This document shows, piece by piece, positions 1 to 64,000 of a stretch of DNA of 64,000 nt (its first letter is position 1; each line of letters begins with the position of its first letter). Below the pieces are notes generated by a model that worked only from the letters and a program-made list of their open reading frames with translations, ran no database searches and was not told the origin of the DNA. This DNA is from Dehalococcoidia bacterium. Lineage in GTDB: Bacteria; Chloroflexota; Dehalococcoidia; UBA2979. The stretch is from the NCBI GenBank assembly GCA_965226785.1, contig CBDDEC010000004.1, positions 66,998-130,997 on the forward strand, in the 5' to 3' direction. Both the position numbers and the translations under genes were made by a program.

Positions 1-377
1 GTCAGCCACTGCTTCGCCTCGTCGAGCGGCAGATCGGCGAGGAACTCGAGGTCGAGGTCGGGCCGCCGCTCGTAGACCTCGCCCAGCATCGCCTGCAGCC
101 GCTTCGCCTTGGTCGGCGCGAGCCCGCCGGGACGGATCGCGTCCTCGACGTCCTCGACGGGCGCGTGCATCACCTCGAGCGGTGTCGGGAAGCGCTCGAC
201 GAGGCGGTGCATGGCGTGGCCGGAGTTGTGGTCCGAGGTGTGCTGCGAGAGCAGCGTCAGCACTAGTTCGAAGATCGGATCGTGAGAGGGCTGCTGCGGC
301 GTCCGCCCATACTGCTCGTCGAGCACCTCGATCAGCTCGGTGGGCGTCCAGTGTGGCGGGGCCTTGGTTCGGGGCAT
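1..377 (-). CDS. Endonuclease III / HhH-GPD family DNA glycosylase, N-terminal part (gene runs off the window start)
   Basis: My own translation from ATG at 377 gives MPRTKAPPHWTPTELIEVLDEQYGRTPQQPSHDPIFELVLTLLSQHTSDHNSGHAMHRLVERFPTPLEVMHAPVEDVEDAIRPGGLAPTKAKRLQAML... This is the typical Nth-like helix-hairpin-helix layout. It is absent from the ORF track because it is truncated by the window edge. Confidence 0.7.
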   Translation of the reverse strand, partial: MPRTKAPPHWTPTELIEVLDEQYGRTPQQPSHDPIFELVLTLLSQHTSDHNSGHAMHRLVERFPTPLEVMHAPVEDVEDAIRPGGLAPTKAKRLQAMLGEVYERRPDLDLEFLADLPLDEAKQWL

Positions 378-395
378 GTCGCGATCGTAGCAGCG

Positions 396-436
396 GGTTG
401 CGGTGCAACCGTTGGGTTGCTATAACTGAGGCAACC
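396..436. promoter_or_regulatory. Candidate ArsR-type operator: two inverted repeats GGTTGC..GCAACC (spacers of 3 and 10 nt) in a divergent promoter region
   Basis: GGTTGCggtGCAACC lies at 396-410 and GGTTGCtataactgagGCAACC at 415-436, directly upstream of the SRPBCC-arsR pair. Confidence 0.4.
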
Positions 437-461
437 AAACAGTTGCGAAGGGGTGACGAGC

Positions 462-920
462 ATGGCAGTCAGCGATGTGATCGAGCGCGAGGTGGTACTG
501 CCATCGACGCGGAGCGAGGTATGGGCGGCGCTCACGACTGCGGAGGGGCTCGCCGGGTGGTGGTGGGACAGCGTGGAGATCGACCTTCGCCCAGGCGGAG
601 CCATTTCGTTCGGGTATGGACAGGACGCCTACCCGGCTCAGGTGGAAGCGGTCGAGCCGGAAGAGCGCTACGTCTTCACCTGGCGTCCTTTCCAGAAGGA
701 CGAGGGGGCGGACGATGTCCCAGAGCTGACGACCCGGGTGGAATTTCGGCTGGAGGACCATCCGGAGGGAACGCTCCTGAAGCTCAGCGAGACCGGCTTT
801 GCGGCGCTTCCGGAGGCGCTCGCTGCGCGCACGCTGCACCTCAACGAGTCGGGATGGGACGAGGAGCTCGGGCATCTCGGCACCTACGTCACGAGCGGCG
901 AACCTGTGGTCCGCACGTGA
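462..920 (+). CDS. SRPBCC / Aha1-like (activator of Hsp90 ATPase homolog) domain protein
   Basis: ORF 453-920. ATG 462 follows the SD gaagggg. The pattern EREVVLPSTRSEVWAALTTAEGLAGWW...RYVFTW...TRVEFRLE is typical of the family, which usually pairs with ArsR. Confidence 0.7.
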   Translation: MAVSDVIEREVVLPSTRSEVWAALTTAEGLAGWWWDSVEIDLRPGGAISFGYGQDAYPAQVEAVEPEERYVFTWRPFQKDEGADDVPELTTRVEFRLEDHPEGTLLKLSETGFAALPEALAARTLHLNESGWDEELGHLGTYVTSGEPVVRT

Positions 921-1246
921 ACACCGCCGAGGCCAGCGAGCTCTTCCGCGCCCTCGGCGATCCGCGACGCCTGGAGTTGCTTGAGCAGCTCGGGGCGGGA
1001 GGCCCAGCGACCGTGACGACGCTCGCCGAGCGCCTCCCGATCACTCGCCAGGGCGTGTCGAAGCATATCGCGGTGCTCGCTCAGGTGAGGCTCGTGGACA
1101 GCGAACCTCGAGGCCGCGCCGTGCTCCACTCGGTTCGTCCGGACGTGTTGGCCGAGGCTGCGACCTGGCTCGATCGAGCCGGCGCCGGATGGGACACGCG
1201 GCTGGCACGGCTGCGCGCGCATCTCGAGGGCGACAGCAGCGTGTGA
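917..1246 (+). CDS. ArsR/SmtB family transcriptional regulator
   Basis: GTG 917 overlaps the upstream stop (GTGA). FRALGDPRRLELLEQLGAGGPATVTTLAERLPITRQGVSKHIAVL is a winged-HTH ArsR signature. Only the C-terminal third of track ORF 182-1246 looks coding. Confidence 0.8.
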   Translation: MNTAEASELFRALGDPRRLELLEQLGAGGPATVTTLAERLPITRQGVSKHIAVLAQVRLVDSEPRGRAVLHSVRPDVLAEAATWLDRAGAGWDTRLARLRAHLEGDSSV

Positions 1247-1294
1247 CCTCGGGCGCGTATGAGACGATGCGTGCACGCAGTGAGGGGAGCCGCG

Positions 1295-2350
1295 ATGACG
1301 CGCGAAGAGATCGTCCGCCTGACGGATCTCGCGTCCTGCGCCGGGTGAGCGGGGAAGATGGGTCTCGCGACCCTGGCGCAGGTCTTGCGCCCCCTGCACG
1401 ACGCCTTCCGGCCTGAACAGCATCCTCAGTTGCTGGTGGGTCTGCACGGCGCGGATGACGCGGCCGTTTACCAGATCACCGAAGATCTAGCGCTGATCCA
1501 GACGCTCGATTTCTTCCCGCCTGTGGTCGACGATCCGTTCACCTACGGCCAGATCGCGGCGGCCAACGCGATGTCCGACATCTACGCGATGGGTGGCGAG
1601 GTTCAGCTCGCGCTCAACATCGCCGCCTTCCCCGACGACCTCGACCCCGCGATGCTCGCCGAGATTTTCCGCGGCGGCGCCGACAAAGTCTCCGAGGCCG
1701 GTGGCGTCATCGCCGGCGGCCACACCATCTTCGACCGCGAGCCGAAGTACGGCCTCTCCGTCACCGGCATCGTGCACCCCGACGCCATCATCACCACGGC
1801 CGGGGCGCAGCCCGGCGATGTGCTGGTGTTGACGAAGCCGATCGGTACGGGCGTCCTGCTGACGGCCATGAAGCAGCAACGCGAGGGCGCGCAGCCCGGC
1901 TTCGACGCCGCGGTCGCGATGATGCTCGAGCTCAACCGCCACACCGCACACCTCGCGCGGGCGGCGGGCGTGCACGCCATGACCGACGTCACAGGCTTCG
2001 GCCTCCTGGGCCACGCGATGGAGGTCGCTGACCGCGGCGGCGTGGCCGTGGAGATCGACGCCGCAGCGGTGCCGCTGCTGCCAGATGCTCTGCGTTTCGC
2101 CGAGGAGGGCGCCATCACCGGCGGCGGCGGGCGCAACCTCGAACAGCTCGGTGATCGTGTGCACCGTGCGGACGAGATCGCGACGCCACTGCTGGACTTG
2201 CTGTACGACCCGCAGACCTCGGGCGGCCTGCTGATGGCCATCGCGGAGTCGGACGCGCCTGCGCTCTGCGCGAGCGTTGAGTCGGAGCGCGGCGGCTGCT
2301 GGATCGTCGGTCGGGTCGTCGCGGGCGAGCCGGCGGTCCTGGTGCGCTGA
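1295..2350 (+). CDS. selD: Selenide, water dikinase SelD, selenocysteine-containing (in-frame TGA at 1346-1348)
   Basis: Track ORF 1358-2350 is clearly SelD (AIR-synthase-like fold, DDAAVY, DFFPP, GGHT). The frame continues upstream from ATG 1295 (SD gaggggag) as MTREEIVRLTDLASCAG-TGA-AGKMG. This aligns with E. coli RLTQYSHGAGCGCK, placing TGA at Cys17 and the K at Lys20. Confidence 0.85.
1360..1391 (+). other. Candidate SECIS: two adjacent hairpins 12-45 nt downstream of the selD UGA
   Basis: GGGTC-tcgc-GACCC lies at 1360-1373 and GGCGCA-ggtct-TGCGCC at 1375-1391. The second has a GGU-containing apical loop. Confidence 0.4.
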
Positions 2351-3051
2351 TGCGCTGGTTGCTGACGGCCGTGGCAGTCCTTGCGGTAGGCGCCGCCGCC
2401 TGCGGTGGCGGCGGCGGCGACAGTACGCCCGGCCCGACGCCCACGCCGATCGACCCCGTGGCGCTGCTCGAACGCGCCGCGATTCGCATGGAGGGCGTTG
2501 CGGCGTTCCGCTTCGAACTCAACCACGCGAACGGCACGAGCGAGATCGTGCTGGGCATCCAGATGGAACACGCCGAGGGCGCCGTGGCCGGTCCGGAGCG
2601 CCTCGAGGTGGAGGTCAAGGGCAAGTTCCTGTCATTCAATGTCGAGGTCGGCGTGGTGATCCTGCCGGACGAGTCGTTCCTGCGCAGCCCGATCACCGGC
2701 AACTGGGAGCGCGAGAACGTCAACATCGATGCGTTCTTCGATCCTGCCAACGGTGTCACGGCCCTCATGCGCACCATCGAAGGAGCCGTGATTACGGGCA
2801 CAGAGCGCATCGACGGCGTCGAGGTGGTGCGGCTGCGCGCTTCGATCGACGCCGGCGAGCTGACGCTGTTCGGTGAGAACACGCTGGCGGGAGAGATGGT
2901 GGACGCCGAGGTTTGGATCGGTCTGGACGACCCGCTGGTGTACCGCCTCGAGCTGGATGGGCCCGTGTTGTTCAACGACAACGACGACATCCGACGGCGT
3001 CTCGACCTGTCCGACTTCGACGGTGACATCGTGATCGAGGCGCCGAGGTAG
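2350..3051 (+). CDS. LppX/LprAFG-family (LprG-like) lipoprotein
   Basis: Signal peptide plus lipobox LAVGAAAC-GGGGG. The length and beta-rich pattern resemble LprG. The ATG overlaps the selD stop by 1 nt (TGATG). Confidence 0.6.
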   Translation: MRWLLTAVAVLAVGAAACGGGGGDSTPGPTPTPIDPVALLERAAIRMEGVAAFRFELNHANGTSEIVLGIQMEHAEGAVAGPERLEVEVKGKFLSFNVEVGVVILPDESFLRSPITGNWERENVNIDAFFDPANGVTALMRTIEGAVITGTERIDGVEVVRLRASIDAGELTLFGENTLAGEMVDAEVWIGLDDPLVYRLELDGPVLFNDNDDIRRRLDLSDFDGDIVIEAPR

Positions 3052-3052
3052 C

Positions 3053-4519
3053 GTGGCAACCGCGGTCCCGAGCGCCGTCTCATCGCAGCGCTGGCTGCTG
3101 GCGGCGGTCGCCGGCGGTGTCTTCATCGCGGCCGACGACCAGACCTCGATCGTCGCGGTGCTGCCGCCGATCATCAACGACCTCGGCATCACGGTGGACA
3201 ACTTCTACCGTTCGAGCTGGGTGATCAACGGCTACCTGCTGGGCTACATCATCGCGTTGCCCGTACTCGGACGCGTGGCCGATGTCTACGGTCGGCGGCG
3301 CATCTTCGCCGCCGCGCTCGGCGTGTTCATGGTCGGCAGCGCCGCTGTCGCGCTGGCGCCGACGTTCGAGGTGCTCGTCGTGTCGAGGGCGCTGCAGGCG
3401 ATCGGAGGTGGTGGCGTCGTGCCGGTTGCACTCGCCATCGTCGTCGACGAGTTGCCGCCGCCGCGACGGCTGTTTGGCCTCGGCGCGATCGCGGCGGCGT
3501 CCGAGGCTGGCGCGCTGCTCGGGCCGCTCTGGGGTGGGGCGATCGCCGACTGGATCGACTGGCGGGCGGTGTTCTGGATCAACCTGCCTATGGCAGTCGT
3601 GCCGTTGCTGATGGTCTGGCGTCGAGGCGAACCTAGGCGCCGCGGCGAGCCAATCGACTGGTCGGGCGCGGCGATCCTGACGCTGACGCTGGCCACGCTC
3701 GTGGTCGCGCTGGTCGATGATCCGAACGATCGACGGCCGCCCGCTGCCACCATTGGGCTGGTCGCGCTGGCGGTGGCGGGCGGCGCGCTCTTCCTCGTGC
3801 GGGAGCGTCGTGCCGTGGCGCCGATGATTCGCCTCTCGATGTTCCGCGAGCGAGGGATCGCAGCAGCCAACGCGGCCAGCGTGCTGCTGGGCATCGGGCT
3901 GATCGGCGTGCTGATCACCGTGCCGCTGTTCGTCAACCTCGTGCTGGCCGACAACCCGATCGACGGCGGCCTGACGCTGCTGCGCTTGACCGCGGGCGTG
4001 CCGGTGGGGGCGCTGCTCGGTGGCTGGCTCGCGTCGAGGGCTGGTCTGCGCGTCACGGCGACGGCCGGGTTGCTGCTCGCCTCGGTGGGTGCGCTGGGGA
4101 TGCTGTCGTGGGAGGTGGAGCTCGGCGAGGTCGCGCGCACGCTGCCGCTGGCGATCGGCGGCTTCGGCTTCGGCCTCGTGATCGCTCCGCTCGGCGCCGC
4201 GGTGCTGCTCCACGTGGGCGAGGGTGAGCGCGCGACCGCCTCCGGCTGGCTCACGCTCTCGCGCGTCTCCGGCATGCTCATCGGCACAGCACTGCTGACC
4301 TCGACGGGGCTGGGGCGCTTCTACGGCCGCGCTGGGGAGATCGCGTTCGACTCGCCGGAGTTCAACGATCTGATCCGCGCGGCGCAGGTCGAGACGTTCC
4401 ACGAGGTCTTCGTCGCGATCGCGATCATCCTCGCCGCTGCCGCGGCCATCTCGACGCTGCTCCCGCGGCACACGCGGGATGAACGCGAGGTAGCAGACCC
4501 GTGGTGGACCGTGAGCTGA
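3053..4519 (+). CDS. MFS transporter (drug:H+ antiporter type, P55/Rv1410c-like position next to the LprG-like gene)
   Basis: 488 aa polytopic protein with the MFS motif GRVADVYGRRRIF. The GTG start is 1 nt after the lipoprotein stop. Confidence 0.85.
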   Translation: MATAVPSAVSSQRWLLAAVAGGVFIAADDQTSIVAVLPPIINDLGITVDNFYRSSWVINGYLLGYIIALPVLGRVADVYGRRRIFAAALGVFMVGSAAVALAPTFEVLVVSRALQAIGGGGVVPVALAIVVDELPPPRRLFGLGAIAAASEAGALLGPLWGGAIADWIDWRAVFWINLPMAVVPLLMVWRRGEPRRRGEPIDWSGAAILTLTLATLVVALVDDPNDRRPPAATIGLVALAVAGGALFLVRERRAVAPMIRLSMFRERGIAAANAASVLLGIGLIGVLITVPLFVNLVLADNPIDGGLTLLRLTAGVPVGALLGGWLASRAGLRVTATAGLLLASVGALGMLSWEVELGEVARTLPLAIGGFGFGLVIAPLGAAVLLHVGEGERATASGWLTLSRVSGMLIGTALLTSTGLGRFYGRAGEIAFDSPEFNDLIRAAQVETFHEVFVAIAIILAAAAAISTLLPRHTRDEREVADPWWTVS

Positions 4520-4522
4520 GCG

Positions 4523-4936
4523 CTAGAGCCCGAGGAGCGAACGGAGGCCGCCCTGCTGGCGGTGGCGACCCTCCTTCGTGACGGCGGCCGCTTCGAGGCC
4601 CGTCGCTGCGCCGTAGGTGATGCCGTGGCGGTCGAGGAAGATCTCGACCTGGCCCGGGTTCGGCTCGGTGAGCATGATTCCTCGGTCGTAGCCACGAGGG
4701 CTGCGGCCTGCGGGGAGCGGCTTCGGTTCCTCGATCGGGTCGAAGCTATCGTCGGCCGCGATCACGAGCGTAGGCACCGACTCGTGGCCGGTCCAGCGCG
4801 TGACCTTCTCCCACGCCTCGTCGTCGGCGTCGATGTCGAACTCGATGTACTCGAGGGGATTCGAGGCGATCCAACGCTCCCAGCGCATCATGTCCGGGCA
4901 GAACGAAGAGCGTCCGTAGACCACGAGTCTCGCCAC
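4523..4936 (-). CDS. Glutaredoxin-like / thioredoxin-fold protein (monothiol CPDM) with a C-terminal extension
   Basis: VARLVVYGRSSFCPDMMRWERWI...YIEFDIDADDEA...SVPTLVI. I prefer GTG 4936 (SD aggggga) over the TTG at 4960 used by the track. Confidence 0.6.
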   Translation of the reverse strand: MARLVVYGRSSFCPDMMRWERWIASNPLEYIEFDIDADDEAWEKVTRWTGHESVPTLVIAADDSFDPIEEPKPLPAGRSPRGYDRGIMLTEPNPGQVEIFLDRHGITYGAATGLEAAAVTKEGRHRQQGGLRSLLGL

Positions 4937-5035
4937 AGGTCCCCCTGAACGACGGGGCAAGATCCCCTCGCCGCTGCCGCCAACGTAGCGGCATGCCGTG
5001 CGAGGTCTGTGAGCCTCCGTACGCCGCGGGCGTGG

Positions 5036-5491
5036 CTAGTCCCGCTCGCGGCTCCAGAGCGTCTCGAAGCCCTCGCCGCCGTTGATCGCGTCGAGGGTGT
5101 GCTGTGCCTCACGCCAGCGCAGGTCCGCGAGCGCGCGTTCGACGTCCTCGGTGACGTCGATGCCCTGCTCGAAACGGATCCGCTCCACCGCCGCCGCCAG
5201 CACCGGCGCGTCGCCGAGGAACTGGGTCGAGTGTGGCCAGACGAAGAAGAGGAAGCCCTCCGGCGGCGGCAGCCCGGGGCGGCGGGTGTTCAGCCACTCG
5301 ATGCGCTCATAGGCGCCGGCGAGAGGCTCCACTACCTCGACGAGCGGCACGGTGTGCTCGTCCTCGCGGAGGTCGACGAGCAGCCGCTCGGCGCAGAACG
5401 GGAAGCCGAGCACGAAGATGTCGGCGCTCGACACCGCCTCGACCGCGGAGTCGAGGTCCAGTCCGATGCCGTTGTCTCCGTAGACCGTCAC
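5036..5491 (-). CDS. Hypothetical protein
   Basis: 151 aa ORF with high GC3 and balanced composition. No family recognised. Confidence 0.55.
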   Translation of the reverse strand: MTVYGDNGIGLDLDSAVEAVSSADIFVLGFPFCAERLLVDLREDEHTVPLVEVVEPLAGAYERIEWLNTRRPGLPPPEGFLFFVWPHSTQFLGDAPVLAAAVERIRFEQGIDVTEDVERALADLRWREAQHTLDAINGGEGFETLWSRERD

Positions 5492-5516
5492 CTGTCGTTC
5501 CCCGTCCGGTGACTAC

Positions 5517-5542
5517 GAAGGGGCCGGTTGTCCGGCCCCTTC
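5517..5542 (-). terminator. Stem-loop downstream of groEL (11-bp perfect stem, 4-nt loop)
   Basis: GAAGGGGCCGG-ttgt-CCGGCCCCTTC, 30 nt after the groEL stop. There is no U-tract, which is common in high-GC genomes. Confidence 0.6.
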
Positions 5543-5571
5543 GATTGTATCGATCAACCTCGAGTGGCCGC

Positions 5572-7269
<1,698 letters not shown>

Positions 7270-7273
7270 TCAA

Positions 7274-7300
7274 TTAGCACTCTCTGAAGCTGAGTGCTAA
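7274..7300 (-). promoter_or_regulatory. CIRCE element (HrcA operator), perfect consensus
   Basis: TTAGCACTC-tctgaagct-GAGTGCTAA matches the TTAGCACTC-N9-GAGTGCTAA consensus exactly, 80 nt upstream of the groEL ATG. Confidence 0.95.
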
Positions 7301-7302
7301 TG

Positions 7303-7331
7303 GTTGTACAGAACTACCGAGCGAGGCGCAA
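7303..7331 (-). promoter_or_regulatory. Putative groEL promoter (-35 TTGCGC, 17 nt spacer, -10 TACAAC) abutting CIRCE
   Basis: The minus strand reads TTGCGC-ctcgctcggtagttctg-TACAAC immediately upstream of CIRCE. Confidence 0.45.
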
Positions 7332-7353
7332 GGCCCCGCGGTATCTTTCTCCG

Positions 7354-7950
7354 TTATACCTGGTCGGCAGCCCCCTGATCCGAGGCTCGCCAGACCCGCT
7401 CGCAGCGCTCGATCCGTCCGATTCGGCGAGGTGGCCAGTACCGCCAGACAGCCTCGCCGACGATGCGCTGGGCGTCGATCGCGCCAAAGTCCCGGCTGTC
7501 GGTGCTCTCTGCGCGTGAGTCGCCGAGGACGAAGTAGTGTCCGCCCGGTACACCGTGCACACCGCGATAGTTCGACTCTGGCGCCACGCCTCGCCGGTAT
7601 GGCTCCTCTAGCTCGCGCCCGTTGATCTCGACGGCGGCGCCCACGCGCAGCATTTCGCCCTCGAGCCCGACGATGCGCTTGAGCATCAGCTCCGGCCTCG
7701 GCCCGACACCAGCCGTCGTGGGCGCAGGCGGCGCTGCGAAGGCCACGACCGCGCCCGCCGCCCGATCCCGTACTGGGACGCCGAGGCGCACCAACACGAA
7801 GTCGCCGGGCGCGAGACCGGGCTGCATCGAATCGCCCGCCACCTCGACGCGGCGCAGGCGGCGTCGGGCGGCGGCTACGAGCAGTGAACCGATCGCTGCC
7901 AGGGCGAGCGCGGCCGCGACGGGCCATCCAGCCGGCCGCGGCCTGTTCAT
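7354..7950 (-). CDS. sodX: S26 signal-peptidase-like protease, probable Ni-SOD maturation peptidase SodX
   Basis: GDSMQPGL (catalytic Ser) and YFVLGDSRAESTDSRDFG boxes. The gene lies directly downstream of sodN. Start taken at the internal ATG 7950 to avoid overlapping sodN. Confidence 0.65.
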   Translation of the reverse strand: MNRPRPAGWPVAAALALAAIGSLLVAAARRRLRRVEVAGDSMQPGLAPGDFVLVRLGVPVRDRAAGAVVAFAAPPAPTTAGVGPRPELMLKRIVGLEGEMLRVGAAVEINGRELEEPYRRGVAPESNYRGVHGVPGGHYFVLGDSRAESTDSRDFGAIDAQRIVGEAVWRYWPPRRIGRIERCERVWRASDQGAADQV

Positions 7951-7990
7951 GGTCAGCCGTGCGAGGGCAAGCGCACCCTCGAACGTGGGT

Positions 7991-8446
7991 CTAGCCCTGC
8001 TTCGTCGCCCAGAAGATCTCGGCGAACTCGTCAACGGCTCCGCGCAGTGCCTGCGCGTCGGCGACGTCAATGCCCTGCCGGCAGGCGCTGCCGAGTTGCA
8101 TGATGCGCCAGACCTTCTCGTGGATGTCGGGGTACGACTCGACGTGCGGCGGCTTGATGTAGTCGCCCCAGATCACCCGCACCTCACGCTTGACGAGCTC
8201 GGAGTGCTCCTCCTTGACGGCCACGTAGCGGGCGAAGGAATTGGCCTTCTCCGCGCTATCGATCTGACCGAGGTCGGCGATCAGGGTCATCATCTTCTCG
8301 ACGGTCTCGGCGCCGATCTGGGCGGCCTTCGGGTCGTAGATCCCGCAGGGGATGTCGCAATGCGCGTGCGCGACCGTCTGTGGGCGGATCAGCGACTCAA
8401 TCGCATGTCGGATGTTCAAGCGGATCTCCTCGGTCTGCGGATGCAT
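7991..8446 (-). CDS. sodN: Nickel superoxide dismutase precursor
   Basis: The Ni-hook HCDIPCGIYDP follows a 27-residue leader MHPQTEEIRLNIRHAIESLIRPQTVAHA. Total length from ATG 8446 is 151 aa. Confidence 0.9.
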   Translation of the reverse strand: MHPQTEEIRLNIRHAIESLIRPQTVAHAHCDIPCGIYDPKAAQIGAETVEKMMTLIADLGQIDSAEKANSFARYVAVKEEHSELVKREVRVIWGDYIKPPHVESYPDIHEKVWRIMQLGSACRQGIDVADAQALRGAVDEFAEIFWATKQG

Positions 8447-8543
8447 GGTTGGTCCTGTTCGCGGCCGCAGGCCACTGCCTCGGCGCGCGCCCGGCATGCT
8501 CGCGCGAGGCCGTCGAGGTGTCAACGCGCAACGGGCTGTGTGG

Positions 8544-9269
8544 CTAGCGAGCGTACGAGGTGAGCTCGACGCCGCCGGAGCGGCGGTCGGGGTCGTGCAG
8601 GCCTTCGTAGGGCGGGAACAGCGATTCCAGCTCGCGCCGGATCGGGTCACCTTCCGGGAGGTACGCGGAGAAGTCACCGTCGGGCTCGGGGCGTTCGCGC
8701 TGGCCGGTCACATCGTGATCTCGGATCTTGTCCTGCAGCATCATCAGGCCTTGCAGGAGCGACTCAGGGCGCGGCGGGCAGCCGGGGACGTAGACATCAA
8801 CGGGCGTAACCAGGTTCACGCCGGGCAGCACGCTGTAGGCGTAGGCGAACGGGCCGCCCATGATCGCGCAGCCGCCCATCGAGATGACCCAGCGCGGTTC
8901 GGCCATCTGCAGATAGATGCGGCGCACGACCGGCGCCATCTTCCAGGTCACCGTGCCGGCCACGATCATCAGGTCGGCCTGTCGGGGCGACGCGCGGAAG
9001 ACCTCCGACCCGAAGCGCGCGATGTCATACCTCGAGGTGGCGGTCGCGATCATTTCGATGGCGCAGCAGGCGAGGCCGAACATGGCCGGCCAGAGCGATG
9101 ATGATCGTGCCCAGTTGAGAATGCCGTCGACGGAGGTGACGAGGACGTTCTTCCGCAGCTCCTCCTCGAGGTCAATCGAGGCAAGGTCCTCGGGCATGCC
9201 AAGCAAGGGGTGTGCGACCTGTACGCCGGGGGTTCCGGTGCGTGGGTCCACGAGCGGTTGGTCAACCAT
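8544..9269 (-). CDS. NuoB-like (NADH:quinone oxidoreductase subunit B / complex I 20 kDa family) protein, orphan copy
   Basis: Cluster-N2 ligand motifs [20 protein letters not shown] and VPGCPPRPE are present. There is an extra C-terminal tail of about 70 aa, and no other nuo genes are nearby. Confidence 0.8.
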
Positions 9270-9373
9270 GCTGCCCCCACTGGCGGCGCGCACGATGCGA
9301 ACGGATCGTGCAGTCCTTCACACGCCTGTCGCCGAAAGCGTAGCGACGCGCGGGGGCGACGGCAAACGGGGTG

Positions 9374-10594
9374 CTAGCTAGCCTCGAGCCAGGGCAGCCA
9401 TTCCGCGGGTGGTTCGTCGATGGGGATGGGAGAGAGCGCGCGGAGTCGCTCGACGATCGGGGGGAGGATCGCGAGCAGTCGATCAACGTCCTCCGGGGTG
9501 TTCTCGCGACCGAAGCTGAAGCGCAGCGAGCCGCGCGCGAGGTCGGCCGGGACGCCCATGCCGAGCAGTACATGGCTCGGCTCGACCGAGCCCGTCGTGC
9601 AGGCGGAGCCGGACGAGGCGGCGACGCCGGCGAGGTCGAGCGCGAGCAGGATCGACTCACCCTCGACGAACCCGACGACGCAGCCGACGTTGCCCGGCAG
9701 CCGCCGATCGAGGTCCCGTGGACCGGTGATACCCAGCATCGGGACGCGCATTGGCAGCTCCTCGATCAGTCGCTGCTGTAGTGCGCGCTCGTGCGAGAGG
9801 TCCGCCTCGCGACGCTCCGCCGCCAGCGCCATCGCGGTGGCGAAGCCGACGATCGCCGCGGTGTTCTCCGTGCCAGACCGCAGCCGACGCTCCTGGCCGC
9901 CGCCGACGTTCATCCCCTGCAACGGCGTGCCCGAACGCACGTAAAGGGCGGCCGCACCTCGAGGGCCGTAGAGCTTGTGCGCGGTGAAGCTCATCAGGTC
10001 CACGCCGAGTCGGTCGACATGCACGCCCATGTGCGCGACCGACTGCACCGCGTCAGTGTGGATCAGCGTGGACGGGTTGCGCTCGCGTACTGCGGCGCCG
10101 ATCGCGGCGAGGTCATTGATCGATCCGACCTCGTTGTTCGCGTGCATCACCGAGACGAGCACGGTGTCGTCGCGTACCGCTTCGGCGACCGCCGAGGGTT
10201 CGACGTGGCCATCCGCTTCAACGTCGACGACGGTGACCTCGGTGCCGTTGCGTTCCATCTGCTCAGCCGGGTCGAGGATCGCGTGGTGCTCGGCGCCGGT
10301 CGTGACGAGGTGCCGGCCTCGTCGCTCGGTGGCGGCGAGCACGCCTCGTAGCGCCAGGTTGTTCGACTCTGTGCCGCCGGAGGTGAAGACAATCTCGTCG
10401 GCGCTGGCGCCGATCAGCGTGGCGACTGATGCACGCGACTCGTCGAGCGCGCGCCGCGCCGTCTGCGCCTCGATGTAAATCGACGAGGGGTTGTGCCAGC
10501 GCTCGGTGAGATAGGGCAGCATCGCCTCGACGACCGCCGGGTCCGGCGGCGTCGTGGCGGCGTGGTCGAGATAGATACGGCCGTCCTCGCTCAT
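9374..10594 (-). CDS. Class I (NifS/IscS-type) cysteine desulfurase
   Basis: 406 aa: YLDHAATTP, TSGGTESNN, FTAHKLYGPRG (PLP Lys) and the active-site loop SSGSACTTGS. Confidence 0.9.
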   Translation of the reverse strand: MSEDGRIYLDHAATTPPDPAVVEAMLPYLTERWHNPSSIYIEAQTARRALDESRASVATLIGASADEIVFTSGGTESNNLALRGVLAATERRGRHLVTTGAEHHAILDPAEQMERNGTEVTVVDVEADGHVEPSAVAEAVRDDTVLVSVMHANNEVGSINDLAAIGAAVRERNPSTLIHTDAVQSVAHMGVHVDRLGVDLMSFTAHKLYGPRGAAALYVRSGTPLQGMNVGGGQERRLRSGTENTAAIVGFATAMALAAERREADLSHERALQQRLIEELPMRVPMLGITGPRDLDRRLPGNVGCVVGFVEGESILLALDLAGVAASSGSACTTGSVEPSHVLLGMGVPADLARGSLRFSFGRENTPEDVDRLLAILPPIVERLRALSPIPIDEPPAEWLPWLEAS

Positions 10595-10634
10595 GGATCG
10601 AGGATACGACTGGCGGCCACTCCCCGGCGGCTGG

Positions 10635-11383
10635 CTAGCTCGGCCGGATGCTCTGCCGCCCCGTGGCGCGCTCGTACGTCACGCGCATCTTCTCGGCGGC
10701 CTCCGCGCCCATGAAGCGCTCCGGCTCGTCGTAGTTCTTCGCCTCTTCCCAGACGTTGATGGCATCGACGGCGGCCTGGGTCGGATCGTCCTGGAGCGCC
10801 GGGAGGACCGCCTCGCTCCAGCGACCCATGCCAAGCGGCTGGCGCGCCTCGCGACGCTCGGCGATCAGGCGCAGGCGCGCGAGGACGCCTGCCACCTCGC
10901 GGGCGTCGGTCCAGGTGGCGCGGTAGACGACGATGCCACGGCCGTCGACGACGTAGACCGAGTTTGGCATGTTGCCCAAGAGGCCCTGCAGCGAGCCCTC
11001 CATGTCGTCGAGGAGGATCCCGATCTTGGGATCCTCCGCGGCCTGGAACGCCCTCGCGTACTCGGCGCGCTGCTGGAGGTCCTCGGGTTGCGGGAAGTCG
11101 CCGCCGGCGTGCGCCTCGCGGGCCCACACGGTGTAGAAGTCGGCGAGGTCGTCATACTCCTCGGCGAGTCGCTCCATGGGGGGAACCTCCCCCGGAAGGG
11201 CGGTCAGGTGAAGGAGCCGACCTCGAGGACGAAGGCCCGTCCGGCCGCTTCGGCGGGACTCCACGATCCGCCATCAAGCAACTGTGCGGTGATCTCCGGG
11301 AACGGTGTGCCGGCTGCCGGCGACTGCTGGCGGAAGCGGTCGAGCCGCTCGCTCATCGGTGACGGTCGGTTCTGCGTAGCCAT
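10635..11383 (-). CDS. Thioredoxin-fold, iodothyronine-deiodinase-like selenoprotein. In-frame TGA at 11204-11206 plus a 1-nt frame break at the G5 run 11189-11193
   Basis: From ATG 11383 (SD gggaggga) the sequence reads MATQNRPS...AGRAFVLEVGSFT-TGA-PPFRG, matching the deiodinase motif FGSxT-U-PPF. The family continuation (EVPPMERLAEEYDDLADFYTVWAREAH...VYVVDGRGIVVYR) lies in the -1 frame, which is track ORF 10635-11264. Confidence 0.7.
11178..11193 (-). other. Candidate SECIS hairpin GGGGG-agguu-CCCCC(C), 10 nt downstream of the UGA
   Basis: Minus strand: TGA ccgcccttcc GGGGG AGGTT CCCCCC. The loop contains GGU, and the position fits bacterial SECIS geometry. Confidence 0.45.
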
Positions 11384-11529
11384 GGACGTTCCCTCCCGAG
11401 CGACCGGCCGGGCAGCCGTTTCGCGCGTCGGCGCGAGCCTCGCACGCACGATACCAGCGTGGCGTCGGCTCCAACGACGTTTTGCACGTTTGTCCATGCG
11501 AAACGAGGGAAACTGGTACGCTGAGATCC

Positions 11530-12219
11530 ATGCCCGGACCGGACCGCGTCGAAGGCACGCGGAGCGCCATCCTCGAGATCTTGCGCCGACGATCCAGCGT
11601 CGGCGTTGAAGACCTCGCGCGCGAGCTCGGTCTCGCCGGCGCGACCGTGCGTCGCCACCTCGATGTGCTGTTACGCGATGACTACGTCGAGGTGACGCAG
11701 GAGCGAGGCCGCACCGGGCGTCCACGTCACATCTTTGCGCTGACCGAGGCCGGCGTGGAGCTGTTCCCGCATCACTATGTGCGGCTGACGCACCGGCTGC
11801 TCGAGGAGATCGTGGCGCTGCAGAGCGACGAGACCAGCGGCCGCGACGGCGTGGCGATCGCTGACCGTGTCTTCACGAAGATGTCGGAGCGCATCGCGAG
11901 CGAATACGGCCCGCGCGTGCATGGCGACAAGCTGGTGGAACGCACCCGCTCCGCCGTTGAGCTGATCGCCGCGGAGGGCATCGACTTCGAGCTCGATCTC
12001 AACTCGGACGGCGTGCGGCTGCTCGGACGCGGCTGCCCCTGTTCGCGGCTGGCGATCCCGACGGGTGGCGACGGCGTGCGGTCGTGCGACCACGATCGCC
12101 TGCTGCTGTCACGTATGATCGACGCCGACGTGGTACCGCTGCCGCCGGAGGAGGTGCCACACGCCTTCCTCTGCGGCTACGAGGTGCGCGAGCCGGCTTC
12201 GCCTCCGGGCCGCAACTGA
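11530..12219 (+). CDS. SufR-like (ArsR/DeoR-type wHTH, Cys-rich C-terminus) transcriptional regulator, second copy
   Basis: TRSAILEILRRRSSVGVEDLARELGLAGATVRRHLDVL...GRTGRPRHIFALTEAG...GRGCPCSRL..SCDH..FLCGY. It has the same architecture as the sufR at 37749. Confidence 0.65.
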   Translation: MPGPDRVEGTRSAILEILRRRSSVGVEDLARELGLAGATVRRHLDVLLRDDYVEVTQERGRTGRPRHIFALTEAGVELFPHHYVRLTHRLLEEIVALQSDETSGRDGVAIADRVFTKMSERIASEYGPRVHGDKLVERTRSAVELIAAEGIDFELDLNSDGVRLLGRGCPCSRLAIPTGGDGVRSCDHDRLLLSRMIDADVVPLPPEEVPHAFLCGYEVREPASPPGRN

Positions 12220-12263
12220 CTATACTGATGGCACGCCTCGCGGACAGACCGGGGCCAGGGGAG

Positions 12264-12737
12264 ATGTCGATGACCAACGCACCGCTGCCCGGCATGGGCA
12301 CGACGCTCAACAGTTCGAACAGCCCGCAGCCCGAGCCGGCTGCGGCTCCACCACCCGTGGGCTCCCCACTGGCGCCGCTCGTCACCATGACCGAGCGCGC
12401 AGCGGAGAAGGCCACGGCCGTCCTCGCCGAGCGCGGCCAGACGGACGGCTTGCTGCGCGTCTTCGTCGTCGGCGGTGGCTGCTCCGGCCATCAGTACGGC
12501 ATGTCGATTGCCGAGCGTGCCGAGTCAACCGACACCGTGGTCAAGATGGATGGTGGCGTGGACGTCGTGGTCGACCATGACTCGGTGCCGATGATTTCCG
12601 GCGCCGAGATCGACTACGTCGAGGACCTGATGAAGTCGGGCTTCACGATCTACAACCCAAACGCCGTCTCGGCCTGCGCCTGCGGCTCGTCGTTCCAGAC
12701 CGCCGGCAACACGGGGACGCCGCGCCCCTGCGCGTAA
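12264..12737 (+). CDS. IscA/HesB/ErpA-family Fe-S cluster insertion protein with an N-terminal Pro/Ala-rich extension
   Basis: LRVFVVGGGCSGHQYGM and the C-terminal NPNAVSACACGSSF motif. Confidence 0.85.
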   Translation: MSMTNAPLPGMGTTLNSSNSPQPEPAAAPPPVGSPLAPLVTMTERAAEKATAVLAERGQTDGLLRVFVVGGGCSGHQYGMSIAERAESTDTVVKMDGGVDVVVDHDSVPMISGAEIDYVEDLMKSGFTIYNPNAVSACACGSSFQTAGNTGTPRPCA

Positions 12738-12762
12738 CCTCGTCGCCCTGAGCATCAGCTGT

Positions 12763-12786
12763 AACGCCCCGCTTCGGCGGGGCGTT
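12763..12786 (+). terminator. Stem-loop terminator after the IscA gene (10-bp perfect stem, TTCG loop)
   Basis: AACGCCCCGC-ttcg-GCGGGGCGTT, 26 nt after the stop. Confidence 0.65.
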
Positions 12787-12827
12787 CGCGTTGTCGCAGA
12801 CCGCATCGCAGCGGCTACTATGCCGCG

Positions 12828-14677
12828 ATGTCTGTGCGACCGGAGGTGGGTGTGACCTCGTTCTGGACGCGGGCGCTCGAGGAGCGCTGGCGACGCTGGT
12901 GGGTGTTTGCCGCGCTCGCGGTCGTGACCGCGGGTGGGGCACTGCTGCGCCTCTATGACCTCGGGCGGGCGGGCGTCGGGAGCACCTTCTACGCATCGGC
13001 CATCTACTCGATGGGGCAGTCGCTCCACAACTTCCTCTACGCGGCCTATGACCCCGCCGGCACGATCCTGACGGACAAGCCGCCGCTGGCGCTGTGGCTC
13101 CAGGTCGCTTCGACGAAGGTCTTCGGATTCGAGGGCTGGGCGATGATCCTGCCGATCGCGCTCGCCGGGACCGTGGCGATTCCGCTGGTCTTCCTCGGCG
13201 CCCGTCGCACCCACTCGGTAGCCGCCGGTTTGCTCGCCGCGCTCGCGCTGGCCGTCTTCCCCGAGTCCGTGGCCACCGCGCGCGACTCGACGATGGACGC
13301 GTTGATGATGGCGATGCTTGCGGGCGCCGCCGTGCTCCTCATCGCCGCCGTCGAGGGCCGCCGCCCGCGGCTCTTGATCGCCTGGGCCGTCGTGATGGGC
13401 TGATCTTCAACGTGAAGTACTTCGAGGGCTTCGTGGTGATGCCCGCTGCGGCCATCTACCTGCTGGTCGTGCTGCGACACGAATGGCGACAGTGGGTCAT
13501 GCCCGTCGCTGGTGCGGCGGCGGTCGTCGTGGTCGTGTCGTTGTCGTGGGTCACGTTCGTCGAACTGACACCGGCCGAGGACCGGCCAATCGTGCTCAAC
13601 GACGAGGACAACAGCGCCTTCGGCCTGGTGGCGCGCTACAACGGCCTCGAACGGGTGCTCCCCGGCGACGTGACCATCTTCACCGCCGTCGATCCGAACG
13701 CGGAGGCGAGCGCTGGTCTGATCGCCGCAGCACAGCAGTTCGGCGTCGGCGACCGCGGGCCGCTGCGGTTCGTCAGGGGCTCGAACGGGGCACTGCTGGG
13801 AGCTTCGATCGTGCTGGCGCTGGCCGGGATCGGCCTCGTCGCCTGGCGGCGGCGCGACTGGCTCGACGGGCCCGGGCTGTTCTGGATCGCCTGGTGCCTG
13901 ACCGGGCTCGCGCTGTTCACCGTCTCCAACCGCGCGGCCGCGCACTACCACGAGTCCTATGCCCCCGCGCTCGCCGTCTTGATTGGCGTCGGTCTGGTCG
14001 AGGCGGGCCGCCTGACGGATCGCTGGCGAGCGCTGGTCCTCCCCTCGATCGTCCTGACGGCGGCGGCCGTGGGGTGGGTGGCCGTACGCAACCACGCAAC
14101 ACTGCACACAGAGGTTCGCGCCGCAGTCGTGCTGGCGGTGTTGGCGGCGCTGGCGGTCATGGTCCTGGCCAGGCGTCGATCGTGGTTCGGGCGCTGGCTC
14201 TGGGTGGCGCCGGCGGTCCTGGTGCTGGCGATCCCGCTGACCTCCTCGCTGTACATCGCGCGCGAGGCCCCTCGGGGCGGACAGATCACGCGACCGAATC
14301 CGCTGGTCTACGCGGCCGACGAGAGCCGGGGCGCTGGTGACCGCAGCGTTCCCATCGACCAGCTGTTCACCAGATTTGGGCGCATCGATGGCGAGTACCA
14401 GCTCGCGATCGATGGCGTGAACAACGCCGGCGAGGTGGTGGCGTACACCGGCGCCTCGGTGTTGCCGATTTACAACGAGTACCTGCGCACGCCGCTGCTC
14501 GCCGCCGAGGATCTGGACGCTCGACTGGCCAGCGGCGACCCGCCGTTCGTGCTGCTCACGGTGGCGAGGTTCCAGCAAGGGCTGCTCGACGAGGTGTTGC
14601 CGATCGTGACGCGACACTGCGCGTTCGACAGCGACCGGCAACTGGCTCGCGGATGGATCCTCTTCGACTGCCGCTAG
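12828..14677 (+). CDS. GT39/ArnT-like (PMT family) membrane glycosyltransferase, frame-disrupted at about 13397-13403
   Basis: The N-terminal ORF 12828-13403 (TDKPPLALW motif, multiple TM helices) ends ...AWAVVMG-TGA. The family continues in the -1 frame as LIFNVKYFEGFVVMPAAAIYLL... (ORF 13094-14677). One extra G in the GGG run would fuse the two. Confidence 0.7.
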
Positions 14678-14763
14678 GCGCAGCCCCGACGGTGCGCGAG
14701 CGGTATCCTGTTCGAGCCAATCGAGGATGGCCACCCGGCCGCGGATCGGGAGCAGACATCACC

Positions 14764-15210
14764 ATGAGCCAGGCGTGGATCACCGTAGGATCTTCCGCAA
14801 ACTTCGACGTGCTGCGCGAGCGGGGCTTTGACCTCTGCGCGTTCAAGGCCTCACGCCGCAAGCAGTCAGGCGACATGAAGCCGGGCGACCGGATCGCCTT
14901 CTACATCACGAAGGACGTGCTCTTCGGCGGTATCGTCGAGGTCACGGGCGAGGCCTTCGAGGACACCTCGGACATCGGGCTCGAGTCGGAGGGCAAGCCG
15001 GGCGAGGACTACCCGTTCCGCATCTCCACGAAGCCCCTCGCGATCGCCGAGCCCGGCCACGAAGTGAGTGTTCGCGAGATCACCGACCAGCTGGAGAAGA
15101 CGCGGAAACTGGGGCCGAAGAAGCTCGGGATGGCCTTCCGAGGCAACCTGCACCGGATCTCTGACGAGGACATGGGGGCCATCGAGCGCCTGATCGCAGA
15201 GAACGTCTGA
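14764..15210 (+). CDS. EVE (PUA-like) domain protein
   Basis: MSQAWITVGS..NFDVLRERGF...MKPGDRIAFYITKD..FGGIVEVTGEAFED...YPFRI. Confidence 0.55.
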   Translation: MSQAWITVGSSANFDVLRERGFDLCAFKASRRKQSGDMKPGDRIAFYITKDVLFGGIVEVTGEAFEDTSDIGLESEGKPGEDYPFRISTKPLAIAEPGHEVSVREITDQLEKTRKLGPKKLGMAFRGNLHRISDEDMGAIERLIAENV

Positions 15211-15262
15211 GCGAGCCGAGCAGGCTCACCGCGCCGGCCTGGCCGGCAGACCAGGAACGAGG

Positions 15263-15691
15263 ATGAACGACGAGCGACCCCGGCTGACACGCAGCCACGA
15301 CCGCACGCTGGGCGGCGTTGCCGCCGGCATCGCCGATTACGTCGACGTCGACCCGACGCTGATACGGGTGTTCTTCGTGATCGCGTTCTTCGTCGCCTTC
15401 GGCAGCATCGTGCTCGTGTACATCGCGCTCTGGTTCATCATGCCGGAGCCGTCGGACGATCCCGATGTTGAGGGCGAGTCGGGCGAACGCGCCGCTGTGT
15501 CGCTGAGGGGCGCCGACCCGGCGCTGATCCTCGGCGGCGCACTGGTGGTGATTGGGGCGTTGCTGCTGTTCAACGAGCTGGCCGTCGATCGCTTCTTCGG
15601 GTTCGGCCTGACCGCCGTTGCCTGGCCGGTGCTGCTGATCGCGGGCGGCGCGGCGCTTGTCCTGCGCGCCCGCGACCGAGTCGCGCGCTGA
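15263..15691 (+). CDS. PspC domain-containing membrane protein
   Basis: RLTRSHDRTLGGVAAGIADYVDVDPTLIRVFFVI is the canonical PspC N-terminal domain, followed by TM helices. Confidence 0.8.
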   Translation: MNDERPRLTRSHDRTLGGVAAGIADYVDVDPTLIRVFFVIAFFVAFGSIVLVYIALWFIMPEPSDDPDVEGESGERAAVSLRGADPALILGGALVVIGALLLFNELAVDRFFGFGLTAVAWPVLLIAGGAALVLRARDRVAR

Positions 15692-15707
15692 CCGAGGCGG
15701 GCCGAGG

Positions 15708-17606
15708 ATGAACCACCCGTTCCTCGACGCGCTCGAGCGCGGCGTCGTGCTGGCTGACGGAGCGACTGGCACGCAACTGCGCGCCCGCGGCTGGCGCGGT
15801 CCGAACGATGTAGCGATCCTCGATGCGCCGGAACTCGTGCGGCAGCTCCACGAGGAGTACATCGCCGCTGGCTCCGAGCTCATTCTGACGAACACGTTCC
15901 AGGGCAACCGCGCGCAGCTGACGCAGGTCGGCCTCGGCGATCGCGTCCGCGACGTGAACTTCACCGCGGCGCGCACCGCCCGCGACGCGCGCGAGATCCA
16001 CGGCGCGGAGGTCTTCATCGCCGGCTCGGTCGGCCCGATCGGGCGCGTGCTCGCCATCGGCGCGTGGAGCCTGGACGACGCGAGCGAGGCGTTCCGCGAG
16101 CAGATCGGCGCGCTGGTCGAGGGTGGGATCGACCTGCTGCTGCTGGAGACGATGCCGAGCGTCGAGGAGGCACAGGCCGCTCTGCGCGCCGCTCGCGACG
16201 TTACGGACCTGCCGGTGGTCGCGCTGGTCAACTTCAACAGCTCGCTGCGCTCGCCGTCAGGTGACGAGGCGGCCGCGATTCGGGACACCCTCTCGGCGGA
16301 CGGCGCCGATGCCGTCGGCATCAACTGTGGCGTCGGTCCGCAGGCCGCACTCGACCTCCTGCAATCGATGGCCGAGGGGCGCGACGAGGCATCGGCCGCG
16401 CCGCTTGCGGTGAAGCCGAACGCCGGACTACCACGACTGGTCGCGGGGGAGCCACAGTACCCCTCGACGCCCGAGTACTTCGCCGACTTCGCGCTGCGCG
16501 CCAAGGATCTGGGCGCGGCGCTGATCGGCGGATGCTGTGGCACGACGCCCGACCACGTACGCGCGATGCGGGCCGCCCTCGACAGCGCGGGCGCTACGTC
16601 GAGCGCGCCGCTGCAGGCCGGCAGCATCGGCACGGCGGTCGACACCCGCGGCGGTGTCGCCGGCGACCTCGAGGACCCGGCCGACGCAGAGGTCGCACCG
16701 GCCGAGCCCGGTGAGCGGGTTCGCGACCGGCTCGCAGCCGGTCGATTCGTGATCTCGGTGGAGATCGATCCGCCGCGTGGGATCAACCCTCGCAAGGCCA
16801 TCGCCGGCGCTCGTGAGCTGCTCGAGGCCGGCGCCGACGCGATCAACATCGGTGACTCGCCGATGGCCCGGGTGCGCATGAGCGCGCTCTCGCTGGCGGT
16901 GCAGATCCAGCAGCAGGTGGGGATCGAGACGATCATCCACCAGACGAGTCGCGACCGGAACCTGATGGCGCTCCAGGCCGATCTGCTCGGCGCCCATGCG
17001 CTCGATATCCGCAACATCATTGCTCTCACCGGCGACCCGCCGCCCGAGGCGTCGCAATCCTCCGGCGTCTGGGACGTGGACTCGATCGGGTTCATCCGTG
17101 TGCTCAAGCGGCTCAACGAGGGCATCGATTACGCCGGGAACTCGATCGGTCGCCCGACGGACTTCTTCGTCGCAGGCGCCGCCAACCCGACCGCCGACGA
17201 TGTCGAGCTCGAACTGCGCCGAGTGCGCTCCAAGCTCGAGGCGGGCGCAGACATCCTCATGACGCAGCCGGTGTACGACCGGCGGACTGTCGTGGAGTTC
17301 TTCGAACGCCTCGGTCCGATCGACGTGCCGGTGCTCCTTGGCGTGCTGCCGCTGATGTCGTCGCGCCACGCCGAGTTCATCCACAATGAGCTGGCCGGCG
17401 TGCAGGTGCCGCAGGACACGCGCGATCGCATGCGCGCGGCCGGCGAGGCGGGAGCGGCCGCCGGACTCGAGATCGCGATGGAGCACGTCGACCAGACGGT
17501 CGACCTTGACTTCGTCAACGGCGTCTACATCATGCCCTCGTTCGGTCGCTACGAAGTGGCGGCGGAGATGGTGCGCCAGGTCCGGGCCTCGCACGCCTCG
17601 AGCTGA
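15708..17606 (+). CDS. Bifunctional homocysteine S-methyltransferase / 5,10-methylenetetrahydrofolate reductase (YitJ-type fusion)
   Basis: The N-terminal Hcy-binding domain (LDGATGTQL...ILTNTF...GGCCGTTPDH) is fused to a MetF-like domain (FVISVEIDPPRG...). Start at ATG 15708. Confidence 0.85.
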   Translation: MNHPFLDALERGVVLADGATGTQLRARGWRGPNDVAILDAPELVRQLHEEYIAAGSELILTNTFQGNRAQLTQVGLGDRVRDVNFTAARTARDAREIHGAEVFIAGSVGPIGRVLAIGAWSLDDASEAFREQIGALVEGGIDLLLLETMPSVEEAQAALRAARDVTDLPVVALVNFNSSLRSPSGDEAAAIRDTLSADGADAVGINCGVGPQAALDLLQSMAEGRDEASAAPLAVKPNAGLPRLVAGEPQYPSTPEYFADFALRAKDLGAALIGGCCGTTPDHVRAMRAALDSAGATSSAPLQAGSIGTAVDTRGGVAGDLEDPADAEVAPAEPGERVRDRLAAGRFVISVEIDPPRGINPRKAIAGARELLEAGADAINIGDSPMARVRMSALSLAVQIQQQVGIETIIHQTSRDRNLMALQADLLGAHALDIRNIIALTGDPPPEASQSSGVWDVDSIGFIRVLKRLNEGIDYAGNSIGRPTDFFVAGAANPTADDVELELRRVRSKLEAGADILMTQPVYDRRTVVEFFERLGPIDVPVLLGVLPLMSSRHAEFIHNELAGVQVPQDTRDRMRAAGEAGAAAGLEIAMEHVDQTVDLDFVNGVYIMPSFGRYEVAAEMVRQVRASHASS

Positions 17607-17611
17607 AGGCG

Positions 17612-18127
17612 ATGCCGGCCAGCGAGATCCGACCGCTCCTCGCCGAGGACTGGGCCGCTTACCGCGATCTGCGGTTGCGTGCGCTCGCCGGCGCGCCCGA
17701 CGCCTTCGGACAGACCCTCGCGGTCGCACTCGAGTACGACGATGAACGCTGGCGCGAGCTCGCCAGCGACCGCGATGATGGACATCCGGAAGCCGCTTGC
17801 CTCGTGCTCGACGGTGCAGCCGGTGGACTGGTCGCGAGTTGCTCGGTCCGCCTCACCGACGACCCGAGCGTCGCTCGTGTGTTCGCGATGTGGGTCGACC
17901 TCGACCAGCGGGGCCGGCAGCTCGGCGGTCGCCTGCTCGACGCGGCCGAGGCGTGGGCGCGCAGTCGCGACGCCCCCCGACTGCTGCTTCATGTCACGCG
18001 TGGCAACCCGGCGGCGGAGCGGCTCTACGAGCGGGCGGGATACACGCCGACCGGCGAGGAGCAGCCGTTGCGTGAGGGCTCCTCGCGCGTGGCCGTCGAG
18101 CTCGGCCGGGACCTCACCGCCGGCTAG
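17612..18127 (+). CDS. GNAT family N-acetyltransferase
   Basis: MWVDLDQRGRQLGGRLLDAAEAWAR...ERLYERAGY is the acetyl-CoA binding motif. Confidence 0.8.
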   Translation: MPASEIRPLLAEDWAAYRDLRLRALAGAPDAFGQTLAVALEYDDERWRELASDRDDGHPEAACLVLDGAAGGLVASCSVRLTDDPSVARVFAMWVDLDQRGRQLGGRLLDAAEAWARSRDAPRLLLHVTRGNPAAERLYERAGYTPTGEEQPLREGSSRVAVELGRDLTAG

Positions 18128-18163
18128 CCCGCCTGCCGCCGCGGCCGGGCGTACGATCGACGC

Positions 18164-19726
18164 ATGGCGACACCCTCCGACGCGGTCGAGTGGCGCGACT
18201 GGCAGGCCGACACGCTGGCAGAGGCGCGCGAGCGCGGCCGCGCGTTGCTGCTGGCGTTCCACGGTGGCTGGGGCCGGCCTGACCTCGACGCCGCAGCCGC
18301 CGCTGACCGCGAACTGGCGGCGCTGATCGGCGAGGCGACCGTGCCCGTCGCGGTCGACATCGACGTAGCGCCCGAGGTCGCGGCGCGTTTCGAGGCCGAC
18401 GCCGGCGATGTCGTGGTCGCCGCCGCGGATGCGAGCCATATCGCGCGCCCAGAGCCGAGCGAGCTGCGTGGTGCGCTCGCGGTCGGACCGAGCAGCGCAC
18501 GTTCGTACGAGGAGGACCAGGCACCGCGCGAGCAGCGGACGGAGCTTTCGCCCTCGGTCGTCGACACCGCGACGGAGGCGGCGCTCGAGGTGCCGGTGGC
18601 GCTGGGGCCGGAGGCGCTGCGGCTCCTCGTCTACACCTCGCTGCGTCGGGAGCAGCCCGACCCGCTCGAACGTGCGGCCGACGATCTGCTGCGTCGCGTT
18701 TCGGCCACATCGACGGTGGTGCGCGCCGGCGAGTCGGGGCGGCTGCTGCTGGCGCTCGCCGAGACGGCGCTCGCCGACGCCCAACTGCGCGAGGAATTGC
18801 GCGCGGCGGCCGCGGTGGTGGCCGACGCGGTCGAAGCCCTGCGTGATGCTAGCGGAGGGTTCCGTGCGTGGGCTCGTGGTGACGGCGCAACGGCGCCGAT
18901 CGTGACCGCGGACGGCAACGCGCGGATGGCGCGCGGCCTGCTCCACGCGGGCGTGGCCTTTGATGAGCCGGCCTGGGTCGAGGCGGGGAGTCGCGCTGCC
19001 GACTTCCTGGTGCGGCAGCTTCGTGCCGGCACGGCGGGCTTCTACCACGCCTGGGATGGTTCGCCGAGCCACCTCGGCTGGCTCGGCGACCAGACGGCGG
19101 GCGCGCTCGCGCTGCTCGCAGCCTCGGAGGTCACCGGCGACGGTGACTATCGCGATCAGGCGACCGAGGTGATCCACGGCGTCACCGACGGCTGGGGTAC
19201 ATCGGACGGACGCGCGGTCGAGTGCTGGTCACTCGACGATGTGGGCGGCCCGTTCGACCGGCCGCAGCTGCGCCTCGCGACGAATGTCGAGCTGGCCGAG
19301 GCTCGTCTCTGGCTCGGGCGCTTCACTCACGACGAGCGCTACCTCCAGGCGGGCCTGGACGGCCTGACCATGTTCGCGCCGGACCTGGAGGCATCGACCG
19401 AGGCGCACGTGGCATACGCGCGCGTCGCTGACCGTTTGCAGTCGGCCGAGCCGGAACTCACGGTCGTGGCCAGCGCGCCGGTGGGCGAGCCGGACCGGAG
19501 CGCCGACCCGCTGCTCGCTTCCGCTCTGCGCATCCGTGCCGCGGCGAGGTCGGTGCAGCGCGTGACGGCGGAACGGGACGCCCACCACCTCGAACAACTC
19601 GGCGTGCCCTCGAGCCCCACAGGTGTGGCCTACGTCCGTTTCGGCGGCGAGCTGTCAGCGCCGATCGACGATGCGGAACGGCTGTCCCAGGCCGTCGAGG
19701 ACAGCTACCTCGCGTTCATCGGCTAG
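18164..19726 (+). CDS. DUF255/YyaL-like thioredoxin-domain protein with a six-hairpin C-terminal domain; CxxC lost
   Basis: VEWRDWQADTLAEARERGRALLLAFHGGWGRPD sits where the family normally has ...IGYSTCHWCHVM. The C-terminal half is alpha/alpha-toroid-like. Recognised from memory only. Confidence 0.45.
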   Translation: MATPSDAVEWRDWQADTLAEARERGRALLLAFHGGWGRPDLDAAAAADRELAALIGEATVPVAVDIDVAPEVAARFEADAGDVVVAAADASHIARPEPSELRGALAVGPSSARSYEEDQAPREQRTELSPSVVDTATEAALEVPVALGPEALRLLVYTSLRREQPDPLERAADDLLRRVSATSTVVRAGESGRLLLALAETALADAQLREELRAAAAVVADAVEALRDASGGFRAWARGDGATAPIVTADGNARMARGLLHAGVAFDEPAWVEAGSRAADFLVRQLRAGTAGFYHAWDGSPSHLGWLGDQTAGALALLAASEVTGDGDYRDQATEVIHGVTDGWGTSDGRAVECWSLDDVGGPFDRPQLRLATNVELAEARLWLGRFTHDERYLQAGLDGLTMFAPDLEASTEAHVAYARVADRLQSAEPELTVVASAPVGEPDRSADPLLASALRIRAAARSVQRVTAERDAHHLEQLGVPSSPTGVAYVRFGGELSAPIDDAERLSQAVEDSYLAFIG

Positions 19727-19760
19727 ACGGCGGTCCGCAGGATGCTGGCCGACCTCGGCG

Positions 19761-20273
19761 TCAGTCGACGCCGTCGATGCCGGCGGGGAGCAGGGCTTCG
19801 CGCAAGCGCTGGAGCCGCCACATGGCGTCGAGGTCGCGCTCGTTGATCTCCTGGACCCAGCGCTGGAGCGTCACCTCGCCCCGGAAGGGGTGGATGCCGA
19901 CATGCTCCCAGGCGTAGCTCGCGTCGCGCAGAATCCACACGGTCTCCTCGCGCAGCGTGCTGAAGTCCCAGGCCAGCTCATCGACCGACGCATGCTGGTA
20001 GCGTTGCTCGGCGGGGCCGTGCTGGGCGCGCCGCTCATCGATGCGTGCACCGTCGCGCGTCACGATCGCGTTCACCGCGCGCAGATCCTCACGCTCGGAG
20101 TCGCGAACGAAGCCGACGATCTCGACGGCCGACCACTCATCGAACGGCTCGTGCCGTCGCACGAGGGGTTCGTCGAACCCCAGGACCAGTCGCTCGATCC
20201 GGCGGCCGGTCTCCCGCAGCGTCTTCACGAGGTAGCGCCGCGGATCTGAATAGCGTGCGGTGATGTAGAGCAT
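19761..20273 (-). CDS. DinB-family protein
   Basis: The four-helix-bundle pattern fits the family. Start taken at ATG 20273 (MLYITARYSDP...). Confidence 0.5.
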   Translation of the reverse strand: MLYITARYSDPRRYLVKTLRETGRRIERLVLGFDEPLVRRHEPFDEWSAVEIVGFVRDSEREDLRAVNAIVTRDGARIDERRAQHGPAEQRYQHASVDELAWDFSTLREETVWILRDASYAWEHVGIHPFRGEVTLQRWVQEINERDLDAMWRLQRLREALLPAGIDGVD

Positions 20274-20356
20274 CGCCCCGATCCTCGCACGTCTCCGCAA
20301 CGCCCGAGGCGAACGTTACGATGCGCCGTGAACCCTGGCGGCGAGGAGGTGCAGCG

Positions 20357-20758
20357 ATGGCGAAGACCGACACGGCGCCGACGGCGCCCGTCTCGATCGG
20401 CGCGCTCGACCTGATCCAGCTGCATACCGCCGACCCGGTCGCAACTGCGGCGTGGTACCGCGACGTGCTCGGTGCGACGGTGCAGATGACCTCGCCGTAC
20501 TGGTCGCGCGTGCGGCTTGGCAATGTCGACATCGGCATCCACGAGGGCGCTCGGCCGGCGGGGCCGGGCTGGGAGCCGGGCTTCCGCGTGCTTGACATCG
20601 CCGCGACTCGCGCCGCGCTCGAGGCGCACGCGGTGGAGATCACGCAGCCGTACCACGACATCCCCGGCGGCGTGAAGCTCGGCTTCCGCGACGTGGCCGG
20701 CAACGAGCTGGCGGTCTACCAGTACGGCATTGCCGTCGCCGAGCTCGAGGACGGATAA
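20357..20758 (+). CDS. VOC / glyoxalase-bleomycin resistance family protein
   Basis: LIQLHTADPVATAAWYRDVLGA...GFRVLDIAATRAALEAH...FRDVAGNELAVYQ. SD ggagg precedes ATG 20357. Confidence 0.7.
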   Translation: MAKTDTAPTAPVSIGALDLIQLHTADPVATAAWYRDVLGATVQMTSPYWSRVRLGNVDIGIHEGARPAGPGWEPGFRVLDIAATRAALEAHAVEITQPYHDIPGGVKLGFRDVAGNELAVYQYGIAVAELEDG

Positions 20759-20764
20759 CGCGCC

Positions 20765-21373
20765 GTGGCGATCGGCGCTGCCGCGTACGCCTCGCTCGTC
20801 GCGGATGTCGAGGGCTGCCGCGCTTGTGGCGACGTTGGTTACACGCACCTCCTCGGCGATACCAACGGACCGCTCTCGGCGTCGCTGCTGATCGTCGGCG
20901 AGGCGCCGGGTCGCGATGGCGCCGCGCGCACGGGCGTGCCGTTCCACGGCGATCGCTCCGGTGATCGCTTCGAGGCGCTGCTGGCCCTCGCCGGTCTCAC
21001 GCGCGCCGAGGTGTTTGTCACCAACGCCATGCTCTGCCATCCGGCGGGCCCCGACGGCCGGAACCGCCGGCCGCGGGCCAGCGAAGTGATGGCCTGTTCG
21101 CGATACCTCGAGGCGACGCTGCGCCTCGTCGCGGCGCCGGTCGTGGTGGCGCTGGGTGGCGTCGCGCTGGAGGCGCTGGGTCGCATCGAGCCACACGGGA
21201 TCGAGCGCATTACAGACGCCGCGGGAACGCCTCGAACGTGGGCGGGACGCACGCTCGTACCGCTCGTGCACCCGAGTGCGCGCACGCAGGGGCGGCGCAA
21301 CTGGGTGCAGCAACAGCGCGACTGGCGACGCCTCGGACGGCTCGTCAGCGCCAACGGTTCCGTCGGAGCGTGA
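20765..21373 (+). CDS. Uracil-DNA glycosylase superfamily protein (family 4-like)
   Basis: Motif A is LLIVGEAPGRDG and motif B is VPLVHPSARTQ. Cys residues are positioned for a 4Fe-4S cluster. Confidence 0.7.
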   Translation: MAIGAAAYASLVADVEGCRACGDVGYTHLLGDTNGPLSASLLIVGEAPGRDGAARTGVPFHGDRSGDRFEALLALAGLTRAEVFVTNAMLCHPAGPDGRNRRPRASEVMACSRYLEATLRLVAAPVVVALGGVALEALGRIEPHGIERITDAAGTPRTWAGRTLVPLVHPSARTQGRRNWVQQQRDWRRLGRLVSANGSVGA

Positions 21374-21418
21374 CGCCGGCGTTTGATCGCGGATCAACAC
21401 GCTGCGAGGATCGGGCGC

Positions 21419-22252
21419 GTGAACGTCGCGTCGTTGCCCTACACCGTCCTCTTGTTGCTGCTCGAGTTGGCCGTCGGCTCGCTGGCGCTCGTCACGGTGT
21501 TCGACGCACGACGGCAGGTCACTGCCGGGTATGTGAAGGCGGGCGCCAGCCTAGTCGCGCCCATGGCCGGGCTCGCGCTCTGGACGTACCTCACGCTCGA
21601 GCGCGTCGACGAGGTTGATGGCTACGCCCTCGACGGCGACTGGCTGCGGCCGGCGGGGTTCGCCCTCGGGCTGTTCTTCCTTGTCACGCTGGGCTACATG
21701 GCGGCCTCCTTCTCCGATCGACGCAGTGCAGCGATCTGGCTCGGCGCGGGCGGGACCGCGGTCGGAGCGGTGGCGCTGGCGCTGCTCGCGGCGCTCATCG
21801 CTATGCCGGTCTGGTCGTACCTTGGCGCGCTGATCTCGGTCCTTGCTTCGGCCGCGGTGCTGGGCGGGGCGCTGATGGCAATGGTGTGGGGGCACTGGTA
21901 TCTCACCTCGGGCCGGCTGCCGAAGGAGCCGATGGAGCAGATGGCGCTGATCGTGCTCGGGGCACTGGCGCTGCAGGGCGCGCTCGTGCTTCTCGGCGCG
22001 CTCGCCCCAGTGCGCAACGTGCCGCTGAGCGAAGGTGCGTTTGGCGTGGGATTGGCGCAAAATCCGGCGTTCTGGCTGAGGATCGGCGTGGGGCTGCTGT
22101 TTCCGGCGGTAGCGGCGCTCCTGGCATGGCGATCCGCCCGTATTCGCGGCATGATGTCAGCTACGGGCTTGCTCTACATCGTCCTGGGGGCTGTGCTGGC
22201 GGGCGAGGTGCTGGCGCGGGGGCTCTTGTTCTCTACCGGGTCGGCAGTGTAG
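21419..22252 (+). CDS. Polytopic membrane protein, function unknown
   Basis: About 8 predicted TM helices with high GC3. GTG 21419 follows an SD gagga. No family recognised. Confidence 0.55.
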   Translation: MNVASLPYTVLLLLLELAVGSLALVTVFDARRQVTAGYVKAGASLVAPMAGLALWTYLTLERVDEVDGYALDGDWLRPAGFALGLFFLVTLGYMAASFSDRRSAAIWLGAGGTAVGAVALALLAALIAMPVWSYLGALISVLASAAVLGGALMAMVWGHWYLTSGRLPKEPMEQMALIVLGALALQGALVLLGALAPVRNVPLSEGAFGVGLAQNPAFWLRIGVGLLFPAVAALLAWRSARIRGMMSATGLLYIVLGAVLAGEVLARGLLFSTGSAV

Positions 22253-22352
22253 AACGAGCCATCCGACGCAAACCGAGCGCGTTGCACCCGGCGGTGGCGA
22301 TACACTGTCAGGGTGACCATCGCTCCCCACCCCAATGCGATGGGAGGCTCAG

Positions 22353-23135
22353 GTGGCGAAGAAGCCCGCCAACGAGCCCCAGCCCACCAGCAGCAGCGCG
22401 TCATCTGAGGACCGCGAGGGCGGCGCTTCGGAGATCCAATCGCGTCTACGTGACGTAACAAGATCAGACGCGGGAACATCCTCTCGTTCCAACGGCGAGC
22501 GTCGCGAGATCGACCAGAGCGATGCCGACCTCATGGCGCAGCTCGCGCGGGGCGAAGTCGACGCGCTCGAGGTGCTGTACGACCGCTACTCGACGCTCGT
22601 CTTCTCGCTCGGGCTCCGCATCCTGCGGGACCCGCAGCTGGCGGAGGATGTGGTGCAGGAGGTGTTCATTCGCCTCTGGCGGCGCCCCGCTTCGTACGAC
22701 CCGGCGCGGGGTCGGTTCGTGAGCTGGCTGATGTCCGTCTCACGCAACCGCGCCCTGGATGAACAACGACGCGTGTCCCGTCGGATGCGCGCCGAGGAGA
22801 CGGACGACGACCCGGCCCATGAGCTTCCCACCAACGACCGCTTCGACGATCCGCAAGCCGGCGTCCTGCTCGACGAGCTGCGCCGCCGGGTGCGCGAAGC
22901 GATGACGCGCTTGCCCCCGGCGCAACGCGAGGTCATCGAGCTGGCCTACTTCGGCGGCCTGACGCAGGTCGAGATCGCGGCACGCACGGGCGAGCCCCTG
23001 GGCACGGTGAAGACACGCGTGCGTCTGGGTATGAACAAGTTGCGTGCGGCGATCGGTCCCGATGCCGAGGATGACGTACGCGCCGCCGCCCCGGCGACCG
23101 CGCCCGGGCGTCGCCGGATCTGGAACCGACGATGA
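22353..23135 (+). CDS. ECF-type sigma-70 family RNA polymerase sigma factor with an N-terminal extension of about 55 aa
   Basis: Region 2 is VLYDRYSTLVFSLGLRILRDPQLAEDVVQEVFIRLW and region 4 is LPPAQREVIELAYFGGLTQVEIAARTGEPLGTVKTRVRLG. GTG 22353 follows SD gggagg. Confidence 0.85.
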   Translation: MAKKPANEPQPTSSSASSEDREGGASEIQSRLRDVTRSDAGTSSRSNGERREIDQSDADLMAQLARGEVDALEVLYDRYSTLVFSLGLRILRDPQLAEDVVQEVFIRLWRRPASYDPARGRFVSWLMSVSRNRALDEQRRVSRRMRAEETDDDPAHELPTNDRFDDPQAGVLLDELRRRVREAMTRLPPAQREVIELAYFGGLTQVEIAARTGEPLGTVKTRVRLGMNKLRAAIGPDAEDDVRAAAPATAPGRRRIWNRR

Positions 23136-23965
23136 CGCCCGAAGAACGCGAAGAGCTGCTCGCGAGCTACGCGCTCGGCACGCTCAGCGGACCCGTCGCC
23201 GCCGAGGTGGAGGCGCTCGTGCGGTCCGACACGTCCGCGGCGGAGCAGCTGGCGTCCTACCACGACTTCGTTGATCTGATCGCGCTCTCCGTTCCGCTGA
23301 AGCGTGCCGATCCGAGCCTGCGCCGACGCGTGCTCCAGGCTGCGCGGCGCGAGCGCCGTCGCAGCTCGAGCGTGGCCGCGATCACGCGCTGGGCGCCGGC
23401 CGTCGCTGCAGCCGCGGTGCTCGCCGTCGTCGCGTTCTGGGCAGCGAGCATCCAGACCACCGTCACCGACCTTCGCGATCACACGGCAACGCTGACAGCG
23501 GTGCTCGAGGTGCAGGCGCGGCAGATCGATGAGCTGATCGCTGATGACATCGCTCGCGATCGCTCGGCCAGCGCTGCGGAAGCGATCACCCTCGAGTTGC
23601 GCGACGCGCAGAGCACGATCGTGGGTATCCTCACCGACCCCGAGCAGATGACGATTGAGCTCGAGGCGACCAGTGCGGGCCACGGCGCCTCCGGTCGCTA
23701 CATCTGGAGCGGTCTCGAGAACGCTGGCATGGTGACGTTGCAGAACCTGCCTCCACTGCCGTTCGGCGGGAGCTACGTGGTCTGGGTCGAGGACGAGGAC
23801 TCGCGTCAGATGTTGATGCAGACCTTCGTGCCAGACGCGGACGGCTCGGTCAGCGAGCTGCTGCGAGGCGCTGTCGACACGGAACCGGTCCACGTATACG
23901 TCGCTACCCGCGACGTCACCGGTGAGACTGGCCTCGTCGTGTTGCAGGCCGTCGTCGGCCGCTAG
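23132..23965 (+). CDS. Anti-sigma factor (RskA-like, single TM)
   Basis: ATGA overlap with the sigma gene. The N-terminal anti-sigma domain (EELLASYALGTLSG), a TM helix and a C-terminal RskA-like domain are present. Confidence 0.75.
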   Translation: MTPEEREELLASYALGTLSGPVAAEVEALVRSDTSAAEQLASYHDFVDLIALSVPLKRADPSLRRRVLQAARRERRRSSSVAAITRWAPAVAAAAVLAVVAFWAASIQTTVTDLRDHTATLTAVLEVQARQIDELIADDIARDRSASAAEAITLELRDAQSTIVGILTDPEQMTIELEATSAGHGASGRYIWSGLENAGMVTLQNLPPLPFGGSYVVWVEDEDSRQMLMQTFVPDADGSVSELLRGAVDTEPVHVYVATRDVTGETGLVVLQAVVGR

Positions 23966-23998
23966 CCCGATCCCGGCCGCCGCCGCCGCGAACGCGTC

Positions 23999-25297
23999 TC
24001 AGCTCGATGTGACCTCGCCTGGCGGGTCGTCCGCGGCGCCTGGTGGCGGGGGAGCCGCTGATGGCGGCGTCTCGGGCGACGGGCCTGGTTCGGCCGCCGT
24101 TGCCGCTCCCTCGGACGGTTCGGCCGTGGCTTCACCATCCCAGGTTTTGGCAGAGATGCGTTCGCTATCGAGCTGCACTTCGAGTTCGGCCTGGTGGGCG
24201 CGCCCGTAGTGGCTCATCGTGAGCGCCTCGGTCGCCGTGCCGCCTCGCAGACGACGGTCGGCGTACCAGAACAGCTCGCGCAGGATCGCCGCGAGCGGAA
24301 CCACGACGACGAGCCCGATGAAGCCAAACGCGGCGCCACCTGCAGCTAATAAGAGCAGGATCATCGCGGGGTGGATGTGCACCGCCTGCCCCTGGATGCG
24401 GGGTACGAGGAACAGGTTCTCGACCTGCTGGACGAGCAGATAGAGGAGCAAAACCGGGAGGATCAGGCCGGGCTCGGTTGCTGCCACAATGATCAGCCCG
24501 GGTACGGCGCCGATCCACGGGCCGATGATCGGGATCAGCTCCGTGACGCCCGCGAACAGCCCGAGCGCCAGCGAGAGCTCGACGCCGAGAATCGTGAGCC
24601 CCACTCCGACCGACACACCAACGACCACGCCGAGGAACAACTGCCCTCGGATGTAGCGTCCGAGCAGGCGGTCGGCGATGAGCAGGAGGTTACGCACGTC
24701 CTGCCGCGCCTCTTCCGGAACTGCGTTAATGAAATTGTTGGCCACGTACGGACGGTCACGCAGGGCGTAGAACATGAAGAACGGCACGATCACGAAGCCA
24801 AAGACGATCGTGAGTGTGCCGGTCAGCAGCCCAACCGAGCGACGCATACCCGCTGCAACGGCGTCCGCCACGGTGTTGCCTGCATCCGCGCCGATCTCGT
24901 CGATGCGCTCCTGGAGGTCCATGGGTACGCGGCTTCGGTACTCCTCGAGCCACTCGTTCGCCTGCAGTCGGGCGTCATCGACGATTTCCGGCAGGCGGTC
25001 GACGAACTGCGCAATCTGGTCGGCGGCCACGGGGATCAGTGCGACGCCAGCCGCGACGATCGTGAGGGCGAACACGGCGTACAGCACCAGCACGGCCGCG
25101 CCACGGCGGTACAGGTCGCCTCGGTGGGAGCGCGCCGGGATGACGCTGGCCACGCGATCGACGAGGGGTGACAGCGCGTAGGCGAGCAGGGCGCCGACCG
25201 CGAACGGGAACAGTGCGCCGCGAGCCTGCCACACGATGTACAGGACGATCGCGAGCATGGCGGCCCAGAGCGCGATACGCCAGCGTTGGGCGGTCAC
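23999..25297 (-). CDS. AI-2E family transporter (PerM/UPF0118) with a Pro/Ala-rich C-terminal tail
   Basis: Polytopic protein with FPFAVGALLAYAL..., IPIIGPWIGAVPG. The start is uncertain (GTG 25297 or ATG 25258); the track start at 25384 would overlap the fur-family gene. Confidence 0.8.
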   Translation of the reverse strand: MTAQRWRIALWAAMLAIVLYIVWQARGALFPFAVGALLAYALSPLVDRVASVIPARSHRGDLYRRGAAVLVLYAVFALTIVAAGVALIPVAADQIAQFVDRLPEIVDDARLQANEWLEEYRSRVPMDLQERIDEIGADAGNTVADAVAAGMRRSVGLLTGTLTIVFGFVIVPFFMFYALRDRPYVANNFINAVPEEARQDVRNLLLIADRLLGRYIRGQLFLGVVVGVSVGVGLTILGVELSLALGLFAGVTELIPIIGPWIGAVPGLIIVAATEPGLILPVLLLYLLVQQVENLFLVPRIQGQAVHIHPAMILLLLAAGGAAFGFIGLVVVVPLAAILRELFWYADRRLRGGTATEALTMSHYGRAHQAELEVQLDSERISAKTWDGEATAEPSEGAATAAEPGPSPETPPSAAPPPPGAADDPPGEVTSS

Positions 25298-25309
25298 AAT
25301 TGCATTGTG
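25295..25309. promoter_or_regulatory. Perfect 6-3-6 palindrome CACAAT-tgc-ATTGTG, candidate Fur-family operator
   Basis: It lies 52 nt upstream of the fur-family ATG, in the divergent region shared with the AI-2E gene. Confidence 0.4.
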
Positions 25310-25360
25310 CCCGATCCGCTCCGATTTGACAGGCCGGGACGCCGGGATGACGATCGCCCC

Positions 25361-25795
25361 ATGTCGACCATCGACACGCTGCAACGTCGACTCGCGAGCG
25401 CCGGATTACGCGTCACCGCGCCGCGACGCCGGCTGCTGGACACGATGCGCGGCCTTGGCGATCAGTTCTCCGCTGACCAACTCCTGGCCGAGACCCCCGA
25501 GGTCGGCCGCGCGACCGTGTTCCGTACGCTACGGCTGTTCCAGGAGCTGGGCGTCGTCTGCCAGGTCGTCCTCGACGATGGCGCGGTGGCCTACAGCCTC
25601 TCCTCGGACGGCCATCACCATCATCTCGTCTGCTCCAACTGCGGGGCGGTCCGCAACTTCGCCTCGACCGACATCGAGGACCTGCTGCAGGAGTTGGCGC
25701 GCCGTACCGGCTACGACGTTGCGGCGCATCGCCTCGAGGTGTACGGCCGCTGCGCCGTCTGCCGCGAGACGTCCGAGGCGGTCGAAACCGCCTGA
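25361..25795 (+). CDS. Fur family metalloregulator (Zur/Mur/Nur-like)
   Basis: LRVTAPRRRLLDTM...ATVFRTLRLFQELGVV...HHHHLVCSNCG...GRCAVC are the DNA-binding and structural Zn Cys motifs. Confidence 0.85.
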   Translation: MSTIDTLQRRLASAGLRVTAPRRRLLDTMRGLGDQFSADQLLAETPEVGRATVFRTLRLFQELGVVCQVVLDDGAVAYSLSSDGHHHHLVCSNCGAVRNFASTDIEDLLQELARRTGYDVAAHRLEVYGRCAVCRETSEAVETA

Positions 25796-25915
25796 CTTCC
25801 CCTCGAATCGTGCGCGAAGCGGCCGCTGGCCGTTGCCAAGCTGTACTGAGACTGAGTATCTTTACTCCGCTGTAGGGCTGCGCAGCGATCGCTATCGCTG
25901 GACCGGAGCTGTGAT

Positions 25916-26776
25916 GTGACCACCGAGAACGTCTCTAGCGTCGTCACGCCGCACATCCCCGCGCGTGAGCCGCTCGAGGCGGAGCACCCGCACGCTGCAT
26001 TCGCCCTCGAGGTGAGTGGCCTCACGGCCGGTTACCCCGGGGACCCCCCCGCCATCGAGGACATCGACCTGCAGGTACCGGTCGGTGAGCTCGTCGGCCT
26101 GATCGGGCCCAACGGAGCGGGCAAATCGACGCTGTTCAAGTCGATCATGGGTCTCATGCGGCCGGCTCACGGCGAGGTGCTCGCCTTCGGGCGGCCCATC
26201 GCCGAGGCACGCTCGGACATCGCCTACATGCCACAGGTCGAGGAGGTCGATTGGGACTTCCCGGTCTCCGTCTTCGACGTCGCCCTGATGGGGCGCTACC
26301 AGCGACCCCGCCCGTTCAGGCGGTGGAGCGCGGAGGACCGCGCGGCGGCGATGGACGCCCTCGAACGGGTCGGCCTCGCCGACCGTGCCGGTCGCCCAGC
26401 GGGGCGGCTCTCCGGCGGCGAGCGGCGTCGCTTGCTGATGGCGCGCGCCATCGCCCGCGGCGCGCGGCTGCTGCTGCTCGATGAGCCCTTCGCCGGCCTC
26501 GACGCGGCTGTGCAGCACGACCTGATCGCGATCCTGGACGAACTGGCGCGCGAGGGCCGGAGCATCCTCGTCGCCACTCACGACCTCTCCTGCGTCGCCA
26601 ACTCCTGCGACGAGACGTGCTGCCTTAACCGGCGCGTGATCGCGGCCGGGCCCTCCGCGTCCGTCCTGACCGAGGAGGTTCTGACCGAGACGTTCCAACG
26701 GCACCTGCTCGCGATCCCGACGGCGGCGCCGCTCGGCGATGTGATCCGGAGCGTGGTCGCGGAAGGCGACGACTGA
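25916..26776 (+). CDS. Metal (Zn/Mn-type, ABC-3 system) ABC transporter ATP-binding protein
   Basis: Walker A GPNGAGKST, signature LSGGERRR and Walker B LLLLDEP are present, with ZnuC/MntB-like context. Confidence 0.85.
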   Translation: MTTENVSSVVTPHIPAREPLEAEHPHAAFALEVSGLTAGYPGDPPAIEDIDLQVPVGELVGLIGPNGAGKSTLFKSIMGLMRPAHGEVLAFGRPIAEARSDIAYMPQVEEVDWDFPVSVFDVALMGRYQRPRPFRRWSAEDRAAAMDALERVGLADRAGRPAGRLSGGERRRLLMARAIARGARLLLLDEPFAGLDAAVQHDLIAILDELAREGRSILVATHDLSCVANSCDETCCLNRRVIAAGPSASVLTEEVLTETFQRHLLAIPTAAPLGDVIRSVVAEGDD

Positions 26777-27627
26777 TGGCCGACCTCGTCGCCTGGTTCA
26801 CAGACCCGTACGCGTTCGAGTTCATGCGCCGCGCGCTCCTCGTGCTCGTCGTCGTCAGCGTGGTCGGGTCGGTCGTCGGCGCGTATGTCGTGCACAAGGG
26901 CCTGGCGTTCTCGGGCGACGCGCTGGCGCATTCGACGCTGGCCGGCGTGGCCGTCGCGTTCGTCGCAGGCGCCAACGTCAGCCTCGGTGCGCTGATCGCG
27001 GCCTCGGTCACCGCGCTGGGCATCGGCTGGACGCGGGACCGGACACGGGTCAGCTACGACACGGCGATCGGCATCCTCTTCGTGGCGATGTTCGCGATCG
27101 GCATCCTCGTGATGTCACAGCGCACCAACTACACGCCAGACCTGTTCTCGTTCGTCTTCGGCAACATCCTCGGCATCTCGCAATCCGACCTCGTCGGCGC
27201 GCTGATCCTCGGCGTAGCGGTGCTCGTCTTCGTCTTCGCCTTCTACCGCGAGCTGCTGCTGACCTCGTACGACCCGACGATGGCGGCGACGGTGGGTGTG
27301 GCGTCGAGGTTCTTCCAGTACGCGCTGCTGGTGCTCATTGCCGTCACGGTCGTGGTGGCGCTGAAAGCGATCGGGATCGTGCTGGTGAACGCCATGCTGA
27401 TCGTGCCGGCGGCTACGGCGACGCTACTCGTGCGCCGGCTGCCCTCGATCATGGCGCTGGGCGCAGCGATTGGGCTGGCCGCCTCGGTCGTGGGGCTGCA
27501 CGTCTCGTTCCACGCCGACGTGGCTGCCTCGCCGGCGATCGTGCTCGCCGCCTGTGGCGCGTTCGTGGCGGTCGTGATCGTGCAGTCGGCGCGCGGCCGT
27601 CTCGCCTCGGGGCTCGCACCGGTATGA
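26776..27627 (+). CDS. Metal ABC transporter permease (ABC-3 / ZnuB-MntC family)
   Basis: 283 aa with 8-9 TM helices. FMRRALLVLVV...GDALAHSTLAGVA is typical of ABC-3 permeases. It overlaps the ATPase stop by 1 nt. Confidence 0.85.
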   Translation: MADLVAWFTDPYAFEFMRRALLVLVVVSVVGSVVGAYVVHKGLAFSGDALAHSTLAGVAVAFVAGANVSLGALIAASVTALGIGWTRDRTRVSYDTAIGILFVAMFAIGILVMSQRTNYTPDLFSFVFGNILGISQSDLVGALILGVAVLVFVFAFYRELLLTSYDPTMAATVGVASRFFQYALLVLIAVTVVVALKAIGIVLVNAMLIVPAATATLLVRRLPSIMALGAAIGLAASVVGLHVSFHADVAASPAIVLAACGAFVAVVIVQSARGRLASGLAPV

Positions 27628-28097
27628 CCGAGGGGTCAACGACTGCAGCCGGCAAGACCGATTGGCTCGCACACCCGCGGGCGATGGTCGCGCCGCTGTA
27701 CGAGGACCTGGGCTTCGAGATCACCGACGGCGGCGAGGGCTGGCTCGAGATCACGCTGACGATCACCGAGCGCGTCTTGAACAACGACGGCGTGCTGCAC
27801 GGAGGGGTGTGGGCGCTCGTCGCCGACTCCACGATGGGCGGCGCCGTGCGGACGCTGATCGAACAGGACCAGCGTTGCCTGACGGCACAGTCCGACCTGC
27901 GCTGGCTACGCCCGATCGAGGGCGACATCCTGCGCTGCGTCGCCAGGGTGCTCCGTCGAGGGCGCACCGTGACGCATTGCAGCGTGGAGCTCTTTAACGC
28001 GAGCGGTCGCCTGGTGGGCAGCGGCAGTGGCACCTTCGTCGTGGTCGCGCGCGACCGGGCCGAGGCCGCCTCGGACGAGGGCGATACCTCGGCGTAG
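27624..28097 (+). CDS. PaaI-family hotdog-fold thioesterase
   Basis: LNNDGVLHGGVWALVADSTMG...GRTVTHCSVELFNASGRLVGSGSGTF. ATGA overlap with the permease stop. Confidence 0.75.
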   Translation: MTEGSTTAAGKTDWLAHPRAMVAPLYEDLGFEITDGGEGWLEITLTITERVLNNDGVLHGGVWALVADSTMGGAVRTLIEQDQRCLTAQSDLRWLRPIEGDILRCVARVLRRGRTVTHCSVELFNASGRLVGSGSGTFVVVARDRAEAASDEGDTSA

Positions 28098-28102
28098 CGG
28101 CC

Positions 28103-28525
28103 ATGGTGGACGCCCTCGCGAAGGCCGCGGTACCTTCGCTGGGTGGAAAACTCACCCGTGATGCCGCTGGTGACTACTGTCCGGTGCGCGCGACGCTCGC
28201 GCTACTCGGGCAGAAGTGGGTACCGCACATCATCTACGAACTGACGCCGGGCAAGGCGCGGTTCAACGAGCTGGCCGCCGCGGTCGGCGGATGCAATTCG
28301 CGGACCCTGCGCGATCGCCTCAGGGCCCTCGAGCAGCTGGGCATCGTCCACCGCGAGATCATCACGACGACGCCACCCTGGGTGGAGTACGAGCTGACCC
28401 CACGCGGCCAGGAACTCGCCCAAGCGTTCGAATCCCTCGCCAGCTGGGGGCGGACGCACCTCGGCGCGGATGGCCAGCCCTCGCAGGAACTCGAAGCCAC
28501 GGTCACGGCGGCGCTCGGCCGGTGA
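28103..28525 (+). CDS. HxlR family transcriptional regulator
   Basis: CPVRATLALLGQKWVPHIIYEL..ARFNEL...NSRTLRDRLRALEQLGIVHRE...VEYELTPRG. Confidence 0.85.
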   Translation: MVDALAKAAVPSLGGKLTRDAAGDYCPVRATLALLGQKWVPHIIYELTPGKARFNELAAAVGGCNSRTLRDRLRALEQLGIVHREIITTTPPWVEYELTPRGQELAQAFESLASWGRTHLGADGQPSQELEATVTAALGR

Positions 28526-28935
28526 CCGCGCCCCAGCCGATCGACTTCACCACCCTCAAGCGCGGCGACGCGCTGCCACCGTTCGAGATCGTCCTCGGCG
28601 CCGACGAGGTGGCGGCATACCTCGACGCCACAGGCGAAGACCCGTCGCGCTGGTCCGAAGCGGTGCCGCCGCTCGCGCTCGGCGCGTTCACCCTCGCCGG
28701 GCTGATGGAGCGCATCGTGGTGCCGGAGGGCGTCGTCCACACCGGACAGGAGTTCACATTCGATGCAGCGGTTGCGCCCGGCGAAGCCCTCGAGGCTTCG
28801 CTGACCGTCGTCGCGCGGAGCGAGCGGCGGGGCGCGGTGATCAGCGTCGTTGCCTCGGAGCTGCGGTCACGTGGCGAGGTCGTGGGCACGGGCCGCATGA
28901 CCGTGCTCGTCCCGCCGTCCGAGGACGCGGCGTGA
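28522..28935 (+). CDS. MaoC-N/HadA-like hotdog-fold protein (non-catalytic dehydratase subunit type)
   Basis: GTGA overlap with hxlR. The hotdog pattern FEIVLGADEVAAYLDATGED...HTGQEFTF is present but the catalytic D..H motif is not. Confidence 0.55.
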   Translation: MTAPQPIDFTTLKRGDALPPFEIVLGADEVAAYLDATGEDPSRWSEAVPPLALGAFTLAGLMERIVVPEGVVHTGQEFTFDAAVAPGEALEASLTVVARSERRGAVISVVASELRSRGEVVGTGRMTVLVPPSEDAA

Positions 28936-29318
28936 GCGCGCCCGTCGTCGCCTCGGTCACTCGGCTCCTCGACCAGCGTCGTGTGGACCGCTATGCCGAC
29001 GCGGCACACGACTACAACGCGATCCACCGCGAAACGCCGGAGGCGATGGCGAGCCAGTTCGGGCAGCCGATCGCACACGGCATGTTGGTCCTCGCCCTGG
29101 TCTCGGAGGCGATGGCTGGGGCGTTCGGGGAGACCTGGGCGTCCTCGGGGGCGCTCAAGGTGCGCTGGCGCGCCCCGGCACTGACACCGGTCGAGGTGAC
29201 GGTCAGCGCCGACTTCAAGCGCGAGGTGGACTCGCGCCTCGAGTACAACGTGCGCTGTGAGACGCCCGACGGCACGCTGCTGCTCTCCGGGACGGCCAGG
29301 GTCGAGGCGCCTGCGTGA
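28932..29318 (+). CDS. MaoC-like dehydratase (HadB-like catalytic subunit type)
   Basis: GTGA overlap. The hydratase 2 motif YADAAHDYNAIHRETPEAMASQFGQPIAHGML is present. Confidence 0.7.
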   Translation: MSAPVVASVTRLLDQRRVDRYADAAHDYNAIHRETPEAMASQFGQPIAHGMLVLALVSEAMAGAFGETWASSGALKVRWRAPALTPVEVTVSADFKREVDSRLEYNVRCETPDGTLLLSGTARVEAPA

Positions 29319-29842
29319 GCGATCGCGAGGCCAGCCCCGATTCCGGACGCTACTTCGATGAGCGGCTGTACGAGCAGGTCTGCTTCGCCTGCGGGCGACT
29401 GAACAGCATCGGCCTGCACCTCCGTTTCGTGCCCGTCGTCGAGGGCGAGCGCTCCGGTGTCGAGGCGCGCTATGAGCCTCGACCGGAGGACCAGGGGTTC
29501 CCGGGCGTGATGCACGGCGGCATCCTCGTCACGCTGCTCGACGAGGCGATGGCGTGGGCGATGTTCGCGCAGGACAGCACGCTGGGCGTCACCGCGAAGA
29601 TGGAGACACGTTACCGCCGGCAGGTGCCGCCGGATGAGCCGCTGACCGTGCGCGGTTTCGTCACTCGCATACGCGGACGCCGCATCGAGGTGGAGGCGAG
29701 CCTCCATGGCGCCTCGGGAGAACGCCTCGTCGAATCGACGGGGCTCTTCCTCCAGCTCCCCCAGGCCGAGGCCGATCAGCTGCTGGCAGACATTGGCTGG
29801 GCGCAGATCTGGGCCGAGGGCGGACCGGTCCGCGAAGCCTAG
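29315..29842 (+). CDS. PaaI-family thioesterase with an N-terminal CxxC element
   Basis: GTGA overlap. Sequence reads CFACGRLNSIGLHLRF...GVMHGGILVTLLDEAMAW. Confidence 0.7.
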   Translation: MSDREASPDSGRYFDERLYEQVCFACGRLNSIGLHLRFVPVVEGERSGVEARYEPRPEDQGFPGVMHGGILVTLLDEAMAWAMFAQDSTLGVTAKMETRYRRQVPPDEPLTVRGFVTRIRGRRIEVEASLHGASGERLVESTGLFLQLPQAEADQLLADIGWAQIWAEGGPVREA

Positions 29843-29879
29843 CGCCCGCCGCCATCGACTTGCGCCGCACCTCCGAGGC

Positions 29880-31013
29880 CTACCCGACTTCGGCGGCGCC
29901 CTCGACGAGGTCGGGCAGCGGCGTGTACGGCAGCTCGAGCGCTTCGGCGACACGCGGATGCGTGACGTGGCCGCGGTAGATGTTCACGCCCTGCGCCAGC
30001 CCCGGATCCTCGACAATCGCCTGGTCGACGCCTCGGTTCGCAATTCGGAGCACGTAGGACAGCGTCATCCCCGCGAGGGCCTTTGAGGACGTGCGCGGCA
30101 CGGCTCCGGGCATGTTCGGCACCGCGTAGTGGACGACGCCGTCGACGACGTAGGTGGGGTTCGTGTGGTCGGTGACTCTCGTGGTTTCGATGCAGCCGCC
30201 CTGGTCGACGGCGACATCGACGATCACCGACCCAGCGCGCATCGTCGAGACCATCTCGCGCGTGACGACCGTGGGCGCGCGGTCGCCCGCGACGAGGACC
30301 GCGCCGATGAGCAGATCGGCGTCGCGGACAACACGGGCGATCGCATCCGGCGTCGAGAGGGAAGTGTCGACGCGTCCCTGGTAGAGCTCGTCGAGTTCGC
30401 GTAGCTGATCGGCATCGATCGAGAGCACGCTGACGCGCGCGCCCAGGCCGACCGCGATGCGCGCGGCGTTGCGGCCGACGTTGCCCGAGCCAATGATCAC
30501 GACATGCCCCTGGCTGACGCTCGCCAGCCCACCGAGGAGCAGTCCTCGACCGGGGCCGGGGCGTCGGAGGATCTGCGATCCGACCTCGACGGCCATGCGG
30601 CCTGCCACCTCGGACATGGGCTGCAGCAGCGGCAGCGATCCGTTGGGCGCGCGCACGGTCTCGTATGCGATACCGATGCAGCCGCTGTCGAGCATCGCCT
30701 GCGTGACTGCGGGGGCGGCGGCGAGGTGGAGGTAGGTGAAGATCACCTGGTCGGCGCGCAGCTTCGCGAACTCCTCAGGCTGCGGCTCCTTGACCTCGCA
30801 CACGAGCTCGGCCCGTTCGTACACCTCGTTGGGCGTTGCGATGATCTCCGCGCCGGCCCTGGCGTACTCGTGGTCCTCGTAGGAGGAGTCGAGACCGGCA
30901 CCCGCTTCGACGAGGACGGTGTGACCGGCGCGCACGATCTCGACGACGCCCGCAGGGATCAATGCGACGCGGTGCTCTTCTGTCTTGGTCTCGGTGACGG
31001 TACCGACGATCAC
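29880..31013 (-). CDS. ald: Alanine dehydrogenase
   Basis: 377 aa: MIVGTVTETKTEEHRVALIPAGV...VIIGSGNVGRNAARIAVGLGA...YAVPNMPGAVPRTSS. Confidence 0.92.
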   Translation of the reverse strand: MIVGTVTETKTEEHRVALIPAGVVEIVRAGHTVLVEAGAGLDSSYEDHEYARAGAEIIATPNEVYERAELVCEVKEPQPEEFAKLRADQVIFTYLHLAAAPAVTQAMLDSGCIGIAYETVRAPNGSLPLLQPMSEVAGRMAVEVGSQILRRPGPGRGLLLGGLASVSQGHVVIIGSGNVGRNAARIAVGLGARVSVLSIDADQLRELDELYQGRVDTSLSTPDAIARVVRDADLLIGAVLVAGDRAPTVVTREMVSTMRAGSVIVDVAVDQGGCIETTRVTDHTNPTYVVDGVVHYAVPNMPGAVPRTSSKALAGMTLSYVLRIANRGVDQAIVEDPGLAQGVNIYRGHVTHPRVAEALELPYTPLPDLVEGAAEVG

Positions 31014-31918
31014 GCGCCCGGTCCCAGGCGGTCGCCGACGTTCAGCACCTCGTGCGCCGCGATCTTCTTGCCGCCCTCCGCCTGGGCACGACCGATCACG
31101 ATGCTGCCCCCCACGACCGCGATCTCGATCTGGTCGTCGATCGTGGCGACGACGGTGCCTGGACCTTCCGAGGGCGATCCGGGCCGGTAGCTGGAGCCGA
31201 ACAGCTTGACGCTGTCGCCGTTGAGCGTCGCGTGCGCTCCCGGCTGCGGGTCGTTGCCGCGAATGACGTTGTGGACAATGCGACCGTGCTGGTTCCAGTC
31301 GATGCGGGCGTGCTCCGCGTCGGCCGGCGGCTCGTAGGTTGCGCGCTCTTCGTCCTGCACTTCACGCGGCGCTGAGCCCTCGCGCACGAGGCGCGTCCCC
31401 TCGACGAGGGCTTCGATGCCCATCGGGTAGAGCTGGTCGAAGTAGAGCGAGCCGACGCTGTCGTCGGGGCCGATCTCGACATCGCGCTGGAGCAGGATCG
31501 GGCCGGTGTCGATGCCCTCGTCGACCCAGAAGATCGTGAGGCCGGTCCGAGTCTCGCCGGAGAGGATGGCCCAGTTCATCGCAGTACGGCCGCGGTACAG
31601 CGGGAGCAGCGAGGGGTGGTACTGGATCGCGCCGTGCGTGGCGGCGTCGAGCACGTTCTTGCGCACGATGTCTGTCACGAAGGCGAAGACGAGTAGGTCG
31701 GGCTTGAGGTCCAGGAACTGCTGGAACGGCTCATCCTTGCGTAGATCGGGCGTCGGGATGATGGGCAGCTCGGCCTCGGTCGCGGCCTCGAACAGCGGGT
31801 CGGGGCGGGACCGTGCGCGCGGTGTGGAGACGCCGATGACGTTCTCGCCCGCCTCTCGGAGCGCGTCGAAGACGTCCTTGCCGAACGCCGCCTGACCGAC
31901 CACGACGATGCGCATCAC
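31010..31918 (-). CDS. Formyltransferase family protein (Fmt / 10-formyl-THF hydrolase-domain-like)
   Basis: IQYHPSLLPLYRGRTAMNWAIL.GETRTGLTIFWVDEGIDTGPILLQ carries the SLLP and catalytic His/Asp pattern. There is a 4-nt overlap with ald. Confidence 0.75.
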   Translation of the reverse strand: MMRIVVVGQAAFGKDVFDALREAGENVIGVSTPRARSRPDPLFEAATEAELPIIPTPDLRKDEPFQQFLDLKPDLLVFAFVTDIVRKNVLDAATHGAIQYHPSLLPLYRGRTAMNWAILSGETRTGLTIFWVDEGIDTGPILLQRDVEIGPDDSVGSLYFDQLYPMGIEALVEGTRLVREGSAPREVQDEERATYEPPADAEHARIDWNQHGRIVHNVIRGNDPQPGAHATLNGDSVKLFGSSYRPGSPSEGPGTVVATIDDQIEIAVVGGSIVIGRAQAEGGKKIAAHEVLNVGDRLGPGA

Positions 31919-31989
31919 GCCTCCTTACGCGTCCCGCGTCGCCCGTGCGGTGCGGCGCGCCCCAGTATAGGTGCGGCCCCCTCGTGGGG

Positions 31990-32598
31990 TCAGGAACGAG
32001 GCTCGCGCGAGCGATCGGGCGCGGACACTCGGAGTGCTTCGGCGACCCAGGCGTCGATGGCCTTCGGGCCACGCAGGCGCACAAAGTCGATGTGCGACCA
32101 CTGCGGATCCGCCATGCGCGCGAGCATGTCACGGCGCTTCTGACGCGAGTGGCGGGCCGCGAAGGCGATCAGCGACTCGCGCTCGTCCCAGATCTTGAGT
32201 TGCGACCAGAAGCGCTCGCGATTGGTGTCCCAGAGCAGCTCGTCGCGCCGATAGCGCATCCACGACCGGCGAAGGATCCGAGGGATCACGGTGCGCAGAC
32301 CGACGTCGAGCCAGAGCACCTGGTCCGCGATCGGCCAGGAGATGTCGGACTGCGCATTGAAGTAGCCGCCGCACATCACCCATTGCTCCGCCGCGGTTGC
32401 TTCGGCGACGCGGGCGCGGAACTCCTCGCGCGGCGGGTCCGTCCAGCCGGGCTGCCAGTAGAGCGCGTCGAGCTCGATGTGCGGGATGCCGAGGTGCGCG
32501 CCCAAGTGTGCCGCGAGCGTGCTCTTTCCAGCGTTTGTGTTGCCGATGACGACGACCCGCCGCCCGAGGCGCGGCGGGTCGTGGGACGCGTCGGGCAC
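31990..32598 (-). CDS. P-loop NTPase (adenylate-kinase / topology-modulation-like)
   Basis: Walker A is VVVIGNTNAGKSTLA. GTG start with SD ggagg. Confidence 0.6.
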   Translation of the reverse strand: MPDASHDPPRLGRRVVVIGNTNAGKSTLAAHLGAHLGIPHIELDALYWQPGWTDPPREEFRARVAEATAAEQWVMCGGYFNAQSDISWPIADQVLWLDVGLRTVIPRILRRSWMRYRRDELLWDTNRERFWSQLKIWDERESLIAFAARHSRQKRRDMLARMADPQWSHIDFVRLRGPKAIDAWVAEALRVSAPDRSREPRS

Positions 32599-32652
32599 GT
32601 AGACCTCCGGACAGGCGGCGCGGGGTGCTCAGAGCGTAGGCCATCACGCTCG

Positions 32653-32682
32653 TTGACTCGATCGCTGCGCGCCCCGTACCGT
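32653..32682 (+). promoter_or_regulatory. Putative promoter (-35 TTGACT, 18 nt spacer, -10 TACCGT) for the rsgA leader
   Basis: Hexamers read directly from the 269-nt intergenic region. Confidence 0.35.
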
Positions 32683-32735
32683 CGATGGCAGGAATCGGCG
32701 CCCGCCATGCGGGCCGGCCAGGGAGGAGGGGCCTG

Positions 32736-32813
32736 ATGAATGAGAACCAAGAGCGCGCCGTTGTGCGCGTGCATGACCGTTTGTTCGGCGACCTTCTCCG
32801 CCGCGCGCGCTGA
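32736..32813 (+). CDS. 25-codon upstream ORF in the rsgA leader (MNENQERAVVRVHDRLFGDLLRRAR)
   Basis: A strong SD gggaggagg lies 5-6 nt upstream of ATG 32736. The ORF is too short for composition statistics. Confidence 0.3.
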   Translation: MNENQERAVVRVHDRLFGDLLRRAR

Positions 32814-32867
32814 CCCTTACCCGGCCCTCGCAGCGCAGGATGTCGCCCCACCGAGGGGTAGACCTCC

Positions 32868-34010
32868 GTGTCCGAGTCTGAAGCACCGCTCCACGCGTTG
32901 ACTGCCATCGGCTGGTCGGCCTCGTGGGCGGTTGAATATGAACCATGGGCGTCGCCCGGCCGCGCTCCGGGCCGCGTTGTTCGCGTTGACCGGGGTGCGG
33001 TCCTCGTGCTGACCGAGCGCGGGCCCGTGCGGGCCGATCCGCGAGCGTTGCTCGCGACCGCGCGCAGCGCCGAGGACGCGCCGGCTGTCGGCGACTGGGT
33101 GGTGCTGGAGCCCACCGCCGGTGGGCCCACGGTGGCCGCGGTGTTGCCGCGGCGCACTGCGTTCCGGCGTTCTCGCGACGACGAGTTGCAGGTGCTGGCG
33201 AGCAACATTGATGTCGTGTTCATCGTGATCGCGGCCGGGCTGCCGGCTGACGCCTCGTCCAGTGCGCGCCACCGCGCGGCGATCCAGTCCGATGGCCGCG
33301 TGCGCCGTCTCGACCGCGAGTTGACGATGGCCCGCCAGAGCGGCGCCGAGCCGGTGGTCGTGCTGACCAAGGGCGACCTCGTCGACGACGCTGCGCGAGT
33401 GTGCGCGATCGTCGAGGACGCGGCTGCCGGAGTACCGGTGCACCTGACGAGCGCCTTGGAGGGTTCGGGGGTCGATGAGCTGCGGGCGTACCTCGACGCG
33501 CAGCGCACCGTCGTGCTGATCGGCGCCTCCGGCGTTGGCAAATCGACGTTGTCGAACGCGCTGCTCGGCGAAGCGGTGCTGGCGGTTACCTCGACGCGCG
33601 GCACTGACGACCGGGGTCGCCACACGACCGTCGCGAGGCATCTGCTCGCGTTGCCGGGAGGCGGCGCGCTGATCGACTCGCCGGGCATCCGCAGCCTTGG
33701 CCTCTTCGACGCGGACGAGGCGGTGAGCGAGGTATTCGCGGACGTGGCGGAGCTGGCCGCCGGCTGCCGCTTCGCCGATTGCGCACACGAGGGCGAGCCG
33801 GACTGCGCCGTACTCGCGGCGGTCGAGGGCGGTTCGCTCCGCTCCTCGCGGCTGGAGAGCTACCGCAACCTCCAGCGCGAGACGGAGTACCAGGCGCTAC
33901 GCCAGTCGAAGGCGGTGCGCGCCGACCTGAGCCGCAAGCGACGGAGGAACGCCAAGGGGCATCGGCGGCGCTCGCAGGAGCGCGAGCAGCAGCGGCGTCG
34001 CTGGGAGTAG
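32868..34010 (+). CDS. rsgA: Ribosome small-subunit-dependent GTPase A
   Basis: Circularly permuted GTPase: VVLTKGDL (G4), GASGVGKSTL (G1), DSPG (G3) and the Zn knuckle CRFADCAHEGEPDC. Confidence 0.92.
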   Translation: MSESEAPLHALTAIGWSASWAVEYEPWASPGRAPGRVVRVDRGAVLVLTERGPVRADPRALLATARSAEDAPAVGDWVVLEPTAGGPTVAAVLPRRTAFRRSRDDELQVLASNIDVVFIVIAAGLPADASSSARHRAAIQSDGRVRRLDRELTMARQSGAEPVVVLTKGDLVDDAARVCAIVEDAAAGVPVHLTSALEGSGVDELRAYLDAQRTVVLIGASGVGKSTLSNALLGEAVLAVTSTRGTDDRGRHTTVARHLLALPGGGALIDSPGIRSLGLFDADEAVSEVFADVAELAAGCRFADCAHEGEPDCAVLAAVEGGSLRSSRLESYRNLQRETEYQALRQSKAVRADLSRKRRRNAKGHRRRSQEREQQRRRWE

Positions 34011-34029
34011 CGAAGCTCGCCGGCGCGGG

Positions 34030-34335
34030 CTAGAGCGGGATCGTCCTCGGCGGTGCGCCGGCCGGTGGCGGTGGGCCACGCCGCGCGCCGGGCGCGATGT
34101 TGATCGGCCCGCTCGTCTGCGCGGCAGCCGCGGTGGCCTGCTGCTGAGCGGTCTCGGCCTCCTTTTCGCGCTGCAGCAGCAGGTAGCGCTCTGTCATGCA
34201 GCAGGTGACTGGCCGCTCAGCGCCGACGGTGAGGCCGACGTGCCACGAACGCTCGAAGGTGGTGCCGGGCGCGAGCAGGCGCCCGCAGTAGGGGCAGGCG
34301 CTGAGGTCGTGCGGTGATGGTGTTTCGCTGGTCAT
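34030..34335 (-). CDS. Small Cys-containing hypothetical protein (CPYCG ... CC) with a Pro-rich tail
   Basis: ATG 34335. 101 aa: MTSETPSPHDLSACPYCGRLLAPG...PVTCCMTERYLLLQREKEAE... Confidence 0.45.
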   Translation of the reverse strand: MTSETPSPHDLSACPYCGRLLAPGTTFERSWHVGLTVGAERPVTCCMTERYLLLQREKEAETAQQQATAAAAQTSGPINIAPGARRGPPPPAGAPPRTIPL

Positions 34336-34391
34336 GCTCTCAGGGTACGCGAGGGCTGCGCCGACCTCGACGTGTCCTCGCGCGCGACTGG

Positions 34392-35138
34392 CTACATGTA
34401 CTGCCCGCCGTTGAGGCTCATCTGCGCGCCGGTGTAGAAATCGCCCTCGGTACAGAGGAAGCGCACGGTGTTCGCGACCTCTTCGGCGGTGCCGAAGCGG
34501 CCGAGCGGGATCTGGGAGATCAGGTTCTCTTTCACCTCGTCCGGTAGCGCGGCCACCATGTCGGTCTCGACGAAGCCGGGGCAGATCGCGTTGACGGTGA
34601 TCTGGTTGCGGGCGAGCTCCTTGGCGGCCGACTTCGTGAACGCGATCATGCCGGCCTTGGCTGCGGCGTAGTTCGCCTGTCCGAGGTTGCCCATCTGACC
34701 GATGATCGACGCCATGTTGATGATGCGGCCGAAGTTGCGTTCCCGCATCCCACCGACCACCGCGTTCGTGCAGTAGAACATCGACGAGAGGTCCGTCGAG
34801 ATCACCTCGTCCCATTCCTCGGGCGACATCCGGGCGACGGTGCGGTCGCGGTTGATGCCGGCGTTGTTGACCAGGATGTCGACCTTGCCGAACTCCTCTT
34901 CGGCGGCCGCGATCAGGCGCGCCGCGTCCTCGGCGTTGGAAACATCCGCCTGCACGACGATGGCCTTCGCACCGAGAGCTTCGATCTCGTCCTTGCAGGT
35001 GGCCGCGGCCTCTTCGGACCCGTTGTAGTTGACGACGACGGAAGCCCCCTCACGCGCCAGCTCCAGGGCGCAGGCGCGGCCAATGCCCCGGCTCGAGCCC
35101 GTGACCACCGCGACCTGTCCGTCCAGACGACCCGCCAT
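34392..35138 (-). CDS. SDR family 3-oxoacyl-(ACP/CoA) reductase (FabG/PhaB-like)
   Basis: ATG 35138 follows SD gaggagg. Motifs TGSSRGIGRA, NNAG and YAAAKAG are present. The track ORF extends spuriously upstream into the mutase gene. Confidence 0.88.
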   Translation of the reverse strand: MAGRLDGQVAVVTGSSRGIGRACALELAREGASVVVNYNGSEEAAATCKDEIEALGAKAIVVQADVSNAEDAARLIAAAEEEFGKVDILVNNAGINRDRTVARMSPEEWDEVISTDLSSMFYCTNAVVGGMRERNFGRIINMASIIGQMGNLGQANYAAAKAGMIAFTKSAAKELARNQITVNAICPGFVETDMVAALPDEVKENLISQIPLGRFGTAEEVANTVRFLCTEGDFYTGAQMSLNGGQYM

Positions 35139-35289
35139 CAGTTTTCCTCCTCGACGTGCGCGCGCGCAGGCGCGCGTCGCGCCTTCGGCATTCAGTTGCC
35201 CGGAGGTTCTATCAGGCCTCGCGTAGACGCGTATCCCGATCCACGGGACGGAGGCCGTCGAGGGTGGCGCGGGGGGTCGCGCCTGCGGC

Positions 35290-37008
35290 TCAGACCACCG
35301 TTGGCGGGACGTATTCGCCCCACTCGTCGCGAAGCACGCCGCACATCTCGCCGAGGGTGGCGTAGGTGCGGACCGCCTCCATGATCGGCTCCATGAGGTT
35401 GTCGTCGCCTCTAGCGGCCTCGCGCAGGCGGGCGAGGCCGCTGTCGACCGCTCCCTGGTCACGCTCCGCGCGGACGCGGGCGAGACGTTCGAGCTGGGCT
35501 TCGACGACCTGGAGGTTGGGGCGGAAGATCGGAGTGGCGTCCTCGTTCTCGTCGATGTAGTCGTTGACGCCGACCACGATCGTCTCGCCGGACTCGACCG
35601 CCTTCTGGAACTGGACCGAGGCCTCCTGGATCTCCGCCTGCATGTAGCCCTGCTCGATCGATGCGACCGCACCGCCGAGGTCATCGACGCGGTCGAGGAT
35701 GTGTCGCGCTGCCGCCTCGAGGTCGTTGGTCAGCGACTCGACGTAGTAGGAGCCGGCGAGCGGGTCGACCGTTTCGGCGGCGCCCGACTCGTGGGCGATG
35801 ATCTGCTGCGTGCGCAGGGCGATCTGCTGCGCATTCTCGGTCGGGAGTGCCAGCGCCTCGTCGTAACAGGAGAGCGCGAGCGATTGCACGCCGCCGGAGA
35901 TGGCGGCAAGCGCCTGGATGGCGGCGCGGGCGATGTTGTTAAGCGGTTGCTGCGCCGTGAGCGTCGAACCGCCCGTCTGCGTGTGCGTGCGCAGCATCAG
36001 CGCGCGCTCATCGGTGATGCCGAAGCGCTCGCGCAGTTCGCGCGCCCAGAGCCGCCGCAGCGTGCGGAACTTGGCCGCTTCCTCGAAGAAGTGGTTGTGT
36101 GTGTTGAAGATCCACGACACGCGCTGCGCGACCTGGTCGAGATCGGCGCCCTGCCGCTGGCACTCCTCGAGGTAGGCGAAGGCGTTGGCGAATGCGAACG
36201 CGATCTCCTGCGCGGCGGTCGAGCCGGCCTCCCGGATGTGGTACCCGGACACCGAGATCGAGTTGAACCGCGGCGCCTCCTTGGAGCAGAAATTGATTAG
36301 GTTCGCCGCCAGGCGCACCGACTGCTGCGGCGGGAAGATGTAGGTGCCACGGGCGACGTACTCCTTGAGCACGTCGTTTTGCGCTGTGCCCGTCACGACC
36401 GAGCGGCCATGACCCTGTCGTTCTGCGACCGCGAAGTACATCGCCACGAGGATGGCGGCGGGCGCGTTGATCGTCATCGACGTCGAGATCTTGTCGAGCG
36501 GGATGTCGTTGAACAGCGTCTCCATGTCGGCCAACGAGTCGATCGCGACGCCGACCTGACCGACTTCGCCGAGGGCCATCGGGTCGTCCGAGTCGTAGCC
36601 AGTCTGCGTCGGCAGGTCGAAGGCCGTCGAGAGGCCCGTCTGGCCGTTCTCGATCAGGTGGCGGAAGCGCTGGTTCGTGTCCTCGGCGGTGCCGAAGCCG
36701 GCGTACTGGCGCATCGTCCAGAGGCGTCCGCGATACATCGATGGCTGGACGCCGCGGGTGAACGGGTACTCGCCGGGGAAGCCGATGTCGTCCAGGTAGT
36801 CGACGTCCTCGGTGTCGGCGGAGGTATAGAGCCGCTTGGTCTCTGCGGAGGAGGAGGCGAAGCGCTCACGGCGCTCTGGGTAGCGGTCCAGCAGGCGGGC
36901 GAGCGCGCCGGCTTCCCAGGCGGTCTGCGCCTCGGAGACCGAGCGTCCGTTCGGGCTGCGCCCCTCGCCGTCGCCCGCGGTCTCGCCCTGCGTCTTCGGC
37001 TGCTGCAT
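35290..37008 (-). CDS. Acyl-CoA (methylmalonyl-CoA family) mutase large/catalytic subunit, without a B12-binding domain
   Basis: [67 protein letters not shown]. The protein ends after the TIM-barrel/linker region at 572 aa. Confidence 0.88.
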
Positions 37009-37033
37009 CTGCGCGTCCCCTCTTCGGTCGGGG

Positions 37034-37465
37034 CTAGTCGGCCGGCGCTTCGAGCATGATCGTCGCGTCGCCGCGGATCACCTCGACGCCCTCCTGGTTG
37101 AGGACGTTGGTGTCGAGCTTGACGATGCTGCGGTCGGGGTCGACCTCGTTGACCGTGACCGTCGCGGTGATCGTATCGCCTGCGGCCACCGGTGCGCGGA
37201 ATTGGAGGTTCTGGCCGAGGTAAATCACAACCGAGTCGGGAGCAATTTTGGTTCCGAGCGCCGCTGAAATGACGCCGGCGCCCAACATGCCGTGTGCGAT
37301 CGGCTGCTTGAACCTCGTGCGGGCCGCGTAATCAGCGTCGGAGTGCAGCGGGTTGTGGTCGCCGGTGACATCGGCGAAGGCATTGATGTCGTCCTGCGTG
37401 ACCGGCTTCGAGAAGCTGGCGCTGGACCCGACCGTGATGCCGTGGACCGCCGGTTCCTGTGCCAT
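37034..37465 (-). CDS. MaoC-like (R)-specific enoyl-CoA hydratase
   Basis: The hydratase 2 motif FADVTGDHNPLHSDADYAARTRFKQPIAHGML is present. Confidence 0.85.
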   Translation of the reverse strand: MAQEPAVHGITVGSSASFSKPVTQDDINAFADVTGDHNPLHSDADYAARTRFKQPIAHGMLGAGVISAALGTKIAPDSVVIYLGQNLQFRAPVAAGDTITATVTVNEVDPDRSIVKLDTNVLNQEGVEVIRGDATIMLEAPAD

Positions 37466-37625
37466 GTTCGCCTCCGCCTCCGCGCGCTGCTGTGGGGGGC
37501 ATCGTACGAGGCTGGGGAGGGGCGAACAATCTCGCCAGGACTCGCAGGAGAGGCCCGGATCGCCCCGTCGTTACTGGACAACGCTCATAATAGGGGAAAT
37601 TAGTTCAATAGATGCATAAAAACCG

Positions 37626-37654
37626 TTGACCGCCGCCTGACGCGGTCATACGCT
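37626..37654 (+). promoter_or_regulatory. Putative suf operon promoter (-35 TTGACC, 17 nt spacer, -10 TACGCT) with an embedded inverted repeat TGACCGC-N8-GCGGTCA (candidate SufR operator)
   Basis: Read directly from the sequence. It lies 95 nt upstream of the sufR ATG and is preceded by an unusually AT-rich stretch at 37585-37625. Confidence 0.5.
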
Positions 37655-37748
37655 AGTGGTGCGAGCGGAGAGTGCTTCGCACACACCGCAGAGGAGCAAC
37701 CGGATCGAGACGCCGAGGGCGCTCGGATCCACCTCGCAGCGGGGGCAT

Positions 37749-38513
37749 ATGCAGAAGACGCGCGACGAAGTCGTACGGATCCTCAACGAGCGCGGCGAGG
37801 CCTCGGTGGCCGAGCTAGCGGAGGCGATCGGCGTCTCCAAGGGCTCGATCCGCCGGCACATGGACATCATGGTTGCCGACGGGCTGCTCGGGACGCAGCT
37901 CGTGAGGCAGGGTCGCGGCCGGCCCCTGACGCGCTACTCGCTGTCCGAGGCCGGCGAGGAGCAGAGCTCCTCAGAACACTACTCGCGTCTCCTCGACCGC
38001 ATGTCGCCGGCGCTGGCCGCCCTGCCCTCAGAGGCGGTGGACGGACGCAGCGGCGCGGCCATCCTCGACGAGCTCTTCGACCAGATCGCAAACGCGGTGG
38101 CCGAGGAGCATGCGCCGCGGGTGACCGCCGAGCACCTTGAGGGCCGCGTGGAACAGGTCACGGACGTGCTGCGCGAAGAGGGGATCCTCGACGAGGTGCG
38201 TGACACGGGCGAGTTCTTCGTGCTGCGCAACAGCGGCTGTCCCTATCGCTCCACGGCGGCGGAGACACGTGCCTGCTGCGCGGCGGACCGGCGCGCCATC
38301 GAGTTGCTGCTCGGTGCTCCCGTCGAGCAAATCACGACACTCGCCGCGGGCGGCGAGCGCTGCGAATACATCGTCCGCAAGGATGAGGCCATGACCGGTA
38401 CGACACAGACCACCAGGACGAGCGGCCAGGCAGACGCCTCCGCGGAGATCGCCCTGATCTCAGACGTAACAATCGAACGGGCAACAGAGGACCGAAGCAC
38501 GGAGGCGCGATGA
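37749..38513 (+). CDS. sufR: SufR-type Fe-S cluster biogenesis transcriptional regulator
   Basis: wHTH RDEVVRILNERGEASVAELAEAIGVSKGSIRRHMDIM..GRGRPLTRYSLSEAG and C-terminal Cys ligands (GCPY..ACCA..RCEY). It is the first gene of the suf operon. Confidence 0.8.
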   Translation: MQKTRDEVVRILNERGEASVAELAEAIGVSKGSIRRHMDIMVADGLLGTQLVRQGRGRPLTRYSLSEAGEEQSSSEHYSRLLDRMSPALAALPSEAVDGRSGAAILDELFDQIANAVAEEHAPRVTAEHLEGRVEQVTDVLREEGILDEVRDTGEFFVLRNSGCPYRSTAAETRACCAADRRAIELLLGAPVEQITTLAAGGERCEYIVRKDEAMTGTTQTTRTSGQADASAEIALISDVTIERATEDRSTEAR

Positions 38514-39325
38514 GCGACCCGAATCTGGAAGCAATCCTCGAGGTCAGCGGCCTCGAGGTCAGCGTGACCGCGAAGCCCGACGTACACATCGTCAAGGGCG
38601 TCGATCTGGTCATCCGACCGGGCGAAGTGCACGCGCTGATGGGCCCGAATGGCTCCGGCAAGAGCACGCTGGCAAATGCGATCGCCGGAAGTCCGGCCTA
38701 CAAGATTGATGCCGGTGAGATTCGCTTCAAGGGCGAGAACATCACCGAGGAACTGGCGGACGCGCGGGCGCGTCGCGGGCTTTTCCTCTCCTTCCAGTAC
38801 CCGACCGCGATCCCTGGCGTGACGATGGTGAACTTCATGCGCGAGGCGCTCAAGGCACGCCGCGGCCAGGAAGTACCAGCGCGCGAGTTTCTCCAGGAGC
38901 TGCGCACTGTGCTGCAGACGCTGAAGATCGATGAGGATTTCGCGCGTCGATACGTGAATGAGGGAGCCTCTGGCGGCGAGAAGAAGCGCGCCGAGATCCT
39001 GCAGCTGGGGCTGATCAAGCCAGACCTCGCGATCCTCGACGAAACCGATAGCGGTCTCGACGTGGACGCGCTGCGGACGGTGGCCGAGGGCATCAACGCG
39101 CTGCGCACACCAGACATCGGCGTGCTGATCATCACCCACTACCAGCGAATCCTGAACTACATCACACCGGACATCGTCCACATCCTCGTGGATGGCCGCA
39201 TCGTACGTTCGGGCGACGCGGAGCTTGCCAAACAGATCGAGGCCGAAGGCTACGAGCCGCTGCTCAAGGAGTTCGGACTGACCGCAGCCGTCGAGGATGG
39301 CGTGGCGGAGGAGGTACCAGCATGA
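38510..39325 (+). CDS. sufC: Fe-S cluster assembly ATPase SufC
   Basis: [18 protein letters not shown] and [10 protein letters not shown] motifs are present, with a 4-nt overlap with sufR. Confidence 0.95.
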
Positions 39326-40761
39326 CGACTGGACAGGAACGTATCGCAGCCGAACAGGAGCGTGCCCGTGGCGCCGTCGGCGAGTACCAGTGGGGCTTCC
39401 ACGACGATGAGCAGCCGTTGTTCATGGCCGAGAAGGGCCTCAACGAGGACGTCATCCGCGGCATGTCCAAGATGAAGGATGAGCCAAAGTGGATGCTCGA
39501 CTATCGGCTTGACGCCTATCGCCGCTTCCTCGAACTGCCGAATCCAAGCTGGGCCGGCAGTCCGGAGGTACTCGAGGCACTCGACTTCGACGACATTCAC
39601 TACTACGTGAAGGCGACCGATCAGGACGCGGCCAGCTGGGATGATGTGCCCGAGTACATCAAAGACACGTTCGACAAGCTCGGTATCCCGGAGGCGGAAC
39701 GCCAGTTCCTGGCGGGCGCAGGGGCGCAGTACGACTCCGAGGTCGTCTACCACAACATCCGCGGAGACCTCGAAGAGCAGGGTGTGATCTTCCTGGGGAT
39801 GGACCAGGGACTCGCGGAGCACGAGGACATCGTGCGCGAGTACTTCGGCACGCTCATCCCATCAGGGGACAATCGCTTCGCAGCGTTGAACTCGGCGATC
39901 TGGTCCGGCGGATCGTTCATCTACGTCCCGCCTGGGGTAGAGGTCGATGTGCCGCTGCAGGCTTACTTCCGTATCAACACCGAGAATATGGGCCAGTTCG
40001 AGCGGACGTTGATCATTGCCGACGAAGGCAGCCGGCTGCACTACGTCGAGGGCTGCACGGCCCCAATCTACTCGACCGACTCGTTGCACTCGGCGGTGGT
40101 CGAGATCGTCGTCAAGAAGAACGCGCGGATGCGCTACACGACCATCCAGAACTGGTCGAACAACGTCTATAACCTCGTGACCAAGCGCGCCTACGCCTAT
40201 GAGAACGCGATCATGGAGTGGGTCGATGGCAACATCGGCAGCAAGCTGACGATGAAGTACCCATCGGTCTATCTGATGGGCGAGGGCGCGCATGGGGAGG
40301 TGCTGTCGCTCGCCTTTGCGGGAGACGGGCAGCACCAGGATGCGGGTGGCAAGATCATCCACGTCGCGCCGAATACCTCCTCGGCGATCGTCTCGAAGTC
40401 CGTATCTCGTGCCTCCGGGCGCACGTCATACCGCGGGCTGTTGAAGGTGTACGAAGGCGCCGAGAACACAACTTCGACGGTGCGCTGTGACGCGCTGCTG
40501 CTCGACGAGGCCTCGAGGTCGGACACGTATCCGACGATGGAGATCGACGAAGAGCGAGTGAACATCGGGCACGAGGCCTCGGTCTCGAAGCTCGGCGAGG
40601 ATCAGCTCTTCTACCTGATGTCGCGTGGCATTACCGAAGAGGACGCGGCGAAGATGGTCGTCAACGGCTTTGTCGAACCGATCGTGAAAGAGCTCCCGAT
40701 GGAGTACGCGATCGAACTCAACCGCCTGATCGAACTGCAGATGGAAGGCTCGGTCGGTTGA
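39322..40761 (+). CDS. sufB: Fe-S cluster assembly scaffold protein SufB
   Basis: 479 aa: ...[33 protein letters not shown]...[15 protein letters not shown]... Confidence 0.95.
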
Positions 40762-41963
40762 TGGCAGAGACTGCCAGCGCGTTGGCCAGTCTAGGTGGGC
40801 TGACCGAAGAGACCGCGCTCGTCGCCGCCCGCGAGCGCGGCGATCCGGAGTGGCTGCTCGATCGTCGCGCGGAGGCGGCGCGTGCATTCGCAGCGCTGCC
40901 GTTGCCCACGCCGGCACTGCGACCGTGGAAGTACACGGACATCACCGACCTCGACCTCGAGTCATACGTGCCGTCAGACCTCACGGTCACGGTCGAGCGC
41001 GCAGCCGAACTGGAGCGAGCAGCCGCCCTCGGCACGCTGATAACGGCCGACGATGGCAAGTTCGCGGCCGCCAACCTTGCTCTGGCTGAACCGATCGTCC
41101 TCTCGTTCGACCGCAACGAGGTGGTCGAGGAACCAATTGTTGTCGAGCTCTCGGCGGCGCCCGACTCGGACCACGCCGAGCGAGCCGCCGTCTTCCCGCG
41201 GCTGTTTATCGAGGCGGGCGAGGGTTCCGAGGCGACGATCCTGGTCCGGCTGCGATCTGATGACGCTCCGCTGTTCGTCGCGGGCGTGATTGAGATCTTC
41301 GCAGCACAGGGCTCACGCCTCCGCCTGCTGATCGACCAGCGCTGGGGCGCCCAGACGATCGACATCACCACGCTGCGCGCACACATCGGGCGCGACGCTG
41401 ACGTGAACATCGCCACGATGGCTTTCGGCGCGCGGCTGTTCAAACAGACGACTGAGGCGCTGCTCGAGGGCGAGGGCGCGAATTCGACCATCCGAGGCGT
41501 AGCACTCGGTACAGGCGATCAGCACTTCGACTTCGTGACGCTTCAAGACCACACCGGCGAGCACTCGATCTCGGACGTGCAGATCAAGGCAGCGCTGGCT
41601 GGCGCATCGAAGTCGGTCTACTACGGCGTCACCCGTGTTGGCGAGACCGCGGCCGGCGCTGAGGCGAAGCAGGAGAACCGCAACCTCCTGCTGTCCCGCC
41701 GGGCTAAGGCGGACAGCGACCCTGTCCTGGAGATCCTCACGTCCGAGGTGATCCGATGTACCCACGCCGCCACCGTCGGCCCGGTCGACGAGGACGCGTT
41801 GTTCTATCTCCAGACGCGCGGCCTCGATCGCCGGCAGTCGCTACAGCTACTCGTCGCTGGCTTCTTCCAGTCCGTCGCCGACGATATCCCGATCGCCGGT
41901 GTGATCGAAGAGATCAACGAACTCGTCCACGCGAAGCTCGCCGATGCTGAGCTCGTCTTGTGA
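40758..41963 (+). CDS. sufD: Fe-S cluster assembly protein SufD
   Basis: SufB/D beta-helix family member positioned after sufB. The C-terminus reads ...[32 protein letters not shown]. Confidence 0.9.
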
Positions 41964-41973
41964 GGACGGAAGC

Positions 41974-42300
41974 GTGAGCCGCGAGCAAATCGGCAACCGA
42001 TCAGACGTGCCGGAAGGCACGGTGCGGGTCGTCGAGTGCGCCAACGGGCGTTCGCTCGCCCTCGCGAATGTCGAGGGTGAGCTGTACGCGATCGACAACG
42101 TTTGCACCCACGACGCCGGTCCCCTGGGTGAGGGTGAGCTCTTCCAGGGGCACGTGATCTGCCCTCGGCATGGCGCCGCCTTCGACCCGAAGACGGGCAA
42201 GGTGTTGACGCTGCCGGCGGTACACGACGTGGCCTCCTTCGAGGTGACGGTCAAGCGCGATGAGGTTTACATCGACTGCGCGAGTGGCGAGGGGGCGTGA
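41974..42300 (+). CDS. Rieske [2Fe-2S] ferredoxin-type protein embedded in the suf operon
   Basis: CTHDAGPL and CPRHGAAF ligand boxes are present. GTG 41974 follows an SD gagga. Confidence 0.85.
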   Translation: MSREQIGNRSDVPEGTVRVVECANGRSLALANVEGELYAIDNVCTHDAGPLGEGELFQGHVICPRHGAAFDPKTGKVLTLPAVHDVASFEVTVKRDEVYIDCASGEGA

Positions 42301-43568
42301 TGACCATCGACACCGCCGCCGGGATCGACATCCACAAGGTGCGCCGCGATTTCCCGATACTCAAGCGCGAGGTACGGCCCGGTGTGCCGTTGATCTACCT
42401 TGACAACGCGGCCACCTCGCAGCGACCGGTGCAGGTGATCGCCGAGATCACCCGCTTCTACCGCGACCACAACGCCAACATCCACCGCGGCGTGCACACG
42501 CTCTCCGTCGAGGCAACCGAGCTGTATGAGGGTGCGCGCGCGAAGGTCGCCGCCTTCATCAACGCACCCGACCCGAGAGAGGTCATCTACACGCGCAACA
42601 CCACCGAGTCGATCAACCTCGTAGCGCACGGCTGGGGGCGCAAGTTCCTGGAGGCGGGCGACGAGGTCGTGCTGACGGAGATCGAGCACCACTCGAACAT
42701 CGTGCCGTGGCAGCTGCTGCGCGACGAGCGCGGCATTGTGCTCAAGTTCATCCCGATGCTGCCCGACGGCACCATCGATATGGACGTCGCGCGCGAGCTG
42801 ATCGGGCCGAAGACGCGACTCGTCGGCGCGGTCCACATGTCGAACGCGCTGGGCACGATCGTGCCGGTCGAGGAGCTGATCGGCTTCGCGAAGGAGCACG
42901 GGGCGCTGACGCTCATCGACGGTGCTCAGTCGGTGCCGCACATGCCCGTCGACGTGCAGGCGCTCGGCGCGGACTTCCTCGCACTCTCGGCGCATAAGAT
43001 GCTCGGCCCGACCGGCATCGGGGCGCTGTGGGGTCGCATGGAGCTGCTCGAAGCGATGGACCCGTTCATGGGCGGCGGCGAGATGATCTCCACGGTCACC
43101 CTCGAGGAGTCGACCTGGGCGGAGGTGCCGGCGAAGTTCGAGGCCGGCACGCCACACATCGCGGGCGCGGTCGGCTTCGGGGCGGCCGTCGACTACCTGA
43201 ACGCGATCGGCATGGACGCCGTGCGCGCGCACGAGCTCGAGATCGTCGAGTACGCGATGCGCCGCCTGGGCGACGTGCCCGGCGTGACCATCTTCGGTCC
43301 CGAGGACCCGCAGCAGCGCGGCGGTGTCGTTTCCTTCGAACTCGAGGGCGTGCACCCGCACGACCTCGGGCAGGTACTGGACGAGCAGGGGGTCGCGATT
43401 CGGACCGGGCACCACTGCGCCCAGCCCGTGATGGCGGCGCTGGACGTGCCGGCTACGGCGCGTGCGTCGTTCTACATCTACTCGACGAACGAAGAGGTCG
43501 ATGCGCTCGTGCGGGCGGTCGAAGCGGCCGGTGAGTTCTTCAAGCCGACGAAAGAAGGCGACGCGTGA
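42297..43568 (+). CDS. sufS: SufS cysteine desulfurase (class II)
   Basis: YLDNAATSQ, LSAHKMLGPTGIG and RTGHHCAQP motifs are present. Confidence 0.95.
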   Translation: MMTIDTAAGIDIHKVRRDFPILKREVRPGVPLIYLDNAATSQRPVQVIAEITRFYRDHNANIHRGVHTLSVEATELYEGARAKVAAFINAPDPREVIYTRNTTESINLVAHGWGRKFLEAGDEVVLTEIEHHSNIVPWQLLRDERGIVLKFIPMLPDGTIDMDVARELIGPKTRLVGAVHMSNALGTIVPVEELIGFAKEHGALTLIDGAQSVPHMPVDVQALGADFLALSAHKMLGPTGIGALWGRMELLEAMDPFMGGGEMISTVTLEESTWAEVPAKFEAGTPHIAGAVGFGAAVDYLNAIGMDAVRAHELEIVEYAMRRLGDVPGVTIFGPEDPQQRGGVVSFELEGVHPHDLGQVLDEQGVAIRTGHHCAQPVMAALDVPATARASFYIYSTNEEVDALVRAVEAAGEFFKPTKEGDA

Positions 43569-44077
43569 GCGGCGGCGGCAGCCTCCTGGAGGATCTGTAC
43601 AAGGAGATCCTGCTCGACCACTACCGGAACCCGCGAAACAAGGGCTCGCTGGACGTTCCCAGCTGCGCGGCCGATGGCGCGAATCCACTCTGCGGCGACC
43701 AGGTCACCGTCGAGGCCAACCTCGCGGGCGATCGCCTCGCGGAGGTGACGTTCGAGGGCCGCGGCTGCTCAATCTCGCAGGCCTCGGCCTCGATGATGAC
43801 GGAGTACGTGCAGGGTCGGACCGTGGACGAGGCGCGGCACGGCGTCGCCGCCTTCCAGCGGATGATGATCGAGGCGGAGACGCCCGATGAGGAGGGCTTC
43901 GACGACATCGAGGCCCTGATCGGCGTGGCCAAGTTCCCGGCGCGGGTGAAGTGCGCCTCGCTGGCCTGGAAGACGCTCGAGCGGGCGCTCGACGGCCAGG
44001 GCAGCGGCGCCGTCACCACGGATGAACGCAGCAGATCCGCGGTAGCGGGTGCAGACAGAGACGGCGGTAGCTCATGA
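43565..44077 (+). CDS. sufU: SufU / NifU-N-like Fe-S assembly (sulfur acceptor) protein
   Basis: LYKEILLDHYRNPRNKG...NPLCGD...GRGCSISQASASMM...KCASLAW, plus a C-terminal tail of about 25 aa. Confidence 0.9.
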   Translation: MSGGGSLLEDLYKEILLDHYRNPRNKGSLDVPSCAADGANPLCGDQVTVEANLAGDRLAEVTFEGRGCSISQASASMMTEYVQGRTVDEARHGVAAFQRMMIEAETPDEEGFDDIEALIGVAKFPARVKCASLAWKTLERALDGQGSGAVTTDERSRSAVAGADRDGGSS

Positions 44078-44421
44078 CCGAGGAACAGACGGACGGCGCG
44101 AGCGACCTTGGTGGTCCCCCGACCGAGGAGAGCATGTGGGCCGCGTTGCGCCAGGTCGAGGACCCGGAACTGCGCCTCAGCATCGTCGAACTCGGCCTTG
44201 TCTACGGCGTTGAGCTCGACGAGGACGGTGTCGCGACTGTCGACATGACGCTCACCTCGCCCGCCTGCCCGGTCGGACCGATGCTGCAGGGCATGGTCTT
44301 CCACAGCCTCTCCGGCATGGAGGGCATCGAGGACGTCGAGGTCAACCTGGTCTGGGAGCCGCCCTGGGACCCAAAGAAGATGGCTTCGGAAGAGGTCAAG
44401 ATGACCCTGGGCATCTGGTAG
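44074..44421 (+). CDS. sufT: DUF59 / SufT-like Fe-S assembly factor
   Basis: VEDPELRLSIVELGLVYGVELD...VDMTLTSPACPVGP. Confidence 0.85.
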   Translation: MTEEQTDGASDLGGPPTEESMWAALRQVEDPELRLSIVELGLVYGVELDEDGVATVDMTLTSPACPVGPMLQGMVFHSLSGMEGIEDVEVNLVWEPPWDPKKMASEEVKMTLGIW

Positions 44422-44430
44422 CCCACCTCG

Positions 44431-45045
44431 TCAGCGCGCCCCGAACTGCCCTCGCAACTCGCCGGACGGCACGTCGCGCACCTCGGGTGCGCCGAGGCGT
44501 GAGCACCCCACGTTGACGGCGCGACAGGCGCCGAGCCGGACGCGCTCGATGTTCACTACGGCCTCACCGTCGTCAATCTCGACGTCGAAACGCGCGAGGT
44601 CGCGCGGCGCACTCGCGTGTAGCGCTACGCCGGCCCGCGAGTAACGGGCCGGGCCACAGGGGTCGACCAGCACGCCGGTGATGTCGCCCGCGCGGGCGGT
44701 GACATCGAACGCCAGCTGGCAGCCAGTCGAGGGTTCACGGGAGAGCAGCGCCACCAGCTCGCCGTCCTCGCCGAAGCCGATGTAGACGCCGAAGGTCGAG
44801 CCGTCGGTGTCGCTGCCAAACGGGATCACGGGCTCAAAGCGTGGCCGTGCGACGTCGATCTCCTCGAGGGGTACGTGCACCTCGCGGTCTGGCACGCTGC
44901 TCGTGAACGCGGCCACGCAGGCGCCGACGATCACGATCGTGGCGAGGACCACGAGGCCGAAGAACAGCAGTCGCGGCCACGGGTTCCGCGGCCGCGACGG
45001 GTCGGGCGGCTCGTCGATGTCGTCCATTGCGCGCAGCAGCGTCAC
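44431..45045 (-). CDS. Membrane-anchored hypothetical protein
   Basis: GTG 45045 lies directly after the glcF stop. There is one N-terminal TM helix and a Cys-containing beta-rich ectodomain. No confident family assignment. Confidence 0.5.
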   Translation of the reverse strand: MTLLRAMDDIDEPPDPSRPRNPWPRLLFFGLVVLATIVIVGACVAAFTSSVPDREVHVPLEEIDVARPRFEPVIPFGSDTDGSTFGVYIGFGEDGELVALLSREPSTGCQLAFDVTARAGDITGVLVDPCGPARYSRAGVALHASAPRDLARFDVEIDDGEAVVNIERVRLGACRAVNVGCSRLGAPEVRDVPSGELRGQFGAR

Positions 45046-46377
45046 TCAGTCGCTGCCGTCCGCGCCGGCCTCGATCGCGTCGGCCAACAGCTCGATGGTG
45101 TGGCGCACGAGGCGTTCAGGGCGCTCGCTCTGGCGCACGGCGCTCTCGATCTGCATCGTGCAGCCCGGGTTGGAGGTGCAGACCTCGTCTGCTCCCGTGG
45201 CGTCGATGTCCGACATCTTCGCGGCCAGCACCGTCGAGGACATCTCCCGCTGCGCGAGGGCGTAGATGCCGGCGGATCCGCAGCAGCGGTCGGGCGTGGC
45301 CTGCTCGCGCAGCTCGACGCCGGGAATCGCCTCGAGGATCGAGCGCGGCGCCTCGCGGATGCCCTGCGCGTGGGCGAGGTGGCAGGCGTCCTGCACCGTC
45401 ACCGTGCGCTCGACCCGCCCGAGGTCGTGCGCGAAGTCCGCTTCGGCAACGTACTCAAGGATGTCGCGGACCGTGGCGGAGAAGCGTTCGGCTCGTTCTG
45501 CCCAAGCGTCGTCGTGGCGGAGCAAGCGGCCGTACTCCTTCATCGCGGCGCCGCAACCGGCGGCGTTGACGATTACCGCCTCGACCTCGGCGGCCTCGAA
45601 AGCCGCGATGTTGCGCCGGGCGAGGGCGCGGGCGGTATCCACGTCACCGGCGTGCGAGTGGAGCGCGCCACAGCAGCTCTGTTGCGGCGGCGCAACGACC
45701 TCGGCGCCCGTGTGCGCGAGCACGCGTACCGTCGCCTCGTGCATGCGTGGGTAGAGCTCGCCGTGGATGCAGCCGAGCAGCAGCGCGACACGCGCCGAGG
45801 GCGCGTCGGGGCCGGGCGCCGCTGCCAGCGTGCCGGTCTCGCGGTAGGGCGCGTCGCGGAGTGTTGGCGCTGCCGCCTCGAGGCGACGAAGCCGTTCGGG
45901 GAGCGCGCGCCCGAGCGGGCCTCGGACCAGCGCTTGCAGGCCCGACCGCGAGTAGAGCCGGCCGAGCCCGAGCGCGAACCGCAGCCGTCGAGGCCGCGCC
46001 AGGACATCGCGCAGCAGCCTCGTGCGCCACGTCCACGCGCGCGGCGGCGGCTCGGGCGCGGCGAGCAGCGAGGCGCGAGCGTCCTCCATGATGCGCCCGT
46101 AAGGCACCGCCGAGGGGCACGCGGTCTCGCAGGCGCGGCACTGCAGACAGAGGTCCAGGTGGCCCAGTGTGCGGTCGCTGGCCTCGATGCGGCCGTCGAG
46201 CAGCGCCGAGATCAGGTGCAGGCGGCCCCGCGGCGACTCCAACTCCTGCCCCGTCGCGAGGTAGGTCGGACAGGCGGGGAGGCAGAAGCCGCAGTGGATG
46301 CAGTTGTTGAGATCGTCCCGCGAGGGGATGTCCGGGCCGGCGAAGGCGATCGTCAGGGATTCGGTACGGGCGCTCAC
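45046..46377 (-). CDS. glcF: Glycolate oxidase Fe-S subunit GlcF-type (2x 4Fe-4S plus CCG domains)
   Basis: CIHCGFCLPACPTY, CLQCRACETACP and two CCG-type Cys-rich domains are present. Confidence 0.85.
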   Translation of the reverse strand: MSARTESLTIAFAGPDIPSRDDLNNCIHCGFCLPACPTYLATGQELESPRGRLHLISALLDGRIEASDRTLGHLDLCLQCRACETACPSAVPYGRIMEDARASLLAAPEPPPRAWTWRTRLLRDVLARPRRLRFALGLGRLYSRSGLQALVRGPLGRALPERLRRLEAAAPTLRDAPYRETGTLAAAPGPDAPSARVALLLGCIHGELYPRMHEATVRVLAHTGAEVVAPPQQSCCGALHSHAGDVDTARALARRNIAAFEAAEVEAVIVNAAGCGAAMKEYGRLLRHDDAWAERAERFSATVRDILEYVAEADFAHDLGRVERTVTVQDACHLAHAQGIREAPRSILEAIPGVELREQATPDRCCGSAGIYALAQREMSSTVLAAKMSDIDATGADEVCTSNPGCTMQIESAVRQSERPERLVRHTIELLADAIEAGADGSD

Positions 46378-47615
46378 AGACCCTCGCCCCAGCGGCCGGG
46401 ATTGATCACGCGCTCAGGATCGAATTGGTCCCGCAACGAGCGCACGAGCTCGATGTCGCCACCGCCGGCGGGGTCGATGTCACGTCGTGTCGCCGTCGGC
46501 GCCGCCTCGATGGCGAGGAAGCCGCCGAAGTGCTCCGCGACGCGACGAAGGTCGGCGATCACCGCGATGTCCGTCGGCTCCGCCCGGTGAGCCCAGACCG
46601 CGCCTGAGGCGATGTGACCCCACGCGGTGAAGCCCGCGGCGGTCGCATCTTCGATCATCTCGCCCAGCGCGGTGGCAGGGACGCCGGCGCGTAGCACGGT
46701 ACCGTCGGAGTCGCCGGCGAGACTCGCGAGGTGCCGCCAGGCGTCGGGGTTCGACTCGGCGGCTGCGCCCTCGTCGGCGATCGCCGTCATCGAGTGGTCG
46801 ACGGCGGTCTCGATGCCGGCGAGGTCGACGAGTACGGCGGCCGGTGCGGCGTGACCGGCGTCAACGGCCGCGCCGGCGGCCAGGACGCTAATCGCCCGCG
46901 CGGAGAGCGAGGCGTTCCACAGCCGCATGGCGCTCGCCGCCGCCTCGGCGATCGAGTTGCAGGTCAGGACGACGCTGCGCTGGGCGACCGGCAGCGGAGC
47001 GAGTTTGAACGAGGCTTCCACGATCACGCCGAACGCGCCGAGCGCGCCAGTGTTGAGGCGGTGCAAGTCGTAGCCGGTCACGTTCTTCACGACGCGCCCC
47101 CCGGAGTGCACCAGCCGGCCCTCGGCGGTGGCCATCGAGGCGCCCAGGATGAGGTCGCGGGCCGCTGGGAGGTGCCCACGCCAGGGACCGCTGCGGGCGG
47201 TGGCGAGCAGGCCGCCAACCGTGGCGCGGTCGTTTGGCGGTGGGTCGATCGGCAGATATTGCCCGTGCTCATGCAGCGTCGTCTGCAGCGCACCGAGGCT
47301 GATGCCGGCCTCGACGGTCACGGTGAGGTCGTCCGGCACGTACTCGACGATGCGATGCATCGTCCGCAGGTCGATCGCGACGTCGTAGCGCGTAAGCGGC
47401 CGTCCGAGGCTCAGCATCGTGCGTTCGCCCTGCGGGACGACCGAGAGGCCGGCGGCACTTGCCGCGGCGAGGATCGCCGCTACCTCGTTCGCGTCGTCCG
47501 GGCGGAATGCGATCTGCGGCTGCTCGCCGTCGATCGGGTAGTCGTGGGGTTCGCGTTCCACGTCCGAGGGCACGACATGGCGGATGGTATCGAGGGTCGC
47601 GTCGACCGCTGTCAT
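46374..47615 (-). CDS. glcE: Glycolate oxidase FAD-binding subunit GlcE-type
   Basis: FAD_binding_4 pattern VVPQGERT...KNVTGYDL. There is a 4-nt overlap with glcF. Confidence 0.8.
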   Translation of the reverse strand: MTAVDATLDTIRHVVPSDVEREPHDYPIDGEQPQIAFRPDDANEVAAILAAASAAGLSVVPQGERTMLSLGRPLTRYDVAIDLRTMHRIVEYVPDDLTVTVEAGISLGALQTTLHEHGQYLPIDPPPNDRATVGGLLATARSGPWRGHLPAARDLILGASMATAEGRLVHSGGRVVKNVTGYDLHRLNTGALGAFGVIVEASFKLAPLPVAQRSVVLTCNSIAEAAASAMRLWNASLSARAISVLAAGAAVDAGHAAPAAVLVDLAGIETAVDHSMTAIADEGAAAESNPDAWRHLASLAGDSDGTVLRAGVPATALGEMIEDATAAGFTAWGHIASGAVWAHRAEPTDIAVIADLRRVAEHFGGFLAIEAAPTATRRDIDPAGGGDIELVRSLRDQFDPERVINPGRWGEGL

Positions 47616-47663
47616 CCCGTCCTCCGCCGGTCCCGACTCGCTCGGTGGGTCAACCTCGGCGGC

Positions 47664-49109
47664 TCAGATGTAGACGCCGGGAGTCGCCAGCTGGCTCATG
47701 ATCTCCGCCGCATGCCCGGACGCGCAGCCGTGCCCGGTCGGGAGCACCTTGCACGGATTGAAGCGATCGGGCGCGCCGAAGGCGAGCCGAACGCGCTCCT
47801 GGGCGTCAAGGTCGTGCTCGCCGAAGATCCATGACATGTAGCTGCGCTTCTCGAGTCCCACACCATGCTCGCCGGAGATCGATCCACCGGCATCGACGCA
47901 GAGGCGCATGATCTCGCCGCCGAGCTCAAGCACGCGCTCAGTCGATCCCTCGACCTGCGGGTCGAACATGATGTTCGGGTGCAGGTTGCCGTCGCCGGCG
48001 TGGAAGATGTTGGCGCAGCGGAAGCCATACCGGTCCGCCAGCTCCATGACCCCGATCATCACTTCGGGCAGTCGCGTGCGAGGCACCACGCCGTCGAGGA
48101 GATAGAACGCCGGCGCCGCCGCGCCAATGGCGCCGATGCCGGCCTTGCGTCCCTCCCACAGCCGCTCACGCTCGGGCTCGGTCTCGGCGACGCGCACTTC
48201 GCGCGCGCCGGCGCCTTCGCACGCCTCGACCACCGCCTGGGCCTCGATCGCCACGCCCTCCTCGCGACCCTCGACCTCGATCAGCAGCACGGCGCCGGCA
48301 TCGAGGGGGTAGCCGGCGTTGATGCGCGGCTCGACGATCTGGATGATCTCGCGGTCGAGCATCTCCATCGCCACCGGGATGATCCCGCGCCTGATCACCG
48401 CCGAGACCGCCTCGCAGGCGTCGGCGACCGAGTCGAAGATGCCGAGCAACGTGCGCACCGACGGTGCCAGTGGCATCAGCTTGACTGTGATCTCGGTTAC
48501 GACGCCCAGCGTGCCCTCGGACCCCACGAGGAGCCCCCGCAGGTCGACGCCCGGCGTGTCGGGCAGACGGCCGCCCAGGCGGGTGATGCGCCCGTCGGGC
48601 AGGACCACCTCGAGGCCGAGCACGTGGTTCACGGTCGATCCGTGCGCCAGCGTGTGCGGCCCGCCAGAGTTGTTCGCGATGTTGCCGCCGAGGGTGCAGA
48701 CACGCTGCGAAGACGGGTCCGGCGCGTAGATCAGTCCGTGGGGCGCGACCGCGTCTTGGAGCGAGAGGTTGATCACGCCCGGCTGCACGACGGCCACGCG
48801 GTTCTCGGGATCGACCTCGATGATGCGATTCATCCTCGTCATCACGACCAGCACGCCGCCGAGCACGGCGATGGCGCCGCCTGAGAGGCCGGTGCCGGAG
48901 CCCCGAGGGATCACCGGCTGTTCGTACCGCTCCGCGATGCGAAGCGCGGCAGCGACCTCCTCGGTCGACGCCGGGAAGACGACGACGTCCGGGCGTGCAC
49001 GGTCGATCGTCGCGTCGTACTCGTACGCGACGAGGTCTTCCGGTGCGGATAGCACATGCTCGGCGCCTACGGCGTGCTGAAGGTCGCGCACGAGGGGAGT
49101 CGTCGCCAT
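47664..49109 (-). CDS. glcD: Glycolate oxidase subunit GlcD-type FAD-linked oxidase
   Basis: VIPRGSGTGLSGGA...HAGDGNLHPNI...GGSISGEHGVGLEK. Start at ATG 49109. Confidence 0.88.
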   Translation of the reverse strand: MATTPLVRDLQHAVGAEHVLSAPEDLVAYEYDATIDRARPDVVVFPASTEEVAAALRIAERYEQPVIPRGSGTGLSGGAIAVLGGVLVVMTRMNRIIEVDPENRVAVVQPGVINLSLQDAVAPHGLIYAPDPSSQRVCTLGGNIANNSGGPHTLAHGSTVNHVLGLEVVLPDGRITRLGGRLPDTPGVDLRGLLVGSEGTLGVVTEITVKLMPLAPSVRTLLGIFDSVADACEAVSAVIRRGIIPVAMEMLDREIIQIVEPRINAGYPLDAGAVLLIEVEGREEGVAIEAQAVVEACEGAGAREVRVAETEPERERLWEGRKAGIGAIGAAAPAFYLLDGVVPRTRLPEVMIGVMELADRYGFRCANIFHAGDGNLHPNIMFDPQVEGSTERVLELGGEIMRLCVDAGGSISGEHGVGLEKRSYMSWIFGEHDLDAQERVRLAFGAPDRFNPCKVLPTGHGCASGHAAEIMSQLATPGVYI

Positions 49110-49188
49110 AGTGCCACGAGTGTAGCATCGCGCCACTGGCGGCCCCTCTCAGGTCGCCCCAGAGGCACCGCATCCGGAAGGGACGAGG

Positions 49189-49947
49189 ATGGACGTCGCA
49201 GGCAAGGTGGCACTGGTAACGGGATCCTCGGCGGGCGTCGGGCGGGCCACGGTCGAGCAGCTCGCAGCCCTGGGCGCGAAGGTCGTCGTCAACTACGCCC
49301 ACTCGGAGGCCGACGCGGACGAGACCGGCGAGGGCATCCGCGCGGCGGGCGGTGAAGCGATTGCGGTCCAGGCCGATGTCGGCGACGACACGCAGTGTCG
49401 CGCCCTCGTGCGGCGCGCGGTCGACGAGTTCGGCGCGTTGCACATTCTGGTGAACAACGCCGGGACGACGCACTTCATCGCGCACGCGGACCTCGAGGCG
49501 GTGACGGACGACGTCTGGGACGACATCCTTGGGGTGAACGTGCGCGGCGTCTTCAACTGCACCCGCGCGGCAGCGCCGCACATGAAGGCGGCCGGCGAGG
49601 GCGCGGTCGTCAACGTCGCCTCAATCGCGGGCGTGCGCGGCGTTGGCTCGTCGATTCCGTATGCCGTGTCGAAGGCGGGCGTGATCAACATGACGATGTC
49701 GCTGGCGCGGGTCCTCGGACCCGAGGTGCGTGTCAACTGCATCGCGCCCGGTTTCATCGACGGCCGCTGGCTCCGAGGCGGCATCGGCGAGGGGTACGAG
49801 CAGGCGAAGGCAGCGACCGCCGCGCGCACGCCGCTGCAGGGCGTGGCCACGCCCGAGACCTGTGCCGACGCGATCCTCGCGTTCATTCAGTCCAACATCT
49901 TCGTCACCGGCCAGACCATCGTGGTCGACGGTGGATCGAGCCTCTAG
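49189..49947 (+). CDS. SDR family oxidoreductase
   Basis: TGSSAGVGRA, NNAG and YAVSKAG motifs are present. Confidence 0.88.
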   Translation: MDVAGKVALVTGSSAGVGRATVEQLAALGAKVVVNYAHSEADADETGEGIRAAGGEAIAVQADVGDDTQCRALVRRAVDEFGALHILVNNAGTTHFIAHADLEAVTDDVWDDILGVNVRGVFNCTRAAAPHMKAAGEGAVVNVASIAGVRGVGSSIPYAVSKAGVINMTMSLARVLGPEVRVNCIAPGFIDGRWLRGGIGEGYEQAKAATAARTPLQGVATPETCADAILAFIQSNIFVTGQTIVVDGGSSL

Positions 49948-49949
49948 GC

Positions 49950-50780
49950 GTGCGCGAGGGTGGCGGCGCCGCCTCGACATTCGATCTCGGCGACCTCGAT
50001 CGCGTCCGTGACGGCCTCGAGCGCGCCGTGCACGCGGCCAACGATGCGATCCGAGGGGTGGTGTCCCAGGCGGAGATCCGTGTCGGTCACAAGCCGGGCG
50101 AAGGCCCGGTCACCGAGGCGGACCACGCCGCCGACGACGTGCTCCATCGCGAGCTGATGCCGCTGATCGAGGGCGCGCACTGGCTCTCCGAGGAATCGCG
50201 TCAGGAGGGCGACATCGTGCGCGGCGAGCCCACCTGGGTCGTCGACCCCCTGGACGGGACGCGCGAGTTCCTTCGTGGGATCCCTGAATTCGGTGTCTCG
50301 GTCGGCCTGTTCTTCGGCGATACGCTGGTGCTCGGTGCGGTCGGGCTGCCGGTGGAGCAGGCGGTGCTCAGCGGTCTCATCGCCGGCGATCGTCGCGAGG
50401 CGCGGCGCGACGGCGAGCCGCTCGAGGCGCTGTCCGGCGACGCTGCTGTGCGGCGCGTGGTGGTCTCCCGGCACGACTACGAGTGGCGCGAAATCCAGTA
50501 CGCCATCCCCTACGACGTCTATCCGTGTGGCTCGGCCGCCGTGAAACTCGTGCGCGCCGCCGAGGGCGATGTCTACTTCTCGACCGGGCCTCGGTCGGTC
50601 TGGGACGTGGCCGGTGGTGCGGCGCTGCTGCGCGCGGTCGGCGGCGATCTGATTGGCATCGACGGCGCGCCGGTCCCGCTCTCTCCGCTCCACGAGGGTG
50701 TGCCGCCCTACGCGGCCGCGACGCCCCACGCGGCGATCGAGTTGTTGACGCGCGTCGGGGTGCTCCAGCAGCCGAGTTAG
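49950..50780 (+). CDS. Inositol monophosphatase / CysQ family phosphatase
   Basis: The GTG 49950 frame shows TEADHAADD, WVVDPLDGTREF and WDVAGGAALL motifs. Confidence 0.8.
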   Translation: MREGGGAASTFDLGDLDRVRDGLERAVHAANDAIRGVVSQAEIRVGHKPGEGPVTEADHAADDVLHRELMPLIEGAHWLSEESRQEGDIVRGEPTWVVDPLDGTREFLRGIPEFGVSVGLFFGDTLVLGAVGLPVEQAVLSGLIAGDRREARRDGEPLEALSGDAAVRRVVVSRHDYEWREIQYAIPYDVYPCGSAAVKLVRAAEGDVYFSTGPRSVWDVAGGAALLRAVGGDLIGIDGAPVPLSPLHEGVPPYAAATPHAAIELLTRVGVLQQPS

Positions 50781-51430
50781 CTCGAGCCCTCGGCTGGTCG
50801 CTGCGCGATCACCAGGAACAGTGGATCGCCCTCGGCGGGAGAACGGTCGACGAACATCGGCTCGCCATAGCCGCCCGCCAGCGAGAAGTAGCTGGCCACG
50901 AGGCGGATCCGATCCTCGTTTGAGAGCGACTGCCAGACGGCGATTGCCTTCGTCGGGAACATGCGGTGAGAGAACGCGACGATGTGCGATCCCCCGGGTC
51001 GCAACACCCGTGCCACCGAGGCGAACACTTCCCGCGGCCGGGTCAGGTACTGCACCGACACGGCGTTTACGACGAAGTCGAACGAGGCCTCCTCGTAGGG
51101 GAGTTCGGGGTCAGTGTTGAGGTCGTGCACGACATAATCCGAGAGCTGCGGATTCTCCGCGAGCTCAGTGGCGCTCATCCCGAGGCCTGCCACGCGACCG
51201 TGCTCCACCTCCGGCGGGAGGTGCGAGATCCATGACGACATCAGGTCGAGCACATCCGAGCCCGGCGGAATGGTCTCGCGGTAAGTCTGGGTCAGCGCCT
51301 CGATGGTCGAGTCGTCGATGTGCGTGACGAAGCGCGGCTCGGCGTAGAAGAAGCGGTCGGCGCTCGTGTCCTGGCGTTGGAAGAAGTGCTCGGGGAACGA
51401 CGGCCCGTCCGAGGGCGTTTCGGGTGTCAC
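50777..51430 (-). CDS. Class I SAM-dependent methyltransferase
   Basis: The VLDLMSSW (motif I region) ...FDFVVNAVSVQYL...LRPGG pattern is present. The 3-prime ends of this gene and the IMPase gene overlap convergently by 4 nt. Confidence 0.8.
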   Translation of the reverse strand: MTPETPSDGPSFPEHFFQRQDTSADRFFYAEPRFVTHIDDSTIEALTQTYRETIPPGSDVLDLMSSWISHLPPEVEHGRVAGLGMSATELAENPQLSDYVVHDLNTDPELPYEEASFDFVVNAVSVQYLTRPREVFASVARVLRPGGSHIVAFSHRMFPTKAIAVWQSLSNEDRIRLVASYFSLAGGYGEPMFVDRSPAEGDPLFLVIAQRPAEGSS

Positions 51431-51582
51431 GGGCCGCCCAGGTCCTCGCGCTCCGCGATCACACGGAAGAAGAGGTGTTGGTCGTAGCCGTCGACCGCCG
51501 GCAGCTCACGCGACGCCACCCGCGGTGGGGAGGGGCGTAGCGGCCGCGCGAGGGCGGAGAGTGCCGATGCGATGGTGCTCAC
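51427..51582 (-). CDS. Small ORF (51 aa) translationally coupled (GTGA) to the methyltransferase
   Basis: My own translation: VSTIASALSALARPLRPSPPRVASRELPAVDGYDQHLFFRVIAEREDLGGP. GC3 is high. It falls below the track length cut-off. Confidence 0.3.
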   Translation of the reverse strand: MSTIASALSALARPLRPSPPRVASRELPAVDGYDQHLFFRVIAEREDLGGP

Positions 51583-51597
51583 GTTCCGATTCTACGG

Positions 51598-52923
51598 TCA
51601 GGGCGTTTCGTAGTCGCGGAAGCCGCGTGCGAAGACGAAGAGCGCGAGGGCGGCGCAGAAGCAGATCACGCCGAAGACGATCTGCGCGACCTGGACGCCC
51701 TGCCACGCGGCGAGCAGCCCGCCGGCCGCCGCTCCCGCCACCGTCATCGCGCGGTCGAGCGACATCAGGCTGACGACGCGACCGCGCATCTCCTCGGGCG
51801 CCGCTGTCAGCAGCGTCGAGTTCGACAGCGACATGTACGAGGTCTGCATCGCACCAGCTGCCATCACGAAGACGAACGGGAGGAGCAGGCCGGCCGGGTG
51901 AGGCAGGTAGGTGCTGAGCGAGAACAGCACGAGCACGATCCCCATGCCCATCGTTACGGCCGGCAGCCACAGGCCCGTCCGGCGAGGCATCACAGTGGCG
52001 ATCAGCAGCGTCATCAGCAGGGCGCCAATGCCACTGAAGCTGAGCAGCAGCCCGAAGCCCGTGCCACCGGTGTCGAGCACCGTCCGCGCGAACAGCGGCG
52101 CGAAGACCTGCATCCACGACTGGCCGAACGCGAAGTAGACGAGCGAGAGCAGCAGCACGCCTCGGATCGCCGGTTGGCTGGCCGCGTAGCGCATGCCTTC
52201 GACGAGGCTTGCGCCCATCGCGCGGAACGTTCGCTCGCCCTCGCCGCCGCGTTCCGGTGTCTTGACCGAGAGCAGGGCGGTCGAGAGCACCGCGCCGGAG
52301 TAGATGACCGTGATGATCACGAAGGTCATGTCGACCCCGACCCAGTCGAGAACGAACCCGGCGCTCGCCGCGCCGACGATGCGCATCGTGTTCTGCGTCG
52401 CGCTTATCAGCGCCACAGCGTTGGTGACCAAGTGCCGCGGCACGGACGCAGCGACCAGCGATTGCCGTGCCGGCTGGTCGAAGGCCATGAAGAAGCCTCT
52501 GGCGAACGAGAACGCGTAGACGTGCCAGAGCTCGATGTTGCCGCTGAGCAGCAGCGCCGCGAAGAGGAAGTTCAGCACCAGCACACCGCTCTTGGTCGCG
52601 AGCAGCACGCGTTTGCGGTCGAACCGGTCAGCGATCACGCCGGCCCAGACGCCGAACAGCAGCATCGGCACGGTTCTCGTCGCCACGACGCCGCCGACGT
52701 GGGCGGCGCTGTCGTTGGTCAGTTCGAGGACCAGCCAGGGGGCGGCGATCTGCTCCATCCAGAGCGCGCCGGCGTGGCTCGCCTGGCCGAGCCAGAGCAG
52801 CCGGTAGTTGGGGAAGCGCAGCGAGGAGAACGTCGAGTAGCGGCCGGAAGGTGGCTGTTCGGTGTGCTCAGGGGCGTCCGAGGGGACGTCGGGCGGACGC
52901 CGCGGGGGACTGGTCGTCGCCAC
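51598..52923 (-). CDS. MFS transporter
   Basis: 441 aa with 12 TM helices. The N-terminus reads FRFPNYRLLWLGQ and the loop motif is IADRFDRKR. Confidence 0.88.
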   Translation of the reverse strand: MATTSPPRRPPDVPSDAPEHTEQPPSGRYSTFSSLRFPNYRLLWLGQASHAGALWMEQIAAPWLVLELTNDSAAHVGGVVATRTVPMLLFGVWAGVIADRFDRKRVLLATKSGVLVLNFLFAALLLSGNIELWHVYAFSFARGFFMAFDQPARQSLVAASVPRHLVTNAVALISATQNTMRIVGAASAGFVLDWVGVDMTFVIITVIYSGAVLSTALLSVKTPERGGEGERTFRAMGASLVEGMRYAASQPAIRGVLLLSLVYFAFGQSWMQVFAPLFARTVLDTGGTGFGLLLSFSGIGALLMTLLIATVMPRRTGLWLPAVTMGMGIVLVLFSLSTYLPHPAGLLLPFVFVMAAGAMQTSYMSLSNSTLLTAAPEEMRGRVVSLMSLDRAMTVAGAAAGGLLAAWQGVQVAQIVFGVICFCAALALFVFARGFRDYETP

Positions 52924-52964
52924 GCAGCTCCCCGCTCAGATTCGTCGCCTGCCGAGAGCCGATG

Positions 52965-53540
52965 TTATGTCTGAGTGCTATCTCTAGCAAGCGAGGCCGC
53001 TTCAATCTCGTCGGCGAGGCTGGTCAGGTCGGCCACCCGCGTCACCTCCGGTGAGTACGCGGCGTTCCGGTTGCGCGGCCAGTCCCGCAGGTACGAGCGC
53101 GTCGATGAGACCTCCGCGATCAACTGCGCAGTGCGGCCGTCGTCGTCGATGTGCTCACGGGCGCCGAGCGCCTCGACGCTGCCGAGCTTGAAGTGCGGGC
53201 TGCGCAGCGAGCCGCCGTTGAAGACCACGTCGTCGACGTGCATCTCGAGCCCATAGTGCCGCAGCCACTTCTGCGGATCGGAGCGGCGGCCGGTCAGTAC
53301 CACCAACTGTCGGTGCACGGCGAGCCGCTCGAGCGCCGCTGCCGCCTCGGGCAGTGGCCGGCGGATGCCGAACCGGATCGCGTCGAGGGGACCGCCGATC
53401 CAGCGTGGCCACACGAGCGCACGAGTGGGCTCTGCGGTCGGGTCGAGGAACGCGGTCGAGATGCCGAGGTTCTGGCCGAGCACCGGCGCGCAGATCACGC
53501 CATCGAGGTCGAGCGTCAGCACGGGCTTGGAGTCGTTCAT
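52965..53540 (-). CDS. HAD-superfamily-like hydrolase
   Basis: N-terminal motif I is LTLDLDGVI, with a later VVLTGRR. Confidence 0.5.
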   Translation of the reverse strand: MNDSKPVLTLDLDGVICAPVLGQNLGISTAFLDPTAEPTRALVWPRWIGGPLDAIRFGIRRPLPEAAAALERLAVHRQLVVLTGRRSDPQKWLRHYGLEMHVDDVVFNGGSLRSPHFKLGSVEALGAREHIDDDGRTAQLIAEVSSTRSYLRDWPRNRNAAYSPEVTRVADLTSLADEIEAASLARDSTQT

Positions 53541-53806
53541 GCCTCGACCTCCGCTTCTTTCCTCGCAGCGTAGAACGAGATCGCGACGCCGAGCGCGAAC
53601 GCGGCAAGGCCGATCAGCGCTGCCTCGCGCTCGATGAACGCCGCGAGCGAGAGCGTCCCCACCGCGGCGAGCGCCGGGATGATCGGCACCCGTGCGACGG
53701 TCAGCGGCAGCTGGAACGGCCGGTCGTGTTCGGGCTGCGTGAACCGGAGGCGGATCACGGACAGGTTGAGGCGCGGTGTCGCCGCCGCGCCCGGGCCGGT
53801 GGTCAC
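53537..53806 (-). CDS. 89-aa membrane protein resembling the last two TM helices of an APC-family amino-acid permease
   Basis: VIRLRFTQPEHDRPFQLPL..VPIIPALAAVGTLSLAAF...IGLAAFALGVAISFYAARKE matches the permease C-terminal RRxxPDLxRPFRVP pattern. It has GTGA/ATGA overlaps on both sides and high GC3. Confidence 0.5.
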   Translation of the reverse strand: MTTGPGAAATPRLNLSVIRLRFTQPEHDRPFQLPLTVARVPIIPALAAVGTLSLAAFIEREAALIGLAAFALGVAISFYAARKEAEVEA

Positions 53807-56307
53807 ACGATGACCGGCGGCTCAGGTGGTGGCTGGGGCGGGATGCCCGGCGGGAGCGGCGTGGGCTCGCCGGTCGATGTCAGCACCGGCGCCTCGGAGA
53901 GCCCTTGCTGCGGGTGCTCCCGCACTTCGCGGAAGTACTCGCCGAGACGGTCTTCGACCATGCGGAAGATCGTGCCCTCTGGGTGGTGCCCGTCCTCGTC
54001 GCGCTGGCCGCCCGCGGGCACGCCGGTCAGCAACTCGATGCCCTCCTCGATGGTCTCGATCGCCCAGATCTGGAAGTCGCCGGCCTCTACCGCCGCCGCG
54101 ACGTCAGGCCTGAGGACGACGTTTTCGACGTTGTCCTTCGGGATCATCACACCGTGCGAGCCGTCGAGCCCTCGCTGGCGGCAGACGTCGAAGAACCCCT
54201 CGATCTTTGCCGTCGCGCCGCCGATCGGCTGGATGCGCCCGTGCTGGTCTACCGACCCGGTGACAGCGATCGACTGGTTGATCGGCTGCCCGGACAGTGA
54301 CGACAGCAGCGCGTACAGCTCCGTCGAGGAGGCTGAGTCGCCGTCGATGTCGCCGTAGAGCTGCTCGAACGTCAGGCTGGCGTGCAGCCCGGCCGCGCGG
54401 TGCTGGCCGAAGCGGCTGGCCAGGAACCCGCGGAGGATCAAGAACCCTTTGTTGTGGATGCGACCCGCCATGTCCGAATCGCGCTCCACCATTACGATCG
54501 CGCCACGCCCGGCTGAAGTGACGCAGGTGATGCGCGAGGGACGCCCGAACGCAATGTCGCCGAGGTCGTACACGGACAGTGCGTTGATCTGCCCGACCGC
54601 CTCGCCCTCCGTCTGCACGTAGATCGCGCCCTCGTCGATCGCCGCCTTGATGCGGTCGGCGACCAGCGATGAGCGGTACACCCGTTCGTCGAGTGCGCGC
54701 TCGACGTGAACCGCGTCGACGACGGACTCGCCCTCGGCATTCGCCCAGTAGGCCGCCTGCTTGATGATGTCGAGCAGCCCCGCGAGGTTCGCCGAGAGCC
54801 GCCGCTGGTCCTCGACTGAGCGCGAGGAGAATTCCACGAGCTGTGCGACCGCTTCCATCGTGAAGCAGCCAAGATCGGCGCGGGCGCACTGGGAGCGCAC
54901 GAAGTGCGCGAGCCCAAGCGTGTTCACCTCGGAACGCTCGAAGTCGGTCTCGAAGTCCGCCTTGACGCGGAACAGCTCGCGGAAGTCGGGGTCGAAGCGG
55001 TAGAGCATCGAGTAGAGCTGCGGTTCGCCGACGATGACAACTTTGATGTCGAGCGGGATCGGCTCCGGCCGTAGACCGATCGTCGGTACCAGGTCGTAGG
55101 CCTCGCCCATGTTCTCGATCGCGAGCGATCGCGATATCAGTGCGCGCTTGAGGCCATCCAGGGAGACGGGTTGTGTCAGCAGGTCACGCAGACGGATGAG
55201 GATGAAACCGCCGTTGGCCTCCGCCAGGGAGCCGGGCTTGATCAACGTGTGGTCGGTGGCCACGGTTCCCAGCCGGCCCTGGTACTCAATGCGGCCCAGC
55301 AGGTTGTAGAACGTCGGGTGCGTCTCGCGGATCACCGGCGCACCCTGCGAGGGGTCGTGCGTGACGAGCACGTTGACCTCGTACGGTCGGCGCAGCGCGG
55401 CTCCGTTCGGCGGGGCAAGGCCGGCGATCGGCCCCGCCGGCTGTTCGGGCGCGCGCAGGATGTCGCGCCGTTCCTCGATGTCGTCGCGCACGCCATCGAG
55501 GAAGTTCGCGATCTCGGGATCGTCACCAAAGCGGTTCCGCACATCCTGGACGTGGTGCTCCACGGCGAAGCGCGCGACCTCCTCGTCCAGCGTCCGAGCG
55601 CCCTCGGCGGCCTCGCGCTCCAGCGCCCGAATCGCCAGCAGTGCCTCCTGCACGGTCTGTTCGAGGTCGGCGCGGCGCGTCTGGATCTGCTCGCGCACGC
55701 GCTCATCGAGCGCCAGGAACTGCTCTTCGGTGAGCGGATTGCCGTCCTGCAGCGGGGCCGAGAGGATCCCGGCGGGCGTGATCTGCAGCGCGAAGCCCAT
55801 CTCCGTTGCTACGCTCTGCAACTCCTCGAGGAGCGCCGCGCGTCGCTGTTCGATGTCGGTCGCCAGCGCCTGCCGCCGGCGCGCGTAGTCGTCGGACTCG
55901 AACGCCGCGCGCAGTTCGGCGATCGCATCCTCGACGGCCTGCGACACCTGCGAGGCGAAGGCGCGGCCCTGGCCGGCCGGCAGGGCGATGCCGACCGGGC
56001 GGTCCGGATCCTCGAAGTTGTGGACGTAGATCCAGTCGCTGGGCGCGGGCATCTGTGCGGCGCGACGCCGCAGGAAGCTCTCGACGATCGTGGCCTTGCC
56101 GAAGCCGTCGGGCCCGGCGGCGAAGAGGTTGTAGCCCGGCGCCTCCATGCCCAGCGCGAACTCGATCGCGCGCACGGCGCGTTCCTGGCCAAAGACGGCA
56201 TCGAGGACGGGCAGCTCATCGGTGGTCTCGAAAGGGAGCCACGCCGGGTCACAGCGCGCCGTCACATCCTCGACGCCTAGCCGGAGCGAGTCGTGCAGAT
56301 CCGCCAT
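53803..56307 (-). CDS. Lon-like ATP-dependent protease (AAA_32 N-terminal ATPase plus Lon S16 C-terminal domain)
   Basis: 834 aa: FGQERAVRAIEFALGMEAPGYNLFAAGPDGFGKATIV..PSDWIYVHNF. The C-terminal region has the Lon catalytic pattern DGDSASSTELYALLS...AVTGSVDQHGRIQPIGG. Confidence 0.8.
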   Translation of the reverse strand: MADLHDSLRLGVEDVTARCDPAWLPFETTDELPVLDAVFGQERAVRAIEFALGMEAPGYNLFAAGPDGFGKATIVESFLRRRAAQMPAPSDWIYVHNFEDPDRPVGIALPAGQGRAFASQVSQAVEDAIAELRAAFESDDYARRRQALATDIEQRRAALLEELQSVATEMGFALQITPAGILSAPLQDGNPLTEEQFLALDERVREQIQTRRADLEQTVQEALLAIRALEREAAEGARTLDEEVARFAVEHHVQDVRNRFGDDPEIANFLDGVRDDIEERRDILRAPEQPAGPIAGLAPPNGAALRRPYEVNVLVTHDPSQGAPVIRETHPTFYNLLGRIEYQGRLGTVATDHTLIKPGSLAEANGGFILIRLRDLLTQPVSLDGLKRALISRSLAIENMGEAYDLVPTIGLRPEPIPLDIKVVIVGEPQLYSMLYRFDPDFRELFRVKADFETDFERSEVNTLGLAHFVRSQCARADLGCFTMEAVAQLVEFSSRSVEDQRRLSANLAGLLDIIKQAAYWANAEGESVVDAVHVERALDERVYRSSLVADRIKAAIDEGAIYVQTEGEAVGQINALSVYDLGDIAFGRPSRITCVTSAGRGAIVMVERDSDMAGRIHNKGFLILRGFLASRFGQHRAAGLHASLTFEQLYGDIDGDSASSTELYALLSSLSGQPINQSIAVTGSVDQHGRIQPIGGATAKIEGFFDVCRQRGLDGSHGVMIPKDNVENVVLRPDVAAAVEAGDFQIWAIETIEEGIELLTGVPAGGQRDEDGHHPEGTIFRMVEDRLGEYFREVREHPQQGLSEAPVLTSTGEPTPLPPGIPPQPPPEPPVIV

Positions 56308-56337
56308 CGGTACCTCCGTCAGGTCAGCCGCGAACGC

Positions 56338-56686
56338 TCAACGCGCCACGGGTTCGAACGCCGAGACGACCTCGGCGGGGCTCAACGACGGCTCGCGGTG
56401 CAGGAGCCGCTCGGCCACGCCGGTCGCGTCCCCCGCCCGCCGCGGGCGTCAGGCGCACGAACTTCGCGGCGATGTCATCCTCGTCGATACCGCTCTCCGG
56501 GTCGCCGGCCGGGCGATCGACCCGTGCCTCATGCTCGCTGCCGTCGAGGAGACACACGCGCACAATTGGCGGCACCTCGGCCGTGGCGGTGAAGTGAGCG
56601 AGGGCCTCTGTCGCGCAGTCGTGCTCATCGTCGGCCTCTTCTGCGGCTTCGTTCGTTCGGGACAGTGTATCGAAGCCGCTCGTCAC
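56338..56686 (-). CDS. Small ORF resembling an MmgE/PrpD-family C-terminal segment, with a +1 frame break at the C5/G5 run 56430-56434
   Basis: ...VRVCLLDGSEHEARVDRPAGDPESGIDEDDIAAKFVRLTPAAGG, then a high-GC3 continuation DATGVAERLLHREPSLSPAEVVSAFEPVAR in the next frame. Both the start (GTG 56686) and the family call are tentative. Confidence 0.3.
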
Positions 56687-56756
56687 AGCGGTGCGGCGAT
56701 GCGACACTCGCGCCCTTGCGGGCGCGTGGACGCTCGCGACAGGAGCGGAGACGCGG

Positions 56757-57743
56757 ATGCGCGCAGCGGTCGTGAGCGAGCCGGGAGGCCCCGAGGTCTT
56801 CTCGATCGAGCAGGTCCCGGACCCCACGCCGGGCCCGGACGAGGTGCTGGTCGCGGTCGCAGCGAGCGCTCTCAATCGCGCCGATCTGATGCAGCGTATG
56901 GGTCACTACCCGGGCCCGCCCGGCACACGCGACGATATCCCGGGCCTCGAGATGGCAGGCACCGTCGAGGCGGTCGGCGAGCGGGTGACCGGCTGGCAGC
57001 CGGGCGACCGGGCGATGGCGCTGCTCGGCGGCGGTGGCTACGCCTCGATGGTCGCGGTGCACGAGCGGATGCTGATGCCGGTCCCGGATGCGCTCACCCT
57101 CGAGGAGGCAGCGAGCCTGCCCGAGGTCTTTCTGACGGCATTCGACGCGATGATCCTGCAGTGCGAGCTGCGTGCGGGTGAGACCTTCCTCGTACACGCC
57201 GCAGGCTCCGGTGTCGGGACGGCCGCGATCCAGATCGCGGCGGCGCAGTCCTGTCGCGTCTTCGGCACGGCCGGTTCCGCGGAGAAGCTCGAGCAGGCCG
57301 CCGCGCTCGGCCTCGATGTCGGCATCAACTACCACGATCAAGACTTCGCCGAGGTGGTTCGCGACGAGACGGACGGTCGCGGCGTGAATGTCCTCCTCGA
57401 TCTTGTCGGCGGGCCCTACTGGGAGCAGAACCTCGCCGCGCTCGCCGTGCGCGGCCGCATGGTCATCGTCGGCACCATGGGCGGCCCGCGTGTCGAGGCG
57501 AACCTCGGCGCACTGATGGGCAAGCGACTGCGTGTCCACGGCACTGTCCTGCGGGCGCGACCGCTCGAGGAGAAGGCGACCCTGGTGCAGGCGTTCGTGG
57601 CGCGTGTGCTGCCACTGATCGCGGCAGGCACGATCCGCCCCGTCGTCGATCGCGTGTTCGAGCTCGACGACGTGAGCGAGGCGCATCGCTATATGGAGAC
57701 GAACGCCAACTTCGGCAAGATCGTGCTGAGGGTTGGCGGTTGA
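56757..57743 (+). CDS. qor: NADPH:quinone oxidoreductase (zeta-crystallin / MDR family)
   Basis: MRAAVVSEPGGPEVF...NRADLMQRMGHYPGPPG...VHAAGSGVGTAAIQIA... Confidence 0.88.
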   Translation: MRAAVVSEPGGPEVFSIEQVPDPTPGPDEVLVAVAASALNRADLMQRMGHYPGPPGTRDDIPGLEMAGTVEAVGERVTGWQPGDRAMALLGGGGYASMVAVHERMLMPVPDALTLEEAASLPEVFLTAFDAMILQCELRAGETFLVHAAGSGVGTAAIQIAAAQSCRVFGTAGSAEKLEQAAALGLDVGINYHDQDFAEVVRDETDGRGVNVLLDLVGGPYWEQNLAALAVRGRMVIVGTMGGPRVEANLGALMGKRLRVHGTVLRARPLEEKATLVQAFVARVLPLIAAGTIRPVVDRVFELDDVSEAHRYMETNANFGKIVLRVGG

Positions 57744-57858
57744 TCCTCGGTCGCAGGCCGTCAGCGAGCCCGACAGACCTCGTGGCGCGCACCAATTACT
57801 CGACATATAGTCGGCTGACGCCGCCTCGGAACGTACCGCAGCGGCATCGGAGGTACGC

Positions 57859-58653
57859 GTGCGCACGACCATCGGGGTCGACGGCATCGATGCACTGATC
57901 GAGGGTGGAGTGCCGAACGGCGCCGCGGTCCTGATCTCGGGTGAGCCGGGGACGGGCAAGTCGGTACTGTGCCTCCAGTTCCTCCTGGCGGGCATCCGCG
58001 AGGGCGAACCCGGCGTCTATGCCTCTTCCGACCTGCCCGGACGTGTTTTTGAGACCGCGGCTTCGCTCGGCTGGGATCTGCGTGGAGCCGTCGAGGATGG
58101 CTACGCCCGCGTGATCCAGCTCGGCGCTCCGCCGGTGAGCCCAACGCCGACATCCGCGGACGATGACGACGATGCGCCCTCGGAGGCACCCGATGGCGGT
58201 CCCGGCGGTCCTCCCGGCATGGCTGGCGCGCCAGCGTTTGGCGGAGCGCCGGCACGCCCGCGCCTGGACGCGGCTGCCGCATCGCGCGAGATCGTAGCGG
58301 CCGTCGATGAGATCGGCGCCCAGCGCGTCGTGATCGACCGCCCGGCGCTGCCTGCGGCCGGCACGACCGAGGACGCCGTCCCCTACGTGGCGGAGCTGCT
58401 GCGCACCACGATGAGCACCACACACTGCACGACGCTGCTCACCGGCCAGCGCAACCACGACGCCCCCGGCTACACCCGCCTCGGCATCGAGGAGCAGATC
58501 GTCGACGGCATCATCGACCTCGGTATCGGCGAGCGCGACGGGCGTCGTTACCGCACACTCTCCGTGCGTGCGATGCACGGCACATCCATCGACATGGACG
58601 ATCGGCCGTTCGGCATCATGAAGGGCCGCGGCATCGTCTTTGGCGAGGCCTAG
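57859..58653 (+). CDS. Single-domain KaiC/RecA-superfamily ATPase (COG0467-like)
   Basis: GIDALIEGGVPNGAAVLISGEPGTGKSVLCLQF (Walker A) ...RVVIDR (Walker B-like) ...RTLSVRAMHGTSIDMDDRPFGI. A low-complexity insert of about 60 aa is present. Confidence 0.7.
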   Translation: MRTTIGVDGIDALIEGGVPNGAAVLISGEPGTGKSVLCLQFLLAGIREGEPGVYASSDLPGRVFETAASLGWDLRGAVEDGYARVIQLGAPPVSPTPTSADDDDDAPSEAPDGGPGGPPGMAGAPAFGGAPARPRLDAAAASREIVAAVDEIGAQRVVIDRPALPAAGTTEDAVPYVAELLRTTMSTTHCTTLLTGQRNHDAPGYTRLGIEEQIVDGIIDLGIGERDGRRYRTLSVRAMHGTSIDMDDRPFGIMKGRGIVFGEA

Positions 58654-58683
58654 CGAGGCCCCAGCGACCACGCATCGGAGGCT

Positions 58684-59001
58684 CTAGGTACGGCGGCCAC
58701 GCCCGCCTCGGCCGCGACGTCGTCGCTGGTCGCGACGGTGCTGCGCGTGCTCGGGGCGCTCGCTCGACGGGGGCGTCGGTGGCGGAGGCTCCGGCGGCGT
58801 CGGACCGAAGCGGTTGAGCAGGCCGCCCGTGATGCGGTTCGTCATCCGCATCGTGAAGAAGATGACGCCGAGGAAGATCGGCGAGATGACCGCGGTGAAG
58901 ACGATTGGCTGGCCGCCCCAGACGACGGAGAGCACCCCCCACACACCGACCGCGAGCACCGACAGCACCAGCGTTGAGCGCACCGACTGTTGACCGCCCA
59001 C
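58684..59001 (-). CDS. Small membrane protein (2-3 TM helices) with an Arg-rich tail
   Basis: The GTG start overlaps the upstream stop by 1 nt. There is a hydrophobic core followed by RRDQRRRRGRGGRGRRT. Confidence 0.45.
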   Translation of the reverse strand: MGGQQSVRSTLVLSVLAVGVWGVLSVVWGGQPIVFTAVISPIFLGVIFFTMRMTNRITGGLLNRFGPTPPEPPPPTPPSSERPEHAQHRRDQRRRRGRGGRGRRT

Positions 59002-59675
59002 TAGCCTTGCCCCTCGGTCGCACCGCCGGTCGAGGCGGCAGCGGTGGCGTCCTCCGACCCCAACGCCTGCGCGAGCCAGGCGCTGAGGGCTTCGATGAAG
59101 CGCTCACGCCGCTCGATCTGACCCTCCGCTACATCTTCGACGATCCGCTGCTTCAGCGCCTGTGCATCTACCTCCGGCGGGACGTGGTGCACCTCGATCG
59201 GGTCGGCGGCGATGGCGTGGTCCTCGCCCGGTCGCAGTGCCCCGTTGGCGGGCAGTCCGAAGCCACTCGCCGCAAGTGGCCAGGTCGCGTCGACGGTCTG
59301 CCAGTCGAGGTGCGGTTCGAGCTGCACGCGGAGGAAGTTGTGCACGTCCGGCACTGGCGTCTCGCGACACTCCTCGCGCAGCGGTTCGGGCAGCCACGGC
59401 GCGCTCTCCGGCGTGAACTCGTGCGGTGCGAGGATCATCGTGACCGGGATGCCCAGCTCCTCGAAGAGTGCGCGTAGCAGCAGGTGCTTGCCGGAGCACG
59501 TCCCGCGCCACTCGGCGAGTGTGGTCGCCGGCGCACGATCCGAGGCGCGGACATAGGGCATGTCGCGCACGAGACCGAAGACGGTGGCGGGATCGAGGAT
59601 CGAGCCGCGCTCGATCAAGCCTCGTTCCGTCGCTGCATCGCGGAGATCGGCGAGGAGTGACATCGGCGCCTCCAC
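59001..59675 (-). CDS. Transglutaminase-like (Cys-His-Asp) fold protein, hypothetical
   Basis: WRGTCSGKHLLLRALFEELGIP (Cys box) ...VHNFLRV (His box). Tentative call from memory. Confidence 0.4.
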   Translation of the reverse strand: MEAPMSLLADLRDAATERGLIERGSILDPATVFGLVRDMPYVRASDRAPATTLAEWRGTCSGKHLLLRALFEELGIPVTMILAPHEFTPESAPWLPEPLREECRETPVPDVHNFLRVQLEPHLDWQTVDATWPLAASGFGLPANGALRPGEDHAIAADPIEVHHVPPEVDAQALKQRIVEDVAEGQIERRERFIEALSAWLAQALGSEDATAAASTGGATEGQG

Positions 59676-59677
59676 GC

Positions 59678-60199
59678 TCAGAACATCCGCAAGGCGCCCC
59701 GCCGCTCGTCGAGGGCGGGGATCAGCATCTCGCTGATCTGGCGGAGGTGCAGCAAGTCATGGAACGCGATGTGGTGGATCACATCGGCCACAGCCAGGTC
59801 GCCAGCCAGTTCGTGTCGCGCGGTGCGGCCGAGCTCGTCGTCGCTCAGCGTGCGCAGCCAACTGACATCCGTGCGACGCACACGCTCGAAGTCGCGCAGC
59901 AAAGCGCCCACGTCGCGATCGAGCCAGCCTGAGTCGTCCAGCAGCGTTTGCTCGTCGATGTTTGCGACATCCTCGCCGGCCAGCATCCCGCGGATGCGAT
60001 CGACGAAGGGCGGGCCCTCGGCCGTGAGCAGATGCGCGAGCACGTGCTTCGGCGTCCAGCCGTCCTCATTCGCGCGGTCGAGCACTTCGTCCGGCTGCCC
60101 GCCGAGGAGGGAACGCAGCACCAACGGGGTGTTCCAGAGTACCCCGAACGTCGAGGCCTCGAGCGCGCCGCTTGCCGCTCCCGCAGCGCTCGCCGTCAC
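59678..60199 (-). CDS. DinB-family (DinB_2) protein
   Basis: WTPKHVLAHLLTAE...HHIAFHDLLHLRQI is the His-triad pattern. Confidence 0.65.
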   Translation of the reverse strand: MTASAAGAASGALEASTFGVLWNTPLVLRSLLGGQPDEVLDRANEDGWTPKHVLAHLLTAEGPPFVDRIRGMLAGEDVANIDEQTLLDDSGWLDRDVGALLRDFERVRRTDVSWLRTLSDDELGRTARHELAGDLAVADVIHHIAFHDLLHLRQISEMLIPALDERRGALRMF

Positions 60200-60202
60200 C
60201 GC

Positions 60203-61345
60203 TTAACGGTCCTCGAGGGGGACGTAGGGGCGAGGATCTGGGCCGGTGTACTCAAGCAGCGGGCGGATCAGGATGTTGTGTTGACGCTGGTCGATGAACT
60301 GCACGGCCCAACCGGGCACGCGCCCGACGGCGAAGATGGGGACGAAGAGGTCCTCCGGGATGCCGTGGAGGTAGTAGACGACGCCTGCGTAGAAGTCGAC
60401 GTTCACGTTCACGCCCAGGCGAGCGTAGGGCGTCATCGCCTCGACGACGGCCTGGAGGATGTCGTACCACTTCGGCTCGCCCATCTCCGTGGAGAGTCGC
60501 TGTACGCCATCGCGCATGTGCCGCGCGCGAGGGTCCTCGGCGCGGTAGACACGGTGGCCAAAGCCCATCACCGGCTCGCGGTTCGAACGAAGCTGCTTCA
60601 CGTAGGCGGCGGCGTTCTCTGGCTCGCCGATCTCGATCGCCATCTTCATGACGTTCTCAGCGGCTCCGCCGTGCGCGGGCCCGCTCAGCGAAGCGACGGC
60701 GGCGGTGACCGCGGCGTGCAGGTTGGCGTCGGTGCCGGCCACGACGCGCGCGGTGAACGAGGAGGCGTTGGACCCATGCTCGGCGTGCAGGACGAAGTCC
60801 ATGTCCATCAGCTTCGAGGCGTCCTCGGACGGCTCCTCGCCCTTGACCATGTAGAGGAAGTTGGCCGCGTGGCTCAGGTCCGCGCGGGGCTCGAGGATCG
60901 GCTCGTCGTTCCGCAGGCGATGGTGCGCCGCGATGATCATCGGCACCTGCGAGGTGAGCCGGATCGACTTGCGCAGCGTTGCCTCCGGCGACTGGTCGGC
61001 GACATCGGGGTCCGCCGCGCCGAGTGCTGAGACAGCAGTACGCAGCACCTCCATCGGGTGCGCGTGCTTCGTCGCCTCGATCACCTCGATGGTCGAGTCG
61101 GGCAGCTGTCGCGCCGCCTTCAGCTCTGACTCGAACCGACCGAGTTCCTCGGACGTCGGCAGGTCGCCGTAGAGCAGCAGGTACGCCGTCTCCTCGAACG
61201 TCGACTCCTGCGCCAGCTCGTGGATCGAATAACCGCGGTAGCGCAACTCGCCGGCGCGACCGTCGATGAAGCAGACGTCGCTCCGATCGAAGTAGACGCC
61301 GTTCAGGCCGCGATGAATCTCGACCGCGTTCTCCTCGTCGGCCAT
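60203..61345 (-). CDS. Citrate synthase (or 2-methylcitrate synthase), type I small form
   Basis: LRYRGYSIHELA...HAEHGSNASSF...GFGHRVYR..DPRA motifs are present. ATG 61345 follows SD gggaggg. Confidence 0.92.
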   Translation of the reverse strand: MADEENAVEIHRGLNGVYFDRSDVCFIDGRAGELRYRGYSIHELAQESTFEETAYLLLYGDLPTSEELGRFESELKAARQLPDSTIEVIEATKHAHPMEVLRTAVSALGAADPDVADQSPEATLRKSIRLTSQVPMIIAAHHRLRNDEPILEPRADLSHAANFLYMVKGEEPSEDASKLMDMDFVLHAEHGSNASSFTARVVAGTDANLHAAVTAAVASLSGPAHGGAAENVMKMAIEIGEPENAAAYVKQLRSNREPVMGFGHRVYRAEDPRARHMRDGVQRLSTEMGEPKWYDILQAVVEAMTPYARLGVNVNVDFYAGVVYYLHGIPEDLFVPIFAVGRVPGWAVQFIDQRQHNILIRPLLEYTGPDPRPYVPLEDR

Positions 61346-61402
61346 GCGCCCTCCCGCGCTCTTTCTCATACGTGCCGCCGCGCCGGAGCGCGAGCGGCGC
61401 TG

Positions 61403-63151
<1,749 letters not shown>

Positions 63152-63233
63152 GAGCGATCCCCTCCGCCTGTGCCCGGATCGACGACGCTGCCGGGCCCTC
63201 AGCGACCGGGAGTATACCGCGCGAACGCCGAGG

Positions 63234-64000
63234 CTATGGCAGCGCCGGGAGGATGAACGCGCCGTTCGGCGCCAGCTCGCCGGTCTCGGCGTCCTCGTCT
63301 GGCTCCGCGAGCGCGTCGATGACCGCGTCGAGGTCGGCGTCGGGTGGGACGTCCGCGATCTGCTTGAGCGACGCCTCGAAGGCCAATCTCGGGAGGACGC
63401 TCCCGCCGACCACGAGCAGGCGGCCGTCGTCGAGCGCGGTCACCGTTGCACCCGTCGTTCGTCGCAGCACCTCGGTTGCCGGTGGCGCCACTTCGCCCGG
63501 GTCGAGCGCGAGGAAGCGATCGGGCTGCGTCAAGGGGAAGAGCAGGCGACGCCCGTCAGGCAGGGCGAAGGATGCGAGTTCAGAGAGCGATGCGGCGTTC
63601 AGCTCGCCAATCAAAGTCCGCTCGCCGGTCAACGTGTTGATGTGCCAGATGACACCCGAAGTCGAAGGGCGAAGAGAGTCGATCTCTTCAAGCGCTGCGC
63701 GGAAGGACTCAGCGTTGGGAGTGGGACTGGGGGCGAGGAAGGCGGCCTGTTGCGCTTCTTGCCACGCCGCCGGGTCCGCCGACCACCGACCAGTGTGGAT
63801 GAGCCCGCCCCCTTCGATCGGTCGGAACAGGGGTGCGTACGGCGGAGCTTCGAGGATCGCGAGCTCTTCGAGCTCCGCGTCGCCCGGAGACAGCTTCCAG
63901 AGTCGCACCCTCGGAGGTAGCCCCGTCTCGCCTCGGAAGCGGTCGGCTCCGAGCGTGCCCACGAGCAGCGCCGAGCCGCTGCTGAGCACAAACGCGTCAG
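63234..64000 (-). CDS. Hypothetical protein (C-terminal part; the gene continues past the window end)
   Basis: The frame is open to the window edge with high GC3. No family recognised. Confidence 0.5.
   Translation of the reverse strand, partial: DAFVLSSGSALLVGTLGADRFRGETGLPPRVRLWKLSPGDAELEELAILEAPPYAPLFRPIEGGGLIHTGRWSADPAAWQEAQQAAFLAPSPTPNAESFRAALEEIDSLRPSTSGVIWHINTLTGERTLIGELNAASLSELASFALPDGRRLLFPLTQPDRFLALDPGEVAPPATEVLRRTTGATVTALDDGRLLVVGGSVLPRLAFEASLKQIADVPPDADLDAVIDALAEPDEDAETGELAPNGAFILPALP

Follow-up and report, generated by a model that had tools for sequence, protein, structure and literature searches.

A UGA-containing gene for a deiodinase-like selenoprotein, split by a probable assembly error, in a Dehalococcoidia bacterium

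The animal iodothyronine deiodinases Dio1-3 share an S-x-T-U-P-P-F active site, in which U is the catalytic selenocysteine (Sec), and an E-A-H motif after strand β2. They possess an N-terminal transmembrane anchor and proximal and distal resolving cysteines, and the SECIS element of their messengers lies in the 3' UTR. In Dio3, a proton relay is formed by Ser167, Thr169, Tyr197, Glu200, His202 and His219 (PMC11592359). A bacterial "deiodinase-like protein" selenoprotein family was described by Zhang et al. in 2005 from the Sargasso Sea (PMC1088965) and is listed under PF00837 in PMC9312934 and PMC13188914. It comprises Sec and Cys forms, a thioredoxin-type fold and a SECIS element directly past the UGA, and the reviews give its redox motif as UxxC. 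The family itself, surveyed since 2005, is not new and will not surprise the specialist; the statement of the original prediction that its bacterial members are known only from computation and have no known function agrees with these three sources. The same fold class, with the nucleophile at the start of helix α1, is found in the peroxiredoxins (AhpC/TSA), whose peroxidatic motif is PxxxTxxC, and in the TlpA/ResA/DsbE type, which carries a C/U-x-x-C pair or CxxC.

The gene studied here lies in a stretch of 64,000 nucleotides of a Dehalococcoidia genome, hereafter the window (Table 1). Its reading as a deiodinase-like selenoprotein is essentially right, and the gene is real. The start codon ATG 11383 on the minus strand is preceded by the Shine-Dalgarno-like sequence that had been predicted and aligns with the ATG of an orthologue (L002). 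From this start the frame reads MATQNRPSPMSERLDRFRQQSPAAGTPFPEITAQLLDGGSWSPAEAAGRAFVLEVGSFT, then TGA, then PPFRG, and the downstream open reading frame (...EVPPMERLAEEYDD...) stops at TAG 10637-10635. In the window as given, the gene is indeed cut in two, a 59-codon and a 180-codon ORF, and these lie in different frames: ATG 11383 and the internal ATG 11177 lie 206 nt apart, no multiple of 3, and direct translation from 11383 to 10635 yields PPFRGRFPPWSDSPRS... followed by more stops. Both ORFs had been read correctly, but their junction in a single frame ("PPFRG|EVPPMERL") presumes an extra G at 11193-11189, and with a G run of five the two pieces are out of frame by 1 nt. The surroundings of the gene yielded neither promoter-like nor terminator-like sites. 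The reading that we propose, with a probability of about 0.85, is that of one gene encoding a soluble cytoplasmic PF00837 protein of ~249 residues, with a UGA-encoded Sec60 decoded by means of a SECIS element, the copy in the window being broken by a probable assembly error.

Table 1. Positions of the features discussed in the text, numbered from the first letter of the window
Feature	Position	Strand	Remarks
Deiodinase-like selenoprotein gene	10635..11383	-	249 codons and stop after insertion of the missing G
Shine-Dalgarno-like sequence GGGAGGGA	11390..11397	-	6-nt spacer to ATG 11383-11381, read from the sequence
In-frame TGA read as selenocysteine	11204..11206	-	Residue 60, in GSFT-U-PPF; conserved column, aligned to the Sec of Dio3
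Candidate bacterial SECIS hairpin CC-GGGGG(G)-A-GGU-U-CCCCCC-AUGG	11174..11195	-	5' arm one G short in the window
G5 homopolymer run	11189..11193	-	G6 in all other copies examined; 1-nt deletion that breaks the frame
Clade-specific C-terminal extension	10638..10925	-	~95 residues (about 153-249); helices after the thioredoxin-fold core
selD (selenophosphate synthetase)	1295..2350	+	TIGR00476, 378.5 bits against a cut-off of 125

The profile comparisons were made with the frame-repaired protein of 249 residues, with C in place of U. The original prediction had expected the joined translation to score against deiodinase and thioredoxin-like families; it reaches 44.7 bits against PF00837 (T4_deiodinase; E 1.3e-11, threshold 27), and the AhpC/TSA profile (PF00578) is matched weakly, at 18.5 bits, below its cut-off of 26. 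All the 52 aligned relatives match PF00837, and 43 of them also match AhpC-TSA. The best matches in the PDB are mouse Dio3 (4TR3, E 1.6e-9) and Dio2 (9H48, E 1.7e-8). On these scores the protein belongs to the iodothyronine-deiodinase family, with a predicted thioredoxin/peroxiredoxin-like fold. The best NCBIfam match is NF038285 (deiodinase_rel), whose alignment spans the catalytic core (residues 19-156); with 70.7 bits where the cut-off is 250, and with only positions 173-324 of the 347 in the profile matched, the protein is not a member of this equivalog. The nearest relatives of the gene, at 51-63% identity, come from Dehalococcoidia metagenome-assembled genomes.

The GSFT[U]PPF segment aligns residue for residue with GSCT[C]PPF of Dio3 (4TR3, whose crystallised construct has the catalytic Sec replaced by Cys) and with GSATCPPF of Dio2, and the TGA falls on the catalytic Sec of Dio3, as had been claimed. 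The E-A-H motif after β2 is also common to both, and four of the six residues of the proton relay are kept (Ser57, Thr59, Glu90 and His92), Tyr197 being aligned to Trp and His219 to Pro. Loop-D, the omega loop, is represented in the gapped alignment by HAGGDFPQP (9 residues) as against HPSDGWVTTDSPYVIPQH (18 residues) in Dio3, so that the full-length thyronine-recognising loop of the deiodinases, ~9 residues longer, is absent here. Unlike the animal enzymes, the bacterial protein has neither the transmembrane anchor, its N-terminus MATQNRPSPMSERLDRFRQQSPAAG containing no hydrophobic segment, nor the two resolving cysteines; it is a predicted selenoprotein devoid of any cysteine, in which Sec60 would be the single redox-active residue. 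It further differs by its extra C-terminal helical extension and by the position of its SECIS-like element, of the bacterial type and within the coding region. Thyroid hormones would not be expected as its substrate.

The protein also stands apart from the other systems. The U-P-P-F motif without Cys separates its clade from the 2005 family as the reviews describe it (UxxC), and the absence of a second Cys separates it from the TlpA/ResA/DsbE type. The peroxidatic motif of the peroxiredoxins is absent as well: in LEVGSFTU there is no Pro four residues before the Thr, and the Thr adjoins the Sec. The C-terminal extension is common only to the close orthologues of this clade; no more than 3 representatives score at E<=1e-30, and the majority of the family matches end at about profile position 100-115. 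In the AlphaFold model, which covers the 180-residue 3' part only (pLDDT 91.8), helices are predicted at residues 134-145, 151-156 and 158-172 of that part, and αD and βD, as the helix and strand next after β2 are named in the deiodinases, are present. A Foldseek search of the PDB with this model returned only weak thioredoxin-fold matches (ResA and AhpC, E>0.1) and nothing that matches the extension, which has no recognisable relative there.

The evidence for selenocysteine comes from the behaviour of the TGA in the relatives. The in-frame TGA is kept in 13 of 13 distinct orthologue DNA sequences, at identities down to 44%, which together with the PF00837 score sets the motif beyond a chance resemblance. 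At the same column a Cys is present in a Chloroflexota homologue (L010, GSITCP) and in about 70 of the 165 representatives of the wider family (65 full-length and ~6 in a shifted register), 81 further representatives beginning at or just past this column; the comparison with Cys-containing relatives that had been suggested thus came out in favour of the prediction. Divergence among the orthologues by codon position amounts to 18/15/32 on the 5' side of the TGA and to 21/15/51 on its 3' side, and this excess at third positions on either side is, in these alignments, divergence of the coding type. Elsewhere in the window TGA serves as the stop codon more often than any other, ending 26 of the 49 gene-like ORFs, and a genome-wide reassignment of this codon was therefore ruled out; a crude screen based on GC3 for further in-frame TGAs returned only ordinary gene ends.

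The hairpin that begins 10 nt past the UGA is a candidate SECIS-like element that supports the Sec reading. Its stem of 7 bp is rich in G/C, its apical loop is GGU and lies 17 nt from the UGA, and its core energy is -14.5 kcal/mol for G6 and -10.8 kcal/mol for G5; it satisfies the constraints published for bacterial SECIS elements, namely a loop of 3-9 nt with a G in its first two positions, a spacing of 16-37 nt and an energy of <= -7.5 kcal/mol (PMC13188914). In the orthologue alignment 97% of the stem cells pair, and two pairs are compensated, one by the change of G-C to A-U via G-U and the other by the change of G-C to C-G at the cost of a Pro to Arg substitution. The covariation is modest, with changes on both sides in 2 of the 8 pairs and the observed values being reached by 29 of 500 shuffles, and, as the hairpin coincides with codons under strong conservation (RGEVPP), the constraints on the protein and on the RNA are confounded. 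Its fold z-score of -0.8 is unremarkable in this G+C-rich context. Rfam returned nothing for the whole window at gathering thresholds and only noise in a permissive scan around the UGA, which is expected since no general model covers the bacterial SECIS elements.

Two other explanations of the gene structure have to be weighed, of which the more serious concerns the G run inside this stem. The frameshift could be genuine in the strain of the window and the gene a recently inactivated pseudogene with a weakened SECIS stem: the run is G5 and the frame broken in the sequence as given, the deletion costs the hairpin one G-C pair and the energy difference given above, and homopolymer runs are hot spots of natural mutation too. 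We consider this improbable, as the run is G6 and the frame single in three further assemblies of this organism (L001, L026 and L027), in one of which (L027) the extra G is the sole difference from the window over 2350 nt, and as the extra G is also present in every orthologue examined. Moreover, the 6.64-Mb ENA contig (L001), 99.96% identical to the window over 12.5 kb, reveals one further indel, again a homopolymer deletion in the window (C4 to C3 at 13396), which cuts in two a PMT_2 glycosyltransferase gene whose copy in L001 is whole. Because of the G6 found elsewhere and of this second gene-breaking deletion, which bears the signature of a sequencing or polishing error, the G5 frameshift is most likely an error of assembly or polishing and not biology. 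Programmed frameshifting was ruled out, all the other copies being simply in frame.

The other explanation takes the TGA as an ordinary stop and the locus as two independent small genes, one for a 59-residue peptide and one for a 180-residue protein translated from AUG 11177. This is how every gene caller has annotated the locus, TGA is the usual stop of the window, and a strong Shine-Dalgarno-like GGAGG stands 9 nt upstream of the internal AUG; automatic annotation has in fact miscalled the gene in every copy found, as hypothetical proteins of 59 and 180 residues, the 16 database homologues being all annotated as the 180-residue 3' part alone and none of them being named by any source beyond "hypothetical protein". 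Two independent genes would, however, cut the thioredoxin fold between β1 and α1, right at the catalytic residue, whereas the Cys-containing homologues run unbroken across the site and the relation of the frames on either side of the TGA is preserved in all the orthologues. The deiodinase score is obtained only when the parts are joined, the 3' part alone reaching 19.3 bits and the 5' part nothing. The internal AUG is not a conserved start, since two orthologues (L015 and L024) have the Phe codons UUC or UUU in its place. We regard this explanation as very hard to sustain and retain that of a single gene with an in-frame Sec codon.

From these observations we infer the following model for the decoding of the single gene and for the chemistry of its product, from the actual insertion of Sec to the reaction, its substrate and its reductant. 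By the established bacterial mechanism, the SECIS hairpin would recruit SelB with its Sec-tRNASec to the ribosome at the UGA, and the selenophosphate donor would come from SelD, whose gene stands at a distance of 10 kb and which would be a selenoprotein too. In the folded protein, Sec would stand at the N-terminus of helix α1 within S-x-T-U-P-P-F, backed by the conserved R-E-A-H of strand β2. The absence of any cysteine makes a "one-selenol" cycle the most likely chemistry: the selenolate would attack a small substrate at an electrophilic atom, which is most probably the oxygen of a peroxide and less probably an aryl halogen, the attack would yield Se-OH or Se-X, and the selenol would be restored by an external dithiol or by a low-molecular-weight thiol system. 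Against a peroxiredoxin-type reaction stand the missing PxxxTxxC motif and the AhpC-TSA score below threshold.

The same gene structure could instead encode a true reductive dehalogenase, in which an aryl halide, such as a marine bromo- or iodophenol, would be engaged by the selenolate through a halogen bond, and the halogen would leave as X+ in the form of Se-X, followed by recycling by thiols as in the animal deiodinases. Among characterised proteins, Dio3 and Dio2 are the nearest in sequence, the animal enzymes have exactly the same U-P-P-F motif, four relay residues (Ser, Thr, Glu and His) are retained, and the relatives in genome records are Dehalococcoidia or Chloroflexota metagenome-assembled genomes, several orthologue loci coming from JGI metagenome records. 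Such a function is nevertheless unlikely in view of the replacement of His219 by Pro and of Tyr197 by Trp, of the shortened loop-D, of the missing distal and proximal cysteines and of the match of most family members to the peroxiredoxin-type profile. No dehalogenation-related genes lie nearby either; the neighbours in the genome of the window are nifS, a nuoB-like gene, sodN and groEL, and nifS, sodN and groEL fit redox stress and Fe-S metabolism better than dehalogenation. Elsewhere the neighbours are HDOD and FAD monooxygenase genes (L002) or PHP_C/FAS1-dehydratase and MaoC genes (L007 and L011). No neighbour is conserved among the orthologue loci, the gene context therefore gives no functional support, and a function call based on an operon was dropped.

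The peroxide-directed one-selenol cycle remains our preferred chemistry, and the substrate question has been open for the bacterial deiodinase homologues for twenty years. The present clade offers a clean test case for it, with a small and soluble protein, one redox-active residue, many orthologues and Cys-containing relatives, and could show whether the original chemistry of the deiodinase fold concerned peroxides, thiols or halogens. The lineage is otherwise known for corrinoid-based organohalide respiration. It is conceivable, though we would give it rather long odds, that the clade represents a selenium-dependent and corrinoid-independent reductive dehalogenase of natural aryl halides, which would make it the bacterial functional counterpart, and possibly the evolutionary source, of the animal deiodinases. 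In a more practical respect, the locus illustrates that frame-based screens can overlook a selenoprotein when a homopolymer error falls within its SECIS stem.

The selenium machinery was searched for by a motif scan of the six-frame translation, which returned neither SelA nor SelB in the 64-kb window, its 10 kb flank and the fetched loci, and ARAGORN gave no tRNA-Sec (selC) in the window, the 10 kb flank and all the 29 loci. The same scan uncovered selD, the second miscalled selenoprotein gene of the window, whose product would support the decoding of Sec in trans in this genome. It has its own in-frame TGA at 1346-1348, at the position of the catalytic Cys (LASCAG-U-AGK) and identical in two other assemblies, and a hairpin GGCGCA-GGUCU-UGCGCC lies 29-46 nt past this UGA. 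Once both the deiodinase-like gene and selD are corrected, they indicate that the organism probably uses selenocysteine.

In the window, the 59-codon frame opened by the first ATG of the gene ends ...AFVLEVGSFT-TGA, with the TGA at 11206-11204 and PPFRG next in frame, and the 3' piece is a 209-codon ORF at 10635-11264 (minus) that carries EVPPMERLAEEYDDLADFYTVWAREAH and stops at TAG 10637-10635. The original prediction of one gene interrupted only by a recoded UGA is therefore partly borne out: the GSFT-TGA-PPF motif and its TGA are real, but the ATG at 11383 lies 206 nt from the internal ATG at 11177, straight translation hits PPFRGRFPPWSDS and then more stops, and joining the pieces requires one extra base. 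That base is present in other assemblies of the same organism. A protein search match of 180 aa and 99% identity (P0001) sits on L001, an ENA contig of 6.64 Mb, which is 99.96% identical to the window across 12.5 kb; the two differ by 3 substitutions and 2 indels, both of them 1-base homopolymer deletions on the window side. The deletion outside our gene breaks a PMT_2-family glycosyltransferase gene, an unbroken 608-aa ORF in L001, and is thus a second sign of homopolymer errors in the window assembly. Two further assemblies, obtained via the window's own 180-aa product, also have six G: L027, equal to the window over 2350 nt save for this one base, and L026, an indel-rich contig at 3x coverage. 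All orthologues carry either the six G or an in-frame equivalent, and the G6 version gives an unbroken 249-codon frame, ...GSFT-U-PPFRGEVPPMERLAEEY.... We put at about 85-90% the probability that assembly or polishing introduced the frameshift by error; a genuine frameshift, making the window's copy a strain-specific pseudogene, would account for the same missing base and is quite unlikely.

Features of the window discussed in the text
Feature	Position	Strand	Remarks
selD (selenophosphate synthetase)	1295-2350	+	motif scan; TIGR00476 378.5 bits, cut-off 125
groEL	5572-7194	minus	same run as deiodinase-like gene
sodN, Ni-superoxide dismutase, with its S26 peptidase	7991-8446 (sodN)	minus	same run
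Orphan nuoB-like gene	8544-9293	minus	same run
nifS-like cysteine desulfurase	9374-10594	minus	40 nt downstream of deiodinase-like gene
Candidate bacterial SECIS	11174-11195	minus	CC-GGGGGG-A-GGU-U-CCCCCC-AUGG, downstream of TGA
Homopolymer deletion G6->G5	11189-11193		within deiodinase-like gene; window vs L001
Start ATG	11383	minus	preceded by GGGAGGGA, spacer 6 nt
SufR-like HTH regulator and HesB/IscA gene	11482-12737	+	divergent, upstream
Homopolymer deletion C4->C3	13396		ORFs 12828-13403 and 13094-14677 (+); window vs L001

The reading of the UGA as selenocysteine is supported first by its conservation. Every one of the 16 database homologues has 180-187 aa and spans just the 3' 72% of the query, which indicates that gene callers truncate each copy at one same site. 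At the DNA level, 13 distinct orthologues, down to 44% protein identity, have the in-frame TGA within the consensus G[SA][FYI]T-TGA-PP[FY]R[GE]EV[PRL]P[MF]E. Between the window and L002, a 73%-identical orthologue, a stretch of about 50 nt surrounding the TGA is unchanged, and the differences on either side of the TGA concentrate at third codon positions. The expected Cys/Sec column is also found in the wider family: the Chloroflexota homologue L010 reads GSITCP, and among 165 representatives Cys occupies the column in 65 full-length proteins, with about 6 more in a shifted register, and Ser, Thr, Ala or Trp does so in a few. Another 81 of the 165 start at the column or just past it, as expected if those too are cut at a UGA. 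One full-length homologue of the wider family, P0087, has Trp there (GSLTWP); its Sec codon could have mutated or been miscalled, TGG being one base from TGA. A reassigned TGA codon is ruled out by the 26 of 49 gene-like ORFs of the window that TGA closes. In two orthologous lineages, on two independent contigs each, the reading frame is shifted or interrupted over about the first 40 codons, ahead of the Sec codon: the N-terminal consensus lies in another frame in L015/L016 (L015:2760-3000), and a stop stands 17 codons ahead of Sec in L009/L018 (L009:2760-3000). True truncation or decay, or shared assembly errors, may explain these N-termini.

The hairpin that follows the UGA has a 7-bp stem and an apical GGU loop 17 nt past the UGA, with a folding energy of -14.5 kcal/mol with G6 against -10.8 with the window's G5. 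It satisfies the constraints described for bacterial SECIS elements, namely a loop of 3-9 nt, a G in the first two loop positions, a spacing of 16-37 nt and an energy <= -7.5 kcal/mol (PMC13188914). In an alignment of 13 sequences, 97% of the cells are paired, and compensatory changes occur in one pair (G-C to G-U to A-U) and in another (G-C to C-G in L021/L022, at the cost of Pro to Arg). The shuffle control for covariation is moderate (29/500) and the stem overlaps conserved codons; this covariation favours a SECIS, though it is not decisive by itself. The stem-loop also contains a GGAGG (11174-11193, minus) resembling a strong Shine-Dalgarno sequence, with an AUG 9 nt downstream, which is why callers begin the 180-aa ORF there. 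This AUG is UUC or UUU in L015 and L024 and is thus not a conserved start; re-initiation at it when Sec insertion fails may yield a catalytically dead 180-aa fragment.

The SelD encoded in the window is, judged from its sequence, a UGA-recoded selenoprotein in its own right. Its in-frame TGA at 1346-1348 (LASCAG-U-AGKMG), also found in two further assemblies, occupies the catalytic Cys position of Cys-type SelD, a hairpin GGCGCA-GGUCU-UGCGCC lies 29-46 nt past it, and gene callers give only a 330-aa part from 1358. A Sec-containing SelD is sensible only where the organism decodes Sec. No selA, selB or tRNA-Sec was found in the 64-kb window, 10 kb beyond it or any fetched locus.

Family membership was examined with the repaired protein, C being substituted for U in profile and PDB searches. 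The joined translation passes the PF00837 (T4_deiodinase) threshold, as anticipated (44.7 bits, E 1.3e-11, cut-off 27); taken alone, the 3' part reaches 19.3 bits and the 5' part has no match. NCBIfam deiodinase_rel matches partially (70.7 bits, cut-off 250). The best matches among all PDB sequences are mouse Dio3 (4TR3, E 1.6e-9) and Dio2 (9H48, E 1.7e-8), aligned at the active site (GSFT[U]PPF with GSCT[C]PPF/GSAT[C]PPF) and in further segments (DFYTVWAREAH with DFLIIYIEEAH, VYVVDGRGIVVY with LYVIQSGTIMY). A profile of the 3' parts retrieved 2019 proteins at E<=1e-3 from a library of 1.84 billion representatives; PF00837 is hit by each of the 52 members aligned, and AhpC-TSA by 43 of them. 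Among genome records, the gene's closest relatives are Dehalococcoidia/Chloroflexota metagenome-assembled genomes.

The first report of bacterial deiodinase-like selenoproteins came from the Sargasso Sea metagenome and described Sec and Cys forms, bacterial SECIS elements and a presumed redox function (PMC1088965); the 2022 and 2026 reviews list the family under PF00837 with the motif UxxC (PMC9312934, PMC13188914). The clade of our gene differs by its UPPF, its lack of cysteine and a private C-terminal domain. In literature searches no experimental characterisation turned up, in agreement with the view that the family is known computationally only, so the gene adds a member to a known family whose function is uncharacterised. 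The original prediction was real and correctly read, except for the overlooked 1-nt assembly error; the gene has value for annotation and as a test case for a family long without an assignment, and represents no new kind of system.

The repaired protein has no signal peptide, membrane segment, cysteine residue, peroxiredoxin PxxxTxxC motif or CxxC pair, and Sec60 is its sole redox-active chalcogen. Compared with the proton-relay and substrate residues of Dio2/Dio3 (PMC11592359), the PDB sequence alignment keeps Dio3 Ser167, Thr169, Glu200 and His202, places Trp at Tyr197 and Pro at His219, shortens loop-D by about 9 residues and lacks the proximal and distal Cys. In the AlphaFold model, which covers the 180 residues of the 3' part (pLDDT 91.8), beta2 is followed by a short loop, by a helix and a strand that correspond to alphaD and betaD, by alpha2, beta3, beta4 and alpha3, and by three further helices. 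This C-terminal extension, about 95 residues long, is restricted to close orthologues, and a fold search with the model gave no match for it.

Selenocysteine would be inserted by the standard bacterial route, with SECIS, SelB, Sec-tRNASec and selenophosphate from SelD. Catalysis would be a single-selenol cycle, in which the selenolate attacks an electrophilic atom to give Se-OH or Se-X and an external reductant regenerates the selenol by supplying two thiol equivalents. A peroxide or thiol-type redox substrate is somewhat favoured, aryl-halide dehalogenation is improbable, and other chemistry takes the remainder.

The gene heads a same-strand run (5572-11383, minus) whose neighbours are not conserved at L002, L007, L011 and L022, orthologous loci; the flavour of the cluster is redox and Fe-S, and its context gives no functional help. 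A small glutaredoxin/mycoredoxin-like protein, which weakly matches the YruB and mycoredoxin families and is encoded at 4523-4960 (minus), at a distance of 6 kb from the selenoprotein gene, could conceivably be a thiol reductant.
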